From assembly GCA_031364845.1 (NCBI GenBank), contig JANLWX010000007.1, positions 32,001 through 96,000 on the forward strand: a stretch of DNA of 64,000 nt, given 5' to 3'. The notes under the pieces are model-generated. The model was given only the letters and a program-made list of their open reading frames with translations. It was not told where the DNA came from and ran no database searches. Source of the DNA: Candidatus Eiseniibacteriota bacterium (GTDB taxonomy: Bacteria > Eisenbacteria > RBG-16-71-46). The translations under genes were made by a program, and so were the position numbers. Numbering within the stretch: the stretch's first letter is position 1; every line of letters begins with the position of its first letter. Of the stretch, positions 1 through 64,000 are shown piece by piece.

Positions 1-78
1 TACCTGCGCGTCCAGACCCCGACCTCGACGACTTCGCTCGGCCCGTATTCGTCGACACTGACCCTGACCGCGCAGTGA
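1..78 (+). CDS. 3' end of a protein entering from the left edge; C-terminus resembles the adjacent pilin-like protein
   Basis: Frame 1 reads YLRVQTPTSTTSLGPYSSTLTLTAQ*, comparable to WFRFNAPASTAVTTQQTISVTVTASAG* of the next gene. Confidence 0.55.
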   Translation, partial: YLRVQTPTSTTSLGPYSSTLTLTAQ

Positions 79-291
79 AATTTCCCTCACGGTTCGTGCC
101 GAAGCGGCCGAAACTTGAGTCAGTGGGATGGCTTTTTGCCCGGTCGGATTCAGTTCGGTGGGGCAAAAGCACCGGAGCCATTCGCCGGATCCCTTAGGAC
201 ACGATCGCGCTGGTCGGTTCCAGCCACCTCCTCGAGGAACCGCCATTTACAAGCGCCTGAGCCGACTCGGAGGTTTGAGAGCGTGCCTGCT

Positions 292-828
292 ATGAGCAAG
301 TCTTTCGGTCTGCGTTCAATTTTGGCCATTGTGTGGGGAGTGCTCGCCGCCGGTCCCGCGTTTGCCGCGAATCCCGCGACGATCTCGGTGACGGTCACGA
401 TTCAGAATCTGAGTGTCACCGCATCCGGGCCGATCGCCTTCGGCACCGTGGTCGCCGGCAGCCAGACCGTCTCCAGCGGTGCCTCGACCATCACGAACGA
501 CGGCAACGTGGTCGAGTCCATGTCGTTGTCGCTGACGAACCCGGGCTCGTGGACCGCAGTCCAGGCGGCGCCGGTAGCCGAGGAGTACGCGCTGCTGGCG
601 CAGTTCAACGCCGCCGCGCCGACCCCGGTTTCGTTCACGTACGCCAATCACGCGCTCTCGACGTCGTCGGTGGCCTCGTCGGTCACGAAGTTCGCCGGTG
701 ATCAGACCGGAGTCTCGATGGCCGTGGCGGCGACGCGAAGCCTGTGGTTCCGGTTCAATGCTCCGGCCTCGACCGCGGTGACGACTCAGCAGACCATCAG
801 CGTCACGGTGACGGCTTCGGCCGGGTGA
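292..828 (+). CDS. Secreted beta-rich hypothetical protein (fimbrial/pilin-subunit-like)
   Basis: ATG at 292 after GGAGG; signal peptide ending PAFA-A; Thr/Ser/Ala/Val-rich alternating beta strands. Confidence 0.7.
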   Translation: MSKSFGLRSILAIVWGVLAAGPAFAANPATISVTVTIQNLSVTASGPIAFGTVVAGSQTVSSGASTITNDGNVVESMSLSLTNPGSWTAVQAAPVAEEYALLAQFNAAAPTPVSFTYANHALSTSSVASSVTKFAGDQTGVSMAVAATRSLWFRFNAPASTAVTTQQTISVTVTASAG

Positions 829-1721
829 TGACCATGAACCCTTACGCCGCCAAAATCACGCTGATCGCGCTTCTCAGCCTTGCCACACCCCTGGTGGCAA
901 GTGCGGGTGGATTGCGTTGCTCCGTCGGTGAAGTCGTGCTCGAGAATCTGAAGATCAGCAAGACGTACTCGCTGCGTACGCTCGCCAATCTTCCGCTGAC
1001 GCTGACGAACTCGGGGGACCATTCGGTCACGGTGGCCCTCGATCCGATGTTGCCGGGCGAGTCCGAGTTGCGCGGTGGAGCCGAGGCGATCGGTTCGCTG
1101 GAGTGGATCTCCGTCGAGCCGAAAACCCTCACGCTCGAAGCCGGGCAGACCGGAACCGCCGATGTCACGCTGGTGCTGCCGGACGACGAGAAGCTGTTCG
1201 GCCGGCGCTTCCAGGCGATGGTGTGGTCGCACACGCTGCCGGATCCGAACGATCTGGTTTCGGTCGGGCTCAAGAGCCGCATCATCTTCTCGGTCGACAC
1301 CGAACGCGACAGCGGGACCGAAGTGCCCACCGGCGAGCTCGGCATTCAGCTCGAATCGGCCGAACTCAAGCTCACGGGTCTGAAGGCGCGCCGCGCTTAC
1401 AAGCTCGAGGATCTGATGACGCGCCCGATGTCGGTGCGCAACACGTCATCCCGTACGCTCACGATCGAGCTCGCGCCGGCCGCGGTGCCCGCATCGGAAG
1501 CGTCGGAGGCGGGGGATCTGCTCGCGGTGGCTCAGCTCAAGTTCGATCCGGCAGTCGTGGTGCTCGCCCCCGGCGAACGCCGCGCCGTGACGGGGACGCT
1601 CACCGTCAACGATCCGGCCAAGGTGCGCGGCCGCAGGCTGCGGTGCGCGGTGTCGGCTTCAGTGACCGATCTGGCCGTCCGCACGAGGATTCTCTCGCGC
1701 ATCGTTGCCGTCGCCCGCTGA
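828..1721 (+). CDS. Secreted two-domain Ig-like protein (pilus-chaperone/DUF916-like)
   Basis: Start overlaps previous stop; signal peptide; two similar Ig motifs (LTLTNSG...WISVEPKTLTLEAGQ; VRNTS...FDPAVVVLAPGE). Confidence 0.6.
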   Translation: MTMNPYAAKITLIALLSLATPLVASAGGLRCSVGEVVLENLKISKTYSLRTLANLPLTLTNSGDHSVTVALDPMLPGESELRGGAEAIGSLEWISVEPKTLTLEAGQTGTADVTLVLPDDEKLFGRRFQAMVWSHTLPDPNDLVSVGLKSRIIFSVDTERDSGTEVPTGELGIQLESAELKLTGLKARRAYKLEDLMTRPMSVRNTSSRTLTIELAPAAVPASEASEAGDLLAVAQLKFDPAVVVLAPGERRAVTGTLTVNDPAKVRGRRLRCAVSASVTDLAVRTRILSRIVAVAR

Positions 1722-1728
1722 GATCTCA

Positions 1729-2283
1729 TTGAATCGCGCGCTGCGCGTGATCGTCGTGTGCATGGCGCTCGCGTGCGCCGCGCGTTCGGATTCGGCGACT
1801 CCGGGTACCGCGGGCGCCGGCGACGCACCGTCGCCGGCCGCACCCGCGCGAACCGGCGGTCCCCGCGAGGCCGTGCGGATGCCGGCCAAACGCGACACCA
1901 CCGCGCGCCCGCTGGCACGTGATCCCGGCCGCGCGCGCACCACGGGCACTCCGGTGCGCCAGGTCGCCGTCACGGTGCTCGTGATCCCCGGTCCTCAGGC
2001 ATCCTATCGCCTCGACTTCCGCCGCCCGTGGCCCAATCCCGCTTCGACGAACGCGATGCTGCGATTCAGCATCGCCGAAGCCGGCCCCGTCACAATCAGC
2101 GTCTACAGCATCTTCGGACAGAAGGTCGCGACCCCGGTTCGCGTGTATTATCCGCCCGGTGAATACGAAGTGCGTTGGCCCACGACCGACGACCGCGGCC
2201 GGCGACTCGCGCCGGGAATGTATGTGCTCCGCATGACGGCCGGACGCCAGGTCCGCACGCATAAGATCGCGATCACGCGCTGA
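1729..2283 (+). CDS. Small secreted protein: low-complexity linker plus FlgD Ig-like/T9SS-type C-terminal domain
   Basis: PWPNP...YSIFGQKV...W.TTDDRGRRLAPGMYVLRM; start uncertain (TTG 1729 or ATG 1762). Confidence 0.7.
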   Translation: MNRALRVIVVCMALACAARSDSATPGTAGAGDAPSPAAPARTGGPREAVRMPAKRDTTARPLARDPGRARTTGTPVRQVAVTVLVIPGPQASYRLDFRRPWPNPASTNAMLRFSIAEAGPVTISVYSIFGQKVATPVRVYYPPGEYEVRWPTTDDRGRRLAPGMYVLRMTAGRQVRTHKIAITR

Positions 2284-2334
2284 CGCCGCAGTAGTGCGGC
2301 GTTCCGTACCGGCGCCCCACGTCAGGAGGATCCC

Positions 2335-3807
<1,473 letters not shown>

Positions 3808-3814
3808 TCCGCGT

Positions 3815-4165
3815 TCAGGCGTCCTCGGCAAAGTCCTTCTCAGTGGCCGGCCGGAACGCGAGATCCGCCGCGAGCCACACGACGCGGCTGAACGGGTGGA
3901 ACCACACCGCGAACCCGACGATGAGTGCGATGCCCCCGGCATAGAGCAACGGCCGCGGGACTCGCTCAGAGAGCCCCGCCACGGCGACCGCGACCCCGAC
4001 CACGAGCGCTCCCACGAGGTTGATCGTGTACGAGCCCAGGAAGTAGTCGGGCTCCCCGCGGTCGAGGCGAAGATGGCAAGCGGGGCAGCGGGCTTTGAGC
4101 TGGAGTGGGGAGGCCCGGAGCGATTTTCCGCCACAATGAGGACACCGCAACCGCGCCGCCCGCAA
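3815..4165 (-). CDS. DUF983-like zinc-ribbon membrane protein
   Basis: RCPHCGG...CPACH...GEPDYFLGSYTIN followed by two TM helices; start uncertain. Confidence 0.7.
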   Translation of the reverse strand: MRAARLRCPHCGGKSLRASPLQLKARCPACHLRLDRGEPDYFLGSYTINLVGALVVGVAVAVAGLSERVPRPLLYAGGIALIVGFAVWFHPFSRVVWLAADLAFRPATEKDFAEDA

Positions 4166-4309
4166 TAACTTGGTTGTGAGGCGAAGATTGTTGCGGAGCC
4201 TCTCTGGGGTATTTTCGGTCGTGTAAATGGTTGCCTCCCAATGGCGGTTGGGGCGGAAAAAGCCCCCGCAACAATCTTCGCCCCACAACCATCGCCTCAC
4301 AGCCTGGGC

Positions 4310-4366
4310 TTGACGGAACTCTTCGTGCCACGGTACGTTAAAGCTGCAATCTAACGTTAACGTAAG
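4310..4366 (+). promoter_or_regulatory. Putative sigma70 promoter plus palindromic MerR-type operator
   Basis: TTGACG (4310-4315), 18 nt, TACGTT (4334-4339); palindrome CTAACGTTAACGTAAG at 4351-4366. Confidence 0.55.
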
Positions 4367-4377
4367 GGTTCGATCCC

Positions 4378-4920
4378 ATGCACACCACGCAGCGCCAACT
4401 ACTTCGAATCGGGGACGTTGCCCGCCTGACCGGCAAGACGGTCCGGGCCATCCATCTATACGAAGAGCTGGGACTGCTGCAACCCGCCACCCGTTCGAGC
4501 GGAGGCTTTCGCCTCTACGAGGCGGTCGCGGTGGAACGGGTCAAGTGGATCGACCGGCTGCACACGCTCGGGTTCTCACTCCAGGAGATGCGCGATCTGA
4601 TCCGCGCCTGGTGGGGCACTGGACTCGGGCCCCAGGCGATGACGGACTTGCGCACGTTGTTCCAGCGCAAGCTCGAAGAAACGCGGGATGCGATCGAGCG
4701 CCATCAACAGCTCGAGCAGGAACTGACCGAAGGCCTCGCGTATCTCGAAACCTGCCGGCAGTGCGAGTCGCCGGCGGATGTGCTCGGGTGCGTGAACTGT
4801 TCGCAGGACCACGGGATGAAGCAGGAACCGGCGCTCGTCGCCGGCATCACTACGGCGCCGGGGCCGCACCGAATGGGTGCACGTCCCGCGCTGGTGCGAA
4901 TCGAAGACATCCGCACGTAG
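4378..4920 (+). CDS. MerR-family transcriptional regulator with C-terminal CxxC-x8-CxxC
   Basis: LRIGDVARLTGKTVRAIHLYEELGLL...SGGFRLY HTH; coiled coil; CRQC...CVNC. Confidence 0.9.
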   Translation: MHTTQRQLLRIGDVARLTGKTVRAIHLYEELGLLQPATRSSGGFRLYEAVAVERVKWIDRLHTLGFSLQEMRDLIRAWWGTGLGPQAMTDLRTLFQRKLEETRDAIERHQQLEQELTEGLAYLETCRQCESPADVLGCVNCSQDHGMKQEPALVAGITTAPGPHRMGARPALVRIEDIRT

Positions 4921-4946
4921 CCAAAACTGAAGAGGGTCGATCTCCA

Positions 4947-5309
4947 ATGACGCTTCCGATCGTGAACCAGAATCCCATCCGCACCGGCATCTCGGTGAGC
5001 CCGATCGCCGCCGAGAAGGTGAAGGAACTGCTTGCCCAGCGCAGCACACCCGAACACGGCCTGCGCATCGGTGTGCGCGGCGGTGGTTGTTCCGGCAACT
5101 CCTACTTCATGGAGTTCTGCGAGGCCGAGACCGACGGTGACCAGGTGTTCCTCAGCAATGGCGTGAAGCTCGTCATCGACGTGAAGAGCGCCCAGCTGCT
5201 GGCCGGCACCGAAATCGATTTCGTGAGCGGACTCATGGGGTCGGGGTTCAAGTTCAACAATCCGAACGTCCGTCACAGCTGCGCCTGCGGAGAGAGTTTC
5301 TCCGCCTGA
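4947..5309 (+). CDS. iscA: A-type Fe-S carrier (IscA/ErpA/HesB family)
   Basis: [27 protein letters not shown]. Confidence 0.92.
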
Positions 5310-5404
5310 TCATCCACGCGCCGCTCGCGCGGCGTTCCGATCCGCCCGGCCCGGGCGGCGTAACGAACGAACCGTCCGCCTTGCGCGGACTCGAGGGAAT
5401 ACGC

Positions 5405-6202
5405 ATGAGCAACACTCCGGAATTGATCGTCAAAGACCTCCACGTCGCGGTGGAGGGCAAGGAGATCCTCAAGGGACTTTCGCTCGAAGTGCGCAAGGGG
5501 GAAGTGCACGCACTCATGGGACCCAACGGATCGGGCAAGAGCACGTTCGCCAACACCCTGATGGGCCATCCCCGCTACGAGGTCACCTCCGGTGACATTC
5601 AGTTCAAGGGTGAGAGCATTCTCGAGATGGAAACCGACGAGCGCTCGCGCGCGGGCCTGTTCATGGCGTTCCAGTATCCGGTCGCGATCCCGGGGGTGAC
5701 GGTCGCGAATTTCCTGCGCACCGCGCTCAATGCCCGCATCGCTCCGCCGGCGGGTGTGGATGGCCGCGTGCCGCTCAAGAAGGGCATCAACCCCAAGGAA
5801 TTCCGCACGCTGCTGCGCGCGCAGATGTCGATCCTCAAGATGGACGAATCGTTCGCGACCCGCTATCTCAACGACGGGTTCTCGGGTGGCGAGAAGAAGC
5901 GCGCGGAGATCCTCCAGATGGCTCTGCTCAAGCCCGAGATCGCGATCATGGACGAAACCGATTCGGGTCTCGACATCGACGCGCTCAAGGTCGTGTCCGA
6001 GGGCGTCAACGCGCTCGCGGGTCCGGATCTGGGAGTGCTCGTGATCACGCACTACAACCGCATCCTCAACTACATCAAGCCGGACCGCGTCCATGTGATG
6101 GTGGATGGACGCATCGCGACCTCGGGCGGGCCCGAGCTCGCGCTCGAACTCGAGAGCCGCGGTTATGACTGGGTCCGCGAAGGCAGCGAGGTGACGCGAT
6201 GA
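5405..6202 (+). CDS. sufC: Fe-S assembly ATPase SufC
   Basis: [37 protein letters not shown]. Confidence 0.97.
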
Positions 6203-7614
6203 GCACCGCCGAAACCAGCACACTCGGATCGAAGGACGAATACACCGAGAAATACGGATTCCACGACGCCGATCAGTACGTCTTCAAGGCCCGCAAGGGG
6301 CTCGACCGCACGATCGTCGAGCAGATCTCGCAGATGAAGGGCGAGCCGCAGTGGATGCTCGACTACCGGCTGAAGGCGCTCGACATCTTCTACAAGAAGC
6401 CGATGCCGATGTGGGGCGGCGACGTCGCCGCCATCAACTTCGACGACATCTACTACTACGTGAAGCCGACCACCGACGAAGTGAAGTCGTGGGACGACGT
6501 GCCGGCCGACATGAAGCGCACGTTCGACAAGCTCGGCATTCCTGAAGCGGAGCAGAAGTTCCTGTCAGGCGTCGGCGCGCAGTACGACTCGGAGGTCGTG
6601 TACCACAAGATCAAAGAGTCGCTCGAGAAGCAGGGCGTGATCTTCCTGTCGGCCGATCATGGGCTGCGCGATCACGAGGAGCTGTTCAAGGAGTACTTCG
6701 GAACGATCATTCCTTCGACCGACAACAAGTTCGCGGCACTCAACTCCGCGGTGTGGTCGGGTGGATCGTTCATCTACGTGCCGAAGGGCGTGCATGTCGA
6801 CGTTCCGCTCCAGGCGTACTTCCGCATCAACACCAAGGACATGGGCCAGTTCGAGCGCACGCTGATCATCGTCGACGAAGGCGCCTACGTACATTATGTC
6901 GAAGGTTGCACCGCGCCCACGTACTCGAGCGATTCGCTTCATTCCGCGGTGGTCGAGATCATCGTGAAGCGCGGAGGACGCTGCCGCTATACGACGATCC
7001 AGAACTGGTCGAGCAACGTCTACAACCTCGTCACGAAGCGCGCCGTCGCCTACGCCGACGCGACGATGGAGTGGGTCGACGGGAATCTGGGGTCCAAGCT
7101 CACGATGAAATATCCGGCAGTGATCCTGAAGGAGCCGGGTGCTCACGGTGAGATCCTCTCGATCGCGTTCGCGGGCAAGGACCAGCACCAGGACGCGGGC
7201 GGCAAGGTCACGCACGCGGCACCCAACACGACGAGCAAGATCGTTTCGAAGTCGATCAGCAAGGATGGCGGACGCGCGGGCTACCGCGGGCTGATCAAGG
7301 TTCAGAAGGGTGCGGTCCACAGCCGCAGCACCGTGCAGTGCGACGCGCTGATCCTCGATCCGGAATCGCGCTCGGATACCTATCCCTACATGGAGATCGA
7401 AGAGGATCAGGTCTCGATCGGCCACGAGGCGACGGTGTCCAAGATCGGCGACGAGCAGATCTTCTATCTTCAGAGCCGCGGCATCGGCAAAGACGAGGCG
7501 GCGGCGATGATCGTGTCCGGCTTCATTGAGCCGATCGTGAAGGAACTGCCCATGGAGTACGCGGTCGAGATGAACCGCCTGATCCAGCTCCAGATGGAGG
7601 GCTCGGTCGGATGA
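6199..7614 (+). CDS. sufB: Fe-S assembly scaffold SufB
   Basis: [42 protein letters not shown]. Confidence 0.98.
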
Positions 7615-8951
7615 CGACGGCGGAACTGAATACTTCGACCTCGTTCGAGCAGTGGGCCGGCCAGGCGGCGAGCCGCGCCGCGGCTGCCGGTGAGACGCCG
7701 GCATTCGCCGAACGCCGGCGCGCGGCGGCGGAGGTCATGCGCTCGCTCGTGTTGCCCACACGCGCGGATGAGCTGTGGCGGCGCACCGATTTCCGAACGC
7801 TCGAGGCTGCTCTTCCGGCGCTCGATCCATTCGTGACGCCAACGCTTTCGGACAACCTCAACCTCTTGCCCGCGGCATTGCTCGAACGGCTCGGCGAGAA
7901 CGCACTGTGCCCGCCGATCGTCGTTCAGGTGGACGGGGGAACGGCGTTCGAGCGTTCGACCGATTCACTCGAGCAGCAGGGCGTGATCGTGTGCTCGCTC
8001 GACCGGGCGGTGCGCGAGCATGCGGACAAGCTCGAAGCCCACTACGGCACCATGCTCGGCGATGACGTCGATTGGTACACCGCGGCCGGTTCGGCGCTGC
8101 GGTCGGGCGGGGCGTTCGTCTATGTCCCCGACGGTGTCGAGGCGGCGGAGCCGATCCGCATCGCCCAGTGGATCTCGCGGCCCGGCGTGCTCGCGGCACC
8201 GCGTACCGTGATCGTGCTCGGCCGCGGGGCGAAAGCGGTGGTCGTCGATGAGCAGAGTTCGGTGACCGCGGAAGGCATCTCGCTGCACGTGGGTGCGGTC
8301 GAGGCGTTCCTGGGCGACGAATCGAAACTGGCCTACGCGACGCTCCAGGACTGGGGCCGCAACGTCTACCACTACTCGAACCACCGCGCGCGCGTGGGGC
8401 ACAACGCCGAGCTGCAGTGGGTTCAGACGATGCTCGGAAGCCGCATGGCGAAGGCGAACTCGTACTTCGATCTCGCAGGAGCGGGTGCCCAGGCGTTCGT
8501 TCACGGTTTCATGTTCGGCGATCAGCGCCAGCACTTTCATCTGCACACGCTCCAGCGGCACCTGGTCGATCACACGACCAGCGATCTGCTGATCAAGTGC
8601 TGTCTCAAGGATCGGGCGCGCAGCATCTATCAGGGCCTGATCCAGGTGAGCGAGGGTGCCCAGCGCACCGACGCCTACCAGGCGAACCGCAATCTGCTGC
8701 TGTCCGACACGGCGCGCGCGGACAGCATCCCCGGTCTCGAGATCCTCGCCAACGACGTGCGTTGCACGCACGGGGCGACGATCGGTCATGTCGACGACGA
8801 ACAGCTCTATTATCTGATGGCGCGCGGGCTGCCGCGGCGCGAGGCGCAGCGCCTCGTGGTCGAAGGATTCTTCGCGCCGGTGCTCGATCGCATTCCGCTC
8901 GACGACGTGCGCGAACAGCTTCGCCACGAGATCGAACACAAACTCGGTTAG
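7611..8951 (+). CDS. sufD: Fe-S assembly protein SufD
   Basis: [33 protein letters not shown]. Confidence 0.95.
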
Positions 8952-9006
8952 CCGTGCGTCCGGGTCGCGGCAGTTCGCGGCACCGGAGCGCGAGCGGGGG
9001 ACGACG

Positions 9007-10284
9007 GTGACGCTCCCGATGCGATTCCATCCGGCCGGGGCGCTGTCCGCCGCTCCGGCCACCGCGTTCGATGCGCGCGCGCTGCGCGCCGAGTTCCCGA
9101 TCTTTCGGGAGCCCCGCGACACACCGCTCGTCTATCTCGACAGTGCCGCGACGTCGCAGAAGCCGCAGGCGGTGCTCGACGCGATGGATCGCCACTACCG
9201 CACGTGCAACGCGAACATCCACCGCGGGATCTATGCGATCGCCGAGCAGGCGACCGCGGCCTACGAGGATGCGCGCCGCCGCGTGGCACGGTTCGTCGGC
9301 GCGCCGAGTCCGGCCGAGATCGTGTTCACCCGCAACAGCACCGAGGCGATCAACCTGGTTGCGCACTCGTGGGGGCGCTCGCAGCTCCGCGCAGGCGACG
9401 CAATCCTGCTGACCGTGATGGAGCACCACGCGAACCTGGTGCCCTGGCAGTTGCTGGCCGCCGAGCGCGGGATCGAACTGCGCTTCACGCCGATCACGGC
9501 CGAGGGCGATCTCGACCTTGTGGCCTGTGCGGCACTGCTCGCCGACGGCAAGGTGAAGCTGCTCGGGGTCACGCACGTCTCGAACGTGCTCGGCACGGTG
9601 AATCCGGTCGCGCGCATCGCGCAGCTCGCGCACGACGCCGGCGCTCTCGTGCTGGTCGACGCTTCGCAGAGCGTTCCGCACTTCGCGGTGGACGTGGCAG
9701 CACTCGGCGCAGACTTCGTCGTGTTCACCGGACACAAGATGCTCGGGCCGACCGGCATCGGAGCGCTGTGGGCGCGCCGCGAACTGCTCGAGTCGATGCC
9801 GCCGTTCATGGGCGGCGGCGAGATGATCCGCGAGGTGAAGCTCACGGGTTCGCAGTGGGCCGATGTCCCGTGGAAATTCGAAGCCGGCACCATGCCGATC
9901 ACCGAAGCCGTCGGGCTCGGTGCCGCCGTCGACTGGCTGGAGCGCGTCGGCATGGACGCGATCTGGGCGCACGACCAGGAGCTGATCGCCTACGCGATGT
10001 CGCGGCTGTCCACGGTACCCGGACTGCGGGTTCTCGGACCTCCGGCCGAGAGGCGGGGAGCACTGGTCGCGTTCACGCTCGGAACGATCCACGCGCATGA
10101 CGTCGCGACCGTGCTCGATGCGGGCGGTGTCGCCGTTCGCGCCGGACATCACTGCGCGATGCCGTTGCACGAACACCTCGCGATCGCGGCGTCGGTGCGG
10201 GCATCGTTCCACTGCCATACGACCACCGACGAGATCGACACGCTGGTGCTGGGTCTCGAGCGCGCGGGCCAGGTGTTCGCATGA
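9007..10284 (+). CDS. sufS: Cysteine desulfurase SufS
   Basis: YLDSAATSQKP, TGHKMLGPTGIG (PLP Lys), RAGHHCA. Confidence 0.97.
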   Translation: MTLPMRFHPAGALSAAPATAFDARALRAEFPIFREPRDTPLVYLDSAATSQKPQAVLDAMDRHYRTCNANIHRGIYAIAEQATAAYEDARRRVARFVGAPSPAEIVFTRNSTEAINLVAHSWGRSQLRAGDAILLTVMEHHANLVPWQLLAAERGIELRFTPITAEGDLDLVACAALLADGKVKLLGVTHVSNVLGTVNPVARIAQLAHDAGALVLVDASQSVPHFAVDVAALGADFVVFTGHKMLGPTGIGALWARRELLESMPPFMGGGEMIREVKLTGSQWADVPWKFEAGTMPITEAVGLGAAVDWLERVGMDAIWAHDQELIAYAMSRLSTVPGLRVLGPPAERRGALVAFTLGTIHAHDVATVLDAGGVAVRAGHHCAMPLHEHLAIAASVRASFHCHTTTDEIDTLVLGLERAGQVFA

Positions 10285-10694
10285 GCCCGGGTTGGGACGA
10301 GCTGTTTCGCGACGAGATCCTGGACCACTACAAGCATCCGCGGAATCACGGTACGCTGGAAGCGCCCGACTTCACCTATGAAGACGCGAATCCGCTGTGC
10401 GGTGATCGCCTGCGAATGGACTTCCACGTCGGCGACGGCGTGATCAAGGCTGCGCGCTTCACCGGGCACGGTTGCTCGATCAGCCAGGCTGCGGCGTCGA
10501 TGCTGTGCGAGCGGGTCGAGGACATGACGCTCGAGGACGCCAAGCGGCTGTCGCGCGAGGACGTGCTCGAGATGCTCGGCATCGAGCTCGGGCCGGTGCG
10601 TCTCAAGTGCGCGTTGCTCGCGCTCAAGACGATGAAGGCCGGGATCTATGGCATGCGCCAGTGGCCGGGCGAGGAAGACGCATCGCACCCGTGA
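10281..10694 (+). CDS. sufU: SufU (NifU/IscU-like) sulfur-transfer/scaffold protein
   Basis: ILDHYKHPRN, NPLCGD, GCSISQA, RLKCALL. Confidence 0.93.
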   Translation: MSPGWDELFRDEILDHYKHPRNHGTLEAPDFTYEDANPLCGDRLRMDFHVGDGVIKAARFTGHGCSISQAAASMLCERVEDMTLEDAKRLSREDVLEMLGIELGPVRLKCALLALKTMKAGIYGMRQWPGEEDASHP

Positions 10695-10771
10695 CGTGCT
10701 GCGCGGCGACGGAGCCGCCGCGCGAACGAACGACGCGGCCGATGTGCGTTGGGCAGCTTTAAGGGGGATAA

Positions 10772-11086
10772 GTGAACGACGGATTCGTGACGGTGGCGAA
10801 AGTGGGTGAGATTCCCGAAGGCGGCGTGAAGATCGTGCGGCTCGACGATCAGCCGGTCGCCGTGTTCCATCTGGCCGACGGCTACTACGCGATCGACGAC
10901 ATCTGCACCCACGACGGGGGTCCGCTCGCCGAGGGACCGATCGATGGGAACGTCATCGAATGCCCGCGTCACGGAGCGCGTTTCGACATCAGGACGGGTG
11001 CGGTGCTGTGCCTTCCGGCGACCGCGCCGGTTCCAACCTACGCCGTGAAGATCGACGGCGACGAGATCAAGGTGGGCTGGGCATGA
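10772..11086 (+). CDS. Rieske [2Fe-2S] ferredoxin
   Basis: CTH...CPRHGARFD. Confidence 0.93.
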   Translation: MNDGFVTVAKVGEIPEGGVKIVRLDDQPVAVFHLADGYYAIDDICTHDGGPLAEGPIDGNVIECPRHGARFDIRTGAVLCLPATAPVPTYAVKIDGDEIKVGWA

Positions 11087-11505
11087 ACGACGAACCGAAC
11101 AAGTCATCCGAAGTGGAGGCCGCGCAGGCGGGCACGCCTCGCACGGACGCTCCGAATACCGAAACCGTGGCCGCCGCAGAAGGTGCGCCGGCCGGGGAGC
11201 GCACGACCGCGCCGTCCCAGCAGGAACTCGCCGTGCGCGTCGCGCTCGAATCGGTGCTCGACCCCGAGATCGGGCTGTCGGTGATCGACCTCGGTCTCAT
11301 TCGCGAGGTCAACATCTTCCCCGACCGCACGCACGTGCGCATGATGCTGACCACCCCGTTCTGCCCGTACGCGCCTCAGATGATGGCGGACGTGAAGCAG
11401 GCGACCGAAGCGGTCGTGCCGGTTCCGTGCGACGTGGAGATCATGCCCGACGCGTGGAGTCCGCAGCTGATGCCGGACCCGGGGCTGCTGGGGTATTCCT
11501 TCTAG
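11083..11505 (+). CDS. sufT: DUF59/SufT metal-sulfur cluster maturation protein
   Basis: VLDPEIGLSVIDLGLI, MLTTPFCP, WSP. Confidence 0.88.
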   Translation: MNDEPNKSSEVEAAQAGTPRTDAPNTETVAAAEGAPAGERTTAPSQQELAVRVALESVLDPEIGLSVIDLGLIREVNIFPDRTHVRMMLTTPFCPYAPQMMADVKQATEAVVPVPCDVEIMPDAWSPQLMPDPGLLGYSF

Positions 11506-11508
11506 GAA

Positions 11509-14500
11509 CTAATCGAGCACGATCCAGCGCCGCATCACCCGCTGCGCGCCGGCGTCGATGCGCACGAAGTAGAGTCCGGGCGTGAGTCGCGCGCCGCGCG
11601 CATCCACGGGCGCCAGCGACCAACGAACTTCGCCGGCCTCGCGCATTCCAAGATCGTCACCCGCCACTCGGCGGCCGCTCACGTCGTGCAGCTCCCACCG
11701 CACGCGAGAGCGCGACGGCAGCGAGAGCGCCATGACTGACGCTCCGCGCGCGGGCGAAGGACAGGGCCCGGCCAGCTCGAGCGCCGCGGGTGCCGGGCCG
11801 CCCGGTGCGTCGACGTTGTGCGAAGGCGACAGCCGCAGCCCGAACGAGAACGACCCTTCACCGAACACTTCGACCTCTTCGGTGAGCGCGAGGTTGCGCC
11901 GGTCGTAGCCGGAGAACGCGGGCGCCGGGTTGAGCTGCGCGCCGCTCAGTGCCGAGTACTCGATCTGCGCACTTCCGCCGCGCGTGTTCGTCAGCCGGTA
12001 GGCGCTGACCTCGAATCCCACGTCGCCATCGAAGCGGAGCAGGTGCTGCTGGCCGTAGAGTGCGAGGTCACGCGGATTGGGCGAGAGGCCGGACCGCACG
12101 TAGAGCGGGCCGGGAACCGTCTCCGAATAGTAGGCCGACAGGACGCTGCTCGATGAGGGCATCGTGATCGCCTTTACGATCACACCGCCCGGGGCCGTGA
12201 ACGTCCAGCCCTGCGACGTGCGGATTGCGGAGTAGGGCGCGTCGGCATAGCCGCCGCTGTTCATGTCCTTGAACGCCGAGCAGCGATTCGCGGTGGCACC
12301 CGTGTACTCCTCTTCGCCCGGCGCCGAGGGATTCGTGAACGGGGCGCCGACGATCACGATGCCGTCGTCGGTGATGCGGTCCCACGCGACCGCGAGCACA
12401 CAGCGGCCGCCGTAGCGCTCGAACACGGCGTATCCGAACGAATTGCGGATGACGTACTCCGACTCGCCATCGAAGTCCGAATCCACGGCGTACGAGCGCG
12501 TCTCCGGGCCGATGCCGCCGGTCTTCACCGAGTCCGCCCATCGCGCCGCGGCCGCGTAGAGCCCGGCGCCACGCACATGATTCTGGAGCCGCAGCGCCCA
12601 CGTGTTCATGCCGTCCCACGAGGTGTCGGGGAAATTCCACGGGTCGTAGCAGTTGTTGTTCGAGTAGTCGACCTGATCCTCTTCGTGCCATGCGGTCTCG
12701 TAGATCATCGTCAGATAGGCCGCCACGCCGAGGTCGCGCAGGTTCCCCGCCGGCGCATCCATCAACGCCTGCCAGGTCGCGTGCATCAGCGTGCCCGGTG
12801 AATTGAGATCGCCGTGCTTCATGCCGCTGGGCAGCGGCGGCCCGTCGTTCGCGGGGGTCGCGCTGCGCGCATGGTAGTCGCCCTGCGGTCCGGTGATCAC
12901 GGGCACGAGATCGTAGAAGCTCTGCTCGTTGCCGCCGAAGCCGGCATTGTCGTTGTAATACCAGTAGTGATACGAGTCTTCCGAGGCGTGCTTCAGCCAC
13001 TCGTACGTCTCGATGCCGAGGTCGTGGCGAACGCCGTGATCGATCACCATCGCCGCGGGGCTCGCGAGTGCCGCGGCCAGGATGTCCTTGAGATTGGCGA
13101 TGCGGATCCACGGGTGGTTCGCCGCCCAGCGGATCGTGTTGTGATACTGGTTCGGATTGTTGTTCGGGATCGGATTGCCCGACGAGGCGTCGAACGACTT
13201 GCCCGCGAGCGCTTCCCAGTCGTCGAACACGACGACCACTTCACTCGATCCTCCGTATTGGGCCTTCTGCAGCAGGCTGAATCGGGAATCCATCACCATT
13301 CCGCCGTCGTGGTTCCCGAACTTTCCCTGATCTTCACGGTCGTTGATCATGAAGCAGTAGACGCCGTTGATTTTGTGCAGCTTGTGGCGGTAGCCGGCAT
13401 CGGGCGCGCACGTCTCGCCCGGATGGAACCAGTGGTGCAGATGCGTCAACTCGTCGAGATAGGTCGCGGTGTAGGGGCTCGCCGCGATGTCCTCGAACGT
13501 GTGACCGTCGAGCGGCGAGAGATTCGTGCTCTGCGAGCGGATCACGCGCTCGGGCACGTGCATCACCTGGGCTGCGGCCGCCGTCACGCCGTAGACCGCG
13601 CGATTCACGCTGTCGGTCAGCGCGAGCGACGCCGCGTTCACCGCACCCTCGTAGTACGGCATGATGTGCTCGGCGAACACGCCGCCGATCAGCGAGCCTG
13701 GCCGGTCCGCCTGATCTCCATCGACGAACGCGCGGATCGATTGTAGAAATGCGGGCCCGTCCTGCGGATCGGACGCTCCGGTCGGACGCGACGCCCAGTT
13801 GCACGCGACGGTGAGCGTTCCACTCGGATGCAGGTTGATCGGCACGCCGAAGACCTGGTGCGTATCGAGTGTGCGAAGGAATCCGGTGCCGCCGCTGATG
13901 CCGGTCGCGGCCTGCGAGTCGTAGATGTGGGCACCGATGTCGTCGGCCTGATTCACCGACTGATTGCCGTGCGCGATCGACGCATACCACACGAAGCCGG
14001 CATTCGCGGTGGAGGCGATGCCGCCGTTGAGCACACCGTCCGCGCAGCCGCGATCGGCGTCGACGAACGCATCGGTCAGGTCGCTGGAAGCCCCGCCACC
14101 GGTGCAGTTGGTCTCGGTGTTGTCCTTGGTCGTGAACACCTGGAATGTCAGCGCACTCGATCCATTCCAGCCGGCGTTGATCAGCGCCTGGCGCGTGATG
14201 CCGAACTCGACGGCATCGAGCTGGCTGTTCCAGTAGGAACCCAGATAGCCCGGCACCGCGTTGAAGCTCGAATTGTAGAGCTGATAGTCCGAGCCCTGCG
14301 CCACACCGGAGCGATAGACGCACGCGACCAGTTCCCACGGCCGGTCGGTGGAACAGTCGAGGAAATCGGGCATGAACGCCTGCCCGCCCGAAGCCGCATC
14401 GATTGCCACGTACAGGTTGAGCCCGCCGTTCTCGGCGCCGAGCGTGAGGTCGTAGAAGTCCGCGCGGAAGTAGACATTCGCGCCTTCGATGCGCGAGTAC

Positions 14501-14772
14501 AACGCGGTGAGGTCACGCGAGTCGTCGAGTCCGTCGCCGAAGTTGTAGCGAGCATCGGCGAGTCCGGCATCGTCGAGCGCTCGCAGGTCGTTGCGGGTCC
14601 AGTCCTGGAATTCCTCGTACCACGTGACGTTCGCGCGATCGACGCCGCGCACAGGACCGGGTCCGATCGTGATCGCCGAGTGGGCGAGGGGTGCGGCGCA
14701 GGCGATGGTCGCCAGGGCGATCGAGATCGACGTCATCATCGACCGGACAGAGACGTTGCGCCGGGTGGGCAT
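11509..14772 (-). CDS. Large secreted GH57-like glycoside hydrolase with FlgD-like C-terminal domain
   Basis: Signal peptide; HGNQ, NLHPSGTL, EHIMPY, VPERV, DDWE resemble GH57 conserved regions; C-terminal DVSGRRV...PGLYFVR. Confidence 0.6.
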   Translation of the reverse strand: MPTRRNVSVRSMMTSISIALATIACAAPLAHSAITIGPGPVRGVDRANVTWYEEFQDWTRNDLRALDDAGLADARYNFGDGLDDSRDLTALYSRIEGANVYFRADFYDLTLGAENGGLNLYVAIDAASGGQAFMPDFLDCSTDRPWELVACVYRSGVAQGSDYQLYNSSFNAVPGYLGSYWNSQLDAVEFGITRQALINAGWNGSSALTFQVFTTKDNTETNCTGGGASSDLTDAFVDADRGCADGVLNGGIASTANAGFVWYASIAHGNQSVNQADDIGAHIYDSQAATGISGGTGFLRTLDTHQVFGVPINLHPSGTLTVACNWASRPTGASDPQDGPAFLQSIRAFVDGDQADRPGSLIGGVFAEHIMPYYEGAVNAASLALTDSVNRAVYGVTAAAAQVMHVPERVIRSQSTNLSPLDGHTFEDIAASPYTATYLDELTHLHHWFHPGETCAPDAGYRHKLHKINGVYCFMINDREDQGKFGNHDGGMVMDSRFSLLQKAQYGGSSEVVVVFDDWEALAGKSFDASSGNPIPNNNPNQYHNTIRWAANHPWIRIANLKDILAAALASPAAMVIDHGVRHDLGIETYEWLKHASEDSYHYWYYNDNAGFGGNEQSFYDLVPVITGPQGDYHARSATPANDGPPLPSGMKHGDLNSPGTLMHATWQALMDAPAGNLRDLGVAAYLTMIYETAWHEEDQVDYSNNNCYDPWNFPDTSWDGMNTWALRLQNHVRGAGLYAAAARWADSVKTGGIGPETRSYAVDSDFDGESEYVIRNSFGYAVFERYGGRCVLAVAWDRITDDGIVIVGAPFTNPSAPGEEEYTGATANRCSAFKDMNSGGYADAPYSAIRTSQGWTFTAPGGVIVKAITMPSSSSVLSAYYSETVPGPLYVRSGLSPNPRDLALYGQQHLLRFDGDVGFEVSAYRLTNTRGGSAQIEYSALSGAQLNPAPAFSGYDRRNLALTEEVEVFGEGSFSFGLRLSPSHNVDAPGGPAPAALELAGPCPSPARGASVMALSLPSRSRVRWELHDVSGRRVAGDDLGMREAGEVRWSLAPVDARGARLTPGLYFVRIDAGAQRVMRRWIVLD

Positions 14773-14956
14773 CGGGAGCTCCGGTGGGTGGCGGGCAGGA
14801 ATCCGCAGGCGAGATGCCCCGAAAGTCTACCAGACGAACCCGGGTCCGGGGCGCACCGACTCCGACCGGCGCGGTGGCTCGGCGACGGAAGACATGAAGC
14901 CCCGGCCTCATGAAGGCCAGGGCCCGCCGATTCCGCTTCCCGTCTTCCGCAGGGAA

Positions 14957-15559
14957 CTACAAGTTGTACGTCAGTCCCCAGTTGATCTTGAACTGGCGGA
15001 AGTCGGTCACGTGGTGGTACTTGAGGTCGAGGAAGTTGTCCAGCCGTCCCGACAGCGCGAACGACACGCCGCCCAGCAGGGCGAGTCCGCCCTTGGTCAC
15101 CGAGTACTTCTGATCCGGCACGCCGAGCGTCGGGGCGTTGACCTCGTCCGACAGGAAATGCAGTCCCCAGCCCGCGCCGATGTAGGGCTTGAAGCTCTCG
15201 GTCGCGAAGTTCCAGCGCGCATCGACTCCGACCGTCGCGTCTTTACGCGTCGTGTGGATGTCGTAGGGCCGCAGCGTGCTGCTGTTGCGCCACCACTCGA
15301 TCGTCGGCATCAACTCGAACTGCTTCATCATCTGTGGCGGCTGGAGCCGCACCCGAATGGCGAGACCGGAGAACGAGCTCTGATCTTCCTGCAGGACGGT
15401 CGCGGTCATCGCCTCGATCGCGGTGAGTGTTCCCGCGGGCGTGACGACCGGTGTCGAGACGGGCTTCGCCGCCTGCTCCTGAGCATGTGATGTCGCGGGA
15501 ACCGTGATCGGAAGCGCGAGCGCCAGCAACGTGACGCCGAGTGCGCGAAGGTGGGGCAT
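14957..15559 (-). CDS. Small outer-membrane beta-barrel protein
   Basis: Signal peptide; KPYIGAGWG; C-terminal WGLTYNL. Confidence 0.75.
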   Translation of the reverse strand: MPHLRALGVTLLALALPITVPATSHAQEQAAKPVSTPVVTPAGTLTAIEAMTATVLQEDQSSFSGLAIRVRLQPPQMMKQFELMPTIEWWRNSSTLRPYDIHTTRKDATVGVDARWNFATESFKPYIGAGWGLHFLSDEVNAPTLGVPDQKYSVTKGGLALLGGVSFALSGRLDNFLDLKYHHVTDFRQFKINWGLTYNL

Positions 15560-15676
15560 GTCCACTCCTCGAGGATCCATCCTCAATAGGGTTTGACCGT
15601 CCGGTGGTGCAAGGGGAGTCGGGCGAAACTATAGGTCTGCCTCAGCCTCCGCGCCACCTCGATTGCCGTCGTGCTG

Positions 15677-17278
15677 TCAGGGATGCGACAAGAAGCCGAG
15701 CGTCGAACGCGACCATGTCGTGAGATTCCGATAGTCGAGTCCGACCCGCGCTGCCAGCGAGCGCGATTCGGCTTCGGGTCCGAGGATCCACACGCGCCCG
15801 CGGCGGGCGAGTGCGGGCAGCGCATCCGCTTCGATCACGCGGCCGGCGCCGCGGTTGGAATCGAATCGCAGATCACGCGGAACCTCGAGCAACAACACGG
15901 TCTCGCGCAGATGAAACGACAGGCCCGCATTGAAGTCGCGAAACACCACGACCGGCTCGCCCGGGACGCGATGCTCCGCGAGCATGCGCGCGATCGGACG
16001 TGGTGAGCCCGCGAAACGTTCGTAGGGAACGATCGCTGCCATCGCGACCGAGACGGCGGCGAGTACCGTGAACCCGGCGAGTGCTGGTCTTCGCGACGCG
16101 CTCCACGCCGCGGCGACCACGAGCGTGCCGAGCGCGCACCACGCGCCGATCGGCAGTGGAATCGCGGTACCCGTCGAGGCGCCGGTGAGCCGCGTCCATG
16201 CGGCGGGCCCCGCGATCACTCCGGCGGCGGCGACCGCGATGAGCGTTCCCGCGACCGCGAGGTGAACGGTACGCCCGCCGCGCATGAGGCCGAGTGCGGC
16301 GAGCATCGCGGCAGCGGGCATGCAGGGCAGGAGATAGCCGGGCAGCTTGGAGCCCGAGAACGAAAGGAACACGAGCGGCACCGCGAGCCACGCGATCACG
16401 AGCTTCGTCTCACGCGCCGCGCGTTCGCGCCATGCATGGGCGAGTCCCGAAACGAGCGCGGGCGTCCACGGCACCATTCCGAGCGCGAGCACGGCGACGA
16501 AGTACGCGGGATGCCCCGCGCGATCGTGCACCGTGCTGGTGTAACGCTGCCATAGTTCGTTTCCGACGAAGTAGGACATGAGTCCGGGAACGCGGAGCGA
16601 AACCGCAACGAACCACGGCAACGCGATCGCGGCGCACAGCAGCCAGCCCCACCACGGGCCGAGCAGCGCCGTCATCGGCAACCGGTCTCGCGCCTGCGAT
16701 CGTTCGAGCCGCTCCCACAGCGCGACGGCCAGCACCGGAAGCACTGTGGGCACGAACACGACCGGGCCTTTGATCATGAAACCGAGCCCGAGGGCGACGA
16801 ACGCCAATGGGGATCCCGCAAAGCAGAAGAACGCGGCGACGCAGGTGGTGAGGTAGGGATCCGGCGAAACAGCTCGGCCGAGAATCGCGAACAGCGCAGA
16901 CGATCCGAGCACCCATGTCGCGATCGCCGCGAGGTCGCGCGGGTCGCTGCCCGGCGCGTGCATCCCCGCAAACCATCGCCGCGCGATCGACGCGACCAGT
17001 GCCAGCGTCAGCAGCGCCGCGAGCACCACCGGTACGCGCGCGCCCCATGCGTTCTCGCCGAGCACAGAAAAGCCGAGTGCCGTGATCCAATAGGTGAGCG
17101 GCGGTTTCGTGAAGTGGGCGATGCCGTCGAGCCGCGGGACGATCGCATCCCCGGTCGCGCGCATCTCTCGCGCGACCTCGGCATAACGCGTCTCGGTGGT
17201 TTCGGTGAGCCCGAGCCATCCGGCGGCGGGCAGCATCACGAGCGCGATGAGCGCGATCGCGATCGCCGGCCGCTTCAT
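15677..17278 (-). CDS. ArnT/GT83-like (PMT family) membrane glycosyltransferase
   Basis: ETRYAEVAREM, KPPLTYW, IKGPV, SKLPGYLLP. Confidence 0.88.
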   Translation of the reverse strand: MKRPAIAIALIALVMLPAAGWLGLTETTETRYAEVAREMRATGDAIVPRLDGIAHFTKPPLTYWITALGFSVLGENAWGARVPVVLAALLTLALVASIARRWFAGMHAPGSDPRDLAAIATWVLGSSALFAILGRAVSPDPYLTTCVAAFFCFAGSPLAFVALGLGFMIKGPVVFVPTVLPVLAVALWERLERSQARDRLPMTALLGPWWGWLLCAAIALPWFVAVSLRVPGLMSYFVGNELWQRYTSTVHDRAGHPAYFVAVLALGMVPWTPALVSGLAHAWRERAARETKLVIAWLAVPLVFLSFSGSKLPGYLLPCMPAAAMLAALGLMRGGRTVHLAVAGTLIAVAAAGVIAGPAAWTRLTGASTGTAIPLPIGAWCALGTLVVAAAWSASRRPALAGFTVLAAVSVAMAAIVPYERFAGSPRPIARMLAEHRVPGEPVVVFRDFNAGLSFHLRETVLLLEVPRDLRFDSNRGAGRVIEADALPALARRGRVWILGPEAESRSLAARVGLDYRNLTTWSRSTLGFLSHP

Positions 17279-17288
17279 CCGTCGAGGA

Positions 17289-18011
17289 TCACCGCGTCTC
17301 GCGGCGGATCGTGTAGCGGATGAGCCGCACCTTGAGCCAACTCACGCCGATCAAGTCGTGGAGCCCGCGCCACAGCCGGTTGGTCACGCCGTACTTCGAA
17401 ACGCCATGCCGGCGTGCGCGATGGGAGACGGCGACCTCGACCACGCGCGCGCCGCGGAACTGGCACAACGCGGGGAGGAAGCGGTGGACGCCGACGAACA
17501 TCGGGAGACCTTCCAGCGCCTCGCGCCGGTAGGCCTTGAACGAGCAGCCGATGTCGGTGATGCCGTCGCCGAGTGCGGCGCGGCGCACGCCGTTCGCGAT
17601 GCGCGACGATACCTTCCGCACCCACGTGTCGCGGCGTCCCGCGCGTATGCCCGACACGACATCGGCGTTTTCGAGTGCGGCGAGCAGCTTCGGCAGGTCG
17701 GCGGGGTCGTTCTGGAGATCAGCGTCGAGCGTGACGACGATGCTGCCGCGCGCCTGCGTGAGTCCCGCGGCGAGCGCGCCGCTCTGCCCGATGCGCTCGG
17801 CGAGCAGCACGGGGCGCACGGCATCGTCCGCGCGCGCGGCATCGGCCAGCAGCGCGGGCGATCCGTCCGTGCTCGCGTCGTCAACGATCAGGATCTCCCA
17901 TGATCGGCCGGTCGCAAGCACCGCCGCGCGCAGCTCGGACAGCAGCAGCGCGAGGTTGTCGCGTTCGTTGTAGGCGGGAACGATGATCGAGAGTTCGGGG
18001 GCCGCGGCCAT
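17289..18011 (-). CDS. GT2 polyprenol-phosphate glycosyltransferase (ArnC/DPM1-like)
   Basis: SIIVPAYNE, VDDASTD, DADLQNDP, HRFLP. Confidence 0.9.
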   Translation of the reverse strand: MAAAPELSIIVPAYNERDNLALLLSELRAAVLATGRSWEILIVDDASTDGSPALLADAARADDAVRPVLLAERIGQSGALAAGLTQARGSIVVTLDADLQNDPADLPKLLAALENADVVSGIRAGRRDTWVRKVSSRIANGVRRAALGDGITDIGCSFKAYRREALEGLPMFVGVHRFLPALCQFRGARVVEVAVSHRARRHGVSKYGVTNRLWRGLHDLIGVSWLKVRLIRYTIRRETR

Positions 18012-18154
18012 GCCGGATTCCAGGGTGGGGCATCGTGCTGATCGGGGCGACGGCGGAGCATTGCAGAGCGCCACGGTCCCGGCAAACTCGCGCGGCCCCG
18101 CGCCGGAAGACTGCGCGATTGTGCGCGCCGGGCGCGATGTGCTATCCACCTCCC

Positions 18155-18784
18155 ATGGTGCGCCCGCAGCGACTCGTCCGCCGTGCCGATCGTGCTCCGC
18201 GTGCCGCGCGCGCTGCGCTGGTTCCGCGCCGCCGCCGCACCGTGCCGCTCGAGCAGCTGGGGCTCGAATTCGACCTCGGCCCGCCGCGCTGGACGTATTC
18301 GCGCCTGGTGCTCAAGTCACCGCATCTCGAGCGCATCCGCGAGCGCATCGAATTCGTGCGCGCGTTCTTTCCTGAGCTGATGGGCGTCTCGGTGCGCGTC
18401 GGCCTCGCGCAGAAGCGCGGCGTGCTCGGCTGGGGATCGCTCGATCCCGAGCGTCCGGGGATCTGGCTCAGGCCGCGGCGCATCGATCTGTTCACGGTCG
18501 CGCACGAGATGATCCACCTGCTGCAGGCGCGCGGGCTGGTGCCGCGCGGCGAGCGCCAGTGCGACCTGTGGGCGCTCGCGCGATCGCCGCTCGTGATCGA
18601 CAGTCCTCCGACCTATCTCGAGCTGCCGCGCATGCTCAAGCAGCGCCCGGTCCGCACCGAGCATGCGGCATTGCTGCATCGCACGGCGCGCGAATGGATC
18701 GCGGCGCGCGAGGGCGGAGACCGCCGCTACCTCCAGCGTTTCGAAGCCGCGATCGCCGAAGCGTGTGCGGGCAGGCCCCGATGA
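18155..18784 (+). CDS. Hypothetical protein with HExxH motif (possible zinc metallopeptidase)
   Basis: VAHEMIHLLQ...ERQCDLWALAR. Confidence 0.6.
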   Translation: MVRPQRLVRRADRAPRAARAALVPRRRRTVPLEQLGLEFDLGPPRWTYSRLVLKSPHLERIRERIEFVRAFFPELMGVSVRVGLAQKRGVLGWGSLDPERPGIWLRPRRIDLFTVAHEMIHLLQARGLVPRGERQCDLWALARSPLVIDSPPTYLELPRMLKQRPVRTEHAALLHRTAREWIAAREGGDRRYLQRFEAAIAEACAGRPR

Positions 18785-19191
18785 GCGCCGCCGCGGTCGA
18801 GAGCCGCATTCATGTGGCGGCGGCCGTGGTGTGGAGGGGCGATCAAATTCTGCTCACGCAGCGCCCGCCCGGCGGGGCGCTCGGGATGCAGTGGGAGTTT
18901 CCGGGAGGGAAGCTCGAAGCCGGGGAATCGCCCGAAGCCGCGGTGGTCCGCGAGGTGCGCGAGGAACTCGGGGTCGAGTCGCGCGTGATCGAACGGCTGC
19001 ACGTCGAGCGTCATCGCTACGCGCACGGAATCGAGGTCGAGATCACGTTCCTGCGTTGCGAGTTCGAGTCGGACGAGTTCAACCCGGGCCACGGTGTCCA
19101 CGCCTATCGATGGGTGCTGCCGCGGGACATCGATGTGGCGGAAGTTCTCGAAGCCGACCGCGCGTTCGTGCGGTCGCTGGGGGCGTCATGA
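18781..19191 (+). CDS. NUDIX (d)NTP pyrophosphohydrolase (MutT/NudG-like)
   Basis: WEFPGGKLEAGESPEAAVVREVREELG. Confidence 0.9.
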   Translation: MSAAAVESRIHVAAAVVWRGDQILLTQRPPGGALGMQWEFPGGKLEAGESPEAAVVREVREELGVESRVIERLHVERHRYAHGIEVEITFLRCEFESDEFNPGHGVHAYRWVLPRDIDVAEVLEADRAFVRSLGAS

Positions 19192-19328
19192 TCCTGGTGC
19201 TGCCCGACGGGCTCCAGTTCTTCCAGTTCGGCTGGTGGGTGATCCACGCGGTCGCGATCTACCTGGTGTATTCGTACGCGTACCGGCGCGGGCGCCGCGA
19301 CGAGCGTAAGAAGCGCGACGACAAGTAG
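19188..19328 (+). CDS. 46-aa single-pass membrane protein
   Basis: ATGA overlap with the NUDIX stop; hydrophobic helix followed by basic tail RRGRRDERKKRDDK. Confidence 0.6.
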   Translation: MILVLPDGLQFFQFGWWVIHAVAIYLVYSYAYRRGRRDERKKRDDK

Positions 19329-19451
19329 CAGTTTACTGAAAGCGTCGATTGCTGCGTTGCTCGTTCGATCCTCGCTGCGAAGTATCCTGCGGATACATCT
19401 CGCTCGTCACTTCCCTCGCGCCTTGCACTCGACGCTTTCAGTAAACTGCTA
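19326..19451. mobile_element. 126-bp MITE-like element with 23-bp perfect terminal inverted repeats
   Basis: TAGCAGTTTACTGAAAGCGTCGA (19326-19348) and its exact reverse complement (19429-19451); internal GTATCC/GGATAC hairpin; TA at both ends. Confidence 0.75.
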
Positions 19452-19841
19452 GAAGCGATAGCCGACGAGAGCGATCTGCGCGGTCCCTGCCGGCGAGCGC
19501 GCGATCGTGGGCACGTGGAACTCGACTCCGTCGCCCAGCTCGATCGCCGCTTCCGGTTGCGGGCGATTCGCGACGAAGTAAACGCCCGCGGCGAATCCCA
19601 CCAGCGTGCCTCCGACGAAACACCAGCGCACGACGTCACCGTCGTTGCCGCCGTCACCGGCGAGCGCGAACGCCGAGCCGATGACGAGGCCCGCGAGTCC
19701 GCCGTAGATGACCGAGCGCGAGACTTCGACGACCGGATTCTCCTGGCTCGAGCGCTCGATGTTGACGGCGGCGCGCGCCGCCGGGGCGACCGTTCCCAGC
19801 GCGAGGCTGGCGGCAACGGCGATCGTGACGAAGCGTTTCAT
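19449..19841 (-). CDS. Hypothetical exported/membrane protein
   Basis: Signal peptide, two Gly-rich hydrophobic segments, C-terminal YRF. Confidence 0.65.
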   Translation of the reverse strand: MKRFVTIAVAASLALGTVAPAARAAVNIERSSQENPVVEVSRSVIYGGLAGLVIGSAFALAGDGGNDGDVVRWCFVGGTLVGFAAGVYFVANRPQPEAAIELGDGVEFHVPTIARSPAGTAQIALVGYRF

Positions 19842-20120
19842 GGGCACTCCCCGGGGAGGCGGGATCTGGCGGGTGGGCGGTTCGCGTGAACCGTCACCCT
19901 CGCGGCAACGCCCACGTTATCACCACCCACCCGCGTGAAAAACCCCGCGTATGAGGCAGAGGTTCCGGGGAAGGGGCCTTTCGGTGCCTTCAAAACAGGA
20001 ACTGTCAAAGTCCTGAACTTCGCGCTATTCGAGCCCGCCGGCCGTGCCGATACCCGGATGTCCGGTCCCCCGCCGCCGGCTCGTTCTCCCATGGCATGTT
20101 GCACCCCTGTGGAACTCTCG

Positions 20121-21017
20121 ATGTCGCGATTCGATCTGCCCGTGCTCGCCGCGATGGCGCTGTTCTCCGGACCCGTGATGTTCGCGCGCGGGTTCCGCGA
20201 CCTGCGCACCCGCCGGCTGATCCGCAACACGCCGACCGCGCGCATCCGCTCGATGGCGATGGGGCTCGTCGAGGTCAGCGGTGCCGTGATCTCGCGCAGC
20301 CGGGTGCGCGCGCCGTTTTCGGGACGCGAGTGCGCGTACTGGGAAGTCGACATCTCGATCCGCATGGGCCGTCGCGGCGGATACCGCTCCGTCCATCGCA
20401 ACAGCTCGGGCAATCCCTTCTATGTGGACGACGGAACCGGCATTGCGCTGGTGTATCCGAGCGGTTCCCAGTGCAGAACACCCGTTGCCTGCGAGGAAGA
20501 GTGCTTCGGGCTCACGCTTCCGGAGCCTTACTCAGGTTATCTGGCCGGGCAGCGCCTGTGGCAGCGACAGCTGTGGCGTATGAGCTCCATCCGATTTCGC
20601 GAGCGGATGCTCGAAGAAGGCCAGCGCGTGTATGTGCTCGGCACCGCCGTGCCGCGCGCGGCGTCGCGCGACATCTCGCAGCCGGTGTGGGTCGAGGCCG
20701 CCGCGGCCGCCGCAGCCGAACCCGAATTGCGCGCGACCGGAACCGACGGAGCCTTCGCTTCCTTCGGCGGTCGCCCGGCACGCAACACCTCGAACCACGG
20801 TCCGGAACGGATGAAGGAACTCCACGGCCGCACCGCGGCCGTCATCCGGCGCGGCGAACAGGAATCGACGTTCATCATCAGCACCGAATCCGAGCTCGCG
20901 CTCGAAATCTCCTACGGCGCCTCCACGCTGCTCCATCTGTTCGGAGGTCCGATGCTCACGATCATGGGTCTCGGCTACTGGATTCACGCGCTGGCCGGGC
21001 GCCAACTGTTCCACTGA
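20121..21017 (+). CDS. GIDE-domain (MUL1-like) membrane protein
   Basis: RLIRNTPTARIRSMAMGLVEVSG, PFYVDDGTG, RFRERML..G..VYVLG; upstream of lemA. Confidence 0.7.
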   Translation: MSRFDLPVLAAMALFSGPVMFARGFRDLRTRRLIRNTPTARIRSMAMGLVEVSGAVISRSRVRAPFSGRECAYWEVDISIRMGRRGGYRSVHRNSSGNPFYVDDGTGIALVYPSGSQCRTPVACEEECFGLTLPEPYSGYLAGQRLWQRQLWRMSSIRFRERMLEEGQRVYVLGTAVPRAASRDISQPVWVEAAAAAAAEPELRATGTDGAFASFGGRPARNTSNHGPERMKELHGRTAAVIRRGEQESTFIISTESELALEISYGASTLLHLFGGPMLTIMGLGYWIHALAGRQLFH

Positions 21018-21058
21018 CCGAGTCGCGCCGGTCGGACGAAGTACCTTGGAGGGTTCAC

Positions 21059-21631
21059 ATGGGTGAGATGATCGGACTCGCGGTCGTGCTGTTCGTCGTA
21101 GTCGGCGGGGTGGGCTACGCCCTCTCGATCTACAACGGCCTGGTTGCGCTGCGGAATAACATCGGGCGCTCGTGGGCGAACATCAACGTGTTGCTGAAGC
21201 AACGTCACGACGAGCTGCCGAAGCTGGTCAAGGTGTGCGAAGGCTACATGCAGCACGAGCGCGGCGTGTTCGACAAGCTGAGCGAAGCGCGCGGCGCGCT
21301 GATGAGCGCGACCAGCGTGCCCGATCGCGCGGTCGCCGAGGGCCAGCTGACGCGCGCGCTGGGCCAGTTCTTCGCGGTCGCCGAGGCGTATCCCGACTTG
21401 AAGGCGAATCAGTCGTTCCTGCAGCTCCAGGGCCGGATCAGCGAGCTCGAGAATCACATCGCCGACCGCCGCGAGTTCTACAACGACATCGTGACCACGT
21501 TCAACACGCGCATCGAGCAGATTCCCGACATGTACGTCGCGGGATGGCTCCACTGCACGCCGCAGCATCTGTTCAAGGTCGACGAGCGCGATCTGGCCGA
21601 CGTCGAGATCCAGTTCAAGATGAGCGCGTGA
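21059..21631 (+). CDS. lemA: LemA family protein
   Basis: IYNGLV, NINVLLKQRHD, AEAYPDLKANQSF, RREFYN. Confidence 0.92.
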   Translation: MGEMIGLAVVLFVVVGGVGYALSIYNGLVALRNNIGRSWANINVLLKQRHDELPKLVKVCEGYMQHERGVFDKLSEARGALMSATSVPDRAVAEGQLTRALGQFFAVAEAYPDLKANQSFLQLQGRISELENHIADRREFYNDIVTTFNTRIEQIPDMYVAGWLHCTPQHLFKVDERDLADVEIQFKMSA

Positions 21632-21731
21632 GGTCGCGCGGCCAAGTCGCGCGGCGCGCGCGACAGTTCTGCGCGCCGTATTTCGCGATCGCGTTGCGTC
21701 GCGCTGCCCTTCCCACTAACCTGCTTCGTCC

Positions 21732-22829
21732 ATGACCATTGCCGAAGAACTCCTAGCGCCACTCGCCATCGAGCACCATGCATCCTTGGAGCCTCAGCGA
21801 CCCGTTCGCGCGGCCGTGTTCGGGCTCGGGCGATCGGGACTGCATCACGCGGCCGCGCTCTCGACGATCACCAACGTCGAGCTGGTCGCGATCGGCGACC
21901 CCGACCGCAACGCGCGCCGCAACGCGCGCGGCATGGGGCTTTCGGCTCGCTCGTTCGCCAGTGCCGCCACGCTGATTCAGCGCGGGACGCCCGAGGTCCT
22001 GTTCGTCGCGACGCCGCTGGATCTGCGCGCGGGACTCGCCGCGCAGGCGCTCGAGGCGGGAGTCGCGGTGCAGATCGAAGGCGTGCCCGCGCTCACGGCG
22101 GCAGATGCCGCGCCCTTGATTCACGCGGCGGCGCGCGCCGAGCGTTCGATCGCCTGCGCGTGGTCGCTCGCTTATCACCCGGTGTTCAGTCTCGCGCGGC
22201 GCATCGTTGCCGCCGACACGCTCGGCGCCGTGCGCCAGGTGCGCGCCTCGCGCAACGTTTCGCGCGTCGTGACGCCGCTCCACCAGCGCGCGTACTCGGC
22301 GCACGGCGGACCGCGTGGCGTGCTCGCGCACGTCGGTGCCGAGATGATGTTCGTGCTGGTCCGCATGTTTGGGATGCCTTCGTCGGTGGCCGCGACTTCG
22401 CAGAGCCTCTATGGCGCGCTCGACGACGAGGCGCGCGGCGGCTGGACGCTCGAGCGCGGTGGACGGCTCGGATTCGAGACCTCGTGGAGCGCGCCCGGTT
22501 ATCCGCGCCCCGCGACCGTGATCGAGGTCGAAGCCGAGTACGGGCGCATGCTGCTGTCCGAGGACGCGGTCGAGATCGATCTCACCGCGGCGCGCGGCAC
22601 GTTTCCTTCAGGCGTGACGCGCTTCGGCCGCGCCGATCTGCCGCAGCTCGCGCGCTTCGAGCTGGAAGGCGACGAACGGTGGCTCGAGGACGCGACGTTC
22701 GTTGCGGGGATCGCGAACGGCGGTGACATTCCGACCGAACTGTCCGCGTGTCTCGAAACCTTGCGCGTGATCGATGCGCTCTACGCGTCGGCCGCCGCGG
22801 GCGGTGGTGCGGTGGAGGTCGCGCGATGA
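21732..22829 (+). CDS. Gfo/Idh/MocA family oxidoreductase (divergent)
   Basis: RAAVFGLGRSG Rossmann start, VATP; the usual EKP motif reads EGVP. Confidence 0.75.
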   Translation: MTIAEELLAPLAIEHHASLEPQRPVRAAVFGLGRSGLHHAAALSTITNVELVAIGDPDRNARRNARGMGLSARSFASAATLIQRGTPEVLFVATPLDLRAGLAAQALEAGVAVQIEGVPALTAADAAPLIHAAARAERSIACAWSLAYHPVFSLARRIVAADTLGAVRQVRASRNVSRVVTPLHQRAYSAHGGPRGVLAHVGAEMMFVLVRMFGMPSSVAATSQSLYGALDDEARGGWTLERGGRLGFETSWSAPGYPRPATVIEVEAEYGRMLLSEDAVEIDLTAARGTFPSGVTRFGRADLPQLARFELEGDERWLEDATFVAGIANGGDIPTELSACLETLRVIDALYASAAAGGGAVEVAR

Positions 22830-23683
22830 GCCCGGTCGCCCCGCCGCGCGTGCTGCTCGGAACCCGCTCGCTGCACGGCCTCACGTTCGCGACCCGCGAC
22901 CGCATCCTCGATGTCACCTCGCGCTACCGCGGGCCCGAGGCCATGGCAGTGACGATCTCTCGCGCGCTCGATGCGGGCGCCGACGGTGTGCTCGCGAGCC
23001 CGACGCCGTTGCTGGCCGCGGCGAGCCGCATCTTGCGGCGCGCGATCCCGGTTCATGCCGTGATTCCCGCGCTCAACGAGCAGGAGCGTCTCGAACTCGA
23101 ACCCGGCGTCGAGCCGTTGCTGCGCCGGCGCGTGACGGGTGCCAGGACCTCGGCCGGTGTGCGCATGGCGCTCGCGCGCTTCACGCGTCCCGCGTCGCTC
23201 TACGGCGGCGACTGGACCGTGCGGCTGCCGGTGCTGATCGAATCCGAGATCGCCAGCGTGCGCACGCGTGACGTGAAGGGCGTGGTGCTCGATGCGTGGC
23301 TCTCCGACTGCGCGCTCGCCGCGGGCAACCGGCGGCTGTTCGAAACGTTCGTGCGGCTCGTGCGTTCGCGGTTCCGCGCAGCGGCCGGCATCGAAACCCA
23401 CAATCTCGGATTGATGCTCGAACGGTTCCGCGAGTGGGGCGTGAGTCCCGACTACATCGTGGCGCCGGTGAACGCGAGCGGGCTCGGCATGAAGCCGAGC
23501 CGCAGCGAATCGCTCGCCGCGCTGCGCGAGACGACGATCCCGGTGCTCGCGAAGGAACTATGTGCGGGCGGTGCCGCGTTCGAGGACGGTGCCACGTTCG
23601 CGCGCGAGCATGGCGCTGCAGGCATCGTCGCCGATGTGTGCGAGCTCGAGGACGCCGGTTTCGAACTGAAGGCTGTGGGGTAG
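22826..23683 (+). CDS. Hypothetical protein (possible TIM-barrel)
   Basis: Coupled to upstream gene; GIETHN, APVNASGLGMKP. Confidence 0.6.
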   Translation: MSPVAPPRVLLGTRSLHGLTFATRDRILDVTSRYRGPEAMAVTISRALDAGADGVLASPTPLLAAASRILRRAIPVHAVIPALNEQERLELEPGVEPLLRRRVTGARTSAGVRMALARFTRPASLYGGDWTVRLPVLIESEIASVRTRDVKGVVLDAWLSDCALAAGNRRLFETFVRLVRSRFRAAAGIETHNLGLMLERFREWGVSPDYIVAPVNASGLGMKPSRSESLAALRETTIPVLAKELCAGGAAFEDGATFAREHGAAGIVADVCELEDAGFELKAVG

Positions 23684-23771
23684 GAGTGCCGGGCCCGCGC
23701 ACCGGCGTCGCGACGTACGGGCGCACCGGCGACGCGTTGCATACACGCGGCTTCACGCCGCGCGAGCACGC

Positions 23772-25715
23772 ATGAAGCGCCGCGACCGCCGCACCTCTCC
23801 GGCTTCCCGCGAGTCGACCCGCCGGGACGGCTCGGGCGCTGCCGCCCGCGAATCCGCGAACGCCTCCGGGCTCGGCTTCTTCGTCGCGATGGTCGCGGCA
23901 CTGGTGCTCGCGTTCCACGCGCGCTCCTATCTGCCGTTCATCGCCGACGACGCGCTGATCTCGCTGCGCTATGCCGAGCGGCTGCTCGAGGGCCACGGCC
24001 TCACGTGGAACGACGGCGAGCGCGTCGAGGGCTACTCGAACTTGCTGTGGGTGCTGTTGTGCTCGGGCTTGGGCGCGCTCGGCATCGATCTCGTGGTCGC
24101 GGCCCGCATGCTCGGATTCGCCTGCCATGCCGCTGCACTCGCGGCGGTCGCGTGGGCGTTCGCGCCCGAGGCCTTCACCGGCGCACTGCCGGCACTCGCG
24201 GGCACGCTCGTGATCGCGCTCGCCGCGCCGATCGCCGTGTGGACCGTCGGCGGGCTCGAGACGCCACTCGTCGCCGCACTGTTCGCGTGGGCGATCGCGA
24301 CCACGCTGCGCCTGTTGCGGCCGGAAGCTGTCGCGCGCGATGCCTGCGTGCCGTCGCTGCTGCTCGGACTCCTGTGCATCACGCGCCCGGACGGCTTCCT
24401 GCTCGCGGGCGCGCTGTGCGCGGGCCTGCTCGCCGCACGCGGGCGAGCCGCGTTGAAACTCGCGGGCGTGCTCGCCGCCGGCCCGGCACTGTTCACCGCA
24501 TCCCAGCTCGCGTTCCGGCTCGCCTACTACGGTGAGTGGATCTCCAATTCGTCACGCGTGAAGCTCGCGCTGTCCGCCGCGCGGCTTCGCAGCGGCGTGT
24601 TGTACCTGGCCGACGGATTGTTCGCGTTCCTGCCGCTGATCCTCGGCATCGTGGCCGCGTTGATCGCCGCGCGCGGGGTGCGTGGCGCACCGCGGCGCAT
24701 CACGCTGCTCGTGGTTCCGATCGCACTGTGGATGCTGTACGTGTTGATGATCGGGGGCGATCTGTTCCCGGCGCGCAGATTCCTCGTGCCGCTCGTCGTG
24801 CTCGCGGCGTTCATCGTGGCTGAAGCGCTGGGCCGCGTACTGGAACGCCGGCGATTCGCCGGGGTCGCGGGCATCACGCTCGCGGGAATCGCCGTGTACG
24901 GCGCGATGCAACTCGCCGATCCCGCCGCCGTGCGCGCGCGCATCGAGCGCTGGGAGTGGGACGGCGAAGTGATCGGGCGCTTCCTCGCGCGCGCATTCGG
25001 CGACCGCGCACCCCGCATCGCCGTCGATCCCGCGGGCTCGGTGCCGTACTGGTCGAAGCTGCCGGCCATCGACATGCTCGGCCTGAGCGATCACTGGATC
25101 GCGCATCATCCGCCCAAGGAATTCGGCAGCGGACGGCTCGGCCATGAACTCGGCGACGGACGCTACGTGCTCTCGCGCGAGCCCGATCTCGTGATGCTGT
25201 GTGTCCCGACCGGCCGCGACACCGGCTGCTTCCGCAGCGGCAAGGAGCTGGTGGCCGACAGCACGTTCACTTCCCGCTACGCGCTCGTGACGTACGCGGC
25301 GGACGATCCCTATGCCGTCCAGTCGCGCATCTGGACACGCCGCGAAGGAGGAAAGCTCGGCATCGTGCGCGAGCCGGGCCGCGTGACCGTGCCGGGCTGG
25401 CTGCTGAACGCGAACCCCGCGAGTATCACGCGCCTCGACTCCGGCGGTAAGCCCGCAGTGCTCGTCACCCGCGAAACGCCGGCGATCCTCGTGGATCTCG
25501 AGTTGCCGGCCGGGAGCTGGCGGCTGGTGCTCGACAGCGATCGCCGCGGCGTTCGCATCGAGGTGCGAAGTGCCGGCAGTGGGACGGTCGCCACGGGCAG
25601 CGACTCACTGTCCTTCGATCACGCGGGCGGGAGAATCGACGTCGGCCTGTCGCCGGCGGACGCCGCTCCGGCCCACATCCGCTCAATGATGCTGCAGCGC
25701 GTCGGAAGTCCGTAG
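23772..25715 (+). CDS. GT-C fold membrane glycosyltransferase (arabinofuranosyltransferase-like)
   Basis: DDALISLRYAERL..GHGLTWN.GERVEGYSNLLW, GGLETPL, TRPDG, IDMLGL. Confidence 0.8.
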   Translation: MKRRDRRTSPASRESTRRDGSGAAARESANASGLGFFVAMVAALVLAFHARSYLPFIADDALISLRYAERLLEGHGLTWNDGERVEGYSNLLWVLLCSGLGALGIDLVVAARMLGFACHAAALAAVAWAFAPEAFTGALPALAGTLVIALAAPIAVWTVGGLETPLVAALFAWAIATTLRLLRPEAVARDACVPSLLLGLLCITRPDGFLLAGALCAGLLAARGRAALKLAGVLAAGPALFTASQLAFRLAYYGEWISNSSRVKLALSAARLRSGVLYLADGLFAFLPLILGIVAALIAARGVRGAPRRITLLVVPIALWMLYVLMIGGDLFPARRFLVPLVVLAAFIVAEALGRVLERRRFAGVAGITLAGIAVYGAMQLADPAAVRARIERWEWDGEVIGRFLARAFGDRAPRIAVDPAGSVPYWSKLPAIDMLGLSDHWIAHHPPKEFGSGRLGHELGDGRYVLSREPDLVMLCVPTGRDTGCFRSGKELVADSTFTSRYALVTYAADDPYAVQSRIWTRREGGKLGIVREPGRVTVPGWLLNANPASITRLDSGGKPAVLVTRETPAILVDLELPAGSWRLVLDSDRRGVRIEVRSAGSGTVATGSDSLSFDHAGGRIDVGLSPADAAPAHIRSMMLQRVGSP

Positions 25716-25738
25716 CCGCACCTCACCGCCCCGAAAAA

Positions 25739-28570
<2,832 letters not shown>

Positions 28571-28583
28571 GATGGATTCGCCT

Positions 28584-29021
28584 CTATGAATGCTGCTGGT
28601 GCACCGGAATCTCCGTGCGTTGCGGCTGCGGAGCCGGGACCAGATGGATTTCCAGGATGCCGTCGCGGAACTTCGCGTCGACGTGGTCTTCGTCGGCCGT
28701 CCACGGCAGCTCGATGACGCGACGGAACTCGCCAAAAAAGATTTCGGCCCGGTGGTAGTGCGATCCGTTCGGCCGCTCGGGGGGTTCGCGGCGACCGGTG
28801 ATTTCCAGAAGATTTGCGCGCAATCGCACGCGGACGTTTTCGCGCGGCACGCCCGCGAGTTCGACGATGACGCGGGCCGAGGCTTCGTTCACCACCAGAT
28901 CGGCCGGTGGCGACCAGGTCGGCTCGCCGAAGTGCGATGCCGGGTGGCGATGGTAGACGAGGTCGTGGAACAGGCGCTGGACTTCGCGCTGAAGGTTCTC
29001 GAACGGGTCATCGTGTGACAT
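28584..29021 (-). CDS. Hsp20/alpha-crystallin small heat-shock protein
   Basis: WSPPADL, ELAGV, FGEFRRVIELP, AKFRDGILEI. Confidence 0.9.
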   Translation of the reverse strand: MSHDDPFENLQREVQRLFHDLVYHRHPASHFGEPTWSPPADLVVNEASARVIVELAGVPRENVRVRLRANLLEITGRREPPERPNGSHYHRAEIFFGEFRRVIELPWTADEDHVDAKFRDGILEIHLVPAPQPQRTEIPVHQQHS

Positions 29022-29102
29022 GAGCAGGGGCTCCGGGGGCGTTCGCGTAAGGGCGAAGCCTAGCTCACGCATGAGGCAGGGGCAAAGCCGGCAGGCACGC
29101 GA

Positions 29103-29139
29103 AAGCCCGGAGCTTCGGGGGTTCCGATGCTCCGGGCTT
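29103..29139 (-). terminator. Stem-loop just downstream of the beta-barrel gene
   Basis: AAGCCCGGAGC...GCTCCGGGCTT 11-bp inverted repeat. Confidence 0.5.
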
Positions 29140-29161
29140 CGTGAGCGGTGCTACGCGAAGA

Positions 29162-29728
29162 CTATCGGGGGGCGCGGAACAGCGACATGCCGACGCCGAT
29201 GTCGAACACGTCGGCGCTGGTCTCGTGCACGCTCTCGGGATTCGATTCGTGCTGGAAGCCGACCGAAACGTTGAGCGAGCGCGCATCGCCGACCATCGAG
29301 CGGAAGCCGACGCGCATCATCGGCAGCAGCAGGGCCCGGTCGCTGTCTTCTCCGGTGTACTGAACGAGACCGAACGCCAGGCTCGCGAACGGAAACACGC
29401 CGCTCTTGGAGGCGAAGTTGTACTGCCCGCCGAACGAGGCACCCGCCGAATTGCGGGCCGAACCCAGCCGCGCCGTGTGCTGGGCGAGCACACCGGCGGT
29501 CAGTTGGAAGCGGTCGTTGAACGCGCGGGCGGCGTCGGCGCGCAGGTTGATGTGCGTCGCGCTGGTCGAGGCGCCGCTGCCTGCGGGAGAGATGCTCGAG
29601 CGCGTGAACGCGACGGACGGCGCGAACTCGAAGCCTCCGGACTGGACCGGGGACGTTTCGGCGCAGGCGACAGACGCGCCCAGCACCGTGATCGACAGCA
29701 GGATGAGACTCGAGAGACGGACTCGCAC
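29162..29728 (-). CDS. Outer-membrane beta-barrel protein
   Basis: Signal peptide; amphipathic strands; GQYNF, VFPF, C-terminal IGVGMSLF. Confidence 0.7.
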   Translation of the reverse strand: MRVRLSSLILLSITVLGASVACAETSPVQSGGFEFAPSVAFTRSSISPAGSGASTSATHINLRADAARAFNDRFQLTAGVLAQHTARLGSARNSAGASFGGQYNFASKSGVFPFASLAFGLVQYTGEDSDRALLLPMMRVGFRSMVGDARSLNVSVGFQHESNPESVHETSADVFDIGVGMSLFRAPR

Positions 29729-30219
29729 AATAGCCTCCTGGCTCGGGGGAACAGCGGCCGCGGCCCCTCGCGGGGTCGCTCACCAGCGGACGGAAAGGTC
29801 CGCCGACCTCGGGCAAGGACGCGGCCACCCCGTAAGTCGTTGCGGTTGTGTCGGCGGTCCCGCCGGACCGGTGCGGATTGCACGGGTGGGCCGTGCATCG
29901 CGCGAGGGTCCGCGCCCGCGACGGCCAGCCGAGCGGCTCGAGACATCGGCCCCGGTACTTACCTTCGAGGTGCGCCGCCGTTGAGTCACGGGGCACCCCG
30001 AAGCCGAATTCACCCGACCCGCGATCTTGGTCATTGACATTCCCCGAACGTAAACCGATCCTATTCGTTGCGTCGGAGGAAGAATTCCGATTCGGTCGCG
30101 AAGTTCTATGGAACACCAACACGGGTCGCGTGCCGCGCTGAGTTGGTAGCGTGTGTCAGCCGTTCCAACTCTTTCCACATTTGGAATGGCGACTGCGGGC
30201 CCGAATCCAGGAGGGAATC

Positions 30220-31851
30220 ATGAGCCCCTTGCTGCCACCCGGCTCCCGCGCCCTTCGGCCGCGTCTACTGTATGCGACCGCACTCGCGTTGCTGCTCACA
30301 CCGTCGCTGGCGCTCGCCAGTCAATGCTTCCAGCCCGACGCCAGCGGCACCGTCTCCCTGCCCCCGGCGGGGTGCCCCTACGTCAGCCCGACGGACTTTC
30401 ACGTGATCGTGAACGGCCTTCCGCCGGGAACGACGATCAAGGTGGGTGTCGAACACTCGCGGTTCCTCAACGTCACGCACACGCCGGGCGGCTCGCTCGG
30501 AGGCGAGGTCGAGCAGTTCCAGTCGACGCTCCAGTTGACGCTCACCGGCACCGGTTCGCTGACCGGATATTCCCGATCGGTGCCGCTGAACGCGCAGTGC
30601 GTCACGCACGTCGGGCCGCGCACGCCGGGAACCTCCCCGCAGTCGTTCGACACGCAGATGCAGGGAATCCAGGGCCAGTTGCCTGCCGGTGATCCCGACT
30701 TCGATCTGCTGCGCATCACCGCGGGCAACGGATTCGGCATGCCGAGCCCGGGCCACACGACGTTGACGCAGCAGCCGGGCGGCAACTGGAACGTCGACAG
30801 CTTCTTCGACATCACGTATCGAATCGACTTCATCGGCAAGCCCGGCGGACCGCTGGGTGGGATGTCCGGCTCGACCACTGGGACCATCCGCATGGGTGCG
30901 GGTGAACCGCCGCCGCCGGTCCCGCCGTGCACGGTCGTGGACAACGGCACCGGCACCGTCGATCTGCCGCCTCAGGGATGCGGCTATGTCAGCCCCGACG
31001 ATCTCCACCGCATGATCGACGGTCTGCCTCCGGGCACGACCATCAACATCGCCGCGGAGCATGCGCAGTTCTTCAACGTCAATCACTTCCCCGATCCCGC
31101 GGGTGGCGAGAAGGAGCAATTCAGCTCGGGCCTCACGCTGCAGCTGAATGGCACCGGTGAGCTCTCCACCTTCCATCGCACCCTGTCGATCCAGACTCAG
31201 TGCCAGTCGGCAACGGAAGCTCGCGTTCCCGGCACGTCACCCCAGTCGTTCGACACGCAGATGGAGGGGGTCCAGGGCCAGATCACGGGTGATCCGGACT
31301 TCGATCTGCTGCGCGTCACCGCGGGCAGCAACTTCGGCCTGCCGAGCCCGGGGCACACGACGCTCACCTCGATACCGGGACCCAATGGACCCAGTGGGCC
31401 CGGCGCATCGTGGAACGTTTACAGCTTCTTCGACATCACCTATCGCATCGACTTCGTCGGCGCCCCGGGAGGAGCCCTGGCCGGACGCTCGGGTTCCACC
31501 ACCGCGACGATCCGCATGCAGACCGGCAATCCGGGCACGACCAGCGTTCCCGGGCTGGATCCGCAGGGTCCGCGCAGCCTCAAGCTCGTGAACCGGCCGA
31601 ATCCGTTCAACACCGGCACCTCGATCCTGTACCGGCTCACGCAGCCGGCCCGGGTTCGCCTGACGGTCTATGACGCGGCGGGCAAGCGCGTCCGCGATCT
31701 GATCGACGCCGCGATGCCGGCCGGACCGCACGCGATGTTCTGGGACGCCCGCAACGACGAAGGCCGCAAGCTCGGCGCCGGGCAGTACTTCATTCGCATC
31801 GCCATCAACGGCAAGCAGGCCGGCAGCACGAAGGCGACGATCATCAAGTAG
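30220..31851 (+). CDS. Secreted protein with two tandem ~200-aa repeats and FlgD-like C-terminal domain
   Basis: AGGAGG RBS; signal peptide; duplicated DPDFDLLR.TAG..FG.PSPGHTTL / SFFDITYRIDF; PNPFN...WDARNDEG. Confidence 0.85.
   Translation: MSPLLPPGSRALRPRLLYATALALLLTPSLALASQCFQPDASGTVSLPPAGCPYVSPTDFHVIVNGLPPGTTIKVGVEHSRFLNVTHTPGGSLGGEVEQFQSTLQLTLTGTGSLTGYSRSVPLNAQCVTHVGPRTPGTSPQSFDTQMQGIQGQLPAGDPDFDLLRITAGNGFGMPSPGHTTLTQQPGGNWNVDSFFDITYRIDFIGKPGGPLGGMSGSTTGTIRMGAGEPPPPVPPCTVVDNGTGTVDLPPQGCGYVSPDDLHRMIDGLPPGTTINIAAEHAQFFNVNHFPDPAGGEKEQFSSGLTLQLNGTGELSTFHRTLSIQTQCQSATEARVPGTSPQSFDTQMEGVQGQITGDPDFDLLRVTAGSNFGLPSPGHTTLTSIPGPNGPSGPGASWNVYSFFDITYRIDFVGAPGGALAGRSGSTTATIRMQTGNPGTTSVPGLDPQGPRSLKLVNRPNPFNTGTSILYRLTQPARVRLTVYDAAGKRVRDLIDAAMPAGPHAMFWDARNDEGRKLGAGQYFIRIAINGKQAGSTKATIIK
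30325..31527 (+). repeat. Intragenic tandem duplication (603-nt period)
   Basis: Copy 1 starts 30325 (CFQPD), copy 2 starts 30928 (CTVVD); long near-identical DNA stretches. Confidence 0.9.
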
Positions 31852-31875
31852 GACGGATTCGAGTTGGATGTACGG

Positions 31876-31908
31876 ACGAGGAGGGGGCCGATACGGCTCC
31901 CTCCTCGT
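31876..31908. terminator. Hairpin terminator between convergent genes; left border of the PKS cluster
   Basis: ACGAGGAGGGGGCCG-ATA-CGGCTCCCTCCTCGT. Confidence 0.75.
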
Positions 31909-31927
31909 TTAGTAGCCCGACCGCGGG

Positions 31928-34660
31928 TCAGGAATCCTTCGTCGTCGCGCCTTCGCGGGGTGCCGCCACGCGCAGCAGCGGCGGGAGCACGAGCAAGGTT
32001 GCGACGAGGCAGCCGAGCAGGCTCACGACCGTAATCGATCCGAGCTGAGCGTTCGCGGGCACCTGTGACAGCGTGAGGATGCCGAATCCGGCCGTCACCG
32101 CGAGTGCGTTGACGAGGATGCCGGGTCCGGTCGCGGTGAGCGCGTCGAGCACCGCGGCCCCGTGCGGCTCGCCGCGCCGCGTGGCCTCGCGGTAGCGATG
32201 GACCAGGTGAATCGCGAAGTCGACGCCGACGCCCAGCACCATGCTCGCGAACATCGAGGTCGCGACGCCGAGCGGCATGCCCACGACTCCCATCATCGCG
32301 AACGTGCCCGCCACCGCGATGCCGGCCGGCGCCATGCACAGGATTCCCCAGCGCATCGAGCGGAACAGGATCGCGCTGACCGCGACGATCCCCAGCAGCG
32401 AGGCGAGCAGCGAACCGACCTGCGAGCGCACGATCGCCTGGATCAATGCCTGGCTCACGGCGACGTCGCCGGCGAAATCGATCCGCATCTTCAAAGGTGC
32501 CAGATGCTCGCGCTCATAGTCGCGAATCTCCGCCATGAGCTGCCGCGTGTCTCGGTAGTTCGCGTTCTTCAAGAATACTGTGATCAGCGCGTGGTCCAAC
32601 TGCGGGGTTGCGACTTCGCCGACGCGCCCGGCGCCGAACACCGTCCGAAGTGCCGACCACAGCCAGCGCACGCGATCGGGATCGCTCGGAATGCCGCGCG
32701 ATCCCGGTGACCGATCGCTCATGAGGAATTCAACGGTCGCGATCTGATCCGAGGGCCCGAGAACTCCGCCGACCGAAAGCTGCGACCGGGCGCGCACGAA
32801 CTGTTCGAGCGAGTCGAGCGCCATGAGCAGCGACGGAATTGCGAGCCGCTGGGAGAGAAGCGCGAACATGAGGGTGTCGGACGGTTCCGGCATCAACAGG
32901 AACTGCGCCGAGCCGTGGTAGAGCGGCGTCGTGACGGCGATGCGGCCGTCGCGGCGTTCGGCGCTTTCGACGACCGAGGACCAGTATGAAGGCTGGCCGA
33001 GTTCCGGCAATCCGGGGCGGCGCGACGCGGAGGATTGCCGGGCGGATCGTGGCAGGACGCTCACCCAGAGCGAGCAGCCGGTGAGCAAGGTGGGGTCGGC
33101 GATGAGGCTGTCCGGGAACAGCGTCACGTTGCCGTGCAGATCCGCAGGAGACAGCGTGCCCTGGATGAGAAGCGGGCGTCCCGTGTCGACCGACAGCAGC
33201 AGCCGATGCGTCCCGAAGAACTGCCGGTTGAAGTACTGCGTCGCCCGATAGAACGCGCTCGAGGGCGCGAACCCGCTGATCCAGCTGTCCTGGATCTCCA
33301 CCTTGCGGATCGCGAGCGGTGAAGCGAGCAGCGCGATCGCCGTGAGCGTCAGGGTGATCACGGGCCGCGCGCCGAGTTTTGCGATCCACGCGACCCATGC
33401 GCGCGGTGCCGCATCGCCCGCGTCACGCGTCCGTCCGGCGAGTGCGCGCGCCGGCAACAGCACCAGCAGTGCCGGGATCACGGTGAGTGTCCACACCATG
33501 CAGAACACGATGCCGGCCGCGGTGAAGATGCCGAACGCGCGGATCGGCGCGAGTGGCGACAGCGCGAATGCGAGAAAGCCGATCGCGGTGGTCCATCCGG
33601 TCGCCATCACCGGCAGGCTCGTCTCGTCGAGCGCCGCGCGAACCGCGGAGGTGATCGGTTCGTTCGGATGCGCGGCGACACGCTGGCGGTACGACGTGAA
33701 CACATGGATCTCGTCCGCGAGCCCCATCGACACGAGGATCACGGGCAGCACCGCCATCGTGAGATACACCGGCACGCCGAGCCAGCCCATGAGTCCGAAC
33801 ACGAACACCAGGCACGCGAGCGCTTCGCTCAACGGAAGCCAGGTCGCGGCAAAGCTCCTGAAGCTGATCAGGAACACGAGCCCCATGAACACGATCGCGA
33901 TCGGGAGCAGGCCGACGTGGCGGGCGATCGCCTCGCGCAGCCGGGCGATGGCGCGGGCGCCGTCGCCGGAAGCAGCGTCGAAGGCATCGCGCTGCGCACG
34001 GTGCTTCGAGATGCCGAGGTCTTCGAGAATGTGGACGCCGAGCAAGGCTTCCGCGACCGGCGCGCCGATCACGGTCACGTCGTGGCCCGCGGTGTCGGCG
34101 GCAGCGATCACCTCTCGGACGCTCGAGACGATCGCCGCGCGATCGGTGCCCGCATCGATCCCGGCGAGGATCGCGGCGGCACGCGCGTCGCGCGCGAGCA
34201 GCGTGCCCGACAGGAGTCCGATGTCGGCGATCTCGCCGCGCAATCGATCCATGTCGGCAGCCGTCGCCGGCAGCGGATCGAGGAGTTCGCGCCGGAGCAG
34301 CGTTCCCGGACGGAAGCGTTCGCTGGGTTCGGTCGCGAGGCTGCGCACGCTCGCCGAATCGATCCCGGGCAATTCCTGGAAGGCGTGCGTGAGGCGCGCG
34401 ATCAATGCCAGAGTGCGCGCGTCGTAGATTCCATCGGGGTTCCGCGAACGGACGACGATCACGAGCGGATCGTGTACGCCGAAAGCCTGACGCACCTGAT
34501 TGTCGAGCAGCACCGCGGGATCGCGCGGCGGGATCAGCGCGTGGCCGTCGGTGCGCAGGTGCAGTCGCAGCATCCCGGGCGCCACCGCTAGCGTGACGGC
34601 GAGCGCGAGAGCGAGGACCAGGCGCGGGCGCCGGATCGCGAAGTCGTGGAGATGCTTCAA
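31928..34660 (-). CDS. MMPL/RND family transporter
   Basis: Two repeats of TM + periplasmic loop + 5 TM; MGLADEIH and GVGVDFAIH motifs. Confidence 0.9.
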   Translation of the reverse strand: MKHLHDFAIRRPRLVLALALAVTLAVAPGMLRLHLRTDGHALIPPRDPAVLLDNQVRQAFGVHDPLVIVVRSRNPDGIYDARTLALIARLTHAFQELPGIDSASVRSLATEPSERFRPGTLLRRELLDPLPATAADMDRLRGEIADIGLLSGTLLARDARAAAILAGIDAGTDRAAIVSSVREVIAAADTAGHDVTVIGAPVAEALLGVHILEDLGISKHRAQRDAFDAASGDGARAIARLREAIARHVGLLPIAIVFMGLVFLISFRSFAATWLPLSEALACLVFVFGLMGWLGVPVYLTMAVLPVILVSMGLADEIHVFTSYRQRVAAHPNEPITSAVRAALDETSLPVMATGWTTAIGFLAFALSPLAPIRAFGIFTAAGIVFCMVWTLTVIPALLVLLPARALAGRTRDAGDAAPRAWVAWIAKLGARPVITLTLTAIALLASPLAIRKVEIQDSWISGFAPSSAFYRATQYFNRQFFGTHRLLLSVDTGRPLLIQGTLSPADLHGNVTLFPDSLIADPTLLTGCSLWVSVLPRSARQSSASRRPGLPELGQPSYWSSVVESAERRDGRIAVTTPLYHGSAQFLLMPEPSDTLMFALLSQRLAIPSLLMALDSLEQFVRARSQLSVGGVLGPSDQIATVEFLMSDRSPGSRGIPSDPDRVRWLWSALRTVFGAGRVGEVATPQLDHALITVFLKNANYRDTRQLMAEIRDYEREHLAPLKMRIDFAGDVAVSQALIQAIVRSQVGSLLASLLGIVAVSAILFRSMRWGILCMAPAGIAVAGTFAMMGVVGMPLGVATSMFASMVLGVGVDFAIHLVHRYREATRRGEPHGAAVLDALTATGPGILVNALAVTAGFGILTLSQVPANAQLGSITVVSLLGCLVATLLVLPPLLRVAAPREGATTKDS

Positions 34661-34669
34661 CGCGCGGCG

Positions 34670-35332
34670 TCAGCCCGAATGGGGGTCGTCGGAGCCGGGT
34701 ACTGCGCCGTTCGCCTGCGGCGGGAGATATCCGTGCTGCGCCATGCGCGCCCCGCTCGCGGCGTGATCCTCGTTCGCCATGGCGTGAACTCCGCCGGCAT
34801 CGCACCAGCGGTTGTAGAAGTTGAACAACGCGCACACGGTGATCGCGTCATAGACCGCCTCCTGCGACCATCCGGCCCGGACGACCGCATCGATATGTTC
34901 GCGATTCAAGTCCCAGGACGCGCGGTTCATCTGCTCGACGAATGTGAACAGCGCGCGGTCGGCCTCGGATATCGGTGCGGTGACGAGGTCCGCGAGCACT
35001 GCATCCACGCGTGCGCGATCGCCGAGCAGCTCCGCCGCGACCGCGGCGTGGCTGTTGAGTCAGAACGGGCAATGGTTGAGCCGCGACGTGTAGGCCGCGA
35101 TCAACTCGCGCAGCCCCGGTTCGAGCGGCGAGGGTCCGCGCATCACCTCGTGGGTGAAGCGCGACAGGTGCTGCGTGCGTTCGGGCTTGTAGGCGAACAG
35201 GAACATGATCTGCGGCACGTCCATGCCCGCGCGCGCGAGGCCCTCGATCACGCCGGCGTATGCGCCGGCCGGCGATTCGTGCAGCGCCGGCAGGAACATC
35301 GCTTCGCCCGTCGCGCCGGGATCGCCCTTCAC
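34670..35332 (-). CDS. AhpD/carboxymuconolactone-decarboxylase-like selenoprotein (UGA=Sec at 35060-35062)
   Basis: ORFs 35060-35332 and 34670-35008 are in frame; readthrough gives RELIAAYTSRLNHCPF-U-LNSH...ALFNFYNRW; SECIS-like hairpin follows. Confidence 0.88.
35027..35054 (-). promoter_or_regulatory. Putative bacterial SECIS element (AhpD-like gene)
   Basis: mRNA CAGC-CA-CGCCGC-GGUC-GCGGCG-GA-GCUG; apical loop begins 17 nt after the UGA. Confidence 0.75.
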
Positions 35333-35757
35333 GAGACTTCCTCGTACGCGCGCGCCGCGCGCAGCAGCTCATCGGGAATCGGAGCCGGCACCATGCGGCC
35401 GTTCTCGCGGCGCATGAACGCGACCTGCTGCTCGCCGCGCGCGACCGGTTGTTCGCCCTGCGCCGTCGCGAGCAGATAGTCGAACTTCATCGTGAGCCGG
35501 TTCTGCGCGGCACCGCCGAAGTGCATGCGGACGATCACTTCGTCGAACGGTTCCAGCTCGCGCAGGTATTCGCACGAGCAGCGCGTGGTCACGAGCACGA
35601 GCCCGCCGCCGATCTCTTCGAGCATGTTCGGCGCGTGGTCGCGCAGGAACAACTCGCGGCAGCGGCCCTGCCAGCGGATGAAGTTCACGTAATAGACATT
35701 GCCGAGCAGGTTGGTCTCTTCGAACGCGACCACGTGACGCATTTCATAGCCCGCCAT
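35329..35757 (-). CDS. Enediyne hot-dog thioesterase (E10/TEBC family)
   Basis: YEMRHVVAFEETNLLGNVYYVNFIRWQGRCRELFL. Confidence 0.92.
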   Translation of the reverse strand: MAGYEMRHVVAFEETNLLGNVYYVNFIRWQGRCRELFLRDHAPNMLEEIGGGLVLVTTRCSCEYLRELEPFDEVIVRMHFGGAAQNRLTMKFDYLLATAQGEQPVARGEQQVAFMRRENGRMVPAPIPDELLRAARAYEEVS

Positions 35758-38700
35758 CGTCCCTCCTTGCGAGCACCGCCATCACCGTGGGTTCCGTTGC
35801 GTCCTGGATCGAGGCGAGGTAGGTCGCGACCCGCAGCGGGCCCGACGCGAGCACCGTCCAGCCGTCGGCGCCGGTCTCGACCAGCACTAGCGGCTGATCG
35901 CCCGCCCAGCCTGCCTTGCGCAGACACTCGTGCGCTGCCCACACCCGCGTGGCGGCCGGACCGAGTTCGCCCGCCGACTCGCTCGCCATCCGTTCCGCGA
36001 GGCCGAAGCGCCGCGGTCCGAGCAGATCGCGCCATTGCAGTTCGGTGCGCGCGATCACACCGGCGACGTCGCAGCCGATCGGCCCGCAGCCGCCGATCGC
36101 GAACGTCAGCGTGCCCGCATGCGATGACGAAACCGATTGCGCGGGCTCGGACGGAAGCGAAGGCTTGCCGTTGGGGTCGCGGTGCACGGCGATCGCGCGG
36201 CCAAAGGCGAGGCTCATCGCGTGTTCGCTGTTGCCTCCGCGGGTGGCGTGGCCGTTCGCCGCGAGCGCCACGCGCACGGCCGAGCCCGGAATCAACTCGG
36301 CGACGCGCCGCTCGACGTAGGGTCCGAGCAGCGGCAGCGGCCACGCGCCGGCGCGCGCGACACCCGGCATCGCCTTGAGTTCGAGTCCTTCCCAGCGTTC
36401 GCGCACGCGGCCGCCGGCGTCCGCGATCTCGAGGTCGTAGACGAACCGATCCCCGAGCCGCGACCGCTCGCGCGCGTGCACGGTCCACGGCGCGCCCGCG
36501 CCCAGATCGCCGGGGACGATGCGCGCGACCGCGGTCGGCAGCACCGTCATGTGGGGGATGCACGCCTGGATGCCGTGGATCGCGGCGTCGCGCGCGCCGG
36601 GATCGCCGAGCACGAGGTCGGCGGGCACGTAAGGCCCGAACCACTCGGGCCGGGTGTCGGTCGCGATCTCGACCACGCATTCGGTCGCTCGCAGCACACG
36701 GTAGTTCAGCACGCGCTGGAAGCGGCCGCTCTGGAACAGCATGCCGCCGTAGAGATCGCGTTCCGGATCGAGCGGCAGCGGTCCGTTCAAATCGTCACGA
36801 TCGGCGAGGTGTTCCAGGCCCGCGGGCCGCGCGCCGAACACGCAGCGCGCCTCGAAGTGATCGACCGCGAAATCCGATTCGGACGAACGCAGCACGACGT
36901 CGACGCTGCCGTCCTCTCGCATGAGCGCCGCCACGCGCAGCGTGCACTCACCACCCGCGGGCACGGTGATCGGGCGATGGAACGCGACGCGCTCGAACAC
37001 CGGAGCATTTGATTCGCCGGCGAGCGTCATCGCGACCTGTGCGATCGCTTCGAGCCCCATCACGGCCGGCAGCAGCATCACGCCGCGATAGACGTGGTCG
37101 CGCAGATAGGGATCGCTCTCGGGCGAGAGATCGGTGTCGACCACCAGCTCGATGCCGGGATAGTGGACCGCGATCCGCTCGATGAACCGCCGCAGCGGCA
37201 TCGGCGGCTGCTCGAGTGCCAGCGTCGGTAACTCGCCGATGCGTCCGGCGACGATCACCGACGAGCCCGGCAACGGTGCGCGCAGCAGGCGCGACAGCAT
37301 CCCGATGCCGGCCTCTGGCGCGATCGGTGTGATGCCTTCGCGCATCAGCGCATCCAACCGCCCGAGTCGCTCGCCCATGCCGGTGCCGGACCACACCGAC
37401 CACTCCACCGACAGGCAGCGGCAGGCAGCGTGCTCGGTCTGGAAGCGCTCGACGAAGCGCGTGAGCCATTCGTTCGCGAGGCCGTAGTCCGCTTCGCCGC
37501 GTAGTCCGGTGCGCGCGATGATCGAGCCGAACGTGACGAACAGTTTGAGCGTGCCGGGATCGATCGCCGCGAGCACGTTGCGCGCGCCGTCGAGTTTCGT
37601 GCGCAGCGTGCGCTCGACGATGGCTTCAGTGAGCGCGCTCAGCGGGCGCGGTTCGTTGATGCCGGCGCCGTGCAGCACCGCGACGACCGGGCCGAGACGC
37701 TGCTCGATCGAGCGCACTGCGTCGCGCACGGCTTCCGCGTCGGTGACGTCGGCCGCGGCGTAGTACGTCGTCACACCCGCGGCCGCGAAGCGCGCGAGGT
37801 TCGCCGCCAGCGCGGGATCGCTGCCGGCATCGGAGCGCCCGATCAGGCCGAGCTTCACGCCGTATTCGCGTGCGAGTGCCAGCGCGCATTCGGCCGCGAT
37901 GCCTTTGCCGCCGCCGGTGACGAGCATCACGTCGTCCTTCGCGAGCGGCGGAGCGTGCACGGCGGCCGTTTCCGTGAGCGGCGTCATCACCGGTTCGTGG
38001 CGCCGCCCATCGCGGTCGTAGCGCGCCTCGTGATAACCGAGTGCCGCGTTCGCTTCGGCGACGATCCAGGCGACGGCGTCTTTGTGGTCGTACGGCACAT
38101 CCACCACGCACGTCGTGGTGTCGCGCGATTCGAGGTGCAGGCTGCGCGCGAACGCGCCGCCGCCGCCGCCCTGCTGCACGACCACGAAGCGCGCGCCGCG
38201 GTCCGCCATCGCGAGCCGCGCGCCTTCGAGCAGCCGCGCGATGTCGCGCGCATCAGGCTCCGCGGCGAGGCACACGACGACTCCGCGGCCGGTGCCCTCG
38301 GCGTGCAGTGCGCGTTCGAGGTCCGCCGCGATTGGATGCTGAGCGTCGGCGAGCACGCGCCATTCCGCGGGGCCGGCGGGCTTCGGACGTGACGGGCGCG
38401 GGCGTTCGACTTCGCGCACGACGAACGGACGCACCCAGGGACCGACGCCTTCGGCGATGCGGCGCGGCGCTTTCGGCGCGCCGCCGGTGCGCAGCTCGGC
38501 CAGCGCGATCGCGAGTTCGGCGACCGTGGCTCCGGCATAGCTCGCGGGATCCGCGGGCGCGGGCAAGCCGAGGCGCCGCGCGCCGTCGACTGCCAGTTGC
38601 CCGACGGTGATCGAGTTCAGGTGCAGGTCACCGAGCAGGCGATCATCGTCACCGACCGCGGATACCGGCAGCTCGACCTGTTCGGCGACGAGCCGCCGCA

Positions 38701-41608
38701 CGACTTCGAGCACAGCCGCGGGGTCGTCGGCGGACTCGGCGCCGTTGCCGTGCGCGGCGCCGTTCGTGGCCGCCGGTTCGTGATCGCGATCGACGGTTGC
38801 CGTGGCGCCGCTCGTCGTGTGCGCCGCTACGGCGTGCGTGCCTGCGTCCGAAGGCAACGGCGCCTGCTCGCACGGATTCGCGAAGAAGCTCAGCGGGCGA
38901 TCGAGGTCGAACGCGCGCGCGAAACGCCCGGCGAACAACGGCTGCGGATCGACCGCGCCGCCGAGCGCCCACACCGCGCCCGTCGCGCGCAGCAGGCCGG
39001 CGATCGATTCGCTGCCGGCGTCGAGTGCGATCGCGGGGGCGGGGCCGAGATCCGCGACCAGTCCGCTCAGCACGTGCCCTGGACCGACCTCGATCCACAA
39101 ATCCACATTGCGCGCATGGCTCACGGCTTCCACGAAGCGCACCGGATGCGTGACCTGGCGACACAGCAGCTCTCGCACGTCGTCGTCGCGCCCGAGCGGA
39201 GTACCGCTCACGGTCGAGAGCACGCGGCGCTCGACCGGTTCGAATCGTTCGCGATCGAGCTGCGCGCGCAGCGCCGGTTCGGCCGCGGCCACGAGCGGCG
39301 AGTGGAACGCATGCGATACCGCGAGCGCGGTCGCCGGAATGCTCCGCGCCCGCGCGATCTCGACCACCGCGGTGACGGCGTTCGCTTCACCCGCGATCAC
39401 GGTGCGGCGCGGGCCGTTCAAGCCCGCGATCACCACCGCATGTCCCGCGATCAGAGTGCCGACTTCTTCAGCCGTCGCGGCGAGGCTCGCCATGGTTCCG
39501 TTCGAAGCCGCGAGATCCGCCATCGCGCGTCCGCGCGCGGCGGCGATCCGCACCAGCGCGTCCGCGTCGAACACCGAGGCCCAGTGGCATGCCGTGATCT
39601 CGCCGAGGCTGTGGCCCACGGCCACCTCGGCGCACACGCCGAGCTCATCGAGCAGCCGAAGTGCTGCGAGTGAATTCGTGACGATCGCGGGCTGCGCGAT
39701 CTGGGTCGCGGTCGTGTCGGTGGTCGTTGCCGCTTCCGCCGCGACACGCGTTGCGACCGCGTCGTACAAAGGCCGCAGCGACTCGAACCGCCGCGCCCAC
39801 AGACCGCCTGCGACGTTCGAGGGCGCGCCCTGGCCCGTGAACAGAAATCCGATGCGCGGTGACGTGCCGCCCAGTGCGCCCAGGCTGATGCCGCGCGCGA
39901 CATCGAGCCGTACCTCGACGCCTTCGGCGAGCCACGCATCCAGCACACCGAGGCGTTCGTCGAGTTCGCCTGGCGTCGAGGCGACCACCGCCGCGCGTCG
40001 CGCATCGGCGCCGGCCGTTGCCTTCGCCGCCAGCGAGTTCTGCAACGTGCACGCGACGTCCGCCATCTCGGCCAGGGAGAGCCGGCCGGCCAGCGCGCGA
40101 AGCCGCGCGATCTGATCGCGGAGCGCCTGCGTGTCGGCGCCCTCCAAGAGAAACAACTCGGCATCCTGCGGACTGGAGATCAGCGCTCGCTCATCGTCCG
40201 TGAGCGCCGTGCGGCGTTCCGGGGTCGCGCTCTCGATCACGACGTGCGTGTCGATCCCGCCGAAGCCCATCGCGCTCACCGCGGCGCGCAGCGGCATGCC
40301 GGACGGCCACAACTCTCCCGAGCGCGGCGTTCTGAGATCGGCACGGTCGCGCACGAGACGCGGGTGCGGATCGCGCTGTCCCGCGAGCGGCGGCAGCACC
40401 TGCGCGCGCACCGACATCGTCGCCTTGATCAGCCCCGCCACGCCGGCCGCGGCCTTGGTGTGGCCCATGTTCGCCTTGATCGATCCGAGTGCGGCGGCGG
40501 GTGCGGTGCCGGTGCCGCGCGCGCGCAGGATCACATCCAACTCGGTGAGGTCGCCGACTTCGGTTCCGGTCCCGTGTCCTTCGAAGTAGCCGATCGTTTC
40601 CGCGCCGAAGCCCGCGCGGCGATAGGCGCGCTCGAGTGCGAGCAACTGGCCCGAAGCTTCGGGCCGCGTCATGCCGCCGCTGCCGTCCGAAGCCACGCCC
40701 CAGCCGCGGATCACACCGTGGATGCGCCGTCCTTCGGCGCGCGCCTGATCGGCGCGCATCAGCACCACGAAACCGCAGCCTTCGCCGGGCCAGAAGCCGG
40801 TGGCGCGGGCGTCGTAGACGCGCATGTCCTCGCGCGCGAGCACGCCGACGCGCGAGAACCCGACCAGTTCGAACGGATCGAGGCTCAGATCGACGCCGCC
40901 CGCGAGTGCGAGGTCGAGATCGCCCGCCGCGAGCGCCGAGCATGCGGTGGTGACCGCGAGCAGCGACGAGGCGCACGCGCCATCGACGGTGTAGCCGCCG
41001 CCGTTCAGGTCAAAGTGATTGCAGATGCGTCCGGCGATCGTGTTCGACAATCCGCCGGCAAGCGACTCGCCGCCGACGGCCGGGAACGGAGCCTTGTAGC
41101 GCGTCTCGAGCGAGGCGAGGAACGCCTGGCGGCGCTCGGGCGCCCAGTCGCTCTCCGCGAGTGCGGCGTCGACCACGCGCCGCACGTAGGGCCAGCGCAA
41201 ACGCAGCGTGTTCGCGCGCGAGAATTCGCCGGTCAGCGTGTTGCCGACCAGCACTCCGGTCATCGCGCGCGGCAGGCCGTGTCCGTCGGCGAAGCCCGCG
41301 TCGGCCAGCGCCTGATCGGCGACGTCGAGCGCCAGCCAGTGCGCGAGGTCGACCTCGCGATACGTGGCGCCGGCGGTGCGGAAGCGCACGCGATCGAACT
41401 CGTAGCCTTCGATCACCGCGGCCTGCGTGGTCGTCACCGAGTCCGACAATCCGGCGTCCGCGTGATAGTCCTCGATCCGCAGGCGCTCGGCCGGCATGCG
41501 GCGGAACGCGCGGCGCTGCGCGAGCGCGTTCTCCCACAGTTCGGCGGGGGAGCGCGCATCGGGGTAGCGGCAGCCCATGCCGATGATCGCGATCGCGTGA
41601 TCAGGCAT
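35744..41608 (-). CDS. pksE: Enediyne iterative type I polyketide synthase (KS-AT-ACP-KR-DH-PPTase)
   Basis: GNTLTGEFSRA..LRLRWPYV; DGACASSL, EGHGTGT, GHTKAAAG; GHSLG/AFHS; DLHLNSI; GGGKGIAAECA; HVYRG...LP; GKP..SSSHAG..GCD. Confidence 0.96.
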   Translation of the reverse strand: MPDHAIAIIGMGCRYPDARSPAELWENALAQRRAFRRMPAERLRIEDYHADAGLSDSVTTTQAAVIEGYEFDRVRFRTAGATYREVDLAHWLALDVADQALADAGFADGHGLPRAMTGVLVGNTLTGEFSRANTLRLRWPYVRRVVDAALAESDWAPERRQAFLASLETRYKAPFPAVGGESLAGGLSNTIAGRICNHFDLNGGGYTVDGACASSLLAVTTACSALAAGDLDLALAGGVDLSLDPFELVGFSRVGVLAREDMRVYDARATGFWPGEGCGFVVLMRADQARAEGRRIHGVIRGWGVASDGSGGMTRPEASGQLLALERAYRRAGFGAETIGYFEGHGTGTEVGDLTELDVILRARGTGTAPAAALGSIKANMGHTKAAAGVAGLIKATMSVRAQVLPPLAGQRDPHPRLVRDRADLRTPRSGELWPSGMPLRAAVSAMGFGGIDTHVVIESATPERRTALTDDERALISSPQDAELFLLEGADTQALRDQIARLRALAGRLSLAEMADVACTLQNSLAAKATAGADARRAAVVASTPGELDERLGVLDAWLAEGVEVRLDVARGISLGALGGTSPRIGFLFTGQGAPSNVAGGLWARRFESLRPLYDAVATRVAAEAATTTDTTATQIAQPAIVTNSLAALRLLDELGVCAEVAVGHSLGEITACHWASVFDADALVRIAAARGRAMADLAASNGTMASLAATAEEVGTLIAGHAVVIAGLNGPRRTVIAGEANAVTAVVEIARARSIPATALAVSHAFHSPLVAAAEPALRAQLDRERFEPVERRVLSTVSGTPLGRDDDVRELLCRQVTHPVRFVEAVSHARNVDLWIEVGPGHVLSGLVADLGPAPAIALDAGSESIAGLLRATGAVWALGGAVDPQPLFAGRFARAFDLDRPLSFFANPCEQAPLPSDAGTHAVAAHTTSGATATVDRDHEPAATNGAAHGNGAESADDPAAVLEVVRRLVAEQVELPVSAVGDDDRLLGDLHLNSITVGQLAVDGARRLGLPAPADPASYAGATVAELAIALAELRTGGAPKAPRRIAEGVGPWVRPFVVREVERPRPSRPKPAGPAEWRVLADAQHPIAADLERALHAEGTGRGVVVCLAAEPDARDIARLLEGARLAMADRGARFVVVQQGGGGGAFARSLHLESRDTTTCVVDVPYDHKDAVAWIVAEANAALGYHEARYDRDGRRHEPVMTPLTETAAVHAPPLAKDDVMLVTGGGKGIAAECALALAREYGVKLGLIGRSDAGSDPALAANLARFAAAGVTTYYAAADVTDAEAVRDAVRSIEQRLGPVVAVLHGAGINEPRPLSALTEAIVERTLRTKLDGARNVLAAIDPGTLKLFVTFGSIIARTGLRGEADYGLANEWLTRFVERFQTEHAACRCLSVEWSVWSGTGMGERLGRLDALMREGITPIAPEAGIGMLSRLLRAPLPGSSVIVAGRIGELPTLALEQPPMPLRRFIERIAVHYPGIELVVDTDLSPESDPYLRDHVYRGVMLLPAVMGLEAIAQVAMTLAGESNAPVFERVAFHRPITVPAGGECTLRVAALMREDGSVDVVLRSSESDFAVDHFEARCVFGARPAGLEHLADRDDLNGPLPLDPERDLYGGMLFQSGRFQRVLNYRVLRATECVVEIATDTRPEWFGPYVPADLVLGDPGARDAAIHGIQACIPHMTVLPTAVARIVPGDLGAGAPWTVHARERSRLGDRFVYDLEIADAGGRVRERWEGLELKAMPGVARAGAWPLPLLGPYVERRVAELIPGSAVRVALAANGHATRGGNSEHAMSLAFGRAIAVHRDPNGKPSLPSEPAQSVSSSHAGTLTFAIGGCGPIGCDVAGVIARTELQWRDLLGPRRFGLAERMASESAGELGPAATRVWAAHECLRKAGWAGDQPLVLVETGADGWTVLASGPLRVATYLASIQDATEPTVMAVLARRDDGGL

Positions 41609-42554
41609 GGGCGAACTCGCGCTCTTGAGTGAAGTGGTTCTGGATGCGCTGGCGCCACACTTCGAAGGCCGGAGCGTCGCCTTCGCTCTCGAGATTCTGG
41701 CGCGCGCGCTCGGTGATCGCGGCGGCCTCGGGAGCGGTCATTCCGCACAGGATCTCGCACGCGAGGTCTGTGCCGGGCGCGGGATTCCCCGCGCGCACGC
41801 GGGCCTGCGCGGCGAACGCCGCACCCTGCGCGACTTCGGGGAGAAATGTGCCGCACGCCGCACGCAGTGCCGTCAATCCGGTGCGATCGATGCCCCCCGC
41901 GTATGTGGCGGCGAGGCCCGCGCCCGCCCACAGATCGCTGCGGCGCGCGGGATCGAAGCGCGCGATCGTGCGCGCGATGCGCGAGGGCTCGGCGCCTTCG
42001 ACGAACCACAGACTGCGTCCGAGGCCCTGATCGAACACACGCTGCGCATGGGCGCTCAACTGCTCCGGTCGCCGCTGTTCCGTGATGGTTCGCGGCCAAT
42101 GGAAGTATCCGTCGTGGAAGCCGAGGCCGTCGATCACGAGCCAGCGCAGCACCGGATCGTCCTCGTTTTTCATGAAGCGGGCGACGTTGCCGCCGAGCCG
42201 CGCCGCGGCCCAGCCGGCACCGATGTACACCATGTAGGCGTGGGGCGCGCCCGGGCCTTTGAGCAGCGCGCGCCACTGGCTGTCCCGCCACGGCATTACG
42301 GTGTCGAGCAGCGCGAGGCCCATCGCGGCACCTTCCCAGGCGAAGCCCGCCATCTCGCGCTCCACCCCCGCGAGGCGCTCGGGCAGCCGGTCGGCGCGCG
42401 TGACATCGAGGGCGGCGTGGTATCCGTCGACGAAGGTTCCGCCGATGGCTTCGAGGCGCTGGCGGACCGCGGGCGCGGCCCCGCGAAAACCGCGGCGCTC
42501 GAAGCGAGTCTCAGCGGCGGAAATGCCGAACACGAGCCTGCGAAGCGCGCGCAC
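41601..42554 (-). CDS. Enediyne cassette protein E3/UnbL (DUF1702)
   Basis: GFAWEGAAM, WLVIDGLGFHDGYF, DQGLGRSLWF, DLWAGAGLAATYAGG; GTG start after GGAGG. Confidence 0.92.
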   Translation of the reverse strand: MRALRRLVFGISAAETRFERRGFRGAAPAVRQRLEAIGGTFVDGYHAALDVTRADRLPERLAGVEREMAGFAWEGAAMGLALLDTVMPWRDSQWRALLKGPGAPHAYMVYIGAGWAAARLGGNVARFMKNEDDPVLRWLVIDGLGFHDGYFHWPRTITEQRRPEQLSAHAQRVFDQGLGRSLWFVEGAEPSRIARTIARFDPARRSDLWAGAGLAATYAGGIDRTGLTALRAACGTFLPEVAQGAAFAAQARVRAGNPAPGTDLACEILCGMTAPEAAAITERARQNLESEGDAPAFEVWRQRIQNHFTQEREFAHA

Positions 42555-42826
42555 GAGGGAACGCCTCCATGATCGAACGTGCCCGGTGAGTGTGTCCCGC
42601 GCGTGATTCAAGACAGACGGCGGCGGTGTTTGGGGTCGAAGCGGCTGGCGGCCCAGGCACGAGTGTGCTTCGCACGAAGTTTCCGCCCCCATGCGCATGA
42701 ATGTCAAGGATTTCCACGTTTCAAGCCGCCCCCGGTTGGCGTAAGCTGTCGCTGCCTCGCCTAGCATGAACCGGGCGGACCTGTAGCCCGGTCCGGGCCT
42801 GGGGCTCGCCGCGCTCCGGAGCAACC

Positions 42827-44790
42827 ATGAACGCATTCGTCCTGCGCACGATCGTGATGGCCGTGATGCTCGCCGCGGGATCGTTCTGGATCCGGCACAA
42901 CGACCGGCCGGTCGTGGAAGCGGGCGTTCGGTTCGAGGAGATCTCCGAGCGCGCCGGCTGCCGCAACGTGCACACGAAAGTCGAGCTGTCGCCACGTTTC
43001 GCGAACATCATGCCGTGGCTGGCTTCGGTCGGCGCGGCCGTTACCGCGGCGGACTACGATGGCGACGGTTGGATCGACCTCTACCTCACGAACTCCGGCC
43101 GCGGCGACGCCAATCGGCTGTTCCGCAATCGCGGCGACGGGACCTTCGAAGAGCGCGCGGCCCAGAGCGGTGTGGCGTGCGGCAACGCCGAAGGCGCGTG
43201 CATGCACGCGGTGTTCGGCGACATCGACAACGATGGCGATCCGGACCTCTACGTCGCCAAGTGGGCCGCCGAGAACCAGCTGTTCGAAAACCAGGGCGAC
43301 GGAACGTTTCGCGACGTGACCGCGCGCGCCGGAGTCGGGCACTGGGGCTACGCGAACTCGGCGACGTTCGTCGACTTCGATCGCGACGGGCGGCTGGATC
43401 TGCTGGTCGGCAACTATTTCGCAGAGCAGGTCATCGATCCGCGCACCGGTGCGCTCGCGCGCTCCGATCTGTGGAATCCGGTTTCGAGCCGCGTGATGCA
43501 CTCGACGTTCACGCACGCCGACAACGGCGGCCGCACGCTGCTCTATCGCAACCGCGGCGACGGCACGTTCGAGGACGTTGCGGAAGCGTCGGGACTCGAG
43601 TTCCGCGGATGGACGCTCGCGGTCGGAGCGGCCGATCTCGACAACGACGGCTGGCCCGACCTCTATCTCGCGAACGACTTCGGCCCCGACGAGCTGTACT
43701 TCAGCACCGGCAGCACGGAGCAGCCGCCGCGCTTCCGGCGTGTCATCGACACTTCCGGCCATCCGGGGATCGGCGACGACTGGTGAAGGGCATGAACGTC
43801 GACTTCGGCGATGTCGATGGCAACGGCTATCTCGACATCTACGTCACCAACATCTTCGAGCGGCGCTACAAGAGTGACGAAGGCAACATGCTGTGGCTCA
43901 ACTTCGCGCGACCGGGAACGGCAGGGGAGCGGCGGTTCGTGAACGTCGGGCTCGAGAGCGACGTCTACGACGGCGGCTGGGGCTGGGGTGCCAAGTTCCT
44001 CGACGCGAACGACGACGGGCTGCTCGACATCCTGGCACTCAACGGCTTCGTCAAAGGCGATCCCGACCACACCTACTGGTATGCGCTGCAGGAGATGGTG
44101 ACGCAGATGAAGAACAACTCGGCCGATGCCGCGGACTGGCCGGCGATGGGGCCGCGCGATCTGTCGGGCGGCCAGTCGAGTCGGCTATTTCTACAACAGG
44201 CGAAGGCCGCGCGGCCTTCCGGCCGGCGCCCGCCTGGTGATGGCGGTCCGCGCTTCGCCGAGCTGGCGACTTCGGCGGGCATCGACGATCGCGAGAACGG
44301 CCGCGGCGTCGCGGTGCTCGACTTCGACAACGACGGGGCACTCGACCTGTGCATCGCGAACCAGGGTGGACCGTCGCTGCTTTATCGCAACCGGCTTCAG
44401 CGCACCGCGACCGGTCCGCACTGGATCGGCCTTGCGCTGCAAGGTCGCCCGGATCTCAAGGGCTCGCTCGGCGCGGGTGCGCAGGTCAGCACCGCCGGAG
44501 CGATCGGCGCGCGCGCGGTGCTCGTGAGCGGCGATCGCACGCAGACGCTCGAAGTCTCAGGCGGCACCGGCTTCGCATCGCAAAGCGATCCGCGCCTTCA
44601 CTTCGGCATCGGCGAGCGCACTCGCGCCGACCTGCTGACCGTGCGCTGGCCGAGCGGACGCGTGCAGACCTTCTCGGGCGCCGAGCTCGACGCATGCCTC
44701 GGCGGCTACGCGCGGCTTGTCGAAGGCGGGGCACTCGAGCCGCGCGCCGGATCGCCGGCGGGCACCGCGGTGGCGAGCGTGACCCGATGA
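42827..44790 (+). pseudogene. Enediyne cassette E4/UnbV (CRTAC1/ASPIC-UnbV, FG-GAP repeats), split by an apparent 1-nt frameshift near 43785
   Basis: DxDxDG repeats in both halves; ...GDDW* then KGMNVDFGD in the adjacent frame; C-terminal GGTGFASQSDPRLHFG...VRWPSG. Confidence 0.85.
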
Positions 44791-45806
44791 GCACGCCGCC
44801 ACGTTCACGCAGCCGCTCGGGCTTCGTATGGACGGTGCTCGCGATCGTGGGAGTCGCGGCGATCGCCGTCGTCGCCGTGCGGCGCGGCGGACTGCTCGAC
44901 CTTCCCAAAGTTCCCGACGGCGTGACCGCGGAGTCCGCGGGCCTCGCAAATCTCGATCAACTCCGGCAGCGGGCCGCGGAACTGGAAGCCGCGCAACGTG
45001 GCGACTCCGACGCAGCGCTGGTGGCGGCGAGCACCGGGCTCAAGGCGGTGGCCGATGGTGAGGTTGGCCCCGGGCTCGATTCACTACGCCACGCGCTGCG
45101 CCTCGCTCCCGACGACCTCGTGCTCGGCAATGCATATCGAATGGCAGTGCTGAAGCTGCGCCGCGCGGCGATGAAGGACGCAGCCGCACGCGCGGCGCTG
45201 GCCGGGCGTCTGCCGCCGGCGATCGAGCACGAGCCGATCGCATTTCTGGAGACGCTGCGGCGCGAGCATCCGAGCCGCGAGGTCACGCTGCAGCTCGCAC
45301 TCGCATGGGTCGACGAGTTGATGCTGTTCGGAGCGCTCGAGATCAAGGCACCGGCGAGTGTCGAGTCGGTGACGCTTTTGAGCGGCATCCTCGAGCAGGA
45401 GCCGTCGTACGTTCCCGCCCTGTTCGGGCGCGGGCTCAACTATCTGCACCGGCCTTCGCGGCTGGTGTGGCCGGAGTCAAAGAAGATGGCGCCCGACGCT
45501 GCGAGCCGCGACATCGGGATGTGCGTGGCGATCGGCCGCAAGATCGGCGGCGGTTCGCCGCAACTGGTCGGCACGCTCGCGCTCACACTCGGCGACGCCT
45601 ACGCCCGCGAAGGGCGCTTCGAGAACGCGCGCTCGTGGTGGCAGATCGCGCAGAACAGCGGAGGCGGAGCCGAACTCGGAGCCGCGGCGCGCCGGCGCTT
45701 CACGTGGGGCGATCGCGACGTGCCGGACCGCCTCGAGCAGGAGCTGGAGACGCGCATGTCGGACCTCGACCATCCGCTTTCGGATCTGGCGGTGATATGG
45801 CAGTGA
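44787..45806 (+). CDS. Membrane-anchored helical/TPR-like hypothetical protein
   Basis: ATGA overlap with E4; one N-terminal TM; ALFGRGLNYL, LGDAYAREGRFENARSWW. Confidence 0.7.
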   Translation: MSTPPRSRSRSGFVWTVLAIVGVAAIAVVAVRRGGLLDLPKVPDGVTAESAGLANLDQLRQRAAELEAAQRGDSDAALVAASTGLKAVADGEVGPGLDSLRHALRLAPDDLVLGNAYRMAVLKLRRAAMKDAAARAALAGRLPPAIEHEPIAFLETLRREHPSREVTLQLALAWVDELMLFGALEIKAPASVESVTLLSGILEQEPSYVPALFGRGLNYLHRPSRLVWPESKKMAPDAASRDIGMCVAIGRKIGGGSPQLVGTLALTLGDAYAREGRFENARSWWQIAQNSGGGAELGAAARRRFTWGDRDVPDRLEQELETRMSDLDHPLSDLAVIWQ

Positions 45807-46720
45807 GCGCGGCGACTTCCACGGCGGCGCCGGTGCGCGTCGTCATCCCGACGCTCAAGGATCCGCGCGTGATGATCGCGTTGGCACTCACGGTGTGGAC
45901 CACGTTCGGGCAGACGTTCCTCTATTTCGACCGCGATCTGAGCCAGATCGCCGTGGCATTGGTCGCCGGGTGCGTGCTCGACATGCTGTTCGCGTTCGTC
46001 CTGCTGCGCCAGGTTCTGGTTCCGATCAGCGCCTACATCACCGGACTCTCGATCGCGATCCTGCTCGAGAGCTACGACTGGCGTGTGTTCGCGATCGCCT
46101 CGGCGTGGGGGATCGCGTCCAAGTATCTGCTGCGCGCGGGCGACCGGCACTTCTTCAACCCGTCCAACTTCGGCATCGTCGCGGCATTGGTACTGATGCA
46201 GGGCGTCGCGACCGTGGCACCCGGATCGCAGTGGGGAGGGGATTACCGCGTCGCGTTCCTGATCCTCGCGCTCGGCATGATGATGATGCGCCGCTTGAAG
46301 CGGCTCGACCTCGCGTTCGCTTGGCTCGGCGGCTACGTGGTGATGAGTCTTCTGCGCGTGGCGCTCGGGCAGGGCGGGCTGATCTTCGCGCTCGGTCCTT
46401 TGACCGGTGCCGAGTTCGCGCTGTTCACGTTCTCGATGCTGCCCGATCCCAAGACCAGCCCGCCGACTTCGCGCGGGCGCATCGCGTGGGGCCTGACGAT
46501 CGCGGTGATCGACGGCGTCCTGCGCCTGCTCGAGGTGCGCTACTCGATGTTCTACGCGCTGTTCGCGATGTGCGCGTTGCTGCCGGCGTTCCACGCGGTG
46601 GCGGCGGCGCGCGGCGTGCGCGAATCCGATCCGTGGCGCACGGTGGTCGCGGTGTGGGGGCGCCCGCGCGGTGGACCTGCGGCGGACACTGCTCGACGCG
46701 ACGTGCGCCGGCCCGACTAG
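45797..46720 (+). CDS. Enediyne cassette E5/UnbU (RnfD/NqrB-like membrane protein)
   Basis: SKYLLR..DRHFFNPSNFGI, FTFSMLPDPKTSP. Confidence 0.85.
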   Translation: MAVSAATSTAAPVRVVIPTLKDPRVMIALALTVWTTFGQTFLYFDRDLSQIAVALVAGCVLDMLFAFVLLRQVLVPISAYITGLSIAILLESYDWRVFAIASAWGIASKYLLRAGDRHFFNPSNFGIVAALVLMQGVATVAPGSQWGGDYRVAFLILALGMMMMRRLKRLDLAFAWLGGYVVMSLLRVALGQGGLIFALGPLTGAEFALFTFSMLPDPKTSPPTSRGRIAWGLTIAVIDGVLRLLEVRYSMFYALFAMCALLPAFHAVAAARGVRESDPWRTVVAVWGRPRGGPAADTARRDVRRPD

Positions 46721-48795
46721 AGCACCACCACCCGCCGGCTCACGATCGTTCCGCCCTGGCGCGCCACCAAGAAGTAGACGCCTCCGCCGAGACCACGACC
46801 GTCCAGTCGCACCTCGACACTACCGTGGGCCGCGGGACTGTTCCACAACCGGCGCACCCTGCGTCCGGCGACGTCCATGAGTTCGAGTGAGGCGGGGCCG
46901 CGGCCGGGCCACACAGCCGCGACCATCGCGAAGTCGCGCACCGGGTGCCGCGAGAGTTGAATCCGAGGTCCGAACCCGATCGAGCCCGGATCCACCGCCG
47001 CGGTTTCGAGAGGCTCGATCACCACGCGCGTTCCGGTGCGATGGATGCGCGCCGCGGGCACGGTGAGCAGGCCGAGCGAATCGGGGGCCAGCACTCCCGC
47101 CTGGATGATGGCACCGTCGCTCGCGAGCTCGACGCGATACGCATAGACGCTGCCCGGCGTCACGATGAAGCGCTGCAGACGGCGTGGAGTGATGTCGGCC
47201 GTGCAGGACTCCGGCGCGGCAAACGTATTCCAGCGCGTGGCGAGACTGCGCAGCGAGAGCGTGACCTGCCATTTCGTGGGCTGGTCCACGATCGTCGTGT
47301 CCCACTCGACGAATCCGTTGATCGTCCCGACGCTGTCTCCCGAGGCCGGGTCCCCGTCGCCGGGATCGTGGTCGGCACTGCAGCGCGAGAGTGCGGGGAA
47401 GCTTCGGTCGCGGCGGAAGCGGTAGAGGTAGCGCGCGTCCTCCATCGGACTCCAGGCACCTGGAGCGCCGCCGTGCGGCCGGTTGTCCCAGAAGAAGTAG
47501 CCGCCCTGCCGGTGCGTCTGCATTGCGGCGAACCACGGCGGCTTTTCGTTCCACCCGACGACGATGTCCTGGCGGCCGCTGAACATCACCATCGGTGCCA
47601 CGCCGCGCGCCGCATTGAGTGCCGCGAGATGGCGCGCATTCAAGCGATCGTAGACGGGCATTCCTTCGTCGGTCGGAAGGTTGGTGGCCGCGACATCGCC
47701 CCACATGCGGTTGAACGCTGCGCGCGGAAACCCGGACGGATCGGGCACGAACGACAGGTCGGCCCGGGGCACGGTGCCCCACACCGCGGCGACGCGCTCG
47801 GGGTCGTGTGCTGCGAGGAACACACCGAAGGACGCGCCCATCGATCCGCCCGACGTGTAGATCCGCTGCGCATCCACGGGCAGGTTGGCGAGCGCCCAGT
47901 CGAGCGTGAACAGCACGCGGGCGTGGGTGACGCCGCGCACGATTCCGGTGGTGGGCGGAAGGTTGATCGCGAGCACGTCGTAATCCTCGTGGTAGCCGTA
48001 GAACGAGGTCGCGACGTCGCCGTTCGAGACGTAGTCGTCGACGGCGCCGCGCCATTCGCCGGCTTGCCCGGTCGAGCCGAGGCCGTTGAGGAAGTTACCG
48101 CCGCGGCCGTGGCCACGGAACAGAAGTCCGTTGGCGGGGGCCGCTCCGCCGCGCACCACGGCATGATCGTACGGCCAGCTCGCGCGGTTCGACATCGCGG
48201 GGAAGAGCGCCGTGGCGACGTCAGTGGTCCACAGCGTGTAGACCTCGAATGTGAACGGTGGCTGGATCAGCGTGCGCTGATAGACCGGGCGTGGTCGAGC
48301 CATCGTTTCGGGCACCGGGATCGCCAGCGCGTTCGTGCCTGGCAGGAGCGAGGTGTCTTCGCTGCCCGCGCCGAGTTGCGCGGTGACCGCGTAATAGCGT
48401 GTGCCGGTGGCAAGGGGAGTGGCGACGAACAGACCGCGCACCGGCGTGAGCGGGGCGGCCGCCGAGTCGATGGAGAACGCGGAGACCACGTTGCGCAATC
48501 CCGACAGCCGCCGGTCGCACCATGTTGAATCGCCGACCGCACCGAGCAACGTGGCCCCCGCGAGGTCCCCGGCGTCATCGAGCGGCAGGTTCGACGCGTA
48601 GGCGCGGTAGGTCCAGCCGACGCCGGCCGGCGAGGTCCACGTCAGGAAGGTCTGGCCGTGGCGATGGGCGGCCGCGAGGCTCGACACCCGAGTGGCGTGG
48701 CCTGGAGTCGCGAGGATAGCGGTCGTTGCCAGGGTGATCGCGGCGATCGCGGCGCGCGATGTGGCGAGGCGGGTGCGCCGGGCAGCGGCTTCCAT
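46717..48795 (-). CDS. Secreted alpha/beta-hydrolase-like protein with FlgD-like C-terminal domain
   Basis: HRHGQTFLTW; VDAQRIYTSGGSMG nucleophile elbow; GRQD; C-terminal DVAGRRV...GVYFL. Confidence 0.75.
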   Translation of the reverse strand: MEAAARRTRLATSRAAIAAITLATTAILATPGHATRVSSLAAAHRHGQTFLTWTSPAGVGWTYRAYASNLPLDDAGDLAGATLLGAVGDSTWCDRRLSGLRNVVSAFSIDSAAAPLTPVRGLFVATPLATGTRYYAVTAQLGAGSEDTSLLPGTNALAIPVPETMARPRPVYQRTLIQPPFTFEVYTLWTTDVATALFPAMSNRASWPYDHAVVRGGAAPANGLLFRGHGRGGNFLNGLGSTGQAGEWRGAVDDYVSNGDVATSFYGYHEDYDVLAINLPPTTGIVRGVTHARVLFTLDWALANLPVDAQRIYTSGGSMGASFGVFLAAHDPERVAAVWGTVPRADLSFVPDPSGFPRAAFNRMWGDVAATNLPTDEGMPVYDRLNARHLAALNAARGVAPMVMFSGRQDIVVGWNEKPPWFAAMQTHRQGGYFFWDNRPHGGAPGAWSPMEDARYLYRFRRDRSFPALSRCSADHDPGDGDPASGDSVGTINGFVEWDTTIVDQPTKWQVTLSLRSLATRWNTFAAPESCTADITPRRLQRFIVTPGSVYAYRVELASDGAIIQAGVLAPDSLGLLTVPAARIHRTGTRVVIEPLETAAVDPGSIGFGPRIQLSRHPVRDFAMVAAVWPGRGPASLELMDVAGRRVRRLWNSPAAHGSVEVRLDGRGLGGGVYFLVARQGGTIVSRRVVVL

Positions 48796-49031
48796 GAGAC
48801 CTCCATCGCGCGGTGGATGTTGCCGGACCGTCTCGATCATCGCAGGGCCGGCACACCCCGGGCAACGGAAAGCTGGGGAGTTCTCGCCCCGCGCGCCCCG
48901 GCGCTGATACACTTGCGGCTGGCGGATGCGCATCCCAATCGGACACCTGAGGGTACGCGTCCGCCCCCGATCGTGTCGGCGCCTCCCGCATCCCGGCCCC
49001 GCACCCACTTCAAGGATGTTGGAGGCCATCG

Positions 49032-51785
49032 ATGTCATTTCGCACGCCCGCGCGCCGTGAAGCGTTTCGCATCGTCCGTTTCCTGTTCGCGCTGATCGCC
49101 GCGCTGTCTTTCAGCGCGCATCTGGCGGCCGCGGAGCCGTACCTGTTTCCGAAGACTCCGGACGGCGGACCCGAGATTCGCGATGCCCTGGATGTCGCGC
49201 CCTATCTCGCGTCATGGAAGGCGGCGGGTCTCTCGCGCAGCCGCTCGCTCGCGACTCCGGCGACCGCGAATCAGGAGGCTTACGATGTCCGCTACTACGA
49301 TCTCGACCTGGTGATGACACCCGCAGGGCCTCAGGTTGCGGGCACGGTGCGTATGAAGGCGACGGTGGTGAGCGGTCCGCTCACGAGCGCGGACCTCGAT
49401 CTGGCGCAGAATATGGTTGTGGACGCCGCAACTTCCAATGGTGCTGCGACGACATCCTCACGTCCGCCCGACCTGGTGACCGTGGATCTCGACCGCCCCT
49501 ACCTCACCGGCGAGACGTTCGACATCACGGTGACCTATCACGGCAACCCCGTGAGTGGCTCGTTCGGCATTCAGACGGTCAACGGCCGCACACTCATCTG
49601 GAGTCTCTCGGAACCGTTCGGCGCGCGCGACTGGTGGCCGTGCAAGGACGCGTCCGAGGACAAGGCGGACTCGCTCGACGCGCGGTTCACCGTTCCGACC
49701 GGGCTCATCACCGCATCGAACGGAGCGCGGATCTCGGCCACCGACAACGGCACGATTGCGGTTTCGCGCTGGCGCGAGCGCTATCCGATCGCCACGTACC
49801 TCGTTTCGATCGCGAGCTATCCCTACACGACCTCGACCGACTGGTACCGGCCGACGCCGGCCGACTCGATGCCGATTCAGTTCTTCAACTTCCCCGAGTC
49901 GGTGGGAGCCGCGGCCTCATCGCAGGCCAAGGTCAAGAACATGATCGCGGCGTTTGCGGCGCGCTTCGGTGAATACCCGTTCCTCGCCGAGAAATACGGA
50001 CACGCGGAGTTCACGTTCGGCGGCGGCATGGAGCATCAGACCTACACCAGCCTCGGCACCTACAACGAATCGGTGGTCGCTCACGAACTGGGTCATCAAT
50101 GGTTCGGCGACCGTGTGACGTGCCGCGACTTCCATCACATCTGGCTCAACGAAGGGTTCGCGACGTACACCGAGGCGCTGTGGTCGGAGGCCAACGGGGG
50201 AACGGCGGCCTACTTCGCCGACATCAACATCAACAAGTTCTATGGAGCCGGCACGATCTACGTGCCCGATCTCTTCGATGTGGACCGGATCTTCGATTCG
50301 AATCTCAGCTACAACAAGGGTTCGTGGGTGCTCCACATGCTGCGGCATGTCCTGGGCGATGCGACGTTCTTCGCGGCACTCCAGCAGTACGCGATCCAGT
50401 ACGGGTACTCGACCGCAGTGACCGAAGACTTCCGCGACGTGTGCGAAGCCGTCTCGGGCCGCGATCTCGACGCGTTCTTCCAGCAATGGATCTACGGCGA
50501 GTACTACCCCGCCTACCGCTCCGCGTGGACCTCGGTCGCGGCCGGCGGCGGCTTTGACGTCACGCTCACGCTCGACCAGACCCAGACATGGGGTCTGTTC
50601 ACGATGCCGGTCGACGTGAAGATCACCACGTCCACGGGCGCGGTCACGTTCGTGGTGCCCGACTCGCTGGCATCGCAGACTTTCACGCTGCACGTCGCCG
50701 ATCCGCCGAGCGACGTCGCGATCGATCCGGACGGCTGGATCTTGAAGACCGTGCAATCACCGGTCGTCAATCCGACGTTCACGAAGTCGATCCTGCTCGT
50801 GAACGGCGTCGACTGGGACACCTACGGCACCGAGATCCGCAGTTCGTACACGAGCAAGGCGTTCTGGGGGAACTACACGATCGACTTCTGGGATCACTTC
50901 CAGGAACCCGCGATCGGCTATCCCACGACGCTGCCCGATCCGATCGGCCATGGCCCGGTTCCGCCTTCGGTGCTTGGCAACTATCGGTGCGTGATCTGGG
51001 CCGGCAACAACTTCAACGGCGATCTCGCGTCCTGGTACGACACCCCGATCCTGTCGTACCTCCAGCACGGTGGAAACGTGCTGCTGATGTCACGCATGGG
51101 CGATCAGTTCCTCGGCGATTCGCTGCGCAACTACCTCGGCATCAACTTCGTTCCGGGTTCGCAGCTGTTCGATTGCATCGCCACGCGTCCGGGGCTCACG
51201 AACCTCACGCTGAACGGCACCCAGAGCTTCAACGCCTTGTTCGACACCGTGCGCACCCGCAGCGACACGCAGCTCCTCTACACCGCCAACGCGAACTACA
51301 CGCCCGATCGCGGTATCGGCGTGGTGCGCGAACCGGTCGGAGGCGCGGGCCGGCGCCCCAAGGGCGGCCGCATGATCTTCCTGTCCGGCCGGCCGTATCG
51401 CTGGGCGAACACCGCGCTGCGCAACAACGTCACCACGATGATCGGGAAATACTTCTCGGAGCCGATCGGCGGGGTCGCGGTGGAAGACGAAGCACCGCGC
51501 GCCTTCGGCTCGGTCGAACTCTCGGCGGCCGTGCCCAATCCGTTCGGCGCTTCGACGACACTGCGTCTCGCGCTGCCGCGCGCGGGAACCGCGCGACTCG
51601 AAGTGTTCGACACCGGCGGGCGCCGCGTGCGGAGCCTGTTCGCCGGCCGGCTCGCTGCGGGCGCTCACGAGTTCACGTGGGACGGCCGGGATGATCTCGG
51701 GCATCCGAGCGGTGTGGGGATCTACTGGGCGCTCGTGAACTCGGAACAGGGGACGGCGGCGCGGAAGCTGATCCGGATTCGGTGA
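49032..51785 (+). CDS. Secreted M1 family aminopeptidase with FlgD-like C-terminal domain
   Basis: GGMEH, HELGHQW-x-WLNEGFATY, YNKG; PNPF...WDGRDD. Confidence 0.93.
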   Translation: MSFRTPARREAFRIVRFLFALIAALSFSAHLAAAEPYLFPKTPDGGPEIRDALDVAPYLASWKAAGLSRSRSLATPATANQEAYDVRYYDLDLVMTPAGPQVAGTVRMKATVVSGPLTSADLDLAQNMVVDAATSNGAATTSSRPPDLVTVDLDRPYLTGETFDITVTYHGNPVSGSFGIQTVNGRTLIWSLSEPFGARDWWPCKDASEDKADSLDARFTVPTGLITASNGARISATDNGTIAVSRWRERYPIATYLVSIASYPYTTSTDWYRPTPADSMPIQFFNFPESVGAAASSQAKVKNMIAAFAARFGEYPFLAEKYGHAEFTFGGGMEHQTYTSLGTYNESVVAHELGHQWFGDRVTCRDFHHIWLNEGFATYTEALWSEANGGTAAYFADININKFYGAGTIYVPDLFDVDRIFDSNLSYNKGSWVLHMLRHVLGDATFFAALQQYAIQYGYSTAVTEDFRDVCEAVSGRDLDAFFQQWIYGEYYPAYRSAWTSVAAGGGFDVTLTLDQTQTWGLFTMPVDVKITTSTGAVTFVVPDSLASQTFTLHVADPPSDVAIDPDGWILKTVQSPVVNPTFTKSILLVNGVDWDTYGTEIRSSYTSKAFWGNYTIDFWDHFQEPAIGYPTTLPDPIGHGPVPPSVLGNYRCVIWAGNNFNGDLASWYDTPILSYLQHGGNVLLMSRMGDQFLGDSLRNYLGINFVPGSQLFDCIATRPGLTNLTLNGTQSFNALFDTVRTRSDTQLLYTANANYTPDRGIGVVREPVGGAGRRPKGGRMIFLSGRPYRWANTALRNNVTTMIGKYFSEPIGGVAVEDEAPRAFGSVELSAAVPNPFGASTTLRLALPRAGTARLEVFDTGGRRVRSLFAGRLAAGAHEFTWDGRDDLGHPSGVGIYWALVNSEQGTAARKLIRIR

Positions 51786-51835
51786 ACAGGGTGCCGCGAA
51801 TGTCGGATTTTGCTCCAACAGGCAGGAACGTGGTT

Positions 51836-51922
51836 CACATTCTTCAACTTGCCTCCGAGAATGGCGAGCGCGAGCTCCACCGGATTGTTGTAGCCGTGCC
51901 CGCGGAACACGAATCGCGGCAT
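51836..51922 (-). pseudogene. Truncated HxlR-family regulator remnant
   Basis: GAGGAGG RBS, then MPRFVFRGHGYNNPVELALAILGGKLK; similarity ends there. Confidence 0.55.
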
Positions 51923-52099
51923 TGCGAACCCCTCCTCAACTCACCCGGGGGTGAGTCTCTAACAAAATAGTGCGTTCTTGATGAATGCTCCGAGGATCGC
52001 GACAGTGCTCCGGATGAATACATCGTGTGAGCAGGCCATCGCCCACGACGATGGAAGGCCATCGTACTGCAGCCACGTCCCGCCTCCTCGGAGAAGATC

Positions 52100-52837
52100 A
52101 TGTCCGCGAATATCCAGCCCTACGGCCGCGCGAAGAAGATTCTGTGCGTGGTTGCCAACCCATCCATCTCGACCACCCTCGGCTGGCCCGTAGGCTTCTG
52201 GGCCTCTGAACTGACCCACGCTTGGTACGAGTTCACCGAGGCCCGGTACGAAGTGACCATCGCGAGCCCCACGGGCGGCAAGGTCGAAATCGATGCGCTC
52301 AGCGATCCCTCCGATCCGAGCGGTTACTCCGCCCACGACCTGTTGAGCTTGGGCTTCCTTGCCAGTCCGAGCCACGCGGCCCTGCTCGCGGACACGCCGG
52401 CGATTGGCGCCCTGGACGCCGCAGGGTTCGACGCGCTGTATATCGCCGGAGGCCAGTCGCCGATGTTCACGTTTCGCGGCGACGCGGCGCTTCAGAAACT
52501 GATCCAGACGTTCTACGAAGAGGGCAAGGTGACGGCGGTGGTGTGCCACGGCACCGCGGCGTTGCTTGATGTGAGGCTGTCCGACGGCTCGTTGTTGATC
52601 GCGGGCCGGCACATGACGGGTTTCGCGAACAGCGAGGAGAACTTCGCCGATCAGGCCGTCGGACGCACGGTGATGCCGTATCGCATCGAAGACGAAGCAA
52701 GACGAGCGGGCGCCAACTTCGTCACCGCACCCGCCTTCCGTCCGCACGCGGTGCGCGACGGCCACCTGATCACCGGCCAGCAGCAGTATTCGGGACGCGC
52801 GGCAGCCGAACTCGTGCTGCAGGCGCTGGGGAGATGA
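52100..52837 (+). CDS. DJ-1/PfpI (type 1 GATase-like) protein
   Basis: GFWASELTH, IAGGQSPM, VCHG, TGQQ. Confidence 0.92.
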   Translation: MSANIQPYGRAKKILCVVANPSISTTLGWPVGFWASELTHAWYEFTEARYEVTIASPTGGKVEIDALSDPSDPSGYSAHDLLSLGFLASPSHAALLADTPAIGALDAAGFDALYIAGGQSPMFTFRGDAALQKLIQTFYEEGKVTAVVCHGTAALLDVRLSDGSLLIAGRHMTGFANSEENFADQAVGRTVMPYRIEDEARRAGANFVTAPAFRPHAVRDGHLITGQQQYSGRAAAELVLQALGR

Positions 52838-53505
52838 GCATGCGGATCGCGATCATCGGCGCGGGCAATGTGGGTTCGGCGCTGGGCGCTCGTCTGGCGC
52901 CTCTGGGAGAAGAAGTGCGTTTCGGTGTGAGAGCGGGCTCGGACGCCTCGGGCGCGATCGCGCGCTCGGGGGGAAAGGCGATCGCGCTCGGCGTGCGTGA
53001 AGCCGCCGCGGGCGCCGAAGTCGTGTTCCTCACCGTTCCCGCAGCGGTGGCGATCGATGCCGCGCGCGAAGCGACGCCGGCGAGAGGTGCCGTTCTGATC
53101 GATTGCACCAATCCGGTGGAGTGGAAGGATGGGCCGGTGGCCGCACCGCCGCCCGAAGGCTCGGTCGCTGCGGCGCTCGCTGCGGCACTTCCCGGTGTCC
53201 ACGTGGTGAAGGCCTTCAACATGTTCGGCGCCGAGATCCACGCCGATCCCGTGCTCGCGGGTCGCGCGGCACAGGTGCCGATGGCAGGCGACGACGACGC
53301 CGCGAAGGCGCAGGTCATGGCACTCGCGCGGCGGATGGGATTCGAGCCGATCGATGCCGGTCCGTTACGCAACGCGGCGCTCCTCGAAGCGATGGCGGTA
53401 TTGTGGATTCATCTCGCCCTCAAGGGCGGTCTTGGACGCGAATGGGCGTTCCAGGCGACGGGACGGAAGGCGGATCGTTTGTTTGCAGGCGCAGGGAAGG
53501 CTTGA
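52834..53505 (+). CDS. F420/NADP oxidoreductase family protein
   Basis: IIGAGNVG, IDCTNP, VVKAFN, DAGPL. Confidence 0.9.
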   Translation: MSMRIAIIGAGNVGSALGARLAPLGEEVRFGVRAGSDASGAIARSGGKAIALGVREAAAGAEVVFLTVPAAVAIDAAREATPARGAVLIDCTNPVEWKDGPVAAPPPEGSVAAALAAALPGVHVVKAFNMFGAEIHADPVLAGRAAQVPMAGDDDAAKAQVMALARRMGFEPIDAGPLRNAALLEAMAVLWIHLALKGGLGREWAFQATGRKADRLFAGAGKA

Positions 53506-53512
53506 TTCCGCC

Positions 53513-54838
53513 TCACCTGGCGCGCGCAGCCTTCGCCAGGACCTCTGCGCTTGACCGCCGTACGCGCGGGAGTTCTGGATTGGCGTGATCGACCGCGTAG
53601 AGGCCGAAGCGCCCGTGCCAGCCCTCGGCCCACTCGAAGTTGTCGAGCAGTGACCAGTGCAAGTAGCCGCGAACGTTGGCGCCGCGCGCGATCGCGCGCG
53701 CGAGCGTGTCGAGCGACGCCGCAAGCACCGCGGGCCGCAGCGCGTCGGTGGCATCGGCGACACCGTGCTCGGTGATGAGCACCGGGATGTCGTGCTGCGC
53801 GTCCGGTGCCCGCGCCTTGGCGACGGCGCGCGCGACGCGGTCCGCGCGCTCAACCGCGGCCGCGAGCCCTTCCGCCCACATCTCCCATCCGAGATCGTTC
53901 ACCTGGGAGCCGCGCCGCGCGACGTGCGGCACCGGGCCGGTCGCGCGCACCATCCAGCGCGTGTAGTAGTTGAGCCCGTAGTAGTCCATCGCGCCGTGGA
54001 GCTCGGGCACGCGCCGGCGCACGCCTCGCGCTCCCGGAATCGAGAGCGCGATCTCACCGGTCACCGCGGCCACGTGCACGGCTTCGTTGAACACGCGGTC
54101 CTCGAAATGCGCGCGCAGCGCGTCGAGCGGCATCCACCAGCGATCGGCTTCGAGCTGCACCAGATGCTTCGCGAATCCCACGATCGCCGCGCGGCCGTCG
54201 CCGTCGGCGTCGATGCGGTCCTCCTCGTGCAGGATGCGGTAGGCGCGGCCATGCGCTTCGAGCATGTTCGCGATCACGCACAGCGCGGCACTGTCGTCGC
54301 GCTTGCGCGGCGGCCACAGCCCTTCCGAGTACGCGCGAAACGCATAGACCTCGGGCTCGTTGACCGTGCACCACCAATCGACTTCGCCGCCGTACTCGCG
54401 CGCGCAGAAACGCGCGAAATCGCAGAACGCGTCGATCGTCGTGCGCGCCTCCCAGCCGCCGTGATCCGCGATCCACAGCGGATTGGTGAAGTGGTGCAGC
54501 GTGACGATCGGTGTGAGGTGGTGCCGCGCGAGCGAGGCGAACACGTCGTGGTAGTGCGCGACGGCGGCGTCGTCGATGCGGCCGTGCTCGGGCTCGATGC
54601 GGCTCCATTCGATCGACAGCCGGTGCGCGTTGTGGCCGTCGGCCTCGGCGAGCGCGAAGTCGGAGTCGAAGCGCTCGTAGTGGCGGCACGCATCGCCGCT
54701 CTGGCAGGCGCCTCGGATGGCGCCGGGCAGTTGTTCGAAGCGCCACCAGTCGTTCAGGCGATTGCCGCCTTCGACCTGGTGTGCCGAGGTGCCGGCGCCC
54801 CACATGAATCCCCTGGGGAATCGCGGCGTGTCGTTCAT
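53513..54838 (-). CDS. Glycoside hydrolase family 1 (beta-glucosidase-like)
   Basis: SAHQVEG, TLHHF, TVNEP, ITEHG, WSLLDNFEW. Confidence 0.93.
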   Translation of the reverse strand: MNDTPRFPRGFMWGAGTSAHQVEGGNRLNDWWRFEQLPGAIRGACQSGDACRHYERFDSDFALAEADGHNAHRLSIEWSRIEPEHGRIDDAAVAHYHDVFASLARHHLTPIVTLHHFTNPLWIADHGGWEARTTIDAFCDFARFCAREYGGEVDWWCTVNEPEVYAFRAYSEGLWPPRKRDDSAALCVIANMLEAHGRAYRILHEEDRIDADGDGRAAIVGFAKHLVQLEADRWWMPLDALRAHFEDRVFNEAVHVAAVTGEIALSIPGARGVRRRVPELHGAMDYYGLNYYTRWMVRATGPVPHVARRGSQVNDLGWEMWAEGLAAAVERADRVARAVAKARAPDAQHDIPVLITEHGVADATDALRPAVLAASLDTLARAIARGANVRGYLHWSLLDNFEWAEGWHGRFGLYAVDHANPELPRVRRSSAEVLAKAARAR

Positions 54839-55059
54839 GCGGGGGTTATCGGCCCGGGCGCATGAACACTTTGCGCCCCGCGCGGCTGCGCGATCCGATC
54901 CACTGCGCGTCGCCAGGTGCGCGCAGCGCCATCACGGGTTTCCCCATCCCGCAGACCCCGGCATATGCTGCGGGCTTCCAGAACCCTCATGAATGGAATT
55001 GTCGTACCCAGCATGGGCGGCAGAATAGCCCACGGCGGAGGCGTGTCGAGAGTGTTCAG

Positions 55060-55956
55060 GTGGTCGAAGTGACGAGAGACGCGCGGCGCGTGGGGATCGG
55101 ACTCCGCGACGGCTGGCAGCGCCTGGTGCCTGCGGACTGGCTGCGTGGCTGGCAGCCGCAGCGCTTCGAGTTGAACGGAGGCTGGACCGAGGTCGTCGTG
55201 ATGGGCGAAGGCCCGCCGCTGGTGCTGCTGCCGCCGCTGCCGGGCTACAAGGAGTCGTGGCTCGCGTGTGCGGGGTTGCTCGCGCGCGAGTTCCGCGTGA
55301 TCACCTTCGATCTGCGCGCGCGATTCGCGGGCCCGCCGCGCTGGGACGCGCTGCTCGACGACGTCACGAGCATTCTCTCCGTGCACGCTCCGGGGCGTGT
55401 GCGCCTCGCCGGTCATTCGCTGGGCGGCGCGCTCGCGCAGCGCTGGACGCTCGCGCATCCGGAACGTGTGGCCGCACTCGTTCTTTCCAGCACGTTCGCG
55501 CGCGTCACGAATCCGCGCGGCAACTGGTGGGCGCGCTTCGTCGAGCAGCCGGTGGTGCTCGCGGGCCAGCGCCTGCTGCCGGATGCGCTCGCGCGACCGC
55601 TCGCGCGCCACGGCGCCGCGCGCGGCGCGTGGGTCTACGACGCGCGCTGCGACGATGCCGTGCTCGACTTCGTGCGCTTCTGCATGCGCGACCTCGCGGT
55701 CGCCGACGCGCGCCAGACCGTGGCGCTCGCGATCGCGCACGACACGCGCGCCACGCTCGCGTCCTTGGCACCTCCAGTGCGCATCGTGGTCGGTGAACTC
55801 GAGAGCGTGTTCTACCTCGAGGCACTCGCCGAGTTGCGCGCGCTGTTGCCGCGTGCCGACTTCGTCGAGTCGCCGGGCGTGAGCCACCTGCATCTGCTCT
55901 CGAGCCCGCAGTGGCTCGCGGAGCGGATCGCCGAGTGGATGCGGGGGAGGACGTGA
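55060..55956 (+). CDS. Alpha/beta hydrolase
   Basis: GEGPPLVLL, GHSLGG; start uncertain. Confidence 0.8.
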   Translation: MVEVTRDARRVGIGLRDGWQRLVPADWLRGWQPQRFELNGGWTEVVVMGEGPPLVLLPPLPGYKESWLACAGLLAREFRVITFDLRARFAGPPRWDALLDDVTSILSVHAPGRVRLAGHSLGGALAQRWTLAHPERVAALVLSSTFARVTNPRGNWWARFVEQPVVLAGQRLLPDALARPLARHGAARGAWVYDARCDDAVLDFVRFCMRDLAVADARQTVALAIAHDTRATLASLAPPVRIVVGELESVFYLEALAELRALLPRADFVESPGVSHLHLLSSPQWLAERIAEWMRGRT

Positions 55957-57227
55957 CCGCGGCCACCGCGGCCGCGGACGACTTTCGCGATCGCTTTCGC
56001 GCGCTGCGCCACCGCAACTTCCGGCTCTACTGGGGCGGTCAGCTCACGTCGCTGATCGGCACCTGGATGCAGAGCGTCGCACAGGGCTGGCTCATGCACC
56101 GGCTCACGTCCTCGGCGTTCATGCTGGGACTGCTCGTGTTCACGCAGTTCCTGCCGGTGCTGATTTTCAGCCTGTGGGCGGGCGTGATCGCCGACCGCGT
56201 CGACAAGCGGCGCATGCTGCTGATCACGCAGACGTGCGCGTTCGTCCAGGCGGTCGTGCTCGCAGTGGTCGTCACACTCGGCATCGCCGAGCCGTGGATG
56301 GTGCTGGTGCTCGCGTTCGTGTACGGCACGTTCAACGCGTTCGACCTGCCGGCGCGCCAGTCGTATCTGGTGGAGTTGGTCGGCAAGGAGGACCTGCCGA
56401 ACGGCATCGCGCTCAATTCGGCGGCGTTCAATACCGCGCGCGTGATCGGTCCCGCGATCGCCGGCATCCTGCTGGCGCGGGTCGGCGAGGCGGGATGCTT
56501 CTGGATCAACGCGCTCTCCTATCTCGCGGTGATCTCGAGCCTGTGGCGCATCCGTGTGGATCGCGCAGCGGTGGCACCCGCGAACCGCTCGAACTCGCTG
56601 ATGGAAGGCGTGCGCTATGTCGTGAAGACGCGGCCGCTGCGCAATCTGCTCGTGCTGCTCATGTTCATGTCCGGGCTCGGATTCCAGTACTCCGTGTTGC
56701 TGCCGGTCTACACCAAGGACATCCTGCATGAGAACGCAGACACGTTCGGCTGGCTGATCTCGGCGTTCGGCGTGGGTTCGTTGGTGTCGGCGGTGCTGAT
56801 GACGCGCCGGCTCGATCGCTGGGCGCTGCGGCGCAACCTCCAACTCGGCCTCGTCACCGCCGCGATCGGCATGGGTGTGTTCGCATGGTCGCGATGGCTC
56901 ACGCTCTCGCTCGCGATGGGTTACCTCGCGGGCTTCGGGCTCATCCTCTATGTCGCGAGCACCAACACGCTGATCCAGCTCACGACCGAGGACCGATTCC
57001 GCGGCCGCATCATGAGCTTCTATACGGTGATGTTCATTGGCTCGGCACCCTTCGGCGCGCTCATCAGCGGACTCGTTGCCCAGCACTTCGGAGCGCCGTG
57101 GGCCACGACGCTCAGTGCGGTGGTGCTCGCGGCGGGCGCGGTGTGGATCACGTATCGCCTGCGGTTGATCGCGGCGCGCGAAGCCGCCGCTCCGGCACCG
57201 CCGACGCACGTGGAGAAGCTGGGGTAA
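55953..57227 (+). CDS. MFS transporter (EntS/MFS_3-like)
   Basis: RNFRLYW.GQ..SLIGTWMQ, ADRVDKRR, FRGRIMS. Confidence 0.92.
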   Translation: MTAATAAADDFRDRFRALRHRNFRLYWGGQLTSLIGTWMQSVAQGWLMHRLTSSAFMLGLLVFTQFLPVLIFSLWAGVIADRVDKRRMLLITQTCAFVQAVVLAVVVTLGIAEPWMVLVLAFVYGTFNAFDLPARQSYLVELVGKEDLPNGIALNSAAFNTARVIGPAIAGILLARVGEAGCFWINALSYLAVISSLWRIRVDRAAVAPANRSNSLMEGVRYVVKTRPLRNLLVLLMFMSGLGFQYSVLLPVYTKDILHENADTFGWLISAFGVGSLVSAVLMTRRLDRWALRRNLQLGLVTAAIGMGVFAWSRWLTLSLAMGYLAGFGLILYVASTNTLIQLTTEDRFRGRIMSFYTVMFIGSAPFGALISGLVAQHFGAPWATTLSAVVLAAGAVWITYRLRLIAAREAAAPAPPTHVEKLG

Positions 57228-57242
57228 AGCCCGGCGCGGGCG

Positions 57243-58328
57243 TCAGTGGCCCGCGGGCGACTCCAACTGCGCGAACAGCCGCCGCACGCCCGCGCGCGTG
57301 TGGCCGCCGATCATGGCGCGCGTCGCGATGCGCTTCACCTCCGGGCGCGTGAGCTTCGGGCGCGTGTCGCCGCACGGAAACGCGGGATCGCGCCGCGCTT
57401 CACGCAGCGAAGCCAGCGCCCACAGCGCGGGCCACAGGCAGAACATCCGGTAGCGCCAGTGGCGTGCGGGAATGCGCTCGAGGTATTCCGGCACTTCGCC
57501 GAGTGCCGCGCGCGCGAGCGCTTCGAGCCGCCGTGCCGCCGCCTTGGCCCCGACGCGCGACGGATCGACGAGTTCGTGCGGTTTCAGTTGGTATTCGTCG
57601 AGCCACGCCGCCGGCACGTAACAGCGCCCGCGCCGCACGTCGCGCGGCCAGTCGAGCAGGATGTTCGTGAGCTGGAGCGCCTCGCCGACCGCGGGGGCGA
57701 GCTGGATCAATTCGGCGTCGGTGTCCGGTTCCTTCGCGGGCGCGCGCAGCGCGTGGAGCTGCGTCAGCATCACGCCGACGCAGCCCGCCACCACGAAGCA
57801 GTAGTCGTGCAGCTCCGCCTCGGTGTCGAGGTAGGCGGGAAGCGCGGCCGGATCGCCTTCGCGTGCGGCGGCGCGCACGGCGTAGCGACGCATGCCGTTC
57901 GCCATCAGCGTGACTGCGCGCGCGACGATCATGCGATCGCCCGCATCGAGCCCCGCATAGACGCGCAGCACCGCGGGAAGATGGGCGACCAGCTCGAGGT
58001 CCGGTGAAGCCGCTCTGAGCGCGTGCGCGGAACGCGCGAGTTCATCCGCCGCCGCGCCATGCCCGCCGAGCGCTTCGACGAACAGATCGAAGCGCCCGCC
58101 GACTTCCGAAGGTGCTCCCGGCCACGAGTCCTCGAGCGCGTCCGCCGCCCGGCACAGGAGGTAGGCGATCTCGACCGTGTCGTGCATGGAGCCGCGCAGC
58201 ACGCCGATGTTCGCTGCGAACGTGCGCGACACGCGCGGCAGCACCTCGTGACAATAGGCGCGATCGGCGGCGAGATTCGCACCACCCGCGACTTGCGGCG
58301 AGAAGGATTCCGCGCTCGGCGCCGTCAC
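57243..58328 (-). CDS. Squalene/phytoene synthase family protein
   Basis: VSRTFA, YLLCRAADALED, YCFVVAGCVG, LQLTNILLD..D..RGRCY.P. Confidence 0.9.
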   Translation of the reverse strand: MTAPSAESFSPQVAGGANLAADRAYCHEVLPRVSRTFAANIGVLRGSMHDTVEIAYLLCRAADALEDSWPGAPSEVGGRFDLFVEALGGHGAAADELARSAHALRAASPDLELVAHLPAVLRVYAGLDAGDRMIVARAVTLMANGMRRYAVRAAAREGDPAALPAYLDTEAELHDYCFVVAGCVGVMLTQLHALRAPAKEPDTDAELIQLAPAVGEALQLTNILLDWPRDVRRGRCYVPAAWLDEYQLKPHELVDPSRVGAKAAARRLEALARAALGEVPEYLERIPARHWRYRMFCLWPALWALASLREARRDPAFPCGDTRPKLTRPEVKRIATRAMIGGHTRAGVRRLFAQLESPAGH

Positions 58329-58795
58329 GCGGCTTCGATCTCCTCGATCTCGGCGGTCCAGCGCACGGAGACCGCATTGCGGAGCGTCGCCGCGGTCGGG
58401 CATTTCTCCTGGTGCCGCGCGAGCGCGCGGTCCACCGTCTCGCGCGTGCCGGACGGGATGCGCAACCGGTAGTGGACGACGATCTCTGTAAGCACCGGCA
58501 TTCCCTCGCGCACCTCGTGCAATCCTTCGGCCTCGGCCGCGATCGCGTCGTTCGGAAGCTTGACCTGCCGCACATCCAGCGCGGCTTTCAGGGTTCCGAG
58601 CATTCAGCCCGCGGTGGCCGCGACGATGAAGTCGACGGGCAGCGGAAGCTCGCGCTCCGGATCGAGCCGGAACAGCTCGCGAACCGCGCCATGCACTCCG
58701 AAGTCCACTTCGGGGCCGGATTCGAGATGCGCGCGGCGATGCAGCGGCCCCAGCACTTCGAGGCGTGAGCGCGACGTATAGAAAGGTTCGGTCAT
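58325..58795 (-). CDS. OsmC/Ohr-like selenoprotein (UGA=Sec at 58604-58606)
   Basis: ATG 58795 after AGGAG; DFIVAATAG-U-MLGTL continues in frame to HQEKCPTAATL. Confidence 0.85.
58564..58592 (-). promoter_or_regulatory. Putative SECIS element (OsmC-like gene)
   Basis: mRNA CCU-GAAA-GCCGCGC-UGGAU-GUGCGGC-AGG; loop begins 25 nt after the UGA. Confidence 0.55.
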
Positions 58796-58959
58796 GAAGT
58801 CACTCCTGGCGAGAGGTGGCGCGGCAAAGATAGGGAGAACGGTGGACACGCGCCAGCGCAGTCGGGTTCGAACGCCATCGATTAGAGCGCGTGTTGAACT
58901 TGCCTCGCATGCCGCCAAGTATGCTAGCTTTTCCGCCCCTGTCGTTTCCGGAGGTATCC

Positions 58960-59901
58960 GTGTCCCCGTCTCGCGCGTTCGCGATGGCCGCCCTGCTTGG
59001 CCGGACCACCGCGTTTCTCATGTTCGGACTGTTGGTGGTGGGGGCGGTCGTGCGGACGACCGGGTCCGGGCTCGCGTGCCCCGACTGGCCGCTGTGCGAA
59101 GGACGGCTGATCCCGCGCTTTCAGTTCAACGTGCTGATCGAGTGGGGCCACCGCATGGCCGCACTGCTCGTGAGCGTGATGTTGTTCGCGACTGCGGCAT
59201 GGGTGTTGGCGCGGCGGGAGTTGCGCGCCCGGCTCGGCGGATTGATCGGGCTTTCGGTTCTGCTGCTGTTCGTTCAGATCCTGCTCGGCGCGCTCACCGT
59301 GTGGAAGCTGCTGAGCCCGGCGGTCGTGAGCAGCCACCTTGCGGTCGCGGTGCTGCTGTTCGTCACGCTGCTCGTGTTCTCGCTGCGGGCCGACACGCAT
59401 GCGGACCTCGAGGAAGCAGGCGCGACGCCGGCCGTGCCGACTCCGGCGCCCGGTCTCACGGCGGCGTTCGCGGTCGTCGCGGTGCTCACGTATGCGCAGG
59501 TCGTGCTCGGCGGGCTCGTGAGCACGAATCACGCTTCGACCGCGTGTCCCGACTGGCCGACCTGCCGCGGGGAGTGGTTTCCGGCGATGACCGGGCTCAT
59601 CGGGATCCACATGCTGCACCGGTTCGGCGGCTATCTGGTGGCGCTCTCGGTGCTGATGCTGGCGCTCGCCGCGCGCAGCGAGTCGCTGCCGGTGCTCGCC
59701 GGCGCGCGGGCGGCGTTCACACTGGTGGTGGCGCAGGTGATCCTCGGCGTGTGCAATGTCCTGCTGGCAGCCCCGGTGTGGGTATCGGCGATGCATCTCG
59801 CGACCGCGGTCGCCCTGCTCGCCACGCTGGTCATCACCACCTACCGACTCGCTTCGGCGCCGGCGCCGCACCCGGCGATGGTGCCGGCGGAGGCGCGATG
59901 A
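58960..59901 (+). CDS. ctaA: Heme A synthase (COX15/CtaA)
   Basis: GLACPDWPLC, EWGHR, second ACPDWPTC, HMLHR. Confidence 0.92.
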   Translation: MSPSRAFAMAALLGRTTAFLMFGLLVVGAVVRTTGSGLACPDWPLCEGRLIPRFQFNVLIEWGHRMAALLVSVMLFATAAWVLARRELRARLGGLIGLSVLLLFVQILLGALTVWKLLSPAVVSSHLAVAVLLFVTLLVFSLRADTHADLEEAGATPAVPTPAPGLTAAFAVVAVLTYAQVVLGGLVSTNHASTACPDWPTCRGEWFPAMTGLIGIHMLHRFGGYLVALSVLMLALAARSESLPVLAGARAAFTLVVAQVILGVCNVLLAAPVWVSAMHLATAVALLATLVITTYRLASAPAPHPAMVPAEAR

Positions 59902-60824
59902 GCACCGCGACCGTCGTGGCTCCGCGTCCGAACCTGTCGCGCCTGATCGCGGGGTACGTCGAGTTCACCAAACCGCGCATCGTCATGCTGGTCCTGGTCA
60001 CCGGGGCTCCGGCGCTGCTGATCGCGGCACGCGGCCTTCCCGGCGCGCGCGTGGCACTCGCGGGCCTGATCGGCACGGCGCTCGCGGCGATGTCGGCCGC
60101 CTGCTTCAACCACTACTACGACCGCGACATCGACGCCCTGATGCGGCGCACCGCCTCGCGGCCGCTGCCCTCGGGGCTGATTCCGCCTTCGCACGCCGTG
60201 ATCCTCGGGTTCACGCTCGGCATCGCCGCCCTCGCGATTCTCGCGGCGTTCACGAATCTGCTCGCCGCCGGACTCGGACTGGCGTCGATCTTCTACTACG
60301 CCGTCGTCTACACGGTGTGGCTCAAGCGGCGCACGCCGCAGAACATCGTGATCGGAGGGGCTGCCGGCGCTTCGGCGCCGATGATCGCGTGGGCCGCCGT
60401 GACCGGCGAGGTCAGCCTCGCCGCGGTGCTGTTGTCATCGATCGTGTTCCTGTGGACGCCGCCTCATTTTTGGGCGCTGTCGCTCTATCGCAGCGACGAC
60501 TACGCGCGCGCCGGCATTCCGATGCTGCCGGTCACGCACGGGGAGGCGGAGACCCGCCGCCAGATCGTCCTCTATTCGTGGATCCTGGTACCCGGAACCC
60601 TCGCGCTGTGGCCGCTCGGGCTTATCGGCCCGGTGTACCTGATCCCGGCAGTGCTGCTCGGTGTGGAGTTCCTGCGCCGCGCCCACCGGCTGCACGCGAG
60701 CGGCTCGATACCCGATGCGGTGGGCCTGTTCCGCTACTCGATCCTCTATCTGCTGCTGCTCTATCTCGCGCTCACTGCCGATGCGATCGTCCGCTACGTG
60801 GTGCCGGGATCCGCGGCAGGTTGA
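59898..60824 (+). CDS. ctaB: Protoheme IX farnesyltransferase (heme O synthase)
   Basis: TKPRI, DRDIDALMRRT..RPLP, LKRRTPQNIVIGG, WTPPHFWAL. Confidence 0.96.
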   Translation: MSTATVVAPRPNLSRLIAGYVEFTKPRIVMLVLVTGAPALLIAARGLPGARVALAGLIGTALAAMSAACFNHYYDRDIDALMRRTASRPLPSGLIPPSHAVILGFTLGIAALAILAAFTNLLAAGLGLASIFYYAVVYTVWLKRRTPQNIVIGGAAGASAPMIAWAAVTGEVSLAAVLLSSIVFLWTPPHFWALSLYRSDDYARAGIPMLPVTHGEAETRRQIVLYSWILVPGTLALWPLGLIGPVYLIPAVLLGVEFLRRAHRLHASGSIPDAVGLFRYSILYLLLLYLALTADAIVRYVVPGSAAG

Positions 60825-60920
60825 CGACTTCACACGCGTAGGAGGTCGTGGTAGTTTCCCGCGCGTTTGCTTCCAACACACTCGCGCAGTTCGCGCCGGA
60901 CCGTTCAACCTGGGGAGTCT

Positions 60921-61946
60921 ATGGCAGGACGACTGCAAGCGAAGGTGCCGTTCGGCCGATACGCGCTGGCGGTGCTCGCATGCCTGCTGGCAGCGACCGG
61001 CTGCAAGCTCGAACAGTTCCCGCAGAGCACGCTGGATCCCAAGTCCGACTACGCGTGGGCGATCCAGCGACTGCTCGACCAGCAGGTGTTCTGGGTCGTC
61101 GTGATCTTCGTGCTGGTGCTGGTGGCGCAGTTGTTCATCCTCGTGAAGTTCCGCGCGCGGCCCGGCGCACCCGAGCCCAAGCATATCCACGGCAACACGA
61201 TGCTCGAGATCGCGTGGACGATCGCGCCCGCCATCATCCTCACGCTGGTCGCGGTTCCGACCGTCGTCACCATCTACAAGACTCAGGCGCCGGCGCCCGC
61301 CGGTTCCCTGCAGGTGCGCGCGATCGGGCATCAGTGGTGGTGGGAGTTCCAGTACCCCGAGCTGGGCGTGACGACCGCGAGCGAACTGTATGTGCCGGTC
61401 GGCCGCACTGTGTCGGTCGCCATCGAGACGGTGGACGTCATGCACAGCTTCTGGTTCCCCGCGATGGGCGGAAAGCGTGACGCGATTCCCGGACGCGTGA
61501 ACCACATGTTCTTCAAGCCCGACTCGACCGGCACCTACATGGGCCAGTGCGCGGAGTTGTGCGGCACGTCGCACGCGAACATGCGCATGAAGCTGGTGGT
61601 GAACGCCCCCGAGGAATTCGACGCATGGGTCGAGCGGCAGAAGGCGGCTCCGGTCCATCCGGATTCGACGTCGCTCGCGGCCCAGGGCAAGGCCATCTTC
61701 TCGCAGGGCGCATGCATCGCGTGTCACTCGATTTCCGGCGTTTCGGCCGGCGTGATCGGGCCGAACCTGACGCACGTCGGCAGCCGATCGACGATCGCGG
61801 GTGCGATCTACGAGAACACCCCCGAGAATCTCGGACACTGGCTCACGGATCCGCCGGCCCGCAAACCCGGCTCGCTCATGCCGAATCAGGCCCTGACCAA
61901 AGATCAGGTGGCCGCGCTGGTCGCCTACCTGACCAGCCTCAAGTAG
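60921..61946 (+). CDS. coxB: Cytochrome c oxidase subunit II with fused cytochrome c (caa3 type)
   Basis: Lipoprotein signal ATGC; HQWWW, DVMHSF, CAELCGTSHANM; CIACH. Confidence 0.96.
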   Translation: MAGRLQAKVPFGRYALAVLACLLAATGCKLEQFPQSTLDPKSDYAWAIQRLLDQQVFWVVVIFVLVLVAQLFILVKFRARPGAPEPKHIHGNTMLEIAWTIAPAIILTLVAVPTVVTIYKTQAPAPAGSLQVRAIGHQWWWEFQYPELGVTTASELYVPVGRTVSVAIETVDVMHSFWFPAMGGKRDAIPGRVNHMFFKPDSTGTYMGQCAELCGTSHANMRMKLVVNAPEEFDAWVERQKAAPVHPDSTSLAAQGKAIFSQGACIACHSISGVSAGVIGPNLTHVGSRSTIAGAIYENTPENLGHWLTDPPARKPGSLMPNQALTKDQVAALVAYLTSLK

Positions 61947-61962
61947 CGGGAAAGGAACCCAC

Positions 61963-63768
61963 ATGGCCACCACCGCCGCGACCGTTCACGCCGCTGCACC
62001 GTCCGAATCCGGACTGTGGAGCTGGCTGACGACGGTCGATCACAAGCGCATCGGCGTTCTCTATGGCGTGACCGCGTTCATCTTCTTCCTCATCGGCGGC
62101 ATCGAGGCGTTGATGATCCGCATCCAGCTGATGCGTCCGGACATGAACTTCGTGAGCCCCGACGTCTACAACCAGCTGTTCACGATGCACGCCACGACCA
62201 TGATCTTCCTTGCGGTGATGCCGCTGTCGGCGAGCTTCTTCAACTTCCTGATCCCGCTCATGATCGGCGCGCGCGACGTCGCGTTCCCGCGCCTGAACGC
62301 GTTCAGCTACTGGGTGTTCCTGTTCGGCGCGATCTTCATCAACCTCAGCTTCGTGCTGGGTGGTGCGCCCGACGCCGGCTGGTTCGGCTATTCGAACCTG
62401 ACGTCCAAACAGTACTCGCCCGGCCACGGCGTCGACTTCTGGGCGATCGGCCTCCAGATCCTCGGCATCGCATCACTGGCCGCCGGCTTCAACTTCATCG
62501 TGACGATCATCAACCTGCGCGCGCCCGGCATGAAGTTCATGCGGATGCCGGTGTTCGTGTGGATGACGCTCGTCACGTCGTTCCTGATCATCCTCGCGTT
62601 CCCGGTGATCACGGTCGCACTCGTGTTCCTGACGTTCGACCGCACCGTCGGCACCAACTTCTTCATCCCGACCGCCGGCGCCGACCCACTGCTGTGGCAG
62701 CATCTGTTCTGGCTGTTCGGGCACCCCGAGGTCTACATCCTGATCCTGCCCGCGATGGGCATCGTGTCCGAAGTGCTGCCGACGTTCTCGCGCAAGCCTC
62801 TGTTCGGCTATCCGGTGATCGTCTACTCGGGGATCTTCATCGGTTTCATGGGCTGGGGCGTGTGGAGCCATCACATGTTCTCGGTCGGGCTCGGGCCGCT
62901 CGCCGACTCGTTCTTCGCGCTGTCGACCATGCTGATCGCGATACCGACCGGCGTGAAGATCTTCAACTGGCTTGGCACGATGTGGGGCGGACGCCTCGAG
63001 TTGAAGAGCGCGATGCTGTTCGCGATCGGCTTCATCATCCTGTTCACGATGGGCGGGCTGTCGGGCTTCATGCACGCCTCGCCGCCGGCCGACCTGCAGC
63101 AGACCGACACCTACTTCGTCGTCGCGCACATCCACTACGTGCTGTTCGGCGGCGCGATCATGGGCATCTTCGCGGGCATCTACTACTGGTTCCCGAAGAT
63201 GACCGGGCGCATGCTCGACGAGCGGCTCGGGAAGTGGCACTTCTGGCTGCAGATGATCGCGATGAATCTCGCGTTCTTCCCGATGCACTTCGTCGGCCTG
63301 CTCGGCATGCCGCGACGCGTCTACACCTACAGCGCGAACATGGGCTTCAACGAGATGAATTTCTGGTCGACGGTCGGCGCGCTGATGATCGCCCCCGCGA
63401 TCCTGATCTTCATGTGGAACGTGCTGTCGAGCGTGCGCAACGGTAAGCCGGCCGGGAACGACCCGTGGGGCGGCGCGACACTCGAATGGGCGATTCCGTC
63501 GCCTCCGCCGGTCTACAACTTCGCCTCGGTTCCCGAGGTCAAGAGCCTGGATCCGCTGTGGCATCCGGAGAGCCGCGAAGCAGCACTCGCCTCCAACCAA
63601 ATGCACGGGCCCATCCACATGCCGCCGAGTTCTCACTGGCCGCTCGTGAGCGCGCTCGGAGTCGCAATGCTGCTCTCGGGCATCCTGTTCGGTTGGTACG
63701 TCGGAATTCCCGGCCTGATCCTCATGGTGGTCGGCATCTACTGCTGGGCCTTCGAGCCCTGCGACTGA
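61963..63768 (+). CDS. coxA: Cytochrome c oxidase subunit I (A1 type)
   Basis: DHKRIG, WLFGHPEVY, WSHHMF, VAHIHYV, GMPRR. Confidence 0.98.
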   Translation: MATTAATVHAAAPSESGLWSWLTTVDHKRIGVLYGVTAFIFFLIGGIEALMIRIQLMRPDMNFVSPDVYNQLFTMHATTMIFLAVMPLSASFFNFLIPLMIGARDVAFPRLNAFSYWVFLFGAIFINLSFVLGGAPDAGWFGYSNLTSKQYSPGHGVDFWAIGLQILGIASLAAGFNFIVTIINLRAPGMKFMRMPVFVWMTLVTSFLIILAFPVITVALVFLTFDRTVGTNFFIPTAGADPLLWQHLFWLFGHPEVYILILPAMGIVSEVLPTFSRKPLFGYPVIVYSGIFIGFMGWGVWSHHMFSVGLGPLADSFFALSTMLIAIPTGVKIFNWLGTMWGGRLELKSAMLFAIGFIILFTMGGLSGFMHASPPADLQQTDTYFVVAHIHYVLFGGAIMGIFAGIYYWFPKMTGRMLDERLGKWHFWLQMIAMNLAFFPMHFVGLLGMPRRVYTYSANMGFNEMNFWSTVGALMIAPAILIFMWNVLSSVRNGKPAGNDPWGGATLEWAIPSPPPVYNFASVPEVKSLDPLWHPESREAALASNQMHGPIHMPPSSHWPLVSALGVAMLLSGILFGWYVGIPGLILMVVGIYCWAFEPCD

Positions 63769-63785
63769 TCGGGGAGGACGCTCCA

Positions 63786-64000
63786 TTGTCGGGTACTGCC
63801 GTAGCCGCCCACGATTCCGGGCACGAAGCGCATCCCACCAGCACCGGCCTCAACAGCCGGAAGATGGTGTTCTGGGCCTTCATCGGCTCCGAGTGCATGC
63901 TGTTCGGTTCACTGATCGCGACCTATCTCGTGTACCGGGGCCGCGACAAGGTCGGTCCGCATCCGCACGAGATCCTCAACATTCCGTTCACGTCGTTCAG
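63786..64000 (+). CDS. coxC: Cytochrome c oxidase subunit III (partial, runs off window)
   Basis: GGAGG RBS, TTG start; TSTGLNSRKMVFWAFIGSECMLFGSLIATY. Confidence 0.9.
   Translation, partial: MSGTAVAAHDSGHEAHPTSTGLNSRKMVFWAFIGSECMLFGSLIATYLVYRGRDKVGPHPHEILNIPFTSF

Follow-up and report, generated by a model that had tools for sequence, protein, structure and literature searches.

A predicted AhpD-like selenoprotein gene within the enediyne-type polyketide synthase operon of a Candidatus Eiseniibacteriota bacterium

The 64,000-nucleotide stretch of Candidatus Eiseniibacteriota DNA that was analysed here (the window) carries on its minus strand, at 34670..35332, a predicted selenoprotein gene of the AhpD-like family (TIGR01926 / CMD PF02627), located between the E10 thioesterase and MMPL transporter genes of an enediyne-type cassette. 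Judged from the sequence, its in-frame TGA almost certainly encodes selenocysteine (Sec), and the gene was likely inserted at the E10-MMPL junction in one lineage. The reading favoured by the analysis, with a probability of little more than one half (about 0.52), is that the inserted CxxU gene encodes an accessory selenol peroxidase, which would offer optional redox protection and would not be a core enzyme of the pathway.

Translation of the minus strand over 34670..35332 gave a single frame of 220 codons that is interrupted by one internal stop, a TGA at 35062-35060, in the context NHCPF-*-LNSH. When read through, this TGA unites the ORFs 35060-35332 and 34670-35008 into a single AhpD-like gene, of which both halves are gene-like in composition (GC3 of 0.91 and 0.82). 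The read-through product scored 94.6 bits against TIGR01926, above the cut-off of 81.8, and the Pfam CMD family was also matched. From the family profile, the alignment and a structural model, the predicted selenocysteine (codon 35060..35062) is residue U91 of the motif C88-x-x-U91-x-x-x-H95, with E76 upstream. The original prediction that two ORFs are fused via one TGA at the second Cys of a CxxC motif was confirmed by the frame translation and the homologue alignment. It was also accurate on the flanks of the gene: the E10 stop and the GTG start share nucleotides (GTGA), and MMPL begins with a TTG at 34660, 9 nt past the AhpD-like stop, where about 10 nt had been given. Because the homologues begin at Met12, which is the ATG at 35299, the true start may be this conserved ATG and not the GTG; the protein would then have 209 instead of 220 aa.

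The position of the TGA was compared with homologues from two sources. Sixteen loci were drawn from GTDB genomes, and TGA was present in all 14 that align through the Sec column; this count leaves out L068, a C-terminal fragment, and L067, in which the sequence is broken or divergent there. The TGA-bearing loci come from Acidobacteriota, from Myxococcota and from the group of the host itself; L088 and L178 have TGA as well. Among 120 protein homologues the same column was most often Cys (81), followed by Trp (36), Ser (2) and Arg (1); the Trp residues are probably TGA codons that were mis-translated. Cys or TGA is what had been expected at this column. The genome of the host (G000, 97% complete) encodes the complete set of selA, selB, selD and tRNA-Sec (selC), which had been proposed as a check and of which all four scored over their cut-offs. 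The host selD itself contains a TGA, and no match between it and E. coli was obtained by blastn, an uninformative outcome. In sequencing run X2 one contig spans the TGA codon and none among the differences listed falls there.

Downstream of the TGA a bacterial SECIS hairpin was predicted at 35027..35054 on the minus strand (upper stem 35048-35033, GGUC loop 35042-35039, and a lower 4-bp stem). The stem is of 6 bp, the 4-nt GGUC loop starts 17 nt past the UGA, and the hairpin folds at -20.2 kcal/mol. As quoted in a review (PMC13188914), the rules for bSECIS elements are a loop of 3-9 nt, a stem of 4-16 bp, a G at loop position 1-2, a distance of 16-37 nt from the UGA and an MFE of -7.5 or lower, and the values of the hairpin lie within the ranges as quoted. 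The likeness to the fdhF SECIS of E. coli (NC_000913.3) that had been pointed out was reproduced by folding both elements: the latter has a GGUC loop too, 18 nt past its UGA. As a control for chance, all 110,975 TGA triplets of the genome were considered; a 6-bp hairpin with GGTC was present at 16-20 nt after 21 of them, and any 6-bp hairpin with a G-loop after 1,304. The peptide AAVAA offered a second comparison. In TGA-bearing homologues that encode it, the present gene included, the full stem was found in 9/9 and the stem with GGTC in 8/9, whereas at the other in-frame AAVAA sites of the host genome these numbers were 10/36 and 1/36. This implies that the hairpin is not dictated by the peptide. 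The folding z-scores were modest: three fragments gave values between -0.8 and -2.0, and the longest one gave +0.5. Covariation over 12 sequences was not above that of shuffles (84/500), and an Rfam search of the SECIS region returned no relevant match.

AhpD-like selenoproteins with a CxxU motif were reported in 2005 from the Sargasso Sea survey (PMC1088965) and the family (COG2128 / TIGR01926, CxxU) is catalogued in a review (PMC13188914), so that their existence, which the original prediction took as established, has indeed been known for long. The present gene belongs to this family: the score against TIGR01926, the CxxU motif, a bSECIS of the consensus type and the Sec machinery were all found. 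The difference lies in the surroundings. The review's account of the family has no polyketide or secondary-metabolite context, whereas the present gene lies within a pksE operon, a context that is unusual but optional.

Other TGA-bearing or possibly truncated genes were encountered as well. The homologue on Gemmatirosa plasmid 2 (L178, 15001-18898) has a TGA and an identical 16-nt SECIS core, and a SelB-like gene is about 1 kb away. The homologues P0003-P0010 are about 330 aa long and, as seen in P0003 and P0004, carry at the N-terminus an additional, partial copy of the C-terminal half of the domain; possibly they are tandem genes truncated at a Sec codon. Within the window, an OsmC-like gene at 58325-58795 on the minus strand, with a TGA at 58604-58606, is a second candidate for a hidden selenoprotein. 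Its read-through product scored 50.8 bits against PF02566, compared with 34 for the C-terminal piece alone, and a SECIS was without clear support.

That the AhpD-like gene sits in an enediyne operon, as originally proposed, was verified by tblastn with C-1027-type genes. The enediyne PKS cassette has been defined as E3/E4/E5/E/E10 (PMC4480864), and all five core genes are clustered in the window, with E3, pksE and E10 on the minus strand and E4 and E5 divergent. The E10 thioesterase (35329..35757) matches C-1027-type E10 at 49%. It is preceded by pksE (35744..41608), which encodes an iterative type I polyketide synthase of 1954 aa that matches SgcE at 46% over 1987 columns, and by E3 (DUF1702; 41601..42995), the true start of which is probably downstream of the GTG given for the ORF. 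On the plus strand, E4 (UnbV/CRTAC1; 42827..44790) is interrupted near 43,780 by a frameshift, and profile and tblastn matches identified E5 (UnbU, RnfD-like) as the C-terminal part of an ORF at 45305..46720. An ORF of about 330 aa for which no Pfam match was obtained lies between E4 and E5, at about 44,800-45,800 (plus strand). At the E4 frameshift the contigs of sequencing runs X1 (possibly the source of the assembly) and X2 both show a one-base indel relative to the window, and the frameshift is for this reason probably an assembly error; a decaying cluster, as the frameshift might have suggested, was consequently rejected. The run labels point to freshwater sediment as the habitat of the host.

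On the other side of the AhpD-like gene lies the MMPL/RND transporter gene (31928..34660, minus strand). MMPL is a recurrent partner of non-actinomycete pksE cassettes and often follows directly after E10. A probably secreted protein with a FlgD-like tail is encoded at 30151..31851 on the plus strand and is common to the pksE clusters G101, G053, L205 and L207. In both the host phylum and Acidobacteria this protein, about 50% identical, recurs together with MMPL beside pksE cassettes, and it may be an undescribed component of the cassette. Reduced cassettes of the form E3-pksE-E10 were seen in G017:C16 and G164:C20 (L072-L073, L083), where E4 and E5 were not found in the stretches fetched.

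Among the additional conserved genes of 9-membered enediyne clusters E2, E7, E8, E9, E11, M and J are listed (PMC9682884). By tblastn, queries for E6, E7, E8, E9, E11, M and J had no match at 1e-8 in the 97% complete host genome, and the E2 query matched only the E3 gene. The absence of E6, E7, E8, E9, E11, M and J indicates that this is not a typical 9-membered enediyne cluster.

The distribution of the AhpD-like gene bears on the question of whether it might be a passenger, that is, a mobile general-purpose selenoperoxidase gene tolerated at the E10-MMPL junction with no role linked to the product. Several observations would agree with this. Of the 16 genomes that hold the closest homologues, 15 had no E10 match and the sixteenth has E10 on another contig. 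The neighbourhoods of the clade at 15 loci were unrelated and heterogeneous (45 of 80 flanking ORFs scanned). In a genome of the same genus that has no E10, an internally deleted AhpD-like remnant is all that is left, at a different site. Besides, the gene was absent from all 54 other genome-derived E10 loci: 4 of 4 other E10 clusters of the phylum (25-40 kb fetched each), E10 being present in 5/206 genomes of this phylum, and the 50 loci (± 1.5 kb) of an Acidobacteriota/Myxococcota sample from which 10 further E10 matches had been left out. In these 50 loci a Sec-type AhpD between the PKS and the thioesterase was not found either; the layout was seen only with the Cys form, in the metagenome locus L127. 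Metagenome E10 loci had an AhpD-like gene in 2 of 80 cases, L088 and L127, of which set 68 extend at least 400 nt and 33 at least 2 kb downstream. Altogether this amounts to 2/134 other non-actinomycete E10 loci (0/4, 2/80 and 0/50), many of them with short flanks. Members of TIGR01926 in G101, G053 and G164 were located far from the pksE clusters or on other contigs. The idea of a 'dedicated' enzyme does not hold against the mixed neighbourhoods, the carrier genomes without an E10 match and the low count at E10 loci.

In L088, the closest relative, the order pksE-E10-AhpD(TGA) is shared with the window and the identity is 74%. Co-occurrence with pksE, which had been put forward as a check, was consequently found in part: L088 is linked, but the great majority of E10 loci and of carrier genomes is not. 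L127 carries a Cys-form AhpD-like gene between pksE and E10. In L089, the next-closest E10 locus, and in several others E10 runs directly into MMPL, which suggests that the AhpD-like gene was inserted there, likely in one lineage. Within the phylum, 2/5 genomes with E10 and 0/201 others had a member of the full-length clade (Fisher p 5e-4, a value overstated by kinship); the two carriers are kin genomes and in one of them the gene is unlinked to the cassette, the sister sequence of G017 being on a contig different from that of its pksE. The absence from most E10 loci implies that the cassette works without the AhpD-like gene and makes a passenger possible. However, the start-stop overlap with E10, the 9-nt spacing to MMPL, the layout kept by L088 at 74% identity and the presence of separate-clade AhpD-like genes in or beside the enediyne cassettes of two other lineages argue against it. 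Taking both sides together, a passenger seems unlikely, although it is the chief alternative and has to be given serious weight, and the link of the gene with the enediyne cassette appears real but optional.

Two observations on the distribution of related genes were made in passing. In the order of G586 (Acidobacteriota; L203-L231) E10 was present in 39/151 sampled genomes, mostly beside pksE; for a group other than actinomycetes, enediyne-type cassettes are very frequent there. At L058:10741-15476 a homologue of the Sec clade lies upstream of genes for a TPR/cytochrome c protein and a PKS-free UnbV/CRTAC1 protein.

AhpD-fold genes are not new to enediyne clusters, and a genuine association between the two is apparent. 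The C-1027 cluster holds two, SgcO and SgcM. SgcO (WP_010056303) is annotated as 'alkylhydroperoxidase' and SgcM is given as a conserved 9-membered gene of 'unknown, core biosynthesis' function in the gene descriptions of PMC9682884. SgcO resembles the present protein in being an AhpD-like single-domain protein, 35-39% identical, that occurs in enediyne clusters and once adjoins E10; it differs by its TxxC motif without Sec and belongs to a separate clade. Plasmid records with E10 had an AhpD-like match in at least 45 of 49 cases among the best 60 of 73 AhpD matches, a count that is inflated by near-identical strains and covers E10-bearing records only. By these best matches the distance to E10 was within 12 kb in at least 23 and within 30 kb in at least 27 records, and in one record the AhpD-like gene is directly beside E10. 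In quick trees the sequences of the window and L088 grouped with the unlinked copy of G017 (support 94-98) among Sec proteins of Acidobacteria and Myxococcota, and SgcO and L127 were placed in another clade. A single clade of cassette-linked copies was rejected in a quick tree of 32 rows (p-AU 1.3e-5, for a group picked after the first tree was seen). This points to independent recruitment and not to a Sec orthologue of SgcO. A literature search, which missed most subscription journals, yielded no report of an enediyne cluster with a selenoprotein. The original prediction knew of no AhpD-like selenoprotein in such a cassette; it overlooked that AhpD-fold genes of the Cys type, SgcO and SgcM, were already there.

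In AhpD peroxidases catalytic roles are played by Glu, His and Cys residues. An AlphaFold model of the AhpD-like protein (mean pLDDT 88) was closest in structure to 6K40, AhpD of Deinococcus radiodurans (Z 21.2, rmsd 3.2 over 182), and the peroxidase-related structures 2PFX, 2PRR, 3C1L and 2OYO gave Z 20.2-20.4. All five share the aligned RE...N.C..C...H motif at Z 20.2-21.2, but are Cys proteins with 20-27% identity and, according to their entries, of non-polyketide context. In the homologues E76, R75 and N174 were invariant (120/120) and H95 was present in 119/120. The model, the structural match of Z 21.2 and the alignment are in agreement with the AhpD helical fold and with a conserved Glu, His and redox pair. 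The first Cys of the CxxU motif is Thr in 19/120 homologues and in SgcO, and since it is replaceable in this way, it is the Sec position that is retained.

An accessory selenol peroxidase, the reading preferred here, would operate as follows. SelB would read the SECIS for the insertion of Sec91, the selenolate of which, aided by the Glu76/His95 pair, might reduce hydroperoxides or similar oxidants, and Cys88 would resolve the oxidised selenium. Co-translation with pksE, E10 and MMPL could make this reducing activity available at the time when polyene or polyyne products, which are sensitive to oxidation, are formed. The Cys-type SgcO of actinomycete clusters would likely fill the same niche, having been independently recruited.

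A different activity has been considered as well, namely that of a tailoring or detoxifying reductive deiodinase. PksE/E10/E3/E4/E5 would make an iodinated polyene, polyyne or arene, and its iodine would be the target of Sec91 or Cys88, much as Bmp8 acts on a brominated pyrrole. A diiodotetrayne is reportedly an intermediate in enediyne biosynthesis. In line with the earlier statement that iodinated intermediates occur there, an iodoanthracene intermediate and a requirement for iodide are described in PMC11350584 and PMC8725005, and the cassette has all five core genes. Bmp8 is a debrominase by the titles of its PDB entries 6OHI and 6OHJ, one of these structures having tribromopyrrole bound. 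It is homologous by sequence, if weakly (E 1e-5), and has the fold in common (Z 16.4, rmsd 3.3 over 172). However, Bmp8 is a Cys enzyme of 20-22% identity that ranked sixth, and the peroxidase-related structures outscore it (Z 20-21 vs 16.4). Its C82, mutated in the substrate complex, is presumably the first Cys of the Bmp8 CxxC, but in the present protein Sec stands at the second position of the motif, and Thr may take the place of the first Cys. The genomes that carry the clade are moreover mostly without pksE, and most pksE loci are without the AhpD-like gene. A deiodinase is for these reasons considered improbable. The wider proposal that enediyne clusters recruited AhpD-fold proteins repeatedly (SgcO-type, L127 and the Sec form) for a pathway-specific reaction, of which the Sec version would be a natural-product deiodinase of iodinated polyyne or arene intermediates, is held to be just as doubtful. 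If it were true, a selenoenzyme would be at work in a polyketide pathway, and the function of SgcO and SgcM would be pointed to.

The chance is slim that the gene is a stand-in for the SgcM of 9-membered clusters. It is true that SgcM, at L176:21504-22583 in the C-1027 cluster, has an AhpD-type CxxC domain, that it is listed as a conserved 9-membered gene (PMC9682884) and that no SgcM match was found in the host genome. Yet SgcM is a protein of 359 aa, for which tblastn at 1e-8 gave no match to the AhpD-like gene. Its companions E7, E8, E9, E11 and J, as well as E6, were not found in the host genome, so that the 9-membered context is missing. That the TGA is a genuine stop, due to a pseudogene or a sequencing error, would suit the weak z-scores and covariation of the hairpin and its lack of an Rfam match, but has a nearly negligible probability in view of the TGA kept in 14/14 aligned GTDB loci and in L088 and L178, the complete Sec machinery, the gene-like GC3 of both halves and the X2 contig across the codon.

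For the AhpD-like CxxU family the practical gain is a corrected annotation, since gene callers split these genes. The predicted accessory selenol peroxidase adds an independent, selenium-using case to the AhpD-fold genes that recur in enediyne clusters, and the Sec/Cys pair offers a simple assay by which a peroxide scavenger may be told from a halogen-removing enzyme.
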